The position numbers and the translations under genes are program-made. Source: a virus (Duplodnaviria > Heunggongvirae > Uroviricota > Caudoviricetes). From it: a stretch of 34,098 nt of DNA. Location: IMG/VR virus record IMGVR_UViG_2531839446_000020. One strand, 5' to 3'. The notes beneath the pieces are model-generated. The model was not told the origin of the DNA and did no database searches. It saw only the letters and a program-made list of their open reading frames with translations. This document shows, piece after piece, positions 1 through 34,098 of this stretch. Numbering within the stretch: position 1 is the stretch's first letter; each line of letters opens with the position of its first letter.

Positions 1-9304: not shown

Positions 9305-9945
9305 TTGTCGGTATACCTCTCTCGTTTGCTCAGTTGTTCAGGAATATGGTGCAGCAGCTCGCCGTCGCCGCAGTAAATAGCGGCATGATTCGGCACCGAT
9401 GAACCAAAACAGCACAGCAGCACATCGCCCGGCTGCGCCGCTGACAACGGCACCTGATATAACCCAGTTGCCTCCAGATTATCCAGATAGAGATTCTGAC
9501 CGTGACGCCACCAGTCATCCTCACGATGAAAATCCGGCATCTCAATCCACGCCAGATGGTAAGCATCCCGGAACAGCGTGTAACAGTCCGTCACCCCGTG
9601 CTCAAAGCGCCGCCCGGTGAGATGCGGCACACAGCGGAATTTATGAATCTCACCCCGGCAGACCAGCCACCACGGCAAATCACTCTGCACCTGCAGCCGC
9701 CGGTCAGCCTCACTCAGCCAGGGCAGACCACCGGGGTGGCTGTGGACCAGCGCCACAATCTCACCCTGCATCTCTGCCCGCAGCCAGTCCTCCGGCGACA
9801 TCCGGAAATACTCCTCCGGCTCACCGGAGATATTCACGCAGGGAAAATATCTTTCCCCTTCCGGCGTTCTCACCACGAAGCCGCACGACTCCGCTGGCGC
9901 ACATCGCCGGGCGTGCGCCAGAATCGCTGATTCTGTCTCTGTCAT
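9202..9945 (-). CDS. K: Tail assembly protein K (JAB/MPN plus NlpC/P60-like domains)
   Basis: 247 aa; HSHPGG motif (IVALVHSHPGG) and a Cys/His peptidase-like C-terminal region; lies between L and I. Confidence 0.85.
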   Translation of the reverse strand: MTETESAILAHARRCAPAESCGFVVRTPEGERYFPCVNISGEPEEYFRMSPEDWLRAEMQGEIVALVHSHPGGLPWLSEADRRLQVQSDLPWWLVCRGEIHKFRCVPHLTGRRFEHGVTDCYTLFRDAYHLAWIEMPDFHREDDWWRHGQNLYLDNLEATGLYQVPLSAAQPGDVLLCCFGSSVPNHAAIYCGDGELLHHIPEQLSKRERYTDKWQRRTHSLWRHRAWHASAFTGICNDLAAASTFV

Positions 9946-9950
9946 GGGAT

Positions 9951-10649
9951 TTACTGCGAAAGTTTGTTAATGGAAAGGAAGCCGCCAAAGTTGCCGACAT
10001 TATTGCGGAACTTACAGCCACTCAGGCATTTGCTACATTTATCCTTCGTGATATCGGACGTCGGCTGATCATATTCATCCGCGACAGCCGGACCGTGATA
10101 ACCGCACTCATCACTGCGATAGGTCCAGGTGCAGGTGTTGGCCAGCATGATGCGCCCCGGAAAAACGGCACCATCCGTTTCCGTCGGTGTGGACAACACA
10201 AAGGAGGCACTGACCGCACTCAGTTCGCTGCACTGCTCGATGCGCCAGCGGCTGATCACCTCCTGCTCCGGATCGGCGTCGCTGTTTCCGTTGACGAAGT
10301 TCACCGCATCCAGAAAACGGGCGTAAACCTTACGCCTGACCACCGTTCCGCCGACCAGACTCTGCAGGTCTTCCGCCATCCCGGTGACCATGCCGTGCAG
10401 GTTAGAAACCGTCAGTGTCGGACGGGCAGCACTGCCCTTGCCATTCAGTTCAAATCCCGTCCCCTGAATGGGGTATGCCTGATACTGCCGCCCCTGCCAG
10501 GTAACCGGCTCACCTTTTTCGTTCTGCTCATTACAGAAAAAATAACGTTCACCACCGACCTCTGTCAGATCGATTTCCCAGAGCACCACCTGGGCTGACT
10601 GAGTGAGGCGTGTCGTCTCATGATGTGTTTCCTGTGGAATATCCTGCAT
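9951..10649 (-). CDS. L: Minor tail protein L
   Basis: 232 aa; gene order M-L-K and Cys-rich C-terminus (CSKCLSGCKFRNNVGNFGGF) as in lambda gpL. Confidence 0.9.
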   Translation of the reverse strand: MQDIPQETHHETTRLTQSAQVVLWEIDLTEVGGERYFFCNEQNEKGEPVTWQGRQYQAYPIQGTGFELNGKGSAARPTLTVSNLHGMVTGMAEDLQSLVGGTVVRRKVYARFLDAVNFVNGNSDADPEQEVISRWRIEQCSELSAVSASFVLSTPTETDGAVFPGRIMLANTCTWTYRSDECGYHGPAVADEYDQPTSDITKDKCSKCLSGCKFRNNVGNFGGFLSINKLSQ

Positions 10650-10658
10650 CAGAGCCTC

Positions 10659-10988
10659 CTATGCCACGACCTGTTCAAAATCTGCCGTTATGGTTACCCA
10701 CAGCGCCCCCACGCTTGCCGACCATTTACGACAAACCACCCTAATCGGTTTCCAGTCATAAGGTGGCGTCCACTGAAATGCACGGACGCCACCGTGCCGT
10801 TCCAGAAAGGCTTTTAAAGATGGGTGTTCACATTTACGAACACGTATCGTCACGCTGTAAGTCGACAACTGGTTATTCAGTCCCGCCGCACGACGCTGTT
10901 CATAACCATCGCCCAGCTTCACTGTCACCACTTTCGGCTCTGATACCACATTCATATCCGGGCGCACTTTCCAGTGAAACGTCTCCAT
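10659..10988 (-). CDS. M: Minor tail protein M
   Basis: 109 aa, METFHWKVRPDMNVVSEPKVVTVKLGDGYEQRRAAGLN... ends ...FEQVVA; matches lambda gpM (MKTFRWKVKPGMDV...FEQVVN). Confidence 0.9.
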   Translation of the reverse strand: METFHWKVRPDMNVVSEPKVVTVKLGDGYEQRRAAGLNNQLSTYSVTIRVRKCEHPSLKAFLERHGGVRAFQWTPPYDWKPIRVVCRKWSASVGALWVTITADFEQVVA

Positions 10989-13900
10989 TACCGATATGCT
11001 CCACTTAACCGACCACCATCACGGGCCTGCTGTTGCATAAAGTCCGCTGCTGCTTTTTTCCCGAGGTCATAAACCACCTTCAGGGCAGCCGGACCTATCT
11101 GCCCGTTCGTGCCATCGTTATTGATCTCGATGTTGTACTGCGGGGCAAACATCGCCATACCTGAACCACCAATATCCGCCACAACCCCCAGCTTACCGTC
11201 AGCACCACGACGCAGAGGCAGAATGGCTTCAGGCCCAGCTTCCCCCATCACACCTGCACCTTTTGCAAAAGCAAAAAACGTCGGACGGTTAACCACCGTG
11301 CCACTGTAGCGACTCAAATCAGCAGACTGATAAACACCACCATCAGCATTGGGCGTCACACTGGCAGTTGCTGCACTCCCCCAGCCAAACGCCGAACCAA
11401 TCCCCTTAACTGCCTGCATCATGGACATCTGAGCCATGATTTTTGCCAGATCAGAAAGGAGCGAGGCGGTAAAAGATTTGAAGTTCAGTTTTCCGGTGGT
11501 ACAGAATGTAGCCAGTGCATTACCTGCACTATTAAATGCCGCTGTAAGCATCTGCTCCGCAGTGCCTGCCGCATTATCCGCATCTGCCGTGAAATTCTGA
11601 AACGCCCGCATGGCACCGTTTTTCCAGTTACCCTGAGCAATTTCAAGCTGTTGCCAGTAACGGCGATTCTCATTCAGTTGCCTGTTCAGGCTCTCCGTCA
11701 GCGCCTGCTCGGCCTTTCTGTAGTCATCCGTGTTATATGTCCCTTTCTGCTCACTATCCCGCCTCAACTGCTCCAGCTGTTGCTGGTATTTCTGGCGAAG
11801 GCTCAGTTGTACCTGATATCGCTGCCGCTGCTGATCACCCATACCCACCGTGGCGATATCCAGGTCATGTTGCTGACGCTGAGCGCGCTCTTCTTCAGCC
11901 AGTTGACTGGTCAGCTGAATTGTTTTTTTCTTCAGATCGTTGAGTGCCGTCTGTTTCTGAAGCTCCTGCTGTTTTACATCCAGCAGCGTCAGTGCCTGAA
12001 TCAGTTCATCTTTACGGGCCAGCACACTCTTTTCATCTGCCGTCAGTTTTTTCCCGTCCAGGTCGCTGATGCGCTGCTGCAGAGCCAGAAGCTGTTTATG
12101 CGCTTCTGTCATCTTTTCAGTGGCAATGCCTGCTGACTGTCTTGCAGCAGCAATCTGTCCTTCCACCTGTGCCTGTTGCTGACTGTACTGCAGCAATAAC
12201 CGGGTGGCCTCATCATTACGGGTTTCGCGTGTTTTTTTCTTACCGGATGCCAGGGCTTTCTCGTAACGTTCATTTTCACGTTGTATCGCCGCATCCCTGA
12301 CAGCCTGGTCGGCGTACTGCATGGCATTAATACGCGCAATTTCACGCTGATGTCGTGCTGCTTCCGTTTCATTCATCCGGTTCAGTGCAGCATTTTCAGC
12401 ATTACGTCGTTTCTGTTGCTCCTGATAATTCCGCTCTGCCTGCTCTTTTGCATCCTGCAAATCCTTCTGGCGTTTTTTCTCCTGAAGCTCGTTAAGACGC
12501 TGCTGATCGTATTCAACCTGAGAAGATGATGCCGTCCAGGGGAGTCTTTTCGCCCGCGATACTTTCTCCTGCAAAGTGGCAATCTGCGCATCCAGCGAAT
12601 CTTCACGACCAATATTCATGGCCGCATCCCAGAACTGCTTCCACCAGTCAGACAAGGTTTGCAGCGTACTACCCAGCGCATTGAGGTTATTATCAATATC
12701 CGCAGTACGCCGACCGGTTTCCTCTGCCAGTGCAGACATGGCTATCCGTGCCGCATCACTGGACCGCCCCTGCTCTCCAAGGATGCGTATCTGCTCAAGC
12801 TGAGTGGCAGTAAGAAAATGCAGCTCATTGTCCAGAGCCTTCGCGGCATTTACAGGATCATCCTTCAGCCGCTTAAACTGATTTATGGTATCGCTGATCG
12901 ACTGGCCAACCGATCGCTCCATCTGTGCGGCAGCTCTCGCCACCATACCGATATCGTTTCCACGAAATGCACCACTCCCCACCACCTGAGCCAGCGCACC
13001 GGCTGCAGCATGTTGCGTGATACCATTCCCGGAAATAGCACGACTGAGCGTCCACAGCTGCCCGGCAGTGACTCCGGCATAATGCCCCGTCAGCGACAGC
13101 TGGCGGTTAAATTCTTCCCCCTCCTTCTGACCGTCATACCAGGCTTTACCCAGACCATAGACGGCCGCGGTAATACCGCCAATAACCCCGCCCAGCATCA
13201 TGCCTTTCGGTGACATCAGTGTGTCTATCCATCCGGCACGGTTAGCCAGCGTTATCCCGGATCCCCTCAGCGCCCCTAAATTGCCGCGGGCCAGTTCACC
13301 TATCAGAACGCCTATCTCCTGGCGGGCCGCTGCACTTTTCAGACCCAGCGAATGCGTGGCTTTTCCTGCCCGCTCCATTTTGCGGATATACACTTCTGCA
13401 GCACTGCTTACCCCCAGCTGGGCAGCCCTGGCACGAAGCAACTCAGAAGAAGAAAGATTCTGGCGGGTTGCCTGCTCTTTAAGCTGACGGATAAACGCCA
13501 CTTTCTGTCGGGTAGCCTCTGCCTCAGCCTGCGTAAGAACACGGGTTTTCGCCGTAACCTCAGAAATCAGCGCCAGATAATCCTGCTGACCAATCCCGCC
13601 ACTGTTTCTGGCCTGTCGGATCTGCTGCTGAATACGCTGTAATTCCTGCAACCCCGCACTGGCCTGTTTCACACTGTCAATCTGACGATAAAACGCGGCA
13701 GCCGCTTTATCCTGAGCCTCCGCCAGAGCCATGGCCTGTGCCTGTTCCTCGCGCATTTTCTGGCTCAGTGCCTCCATACGCTGGCGGGTTTGCTCCACCT
13801 CGCGGGCCATGCGTTCATGAGCCTGTGCGCTCTTCTCCACCGTCTGCGCATGGACGGATGCGGCTGTTGCAGCCGAAGAAGCCGCCTGCATTGTCTGCCG

Positions 13901-14062
13901 GGCGGCCTGAGTCTGACGCTCCATAAAACGCTGCATACGGGCAGAAGACCGTTCTGCATCGCTGGCTGCACCATTCAGAAGGTTTTTGATACGGGGAATT
14001 TCATTTTTAAACTCTGCCGCATCAATCCCCAAATCAATGACCAGGTTGGCTATCTGGTCCAT
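10988..14062 (-). CDS. H: Tail tape measure protein H
   Basis: About 1024 aa, coiled-coil-rich; C-terminus ...NDGTNGQIGPAALKVVYDLGKK... matches lambda gpH. Start set at ATG 14060-14062 (MDQIANLVIDLG), preceded by GGAGGTG. Confidence 0.9.
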   Translation of the reverse strand: MDQIANLVIDLGIDAAEFKNEIPRIKNLLNGAASDAERSSARMQRFMERQTQAARQTMQAASSAATAASVHAQTVEKSAQAHERMAREVEQTRQRMEALSQKMREEQAQAMALAEAQDKAAAAFYRQIDSVKQASAGLQELQRIQQQIRQARNSGGIGQQDYLALISEVTAKTRVLTQAEAEATRQKVAFIRQLKEQATRQNLSSSELLRARAAQLGVSSAAEVYIRKMERAGKATHSLGLKSAAARQEIGVLIGELARGNLGALRGSGITLANRAGWIDTLMSPKGMMLGGVIGGITAAVYGLGKAWYDGQKEGEEFNRQLSLTGHYAGVTAGQLWTLSRAISGNGITQHAAAGALAQVVGSGAFRGNDIGMVARAAAQMERSVGQSISDTINQFKRLKDDPVNAAKALDNELHFLTATQLEQIRILGEQGRSSDAARIAMSALAEETGRRTADIDNNLNALGSTLQTLSDWWKQFWDAAMNIGREDSLDAQIATLQEKVSRAKRLPWTASSSQVEYDQQRLNELQEKKRQKDLQDAKEQAERNYQEQQKRRNAENAALNRMNETEAARHQREIARINAMQYADQAVRDAAIQRENERYEKALASGKKKTRETRNDEATRLLLQYSQQQAQVEGQIAAARQSAGIATEKMTEAHKQLLALQQRISDLDGKKLTADEKSVLARKDELIQALTLLDVKQQELQKQTALNDLKKKTIQLTSQLAEEERAQRQQHDLDIATVGMGDQQRQRYQVQLSLRQKYQQQLEQLRRDSEQKGTYNTDDYRKAEQALTESLNRQLNENRRYWQQLEIAQGNWKNGAMRAFQNFTADADNAAGTAEQMLTAAFNSAGNALATFCTTGKLNFKSFTASLLSDLAKIMAQMSMMQAVKGIGSAFGWGSAATASVTPNADGGVYQSADLSRYSGTVVNRPTFFAFAKGAGVMGEAGPEAILPLRRGADGKLGVVADIGGSGMAMFAPQYNIEINNDGTNGQIGPAALKVVYDLGKKAAADFMQQQARDGGRLSGAYR

Positions 14063-14363
14063 AACGCACACCTCCGGAAATACCTTCCCCAAGATGCATC
14101 AGTTCTTCGTCCGTTCGCTCCGGTATCCCGTTCTCTTCCGGTAAAAGGCTGAAATCAGCCACCGCAGCATCACTGCTGCCGGACACCATTCTCACGATCA
14201 ATGCCTTCAGCGAGGCAAACTGCGCATCCATCCACACATCACTGAAGCTCTGCATCCGGAAATAATCGCCCCACTCACCAAGCTCAGTGGCCGACATTTC
14301 CGACAGCATCCGCCGCCAGTCTGCCCGCCGGAACTCCCGGGCAAGCCGCATGACAAACTGCAT
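14034..14363 (-). CDS. T: Tail assembly chaperone T segment, expressed as a G-T fusion by -1 programmed frameshift
   Basis: The -1 frame relative to G is open from the G 3' end (through CGGAAAAGTCCTGA) and runs to just inside H, the conserved lambdoid G/GT arrangement. Confidence 0.7.
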   Translation of the reverse strand: MQFVMRLAREFRRADWRRMLSEMSATELGEWGDYFRMQSFSDVWMDAQFASLKALIVRMVSGSSDAAVADFSLLPEENGIPERTDEELMHLGEGISGGVRYGPDSQPGH

Positions 14364-14371
14364 TTCCCGCG

Positions 14372-14761
14372 TCAGGACTTTTCCGGCGTCAGCACCTCAT
14401 GCTCCAAATCCCCGGCATTCTCAATGGCTCCCATACCGCTCAGCGACAGAACCATCTCCGCCCCCGCTCCCAGGGCATCATACGACCATGTTGTAATAAC
14501 GGATGCGCAAAGCGTCTCAACATCCTGAGACTGTTCCGCATTCCACAGTGAGCGGGAAACCAGCCAGGCATTGATATCCATCCCCATCCGCAGAAAAGCA
14601 ATCTGTCGTTCAGCCTCCGGCAGTTCTCCCTCTTCGGCATCAAACTTTGCCGTTCGCTGCTGAACAAACGCCAGATATTCAATTCTCTGCAGCCCGGACA
14701 GCTCACTGAGCACCACGGACTGCTTTTCATAATTAAACGTGCCCTGTTTCAGAAACATCAT
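14372..14761 (-). CDS. G: Tail assembly chaperone G
   Basis: MMFLKQGTFNYEKQSVVLSELSGLQRIEYLAF... resembles lambda gpG (MFLKTESFEHNGVTVTLSELSALQRIEHLAL). RBS GGTGGAG upstream. Confidence 0.8.
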   Translation of the reverse strand: MMFLKQGTFNYEKQSVVLSELSGLQRIEYLAFVQQRTAKFDAEEGELPEAERQIAFLRMGMDINAWLVSRSLWNAEQSQDVETLCASVITTWSYDALGAGAEMVLSLSGMGAIENAGDLEHEVLTPEKS

Positions 14762-14818
14762 GTTCTCCACCTGCAAAAAAGCCCCGGATAATCGGGGCAA
14801 ATGATGAGTATCGTCCTG

Positions 14819-15562
14819 TTAACCTGCGGCGCTGACGGCCACCGTAGCCACTGCCACAAAATCGCCGTCAGAAGTCATGCCCACAATGCTGACACTGCCC
14901 TGCTTCACGCCTTTCACCGTGGCCACAAGCCCGTTCAGGGTCACCGTGGCAGTCTGTGGATCTGTCGAATGCACACTGATCGCTTTGTCACTGGCTCCGT
15001 CAGGTTTTACTGTAAAGGTCAGCGTGGTGGTTGCTCCCACTTTTACACTGGCAGATGCCGGTGCCACCGTCAGCCCGGTAACGCCCACGGTTTCAGTGCC
15101 TTCTTCTGCCAGATACGGACGCCCCACACCGCTGATTTTCACTGTGCGGGTCATCACGTCTTTTGAGGCAATGGTTTTACCCAGTGAACTCAGCCAGCCA
15201 CGGAAAACATCAACAGTACCGTTGGGATATTTGATACGAAACGCGCAGACTTCACCGGAGTCGAACAACTGAACCAGTTTTTTCTGCCCGCTGTCACCCG
15301 GACGCCAGGCCAGCGTCGCCGAAGTATCACCGACGGATTTCTGCCCCTGGGTTGTCGTTTTCCAGTCTGCATCTTCATCATCGAGATAAGTGTCATCTTC
15401 TGCATCAGCGGTCATTTCGCCAGGCTGCAGATCCTTCACCATCGCAAGACGCAGCCAGTCAGTGTCCGATAAAGGGTTCGCAAACGCATCGCCCTTGCCG
15501 GTGTACATCCAGAACGTCGTTCCCGCACCTTTCGTTTTTGCCAGTGGATTTGGTGTGGTCAT
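14819..15562 (-). CDS. V: Major tail protein V with C-terminal Ig-like (Big_2) domain
   Basis: MTTPNPLAKTKGAGTTFWMYTGKGDAFANPLSDTDW... matches lambda gpV ([22 protein letters not shown]...). AGGAGG RBS before the ATG at 15560-15562. Confidence 0.9.
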   Translation of the reverse strand: MTTPNPLAKTKGAGTTFWMYTGKGDAFANPLSDTDWLRLAMVKDLQPGEMTADAEDDTYLDDEDADWKTTTQGQKSVGDTSATLAWRPGDSGQKKLVQLFDSGEVCAFRIKYPNGTVDVFRGWLSSLGKTIASKDVMTRTVKISGVGRPYLAEEGTETVGVTGLTVAPASASVKVGATTTLTFTVKPDGASDKAISVHSTDPQTATVTLNGLVATVKGVKQGSVSIVGMTSDGDFVAVATVAVSAAG

Positions 15563-15572
15563 TGCCACCTCC

Positions 15573-15974
15573 TTAATTCGTGTACGTGATCTGGTACGTG
15601 ATTTCCGCCATCGCCCAGGTGGCCATCTCATTATCACGTTGATAGTTAAAACCGAGAGGGATCAGGGTGTCGATGAGTCCGGAAAGTGCCGGTATATCAT
15701 TCAGAGCCGGGAAAATGGTGCTCTCCATCCACATATCCAGCTCTGAATCCGGTGCCTGTGCCCGGATGAAGACAGCAATATGCAGAACAGCCTGCCAGTC
15801 ATCTTCATCCGTCATTTTTCCGGTGTACTGAGCATCACTCAGCCACACCGCCACGGCAGGCAGTTCCTGCGCATCAACAAATGCCGGAAGCCCGTCAAAA
15901 AACGTGGCGCTGTCTCCACACTGTTCCCGAAGGCGTGCCAGTACGACCTGGCGGATTTGTGTATGTCGGTTCAT
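15573..15974 (-). CDS. U: Tail terminator protein U
   Basis: ...ATFFDGLPAFVDAQELPAVAVWLSDAQYTGKMTDEDDWQAVLHIAVFIRAQAPDSELDMWMES... resembles lambda gpU. Start set at the ATG overlapping the Z stop (ATGA). Confidence 0.85.
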   Translation of the reverse strand: MNRHTQIRQVVLARLREQCGDSATFFDGLPAFVDAQELPAVAVWLSDAQYTGKMTDEDDWQAVLHIAVFIRAQAPDSELDMWMESTIFPALNDIPALSGLIDTLIPLGFNYQRDNEMATWAMAEITYQITYTN

Positions 15975-16549
15975 CGGGTCAGCCATAACCTCAGTTGTTG
16001 TTTCAGTGCATACCCCAGCTGTTTCGGCATTTCCGCAGCAATGATGCGGTCGCGGGCATCTTCAAATGCCTGTGTCAGCGGTCCGGACAGAGGGATTTTC
16101 ACCACATCAATGGGGTAACGATTTTTGCCATCAATACGCCGCATCACATGCCAGCGACCATTCGCCAGTTGCTGAATAAACGCATCCCGGAAAAGATATT
16201 TACCCACCTTCAGCACGCTGCCACGGTACTGCAGTTTTCCACCACGCCGGGTCAGACTGACCCGGGCGGTCCCCAGCTTAATGGCAGGCAGATTGCCCCG
16301 GTTAACGCGGATCCTGGCCGTCATTTTTCCTGACGGACTGGCTTTAAACACCCGGACACGCTGACGTACCAGTTTCAGGGGTATCCCTTTCACTTGGTTA
16401 TCTCCCGCAACGGTATTCCCGGCAACCTGCCGGGTGGCAACCGAGACCGCTTTCTGTGCCACACGGTTTATCGCCCATGCGCTGGCCTGTGGCACCATAC
16501 GGGTATCAAGGCTGTTCAGATTGCGGATGGCATTCTCAAGCCCCTTCAT
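15971..16549 (-). CDS. Z: Tail completion protein Z
   Basis: 192 aa, same length and position as lambda gpZ, between the FII-like gene and U. Confidence 0.8.
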   Translation of the reverse strand: MKGLENAIRNLNSLDTRMVPQASAWAINRVAQKAVSVATRQVAGNTVAGDNQVKGIPLKLVRQRVRVFKASPSGKMTARIRVNRGNLPAIKLGTARVSLTRRGGKLQYRGSVLKVGKYLFRDAFIQQLANGRWHVMRRIDGKNRYPIDVVKIPLSGPLTQAFEDARDRIIAAEMPKQLGYALKQQLRLWLTR

Positions 16550-16560
16550 CCCACACCTCT

Positions 16561-16836
16561 TTACTCAATAAAGATCATTGGCTTACCGTTAAAGCGTTCA
16601 TGCCGTGTGACCGTCCAATGTTGTCCGTCATAAACAACGCGATCCCCGCGCCGTGGGCGGTATCCCGAAGAAAACACCACCAGAGAGACCGCAGGTCCGG
16701 ACAGAGCATTCAGCTCTGCCAGTGTTTCTCCCGGGATCACAGTCATATCGACATCATTAATCGAGGCTGTCTTTCCCATCTTTCTGACCGTGATCGCATC
16801 CATACGCGCTGCCAGCCGGGAAAAGGGATCAGACAT
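16561..16836 (-). CDS. Head-tail joining protein (FII-like)
   Basis: 91-aa ORF in the lambda FII position, upstream of Z; assignment by synteny only. Confidence 0.5.
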   Translation of the reverse strand: MSDPFSRLAARMDAITVRKMGKTASINDVDMTVIPGETLAELNALSGPAVSLVVFSSGYRPRRGDRVVYDGQHWTVTRHERFNGKPMIFIE

Positions 16837-17152
16837 TGAGTTTTACCGGCACTTCTTCTGCACTGGTTCCGGCATCTGCCCAGACAACCCCGACCAGCGG
16901 ATCAGAGCCGCTGTTAGTCAGCTGAACTTTTCCGGACTTCAGATAAACCTTCTTACCCGTTTTCATGTCATCCGTTTTCAGCTTAGGCAGCATAAACACA
17001 CCTTCGGTCAGGCCGTCGCCTGTTTCACCCTGTGGAATATCGGTCAGCGCCACCGCAAAAACATCACCCACCTGCACCAGGTCTCCGCTGCTGATGGCTG
17101 CACTGGCAACAATCGCCACCGTTTTTCCTTCTTCTACAAAATTCTTTGCCAT
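16829..17152 (-). CDS. Putative head decoration / DUF2190-like protein
   Basis: 107 aa (MAKNFVEEGKTVAIVASAAISSGDLVQVGD...), immediately downstream of the capsid gene; GGAGA RBS. Confidence 0.5.
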   Translation of the reverse strand: MAKNFVEEGKTVAIVASAAISSGDLVQVGDVFAVALTDIPQGETGDGLTEGVFMLPKLKTDDMKTGKKVYLKSGKVQLTNSGSDPLVGVVWADAGTSAEEVPVKLNV

Positions 17153-17194
17153 AACTGTCTCCGCACAGCCCCGTTCAGGGGCTGATTTCAGGTA

Positions 17195-17214
17195 CAAAAA
17201 AAGCCCTTACGGGC
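17195..17214 (-). terminator. Terminator/attenuator-like hairpin after the major capsid gene
   Basis: Minus strand reads GCCC-gtaa-GGGC followed by TTTTTTT. A second 7-bp hairpin (cagccccgttcaggggctg, 17166-17184) follows. Confidence 0.4.
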
Positions 17215-17238
17215 CATCAGAGTTGTTGTCTGCGACGT

Positions 17239-19197
17239 TTACGCCGTACATTTCACCAGACCGCGGTGATCAACTGGCGCGACACCGGCGTCAATACGCA
17301 CTTTCGTTGTCACGCCATCCACACTGAAGCCCTCCATCTGATCAATATATGGCGTATCCACACCGTTGAGATAAGCCACTTCAATCGTATCGGAGCCTTT
17401 TGACGCAGCCAGGTAGAAGGTGGTCTGGCTGTTATCATCAAGACGAGGCTCTGCAATAACGGTCGCAAAATCTTTCACCGGGTTAATAATACCGGCGTTA
17501 ATGTCAGCCCCCTTGACACTTGAGGAGCGAATGACCTGGTTAGCAACAGACTCCATCGCCGTCGGTACCAGTACGAACGCAGGACGAATATTCAGATGAC
17601 GCTCCCCCTCTTTCTGAACGCGCATCAACTGGCGGGCTTTATCCAGCGATGCCACGTCCATTGCAGCGCTCTCCAGTACGTTTGCATGTTTCGCTTTATC
17701 GAACAGACTTACATTATCTGTGGAGATTTTCGGGTTAGACGTCAGAATGGCATAAACCAGATCGGCAATAGTGGATTTCGCCGCACGGCCCAGTTTCATC
17801 GGGACATCGGTCAGCATATTCAGATCATCATTGATAATGGCCTGACGGGTGATACTGAACAGCTCGCCATAGGTCGCCAGTGCAATAGTGGCCTGTTTAT
17901 CTCCGGTGGTGACGTATTTATATTCCGCCCCTTCACGCACCTGACGCAGAGCACTGAAGCCCCCCATACCCACACGATGGGCAATTTTAAAATCAGACAA
18001 CTGACCTTTCCGCGTCCACTGTTCATAGGTTTCAGGGGCATCTTCCCAGCCCTGCAGAATGGCTTTGTTCGCAACATCCAGCAGAATATTACCGAAGTCA
18101 GACGTACTGTGTGTGAACGCCGCACCGACCATCTGCATCGGGTTATAACTGGAAACCCCAATACCCCGTTCAGTCAGTGACATACGGGCATATTCACGCA
18201 GGGTCATCCCGTTGTAGACATTATCACGTTCGGTTTTTTCAAATCCGGCACGCGCCATCAGCGCCTGGCGGATCCCGTCCCCCACAAAATTACCGTTACC
18301 GGCATAAATATGAGCCGGGGTATTTTTATTGGATGGCGTGGACTCGCGCCCCATCTCGTTCAACAGCTTTTCGCGGGCCTGCTCCAGCGAACATTCAGGA
18401 TCGGCAAGACACTGAGCCTGCAGCGTCTGATAACGCCCGCCAAACATGGCAAACAGATCATTAATACCGTTTACACGCGCTTTTTGCTCTGCCAGTACCT
18501 GCGCACGGATGCTGTTTTCATCCACCACGGGTGCTGCTGCCTGCACTGGCGTCCGGGAGGCTTCAGGTTCATTATCCTGTACGCGTGGAGCACTGTTGCG
18601 TGGCGGAGTAATCATGTTTCGAATGGATTCCGGCATCTTTTTAAATTCCTCTGTACGTTTTGACTGAATACATGCCATTGCCTTAACGGCTGGCGTTACC
18701 TGATCAGCAAATCCATGTGCCAGACATTCGGCACCGGACATCCAGGTCTCATCCGCCAGCATGGCAGCAATTTCATCGGTGGTTTTCCCGGTTTTCTGTG
18801 CATAAGCGGGTAACAGAACCGCCTCAACTTTATCGAGCAGGTCGGCATAGGTGCGCATGTCCTCCGCATCACCGCCCGTAAAGCCAAATGGTTTATGAAT
18901 CATCATGAAGGTGTTTTCCGGCATAATGACCGGGTTTCCTACCATCGCAATGACCGACGCCATTGACGCCGCCACACCGTCGACATAAACGGTAATGGAC
19001 GCACCATGTGTTTTCAGCGCATTAAAAATGGCGATGCCTTCAAAGACATCGCCACCCGGTGAATTAATATGGAGATTAATGTGGGTGATATCGCCCAGTG
19101 CATTCAGATCACTGATAAACTGCTTCGCTGTAACACCCCAGAAACCAATCTCGTCATAAATATAAATATCCGCGTCACTCTGGTGACCAGCCTGCAT
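17239..19197 (-). CDS. Prohead protease (ClpP/S49-like) fused to major capsid protein
   Basis: 652 aa from ATG 19195-19197. N-terminal peptidase domain (DADIYIYDEIGFWG...INSPGGDVFEGIAIFNAL...), central Ala/Gln-rich scaffold-like segment, C-terminal major-capsid-like domain. Confidence 0.8.
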   Translation of the reverse strand: MQAGHQSDADIYIYDEIGFWGVTAKQFISDLNALGDITHINLHINSPGGDVFEGIAIFNALKTHGASITVYVDGVAASMASVIAMVGNPVIMPENTFMMIHKPFGFTGGDAEDMRTYADLLDKVEAVLLPAYAQKTGKTTDEIAAMLADETWMSGAECLAHGFADQVTPAVKAMACIQSKRTEEFKKMPESIRNMITPPRNSAPRVQDNEPEASRTPVQAAAPVVDENSIRAQVLAEQKARVNGINDLFAMFGGRYQTLQAQCLADPECSLEQAREKLLNEMGRESTPSNKNTPAHIYAGNGNFVGDGIRQALMARAGFEKTERDNVYNGMTLREYARMSLTERGIGVSSYNPMQMVGAAFTHSTSDFGNILLDVANKAILQGWEDAPETYEQWTRKGQLSDFKIAHRVGMGGFSALRQVREGAEYKYVTTGDKQATIALATYGELFSITRQAIINDDLNMLTDVPMKLGRAAKSTIADLVYAILTSNPKISTDNVSLFDKAKHANVLESAAMDVASLDKARQLMRVQKEGERHLNIRPAFVLVPTAMESVANQVIRSSSVKGADINAGIINPVKDFATVIAEPRLDDNSQTTFYLAASKGSDTIEVAYLNGVDTPYIDQMEGFSVDGVTTKVRIDAGVAPVDHRGLVKCTA

Positions 19198-19210
19198 CCT
19201 GAACCAGGAA

Positions 19211-20719
19211 TTAATCTTCGGACTGGTCGTCGGTGTGCTGCGGCTCCTGTCGTTTCGTTGCGGCACTACTGCCTCCTTTATCACTGGCCGGATCGGTATC
19301 AAATACCAGATCCAGCTTGCGGTTTTCATCAATTTCGGCCTTGCGCCGACGTTTGACATCATCCGGATTACGACCACCAGCACGTACCCAGTCTGATTCT
19401 GTCGCCGCTCCACCACGAATCTGGATTTTCCAGGCCTCAGCCTCCTTAACAGGGTCAATCCACGGCATCACTGGTCCGGAATACACCGCGGTATACAGTG
19501 AAGAACGGTCAAGATCGCGGGGTAGCCTGATAACACCGGATGCCACAGCCTGTTTCAGCCAGGCACGATACATCGGGCGGGTGACGGCACCAATAAACCA
19601 GTCCTGCAGGATCAGGTAGCCATCAGTAGATTCAACCAGCTCCTGACGCTGGGCGCTGTAAGTGCCGTTATAGTTGCGCGCTGTACTGGAAAAACTCAGA
19701 CGACTGCCCGCCGCCACGGCACGCAACTGACCATTACGAAAAGTTTCAAGGTTAGGATTGGGGCGATCCGACTTCACCATTCCGATTTCTTCGCCGGGTT
19801 TCAGATCGTCGTAAATAATGCCTGGCTGAATGGTAAGCTCGCGTTCCTTATCCTTGCTGCCATTACCATCCGGTTCATAGCTCTGCCCGTCGCCTTTGCG
19901 GATGTACATCCCCAGAGCAGCGGCGATCCTTGCTGCAGTCAGCTCATAATCTTCATAATCTTTCAGGGCACTGAGGCGGATCAGCACACCGGACAACAAA
20001 GACGTCCCGCGCATCTGGTGCAGACGGCGAACAAATTTAAGATGCAGCATTCGCTCTGCATCCACTTCTTTGGTTTCCATCTGCCGTCCGGATACGGGAC
20101 GGCTTTTATACACCAGATATTTTTCGGGACGCCCCCAGTCATCAACAAACACGCCCTGATTCAGCCTGTTGCTCTCATCACTGGTCATGGGAATAAAGTC
20201 TGGCTCGAGCGCCTCCAGCCAGAAATGAACACCGGCAGAAGGCGTCAGGCTGTTTATGCGCCCGGAAACCATCTGGGCAAACACCTCACCATCGCGCAGC
20301 CAGGTACGCAGCATCAGACGTTCCAGCATCGGACGGGTAAACTGCCCGGTGACTTCCGGGCTGACAGACCATTCACTCCATCGGGTGCGAATCTCCGCTG
20401 CCAGATCACGGGCAATGGCCCCATTGCGTAATACCGGATGTGGCTCGACAATAATCCCGTTTTTCCCCACCACCCGTTCTTCCAGCTTGTCAAATACACC
20501 AATAACCAGATCGTGGTTGTTATCAAGGTAACGGGCCTGCTCACGTAACGACACGGCCCCGTACTGGCTTAGCTGGTCGGCAGTTCGGTTCTCCCGTCGG
20601 GCTTTGTGTGTCCGCGTCGTTTTTACGGCTTCATAAGCCTGGATCACCGCACGGGAACGCAGCCTTGCCGCTTTCCATCCAGGTGAAAAAACGCCAATCA
20701 CATCATCAAGAATTGCCAT
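19211..20719 (-). CDS. Portal protein
   Basis: About 502 aa from MAILDDVIGVF...; sits between gpW-like and capsid genes; ATG overlaps the upstream stop (ATGA). Confidence 0.85.
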   Translation of the reverse strand: MAILDDVIGVFSPGWKAARLRSRAVIQAYEAVKTTRTHKARRENRTADQLSQYGAVSLREQARYLDNNHDLVIGVFDKLEERVVGKNGIIVEPHPVLRNGAIARDLAAEIRTRWSEWSVSPEVTGQFTRPMLERLMLRTWLRDGEVFAQMVSGRINSLTPSAGVHFWLEALEPDFIPMTSDESNRLNQGVFVDDWGRPEKYLVYKSRPVSGRQMETKEVDAERMLHLKFVRRLHQMRGTSLLSGVLIRLSALKDYEDYELTAARIAAALGMYIRKGDGQSYEPDGNGSKDKERELTIQPGIIYDDLKPGEEIGMVKSDRPNPNLETFRNGQLRAVAAGSRLSFSSTARNYNGTYSAQRQELVESTDGYLILQDWFIGAVTRPMYRAWLKQAVASGVIRLPRDLDRSSLYTAVYSGPVMPWIDPVKEAEAWKIQIRGGAATESDWVRAGGRNPDDVKRRRKAEIDENRKLDLVFDTDPASDKGGSSAATKRQEPQHTDDQSED

Positions 20720-20937
20720 CAGAACCTCGCCAGCCGGTACCCGGGATGCCCCCGTCGTCGTGTAATCAGAGCCGCAAGGCGGCGCTCCCACTCCTGCCGT
20801 CCCTGCCGGATCTCAGATAAGTTTTCCATGGTCATCTGCTGACCATTAAAGGTGACGGATTTTCCGTCCAGCACCGCCATTTCAGCTTCCATATAACGCT
20901 GAATCATGGCTTCGATATCATTCTGGTTCATAACCAT
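20719..20937 (-). CDS. Head-tail joining protein (gpW-like)
   Basis: 72 aa between terminase large subunit and portal, as lambda W. Confidence 0.6.
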   Translation of the reverse strand: MVMNQNDIEAMIQRYMEAEMAVLDGKSVTFNGQQMTMENLSEIRQGRQEWERRLAALITRRRGHPGYRLARF

Positions 20938-23030
20938 CCTCCGGAAGTCAGCCAGGGGTTAACATCGTCAGTTACTGTTTTCTTCCGTTTTTGTTTTTTA
21001 ACAGGCGTGGATACCGGTTCCGGTGAGGATGACGGTTCGGTACTGTCCTGGACACACTCCAGCCAGGTTTCCCGGCTCGCCCACTCCGGTGCATCCGGCC
21101 AGCGGATCTTTTCGTATCCATGCAGAATGACCAGAGCCTCGGCATACACCATCAGGTCAAAAGCTTCGTTGGCACCGCGACCCGGCTTACTCCATTTCCC
21201 GTCACTGCTCCGCTCTTCATACGTCAGTTCGTCGTAAAACCAGCTCCCCAGCCAGTCAGGGAAATGCACATAGCCGGGACCTGGCGAGTCACGCCATAAC
21301 GCGTTATTCACCCGGTCTTTCAGTGCATCCGTCTGAAGAAGCCAGAGCGGCACATCACCTGCGGCCTGCGCCCGTCGGCCCGTTCGTCCGGTGTTATCAG
21401 GGAATGTACGGGTGATCAGTTTTGCGCGCCGGATGCTGTCGCCCTTAAACAGGTAAATACGTTTACCAAGGCCATCACGACGGCAACGACGCCAGAATTT
21501 ATAGGCATTATCAGTGACCCCGTCTTCACCGCCGGAGTCCACCGCCATTGCCATCAGTCGCATTTGTTGAGAAGGATCGGAGGCCAGCGGCCAGCTTTTA
21601 TGAAAAACATCCGTCAGCAGGACATCCCAGTCTTCCGGATAGCTGGCCGGATCAATTCGCTGGCTCTCCCCGTCGCTGTCACCGCGCAATGACTGCGTGA
21701 TGTTGTAACGATCAATAATCCAGCGTTCGCCACGGCTGCCATAGCCCGTTACCTGAACCACAAAACGGCGATGACGTCCCGCCTGCACATCCACTGTCGC
21801 CACAAGGAAATTAACGCCATCCGGCACACTGCGGGAAGGAACTGGCTCTGCCCGCTGCTCAAGCAGTTCACTTTTTCGTTGCTCCATGCTGGCGCGGGGA
21901 AGATAAGGTAATCCCCAGTCGGTATTGATAACCGTCTTGAGTGTTTCTTCACTTCCGGTTGTCTCGTATTCCTGTTCTGCAGTAAGCAGTTTGTAAACGA
22001 GTTGCGAGAGTGTCTGGTAAGCAGCTGCCGGACCCTCCATCCAGAATGACGCAATACGTGAGCGTCGGGGATCACCATAACGACTGCCATCCGCATTGAT
22101 GGATTCACCATCCCGCAACCAGACCCCACGTCCGTTCAGCTCACGTTTGTGTTCAGGCATAATCCGTCCTGAACAGGAAGGACACTGAATATAAGCCGCC
22201 TCACTTGCCAGCACGGGATCGGCAATATCACGGAAACCAGCAACCACATCGCCGCAGGGCTGAAAATACTCACCACAGTGTGGACAGGGCCAGTACCAGC
22301 GACGGCGATCACCACGGTTATAGAGCGACAGGATCCCCGTGGTTGGTGGAGCCTCATGCGGTGAAGTCCGTCGCCATTTCACATCCTTCACATCCCTGCC
22401 GGGGGAACTCTCCACCAACGTCATACCGCTGGACATAAATGTGGTGGTACGTTTTGAGGCAAGAGAGAAGGCATCCCCCTCGCCATCAATATCTTCCGGA
22501 AAACGGTCATAATCCGTCAGCGCGACGCATTTATAATCTGATGAGGACATGATATTGACTGACGGCCAGCCGATTTTCAGGTAGTTGCCAGCAAGGAATG
22601 TTCTGTCATAAACGTTGTTGTCATTTTTGTTCGGACTCAGGCGACTGACCACTTCCGGGCTGACGCGAAACGTTCTGGCGAGTCGTTTTTTGGAGTGTTC
22701 GCGGGCTTTTTCCTCCGTCATCTGAATGATCAGCATATCAGCAGGATCGCAAATCACGTTGTAAATCACCCAGCCGTCAATCAGGCCGATAGTCTTGCCG
22801 GTTCGTGCCGGGCCAACAAATATCACTGCGTCGTATTCACGCGAGGCCAGGCAGTTCATCGGCTCAATAACATACGGTGCCACCAGCGGATCCCACGGGA
22901 CTGAGTTCCCGGCCCCCATGGGCACCCGCATATACTGAGCAACGGCATCAGCAACCCGCATTCGTCTCGGTGCGCGAAGGATATAACCTGAATCGGTTCG
23001 TGCTGCCTTTGCGGTTTCCTGATTCAGCAT
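20928..23030 (-). CDS. Terminase large subunit (lambda gpA family)
   Basis: 700 aa with a Walker A-like motif (VGPARTGKT); directly follows the Nu1-like gene with TAATG overlap. Confidence 0.9.
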   Translation of the reverse strand: MLNQETAKAARTDSGYILRAPRRMRVADAVAQYMRVPMGAGNSVPWDPLVAPYVIEPMNCLASREYDAVIFVGPARTGKTIGLIDGWVIYNVICDPADMLIIQMTEEKAREHSKKRLARTFRVSPEVVSRLSPNKNDNNVYDRTFLAGNYLKIGWPSVNIMSSSDYKCVALTDYDRFPEDIDGEGDAFSLASKRTTTFMSSGMTLVESSPGRDVKDVKWRRTSPHEAPPTTGILSLYNRGDRRRWYWPCPHCGEYFQPCGDVVAGFRDIADPVLASEAAYIQCPSCSGRIMPEHKRELNGRGVWLRDGESINADGSRYGDPRRSRIASFWMEGPAAAYQTLSQLVYKLLTAEQEYETTGSEETLKTVINTDWGLPYLPRASMEQRKSELLEQRAEPVPSRSVPDGVNFLVATVDVQAGRHRRFVVQVTGYGSRGERWIIDRYNITQSLRGDSDGESQRIDPASYPEDWDVLLTDVFHKSWPLASDPSQQMRLMAMAVDSGGEDGVTDNAYKFWRRCRRDGLGKRIYLFKGDSIRRAKLITRTFPDNTGRTGRRAQAAGDVPLWLLQTDALKDRVNNALWRDSPGPGYVHFPDWLGSWFYDELTYEERSSDGKWSKPGRGANEAFDLMVYAEALVILHGYEKIRWPDAPEWASRETWLECVQDSTEPSSSPEPVSTPVKKQKRKKTVTDDVNPWLTSGGWL

Positions 23031-23524
23031 TACTCCTCCTGCTGTAATTCCTCCTCATCATCCGCACCTGCTTCAGTCACCCGCAGGGCTATCTGATCGC
23101 GCAGATCATCAATAATGGACTGAACACGGCTCACAGCGGCAGGCTGCAGACCGCAGTCACGTTCAAGAATATCCGGTAATGTCTCCAGCACCTGCACGAC
23201 CGCTTTTGCCCAGATGGCAAACTCCCGTCTGACATCACTGGCCGGAATGAGTTGTGCCGTTTCCTGTTCGAACTTAAGACGCTCACGTTCAGACTGATAC
23301 CAGGCTTTGCGCTCATGCGCGTCCATTTCGCCTTCTGCAACCGGCGGTGGTAATGCCAGAAATGCCGACACAATATCAACCACCCGATAAAGCTTGAGGT
23401 TGCTTTCATGCCCCCCTGCAACGGGTAGATTTTGCAGCCTTGCCGCAGCAGTCTGGCGATGTACACCTGACAGTGCCGCCAGTTGACTGATATTCAGCGT
23501 CAGATTTTTTAACTCTCGATCCAT
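23030..23524 (-). CDS. Terminase small subunit (Nu1-like)
   Basis: 164 aa with N-terminal HTH-like segment (LNISQLAALSGVHRQTAA) and acidic C-terminus; first gene after the cos-like region. Confidence 0.8.
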   Translation of the reverse strand: MDRELKNLTLNISQLAALSGVHRQTAAARLQNLPVAGGHESNLKLYRVVDIVSAFLALPPPVAEGEMDAHERKAWYQSERERLKFEQETAQLIPASDVRREFAIWAKAVVQVLETLPDILERDCGLQPAAVSRVQSIIDDLRDQIALRVTEAGADDEEELQQEE

Positions 23525-23689
23525 ACCCGCTCCAGAATGTTTTAAACATGCATCTTGCGAACAACTTTAGGCAAACGGTGTTAGTGGTGAACAAAAAACA
23601 ATCAAAATCGACACCATAAAAATAAAATCACCGTAATATCAATACATTACAGTAGTGGTGATGACGGATGAAATTTCAAAAACTAGCCT

Positions 23690-23730
23690 TTTTCCGCAAC
23701 GCTCCCGCCCCGTGGCAGGGGCCCCCACCG
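23690..23730 (-). other. Putative cos site (cosN-like)
   Basis: Minus strand CACGGGGCGGGAGCGTTGCGGAAAAAGG... resembles lambda cosN (ACGGGGCGGCGACCTCGCGGGTTTTCG), about 180 bp upstream of the Nu1-like start, as in lambda. Confidence 0.45.
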
Positions 23731-24076
23731 GGAGGACCCGACAGCCTGACAGCCGTGACGAGCATCTGATACAGCGCTTTACATAATGGCATAGGAATAA
23801 TTCAGAAGGACATCACAGCATGCCCACACAAATTAGTGTGAGTGTCCTGTTTCTTCCTACGCACAGGACTGACGAGCATGAGGGGAAAATACGCGAACCG
23901 AAATGCCTTATCTTTAGAAATGCAGCCGGCATCCGAACTGGACGATATTGTAAATTCACCTAAATACGAGGCATTGCTGTAGTTGAATTGCAGTACTGTA
24001 TTAGCCTGACAGTGACAGAATACGATATTGACTCTGTCACTTGTGAAATGGTCAGAATGGTTAGCAGTTATGGTGA

Positions 24077-24283
24077 TCAGTCAACCACCAGGGAATAATC
24101 CTTCGTATTCTTATCGTGCTTTACTAACGCGGCCTCAATTGCCCTGAATGCTTCCAGAGATACTTGATGTGCTATACATGCAATTACAACATCCGGGTAA
24201 CCCATCGAAATGGTGCTATTAAGCATAGTTTTTACACGAACCTGCTCCTGGGAGGGGGCATCAGTGTATTGATCTTTATGCAT
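24077..24283 (-). CDS. Hypothetical small protein (Qin-prophage-type)
   Basis: 68-aa ORF; shares a motif pattern with the ORF at 24924-25154. Confidence 0.4.
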
Positions 24284-24487
24284 TTTGTCGCTCCATGCGT
24301 TTGCTCTTCACTTGCGGCTAAAAATATAACGTCAAATCACTCAGCATGAAAGTGTGAAAGTTTCAGCGCGTTTCCCTTACATAATCTGTCGTTTGTATTC
24401 TCTCCAGGCATACCGGAAAGACTAGGTATTGTCACACAACCAATACCACCGACTATCGAGACTTATATCTATTCGGTAATGTTTAAA

Positions 24488-24516
24488 TATAACAAAACCC
24501 CGTAAAAACGAGGTTT
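24488..24516 (-). terminator. Intrinsic terminator-like hairpin downstream of the gnsA/B-like gene
   Basis: Minus-strand RNA AAACCUCG-uuuuua-CGGGGUUU followed by UGUUAUAUUU. Confidence 0.4.
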
Positions 24517-24578
24517 ATGGGTAAATTGTATTGTTGAATAGCATCTGATAAGAAATTGATGCTAATACTATAAACACA

Positions 24579-24754
24579 CTAGATTAAATCAATCTTGATA
24601 TCATAGCTTTCAAGACCAGTCATTTTTTCCCGTGCAGTAAACTGGATACTGGTAACTTCTTTCCCGGTCTTTTTCTTAAGCTCAATAATTTTTTTGTTAT
24701 ATATTCAGAAATATCTGCTTCTGTTTTTGTTTTTAACTCTTCAATGTTCATCAT
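24579..24754 (-). pseudogene. gnsB: gnsA/gnsB-family gene, frame interrupted in an A7 homopolymer
   Basis: MMNIEELKTKTEADISEYITKK is in frame; after the A7 run (plus-strand T7 at 24689-24695) the homologous sequence IIELKKKTGKEVTSIQFTAREKMTGLESYDIKIDLI continues in the adjacent frame to TAG 24579-24581. Strong RBS AAGAGGAA. Confidence 0.6.
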
Positions 24755-24923
24755 TTCCTCTTTTAGTCTGTTATGACTTTCCTGGTACACAGTAGTGTCA
24801 ATTATATGGAGCAAACGTATAAAAGATAAGATGAAACATCGCAATAATCAACATACGACAGTCTAAATTTCGCACAAACAGATAAAGATGATTATCCTTT
24901 ATTATCAAGGCATTAGAATGAAA

Positions 24924-25154
24924 TCAATTCAAGAGTCTCATTGCTGCTTCCAGAATTTCTTCTGAAGTTACATGTCGATCCGCTGCTACATAAATGACTT
25001 TATGATCTCCGGTCAGAGATGGAAACCCTGCAGCCATTACAGTGAGATGTGTTGTTTCGCCATTTGGATATTCACGCATGATGGTGTTAACTCCGGTCAT
25101 CACTGGCACTACCATTGCTGGTTCAGAGTTAAAAAAAACTATTATTTTTTTCAT
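24924..25154 (-). CDS. Hypothetical small protein (Qin-prophage-type)
   Basis: 76 aa from ATG 25152-25154 (MKKIIVFFNSEPAMVVPV...); start uncertain, weak RBS. Confidence 0.4.
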   Translation of the reverse strand: MKKIIVFFNSEPAMVVPVMTGVNTIMREYPNGETTHLTVMAAGFPSLTGDHKVIYVAADRHVTSEEILEAAMRLLN

Positions 25155-25198
25155 GATGTTACCGTAATATGTGAGTATCCATCGACTAGACACTAAGC

Positions 25199-25218
25199 AA
25201 AAAAGCTCCCGAAGGAGC
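25199..25218 (-). terminator. Intrinsic terminator of the cspI-like gene
   Basis: Minus strand GCTCC-TTCG-GGAGC followed by TTTTTT. Confidence 0.55.
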
Positions 25219-25425
25219 CTTCATTTTCACTTTCTTAAATCTAACGACAGACGGCTAACATTTAAGTATTGTGAAATATTATCAAATGTAATCATCATTG
25301 ATTTACAAAAGATACATTTTGCCCCGAAAGGATTCCTGTCAGAAACATCAAAAGATGATGTTCTATACTGAGAACCATGGCAACACGGGCATCTAAAGTG
25401 AATATGGTTTGTAATATTTTCTACC

Positions 25426-25638
25426 TCAAAGTGCCACTACATGAACAGCCGCGGGGCCTTTAGGTCCGTTCTCAATACCAAATTCGACTTGCTGATTCTC
25501 AGTTAACGTTTTGAAATCGTTGCTCTGAATAGCTGAGAAATGGACAAACACATCTTTGCTACCATCTTTCGGCGTGATGAAACCAAAACCTTTTTCAGGG
25601 TTAAACCATTTCACTAAACCAGTCATTTTGTTAGACAT
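25426..25638 (-). CDS. cspI: Cold shock protein, CspI-like
   Basis: [70 protein letters not shown]; long AT-rich 5' leader (25639-26000) typical of csp genes. Confidence 0.85.
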
Positions 25639-26001
25639 TATTATTACCTTTTGAAGAAGTTAGCCCTTGGGCAGAATGGTCCGAAAAAAAATATCAGAGA
25701 GAAAAACCAACAAGGAAATCTCAAGAGGTACAAATAATAAAATTATAACAATGACTGCTTCAGATAATTTTGTAACAAACCAGAACACCATTAACGCATG
25801 ATTAACCAACCATAGCAAGGATTACTTTTGTAAAGAAAAACACACGAATGAAACAATAGCTTTATTTATTAATAAAACGTGTCATTCTGTCTAATGACCT
25901 TTTATCTTACCCTTAAGATTTCAAGGATTTTGACTCATGGAAGAGTCCTTTTTATTTAAATTTCACATTCAGCGCTAAAAATAATCCGATTTAATATTAA
26001 T

Positions 26002-27029
<1,028 letters not shown>

Positions 27030-27136
27030 GGATATTTATCAGGATTTATCGGCTTCAAATCCCCGGATATGTTAAATCTTACCTCACCAGTGATGGGCAC
27101 TGGCGGGAGGAGGATGTCAATCTGATAAACACAGAG

Positions 27137-27403
27137 GTGACTATGGATTACACAAATCTACCAAAACAAACTTTTGCTGATTTAATCGCACTCAGGCAAG
27201 CAGTCGTAGCTCTAATCAACTTGTTGCCGGAGAAGGAAAAGGAATTAGTTAAAGCGCTTCTTAACAGAACTGCCGCCGATTTTTCATCATATCCACTGAC
27301 AGATGACCTTGCGGACCTTCCTGAATTAATTGCAGCGTCCGCCATTAAGCTTACTGAAGAGATTTACCCTCCTCAAAAATCTTCACAAAATTCCTGCGAG
27401 TAA
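27137..27403 (+). CDS. Hypothetical plus-strand ORF (88 aa) inside the lysis cassette
   Basis: Good RBS (AGAGGTG) before the ATG; fills the 320-bp gap between the 183-aa ORF and the endolysin; 3' end overlaps the convergent 183-aa ORF by about 50 bp. Confidence 0.35.
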   Translation: MTMDYTNLPKQTFADLIALRQAVVALINLLPEKEKELVKALLNRTAADFSSYPLTDDLADLPELIAASAIKLTEEIYPPQKSSQNSCE

Positions 27404-27902
27404 CTTCAATGCAATAATCGTAAAACGCCGCAAACTGCTCATCGCGGCGTTTTTTTTCATCTTCAGAAGGGATCAGCACCGACAATTTTTTATTCAGATC
27501 AGCGACGCTGCCCTCCAGTTTTTCAATGGGCGATTCAATATCATCTTTTTCTGACCGCAATGCCGTCGGTGGCGTCTTCAGAGAACCAGTAATTCTTCCC
27601 GGTAGCTTTCCTTTGTAGGTTATCCACACATTCTGCGCCTCTAAAATTATGGGGCGCTTTTCCGGCGACTGCTCATCCCCTACACATAACCCGGCAGCAA
27701 CATCCAGGAATACCTGTCTGATTCTCATTCTGGCTGCTGCCTCATAAAACTCCAGCGCGGCACCTTCAACACGGTCCAGCGAGATGTCCAGGTCAAAAAT
27801 TTCACCGTCAAAGCGTTTTTTGTCCCGTAAGGCTACAGTTACCGCCACTTTATTCTCAAAATTGCGGACTCCTTTCACAACCAGTTCATAGTCTTGTGTC
27901 AT
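27351..27902 (-). CDS. Hypothetical protein (183 aa) inserted between holin and endolysin
   Basis: Start at ATG 27900-27902 (MTQDYELVVKGVRNF...), 4 nt after the holin stop. Charged, no transmembrane segment, no motif I recognise. Occupies the position of ydfR in the K-12 Qin lysis cassette. Confidence 0.55.
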   Translation of the reverse strand: MTQDYELVVKGVRNFENKVAVTVALRDKKRFDGEIFDLDISLDRVEGAALEFYEAAARMRIRQVFLDVAAGLCVGDEQSPEKRPIILEAQNVWITYKGKLPGRITGSLKTPPTALRSEKDDIESPIEKLEGSVADLNKKLSVLIPSEDEKKRRDEQFAAFYDYCIEVTRRNFVKIFEEGKSLQ

Positions 27903-27906
27903 TGGA

Positions 27907-28122
27907 TTACTCTCTTCTCGCAACCTTACGCCTGTCTTCTTTAATCTTGAAATAAAGGTTTGTCAGATACGTCAGCAGGCCAAAAACCAGACTACCCAGC
28001 ACACCGATTGCAGCCCACTGTGACGGAGTTACTTTATCGAGTAACTGCAATGCCCAGAAACCAGCATTACCAGCCGATGTGCCATAGGCGATACCTGTTG
28101 TTAACTTATCCATTGATTTCAT
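27907..28122 (-). CDS. Holin, S21/EssD-type pinholin
   Basis: [71 protein letters not shown]; 71 aa, two transmembrane segments, close to phage 21 S / EssD. Confidence 0.85.
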
Positions 28123-28340
28123 ATCCTCACCCCGATGTACACAGATGGTGCAATATGTTTGAAAAGATCGGAGTCTATGGGTTAGTTTTTATAGCAAACG
28201 TTGTTCTCAACGGCGCTAAAAAACAGACACATTAAAAATGTGGGTAATTATTTTAAAAGAAAATCATATATTAAATAATAATACGAGATATGTTTTCATA
28301 TTTAGTGTACTGTATACGGCCATTTATACAGGAAAAGCCT

Positions 28341-28511
28341 ATGTCAGAACGTAAAGACTCAAAATCACGCCGTAATTATCTCGTTAAATGTTCCTGCCCA
28401 AACTGCACCCAAGAGTCAGAACACAGTTTTTCAAGAGTACAAAAAGGTGCCCTTTTGATCTGCCCTCATTGCAACAAAGTATTCCAGACAAATCTTAAAG
28501 CTGTAGCTTGA
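28341..28511 (+). CDS. Small zinc-ribbon protein (C4)
   Basis: MSERKDSKSRRNYLVKCSCPNCTQESEHSFSRVQKGALLICPHCNKVFQTNLKAVA; two CxxC pairs; RBS AGGAAAAG; followed by a terminator hairpin. Confidence 0.5.
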   Translation: MSERKDSKSRRNYLVKCSCPNCTQESEHSFSRVQKGALLICPHCNKVFQTNLKAVA

Positions 28512-28570
28512 TTGATTTTATTCGTAACAAGTATTTTTTATATTTTAATAACATATTTAAAGCAGATAAT

Positions 28571-28596
28571 AAAAAACCCGCCTGAGCGGGTTTAAT
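28571..28596. terminator. Bidirectional intrinsic terminator (cspB-like gene and zinc-ribbon gene)
   Basis: AAAAAACCCGC-ctga-GCGGGTTT, with U-runs on both strands. Confidence 0.55.
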
Positions 28597-28874
28597 ATTG
28601 TGGTACTTTTTGTGGGAGTCATCCACTTACGCACTTTGTTTTGCTATGCCAGCAGTTAGCTTCTGCTGTAAAACTATTCATGCAGCAAACCTGCACTTCA
28701 CCACAATGGTTAGCATACTTTTCCTGATTAAGTTATTGCCAAATATGCTGGCCATCGTTTCATGTATTGGACCTCCTTACTATTTATTAAAGAGATCCAA
28801 TATTCACCACTCTGTCTGTATCTCCACTCAGGCATCAGCCTTCTTCGTTATCGTATACAGACAAACTATGAATT

Positions 28875-29090
28875 TTAATCAGTAATTATGACATTTGCTG
28901 CTGCAGGACCTTTAGCACCACTCTCTACAGAGAAGGTAACCTTTTGACCTTCAAATAAGGTTCGAAAATTATCATTCTGAATCGCAGAAAAATGCACAAA
29001 CACATCTTTACTACCATCAACAGGAGAAATAAAGCCGAAACCTTTATCAGCGTTAAACCATTTTACTAAACCAGTCATTTTATTTGACAT
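28875..29090 (-). CDS. cspB: Cold shock protein, CspB-like
   Basis: [71 protein letters not shown]. Confidence 0.85.
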
Positions 29091-29390
29091 TCTACATTCC
29101 TTAACTTGAGCCTTTCGGCATAAATGGCTTGTATAACAGAAACGACTTCGTACTTAATTGGAGAGACTCAAAGAAGGAATAAGTGAATAACACCTGAAAT
29201 GAGAACTGCTTTAGTAAACTACTTCGTATATCGTCTGTTCTTCAAACCGACGCAATCATTAACGCATAGTTGAACATATGAAGCAATGTTTATTTTAGAC
29301 ATCCAGCCATCTTCAACCCCATCAAAAAACTATAGCTTTCTTCAGGAACGTGTGTATAGTGCGCCCAGTTATCAGTATTAAGGAATTTTT

Positions 29391-29603
29391 TTGTCCCGTA
29401 AAATGACAGGAATTGTCAAAACCTTTGACGGCAAAAGCGGCAAGGGTCTTATCACCCCATCCGATGGTCGTATCGATGTCCAGCTTCATGTTTCAGCGCT
29501 CAATCTCCGCGATGCAGAAGAAATTACCACCGGATTACGCGTGGAATTTTGCCGGATAAATGGTCTGCGTGGCCCTTCAGCTGCCAATGTTTACCTTTCA
29601 TGA
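29391..29603 (+). CDS. cspF: Cold shock protein homolog, CspF/CspH-like
   Basis: [70 protein letters not shown]; divergent from the cspB-like gene as in K-12 Qin. Confidence 0.8.
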
Positions 29604-29657
29604 GCTATATTAAAGCTTTAATTTCAGGCCCCATCGAATCAAACATGGAGAGTTTTC

Positions 29658-29747
29658 ATGAATAACCCCGTCTGTCTTGATGACTGGTTGATTGGCTTTA
29701 AAAGCTTATGCTGTACTTTGACCGTAATAGCTCTGCTAATAATGTAA
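29658..29747 (+). CDS. Candidate small hydrophobic peptide (29 aa)
   Basis: ATG preceded by GGAGAG at optimal spacing; [29 protein letters not shown] has a hydrophobic C-terminal half. Confidence 0.3.

Positions 29748-34098: not shown

What the first reader, a model, noticed from the sequence alone, without database searches (positions are those of the whole stretch)
27030..27906. Unannotatable insert inside the lysis cassette: 183-aa ORF plus a convergent 88-aa ORF between pinholin and SAR endolysin
In canonical pinholin/SAR-endolysin cassettes (phage 21, DLP12) the holin and endolysin genes are adjacent. Here about 880 bp separate them, holding a 183-aa charged cytoplasmic-looking ORF that starts 4 nt after the holin stop, and a plus-strand 88-aa ORF with a strong RBS that overlaps its 3' end convergently. 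Neither has a motif I recognise. A gene at this spot is co-expressed with lysis at late times, a position known to host lysis regulators or host-directed morons. The window's best candidate for an undescribed function.
Basis: partly seen in the sequence, partly recalled or inferred. Interest (0 to 1): 0.6.

Follow-up and report, generated by a model that had tools for sequence, protein, structure and literature searches.

The report
YdfR-family lysis-cassette gene plus antisense moron
The stretch between the holin and endolysin genes of this E. coli prophage holds a member of the known YdfR/DUF1327 family fused to a small helical module, plus a real 86-residue gene on the opposite strand; the two genes travel together in E. 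coli and Salmonella prophages, and what they do is still untested.

Summary
The label "unannotatable" is wrong.

- **The 183-aa minus-strand ORF** is a YdfR/DUF1327 protein (Pfam 140.8 bits). Its first 73 residues are 82% identical to K-12 YdfR. That is the fragment a 2026 paper showed binds the catalytic half of RNase E. Residues 113-183 are a separate helical module, which I call "A". A is a free-standing 67-73-aa gene in other prophages.
- **The plus-strand ORF**, which I call "B", is 86 aa from its ATG and belongs to PHROG 2572. It is a genuine gene: it is conserved at 41-54% identity in three allele groups, with a coding-type substitution pattern. It has its own Shine-Dalgarno site and a hairpin plus U8 terminator lying inside A's coding sequence.
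- **A and B form a conserved pair.** They are convergent and overlap by 53-59 nt. The pair sits at three different positions in Escherichia and Salmonella lysis cassettes. K-12 Qin lacks it.
- **Prevalence:** about 5% of complete E. coli genomes and seven viable temperate phages carry this allele.
- **Other searches:** no match to a protein family of known function, no structural match and no defence-system match was found for A or B.

Best reading: a late YdfR::A protein plus an antisense moron gene B. How they work remains inference. Interest is moderate.

The parts
27907..28122 (-). Class II (phage 21 S type) pinholin gene, essQ
   Evidence: Pfam Phage_holin_2_1, E 7.3e-34. RefSeq calls it essQ.
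27351..27902 (-). 183-aa YdfR-family ORF: a DUF1327 domain fused to helical module A. It starts 4 nt after the holin stop.
   Evidence: phrog_2091 matches full length (E 4.7e-112). The ORF is intact in most of the 106 B-carrying loci surveyed and in phages 2H10 and PhiR63_1.
27567..27902 (-). DUF1327 domain (aa 1-112). Residues 1-73 correspond to the RNase E-binding fragment of K-12 YdfR.
   Evidence: Pfam PF07041, 140.8 bits over aa 1-112. 82% identity to K-12 YdfR over aa 1-73. AF2 gives three strands plus a helix, block-mean pLDDT 63-83 over aa 1-70. RNase E binding comes from PMC13232886.
27351..27566 (-). Module A (aa 113-183 plus stop): two long helices. It is free-standing in other prophages.
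   Evidence: Homologous to the standalone 73-aa Salmonella gene and the standalone 67-aa E. coli gene P0198. The frame is kept across the 169-, 176-, 183- and 211-aa variants. Third-position-biased substitutions.
27143..27403 (+). Gene B: 86-aa acidic three-helix protein (PHROG 2572, RefSeq WP_001306174.1), antisense to the late operon
   Evidence: AF2 gives three helices, mean pLDDT 74.8. pI 4.6, GRAVY -0.11.
27134..27139 (+). Shine-Dalgarno sequence GAGGTG for B
   Evidence: Read from the sequence. Conserved in all group 1 loci except one point change in L003.
27422..27457 (+). Intrinsic-terminator-like hairpin (AAAACGCCGC / GCGGCGTTTT) plus U8, 19 nt after the B stop. It lies inside A's codons E149-Y161.
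   Evidence: dG -14.6 kcal/mol, z -3.55. The stem is kept in all three allele groups with one compensatory G-C to A-U pair.
27032..27103 (+). Conserved non-coding platform upstream of B. It holds the ATATTTATCAGGATTTATC motif, candidate -35 TTATCG (27046-27051), candidate -10 TATGTT (27068-27073) and a leader hairpin (27087-27103).
   Evidence: Conserved in position across groups 1, 2 and 3 and in loci with different cargo genes. It does not reach the consensus threshold of the promoter scan.
26496..27029 (-). Lysozyme-type endolysin rrrQ. Its N-terminal segment looks like a signal-anchor-release (SAR) segment.
   Evidence: Pfam Phage_lysozyme, E 2.6e-24. The N-terminus [18 protein letters not shown] was read.
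26002..26499 (-). Rz-like spanin gene rzpQ (DUF2514) with an embedded Rz1-type lipoprotein frame
   Evidence: Pfam DUF2514, E 1.9e-38. The embedded ORF 26052-26348 carries the lipobox LTSC.

Best explanation
The region is the accessory slot of a Qin-type lambdoid lysis cassette (pinholin, accessory gene, SAR endolysin, Rz/Rz1). It holds two genes.

**(1) A late gene transcribed with the lysis genes.** Its product joins a DUF1327/YdfR domain to a 70-residue two-helix module, A. By homology with K-12 YdfR, the DUF1327 domain docks on the catalytic N-terminal half of RNase E and may bind RNA. This step is inferred here.

**(2) Gene B on the opposite strand.** B is a moron in the classical sense: a self-contained unit with its own leader, ribosome-binding site, 86-codon ORF and factor-independent terminator. 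Closely related prophages such as K-12 Qin lack it. Its terminator hairpin is written into A's coding sequence (codons RR...AA). B's last 53 nt overlap the end of A.

**A and B are inherited as one unit.**
- Fused to DUF1327 (this window).
- Free-standing after the holin (other E. coli).
- Free-standing after Rz (Salmonella).

**Proposed working, all inferred.** B is made from its own weak promoter when the late operon is silent, that is in the lysogen or early in infection. Once Q-dependent late transcription starts, it runs antisense through B and shuts it off. The same transcript produces YdfR::A, which acts on RNA decay or on B's product while lysis is prepared.

Shown here: the identity, architecture, conservation and coding status of the parts. 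Not shown here: transcription of B, any A-B contact, RNase E binding by this allele, and any phenotype.
For: **Family assignments**
- DUF1327: 140.8 bits against a cut-off of 25.
- phrog_2091 and phrog_2572 match full length.
- RefSeq names agree.

**Link to RNase E**
- 82% identity to K-12 YdfR over aa 1-73.
- K-12 YdfR residues 1-72 bind RNase E 1-597/598 in two-hybrid and co-purification assays, and the protein co-purifies RNA (PMC13232886).

**Insert boundaries**
- Homology with K-12 breaks at 27040-27696.

**B is coding**
-.

**Terminator**
- Hairpin plus U8 with z -3.55.
- The stem is conserved in all groups, with one compensatory pair, while the flanks diverge.

**A and B as one module**
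- Three allele groups in three positions.
- The overlap is always 53 or 59 nt in the loci where a convergent ORF could be called (eleven loci, nine where none was called and two oddities, were not checked individually).
- Standalone A genes with their own Shine-Dalgarno sites sit directly behind the Rz or holin stop codon.

**Shared upstream platform**
-.

**Carried by viable phages**
- 2H10, PhiR63_1, PhiR5_1 and the PhiR12 series.
Against: - No promoter for B reaches consensus quality. The scan found none upstream, and the best conserved candidate matches only 7 of 12 positions.
- No expression data for B exist in what I could search.
- Module A evolves fast. It is 16-30% identical between groups, and Salmonella variants differ at 27 of 73 codons while B barely changes. 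It folds with low confidence (pLDDT about 55). It could therefore be a tolerated read-through tail rather than a working domain.
- PGAP treats the ORF as a truncated pseudogene.
- Overproduced K-12 YdfR gave no growth defect and few transcriptome changes, so the RNase E contact may have little consequence.
- The authors could not exclude that a contaminant carried the RNA.
- No family or fold match of any significance exists for A or B.
Confidence: 0.6

Rival explanations
1. A and B are lysis-timing regulators. They would modulate the pinholin or the SAR endolysin, for example as a cytoplasmic antiholin cofactor in the manner of T4 RIII.
For: - Position inside the lysis cassette, with close coupling of the 183-aa ORF to the holin stop.
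- A standalone A sits directly behind the holin or Rz stop codon.
- A genetic screen cited in PMC13232886 linked ydfR to envelope integrity.
Against: - Neither protein has a membrane segment or an export signal; GRAVY is -0.1 to -0.75.
- B is antisense to the late operon, so it cannot be co-expressed with lysis genes from the late promoter.
- K-12 Qin and DLP12-type cassettes do without the pair (for Qin; DLP12 from general knowledge).
- The only tested biochemical partner of YdfR is RNase E, not a lysis protein.
Confidence: 0.15
2. A and B form a toxin-antitoxin, abortive-infection or anti-defence pair kept in check by convergent antisense transcription. The model is the type I systems that share a bidirectional terminator.
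For: - Convergent 3' overlap with a shared hairpin, conserved in three allele groups.
- B is highly conserved while A diverges quickly, as in an arms race.
- B is a small acidic helical protein, a common shape for phage inhibitor proteins.
- Other antisense cargo genes use the same slot and the same upstream platform.
Against: - No PADLOC hit for the 183-aa ORF, B, its homologue P0140 or the standalone A, and no relevant Pfam hit.
- Neither partner is a hydrophobic peptide like type I toxins.
- The profile matches of B to AcrIIC4 are not significant (E 0.2).
- Both partners encode proteins rather than one being an antisense RNA.
Confidence: 0.12
3. Only the DUF1327 domain matters. The C-terminal 70 residues are a tolerated read-through tail created when the B moron landed in the 3' end of ydfR. 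This is the PGAP view, which calls the gene an incomplete pseudogene.
For: - PGAP annotates only 336 nt and marks the gene 'missing C-terminus'.
- The commonest family members are 114-116 aa.
- The model has low confidence beyond residue 70.
- A is poorly conserved between groups.
Against: - The reading frame to the same ...KSLQ end is kept across in-frame length variants of 169, 176, 183 and 211 aa.
- Substitutions in the tail favour third codon positions: 13 of 26, with 12 synonymous.
- A exists as a separate gene with its own Shine-Dalgarno site and start in Salmonella and in E. coli.
- Between Salmonella variants, second codon positions are spared: 13/5/12.
Confidence: 0.12
4. The plus-strand ORF is a chance or shadow ORF, and the 320 nt before the endolysin gene are only an untranslated spacer of the late transcript.
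For: - The antisense frame across B is also long-open, 71-90 codons, in all groups.
- Within group 1 the counts of synonymous changes are similar in both frames.
- The phage record PhiR63_1 does not annotate B.
Against: - The B frame is the best conserved of all four frames compared (the B frame and the three antisense frames) in every between-group comparison.
- The antisense frame lacks start codons in groups 2 and 3.
- B keeps its Shine-Dalgarno site, its length and in-frame indels.
- B shows one synonymous change in 74 codons between Salmonella variants whose neighbour gene changed at 27 codons.
Confidence: 0.05

Closest known systems
YdfR of the E. coli K-12 Qin prophage (P76160; Pfam DUF1327)
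   Same: - Same slot between essQ and rrrQ.
- Residues 1-73 are 82% identical, which covers the fragment that binds the RNase E N-terminal half (PMC13232886).
   Different: - K-12 YdfR is 103 aa, and its stop overlaps the endolysin start.
- Here the protein is 183 aa, with a different segment from about residue 69 and an added helical module.
- 321 nt of antisense-B sequence separate it from the endolysin gene.
Morons of lambdoid phages, for example lambda bor (general knowledge of the Hendrix/Juhala definition)
   Same: - B is a small self-contained unit in the late operon, opposite in orientation to it.
- Close relatives lack it.
- It is followed by a factor-independent terminator.
- In Salmonella it lies between Rz and the small terminase subunit gene, which by my recollection (not tested here) is where bor lies in lambda.
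   Different: - Bor is an exported lipoprotein; B is a cytoplasmic acidic three-helix protein.
- B always comes with a convergent, overlapping late-strand partner, A.
- B's promoter is unproven.
Type I toxin-antitoxin loci with convergent transcripts and a shared bidirectional terminator (par of pAD1, txpA/RatA, bsrG/SR4; general knowledge)
   Same: Tail-to-tail overlap of two transcription units around one conserved hairpin, carried in a prophage.
   Different: - Both partners here are soluble proteins of about 70-90 residues.
- There is no hydrophobic toxin peptide and no evidence of toxicity.
Phage proteins that target RNase E (T4 Srd, T7 gp0.7, phiKZ Dip; general knowledge)
   Same: A phage-encoded protein that contacts RNase E. 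This is proposed here for the DUF1327 domain, by homology.
   Different: - No sequence or fold relation was found.
- YdfR is a late gene of a temperate phage.
- Overproduced K-12 YdfR had little effect on transcripts.
PHROG families 2091, 2572 and 2411
   Same: - The 183-aa ORF matches phrog_2091 end to end, and B matches phrog_2572 end to end.
- The alternative 90-aa cargo of the same slot is phrog_2411.
   Different: All three families are listed as 'unknown function', so membership adds no mechanism.

Membership tests
YdfR / DUF1327 (Pfam PF07041) | Profile score above the curated gathering cut-off (25 bits) | tested here: met
   140.8 bits, E 1.6e-41, residues 1-112 on profile positions 1-92 of 93.
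YdfR / DUF1327 (Pfam PF07041) | Gene placed directly after a class II holin gene and before the lysozyme gene of a lambdoid lysis cassette | tested here: met
   The order is the same in K-12 Qin and in loci with the 296-aa form.
YdfR / DUF1327 (Pfam PF07041) | Single-domain protein of about 103-116 residues | tested here: not met
   The ORF is 183 aa. Residues 113-183 are an extra module that is a separate gene elsewhere.
YdfR / DUF1327 (Pfam PF07041) | Binding of the N-terminal ~72 residues to the RNase E catalytic half (shown for K-12 YdfR) | not testable with these tools
   Only sequence identity could be measured: 82% over residues 1-73. The binding data come from PMC13232886.
PHROG 2572 (gene B) | Full-length profile match | tested here: met
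   E 1.3e-53, residues 3-88 of the 88-aa reading on profile positions 1-86 of 86. The Salmonella-type homologue P0140 also matches (E 3.5e-27).
Moron (independent gene unit inserted in a phage operon) | Present in some but absent from otherwise collinear relatives | tested here: met
   K-12 Qin is collinear on both sides but lacks 27040-27696. Only 294 of 5426 genomes hold B, against 3151 that match part of the slot region, mostly its DUF1327 part.
Moron (independent gene unit inserted in a phage operon) | Own factor-independent terminator | tested here: met
   A 10-bp G+C-rich stem plus U8, 19 nt after the stop; z -3.55. The stem is conserved in all allele groups. Function was not tested.
Moron (independent gene unit inserted in a phage operon) | Own promoter | tested here: inconclusive
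   No site of consensus grade lies upstream. A weak -35/-10 pair (7 of 12) is conserved in position in all groups and with other cargo genes.
Toxin-antitoxin or anti-phage defence systems | Match to a known toxin, antitoxin or defence-protein profile, or a small hydrophobic toxin | tested here: not met
   No PADLOC hit for the 183-aa ORF, B, its homologue P0140 or the standalone A. No relevant Pfam or NCBIfam hit. All GRAVY values are negative.
Antiholins / membrane lysis regulators | Membrane-spanning or exported segment that lets the protein meet the holin | tested here: not met
   No hydrophobic stretch appears in either translation. GRAVY is -0.42 for the 183-aa ORF and -0.11 for B. No dedicated membrane-segment or signal-peptide predictor was run.
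Pinholin / SAR-endolysin cassette (context of the finding) | Phage 21 S-type holin and a lysozyme with an N-terminal weakly hydrophobic Ala/Ser/Leu-rich segment | tested here: met
   Phage_holin_2_1 E 7.3e-34 and Phage_lysozyme E 2.6e-24. The endolysin N-terminus [18 protein letters not shown] was read. Release from the membrane was not tested.
DUF1823 (label given to B in the PhiR12 phage records) | Pfam profile match | tested here: not met
   No DUF1823 hit at E up to 0.1 for B, or up to 1 for its homologues.

The most novel reading that the evidence does not exclude
A and B form a two-state switch not yet described.

- B is made in the lysogen from its own promoter. It would be an inhibitor of a host or phage function, most attractively RNase E-dependent RNA decay or a lysis or defence step.
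- The late operon then does two things at once. It silences B by antisense transcription through it, and it delivers A, which neutralises B's product.
- In this allele A is tethered to an RNase E-docking YdfR domain.

This would be a new class of antisense-coupled protein pair that hands control of RNA decay, or of lysis readiness, from the lysogenic to the lytic programme.
Probability: 0.1. Interest if true: 0.65.

Novelty: new variant of a known kind. Interest (0 to 1): 0.35.

Why it matters
- More than half of complete E. coli genomes match part of this slot region, mostly its DUF1327 part. The only experimental lead for that family is a 2026 report that K-12 YdfR binds RNase E.
- The slot also works as a landing pad for opposite-strand cargo genes that share one upstream platform. 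One such cargo, B, always travels with a late-strand partner across Escherichia and Salmonella.
- This gives a concrete, cheap system for asking what YdfR does and how morons are wired into a late operon. Viable phages 2H10 and PhiR63_1 carry it, and natural alleles exist with and without each part.
- The work also flags a systematic annotation problem: PGAP calls the intact 183-aa gene a truncated pseudogene.
- If nothing comes of the A-B link, the region is an ordinary accessory gene plus an ordinary moron.

Tried and rejected
**Searches that found nothing useful**
- NCBIfam gave no hits for either ORF.
- PADLOC gave none, except a chance PbeC hit (E 0.018) on the 296-aa form.
- Rfam found nothing in the region.

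**Structure and fold searches**
- The Foldseek search of the B model against viral structures had a best E of 1.8. Against the PDB it gave one hit at E 8.6.
- The 183-aa model against the PDB had a best E of 0.23, on de novo beta-sheet designs. That model's mean pLDDT is only 55.5, so this result is weak in any case.
- The afdb50 library was not available.

**Weak sequence hits set aside**
- The 183-aa family profile hit the PARP-1 BRCT domain at E 0.01. I rejected this as compositional.
- The B profile hit AcrIIC4 at E 0.2, which is not significant.
- The exhaustive phmmer search also returned a 975-aa repeat protein (eight matched stretches, E 1.6e-10). I rejected it as a low-complexity repeat match.

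**Ideas tested and dropped**
- The DUF1823 label used in the PhiR12 records is not reproduced by Pfam.
- A profile comparison of B with the alternative 90-aa cargo showed no relation.
- I considered that the late-strand 65-aa ORF (27148-27345) is the real gene. I rejected this because it is less conserved than B and has no start codon in groups 2 and 3.
- A second hairpin inside the DUF1327 coding region (27635-27657) is not better than shuffles (z -1.47).

**Other limits**
- The scan of one genome per species found only E. coli. The Salmonella alleles came from the exhaustive search and cluster look-up instead.
- Literature searches for DUF1327, essQ/rrrQ and the RefSeq accession gave nothing functional beyond PMC13232886.
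Full report
**1. What is in the sequence**

The lysis cassette lies on the minus strand.
- Pinholin gene: 27907-28122.
- A 183-codon ORF: 27351-27902. Its ATG follows the holin stop by 4 nt.
- Endolysin gene: 26496-27029.
- Rz-like gene: 26002-26499, with an embedded lipoprotein frame.

On the plus strand an ORF runs from 27137 (GTG, 88 aa) or 27143 (ATG, 86 aa) to 27403. It overlaps the end of the 183-codon ORF by 53 nt. The GTG sits inside the GAGGTG ribosome-binding site. Homologues, PGAP and the PHROG profile all give 86 residues, so the ATG is the likely start.

**2. Where the window comes from**

The region is 100% identical to E. coli CFT073, APEC O1, S88 and many other strains. RefSeq labels it 'YdfR family protein | hypothetical protein | essQ | rrrQ'. 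It is a Qin-type lambdoid prophage, flanked by cspB, cspF, cspI, ynfU and gnsB. Two cspA thermoregulator elements were the only Rfam hits in the window. Inducible phages 2H10 and PhiR63_1 carry the same 951 bp at about 99% identity.

**3. The 183-aa ORF**

It matches Pfam DUF1327 at 140.8 bits (cut-off 25) over residues 1-112, and phrog_2091 end to end.

Homology with K-12 Qin runs through the holin gene and the first 68 codons, breaks at 27696, and resumes at 27039 just before the endolysin start. So 657 bp here replace 92 bp in K-12, where the ydfR stop overlaps the rrrQ start. Residues 1-73 are 82% identical to K-12 YdfR.

The family is modular:
- Short forms of 114-116 aa are the commonest.
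- Forms of 169, 176, 183 and 211 aa share the tail ...KKRRDEQFAAFYDYCIEVTRRNFVKIFEEGKSLQ.
- Forms of 268 and 296 aa carry a different large C-terminal domain and have no gene on the opposite strand.

The AF2 model shows three strands and a helix for residues 4-73 (block-mean pLDDT 63-83 over residues 1-70). It is of low confidence (pLDDT below 50) for residues 70-126. It then shows two long helices, 123-182, at pLDDT about 55.

PGAP annotates only the first 336 nt and marks the gene a pseudogene 'missing C-terminus'. That does not fit three observations:
- The frame is conserved across in-frame length variants.
- Substitutions in the tail favour third codon positions.
- The ORF is intact in most of the 106 B-carrying loci surveyed.

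**4. What is known about the family**

A 2026 study screened for partners of the RNase E N-terminal half.
- It recovered the first 72 codons of K-12 ydfR.
- It confirmed full-length YdfR against RNase E 1-597 by two-hybrid assay.
- It co-purified RNase E 1-598 with Strep-YdfR.
- It found DNase-resistant nucleic acid in the eluate.
- Overproduction gave no growth defect and few transcript changes.
- The gene was silent under standard growth conditions (PMC13232886).

This is the only functional lead I found. Other literature searches gave nothing.

**5. The plus-strand gene B is real**

The word-indexed search found only close E. coli relatives at 85-99% identity, some with whole-codon indels. 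The exhaustive search of 1.84 billion representatives added two diverged homologues of 93 and 89 aa.

Evidence that the B frame is the coding frame:
- Between the three allele groups, B is 41-54% identical. Differences are lowest at codon position 2 and highest at position 3.
- The antisense frame that shares third positions is long-open in every group. It is less conserved: 35-48% identity and 0.8-1.8 BLOSUM units per site, against 1.8-2.4 for B. It has no start codon in two groups. I treat it as a shadow ORF.
- Two Salmonella variants differ by one synonymous change in B's 74 non-overlapping codons, while the neighbouring gene A differs at 27 of 73 codons.

B is acidic (pI 4.6) and not hydrophobic. 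It is predicted as three helices with mean pLDDT 74.8.

**6. A and B form one unit**

I call residues 113-183 of the ORF module A. Wherever B occurs, a convergent late-strand ORF ends 53 nt (group 1) or 59 nt (groups 2 and 3) inside B. Eleven of the 106 loci did not fit (nine where no convergent ORF was called, two oddities); I did not check them one by one, though L008 carries an IS3 insertion and contig ends probably account for most.

| Group | Host | Arrangement |
|---|---|---|
| 1 | E. coli, 294 of 5426 complete genomes | holin, DUF1327::A, B, endolysin |
| 1, variant | E. coli, 393 contigs | holin, standalone 67-aa A with its own Shine-Dalgarno site 3 nt after the holin stop, B, endolysin; no DUF1327 at all |
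| 2 | E. coli and E. albertii, 6 complete E. coli genomes | a K-12-type YdfR tail runs on into a diverged A, then B, then endolysin |
| 3 | Salmonella enterica, B allele counted on 1000 contigs (the tool's counting limit), absent from complete E. coli genomes | endolysin, Rz, standalone 73-aa A (start in TAATG with the Rz stop, Shine-Dalgarno GGGGG), B, about 400 nt, small terminase subunit |

By my recollection, the group 3 position is where bor lies in lambda.

**7. RNA and DNA signals**

*Terminator.* Nineteen nt after the B stop lies a G+C-rich hairpin followed by U8 (27422-27457). Its dG is -14.6 kcal/mol and its z-score -3.55. On the other strand these bases encode E149-Y161 of the ORF; the stem arms are the RR and AA codons. 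The eight-pair stem is conserved in all three groups while the loop and flanks differ. Group 2 has one compensatory G-C to A-U change, which alters the protein from RR/AA to HH/VA. The U-tract is strong only in group 1.

*Upstream platform.* A non-coding stretch upstream of B (27032-27103) is shared by all groups and also by loci with other cargo genes. It contains ATATTTATCAGGATTTATC and a positionally conserved weak -35/-10 pair, TTATCG and TATGTT. The pair matches only 7 of 12 consensus positions. The scan tool reported no promoter there. A promoter is therefore plausible but unproven.

**8. Searches for function**

No significant hit was found for A or B in Pfam, NCBIfam, PADLOC, PDB sequences, PDB folds or viral predicted folds. 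The DUF1823 label in the PhiR12 phage records could not be reproduced. The AlphaFold-database fold library was not available.

**9. Interpretation**

*Shown.*
- The ORF is a YdfR-family late gene carrying an extra module.
- B is a conserved protein gene of opposite orientation, with a terminator-like hairpin written into A.
- The pair is a mobile unit that K-12 lacks.
- Phages that carry it are viable.

*Inferred.*
- The DUF1327 domain docks on RNase E, as in K-12.
- B is expressed from its own promoter when the late operon is off.
- Late transcription, antisense to B, silences it and supplies YdfR::A.

Whether A contacts B, and what either does, is unknown.

*Rivals.* The rivals are a lysis-timing role, a toxin-antitoxin or defence pair, a non-functional read-through tail, and a spurious B ORF. 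Each is listed with its evidence. The last is the least likely.

**10. Verdict**

The finding is real, but it is not an unrecognisable insert. The other is an already catalogued hypothetical gene. The new element is the architecture: a conserved convergent A/B pair with a terminator embedded in coding sequence, found at three cassette positions in two genera. In the library I could search, the few keyword searches I ran turned up no description of it. Interest is moderate (0.35).

Noticed in passing
L111 (NZ_CP104618.1) 1255-1527 (+); counterpart of window 27040-27566: In E. coli with the short 114-aa YdfR, the same slot holds a different convergent 90-aa ORF (phrog_2411, WP_000370545.1). It overlaps the ydfR end by 35 nt and sits behind the same upstream platform. 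It has no detectable homology to B. The slot looks like a landing pad for opposite-strand cargo genes.
   Followed up: partly
L110 (E. coli O26 RM10386, NZ_CP028126.1) 1621-2253 (+): An unannotated 210-aa plus-strand ORF sits in the same slot and overlaps a 263-aa DUF1327 fusion ORF by about 250 nt. It has no Pfam, PADLOC or PHROG match. Whether it is a real gene is open.
   Followed up: partly
window 27567-27902 and 27351-27566 (-); L001 6568-6903: PGAP annotates the intact 183-codon ORF as a 336-nt pseudogene 'missing C-terminus' in CFT073 and other genomes. Phage records and nr list the full protein. This looks like an annotation artefact caused by the short-form family model.
   Followed up: yes
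L107-L109 3001-3891 (+): The 296-aa YdfR forms carry a C-terminal domain of about 130 residues (…EWECNRPSFVVSGDAGKITISENGK…) with no Pfam match, and the locus has no antisense gene. The first part of module A (coiled coil plus QFAAF.DYC) is shared with these forms. B-type loci may therefore derive from them, or the reverse.
   Followed up: partly
window 27635-27657 (+): A second hairpin, GCGCCTC...GGGGCGC followed by UUUU, lies inside the DUF1327 coding region. In L111 it lies about 45 nt after the stop of the 90-aa cargo gene. It is not better than shuffled sequence (z -1.47).
   Followed up: yes
window 27148-27345 (-): A 65-aa late-strand ORF starts 6 nt after the stop of the 183-aa ORF and lies fully antisense to B. 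The frame is open in all allele groups but is less conserved than B, and it has no start codon in groups 2 and 3. I judge it a shadow ORF.
   Followed up: yes
window 28812-29251 (-) and 25380-25785 (-): Two full-length cspA thermoregulator elements (Rfam RF01766, 158 and 113 bits) lie upstream of the cold-shock genes that flank the lysis cassette. PMC13232886 notes cold induction of the K-12 essQ-ydfR cluster.
   Followed up: no
L008 (NZ_CP074909.1) 2137-3350: In one E. coli genome an IS3-family element has inserted into the 3' part of gene B and separates it from ydfR.
   Followed up: no
window 27143-27400 (+): The profile of B gave weak, non-significant matches (E about 0.2) to the 88-aa anti-CRISPR AcrIIC4 over residues 25-86. 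Fold searches did not support any relation.
   Followed up: partly
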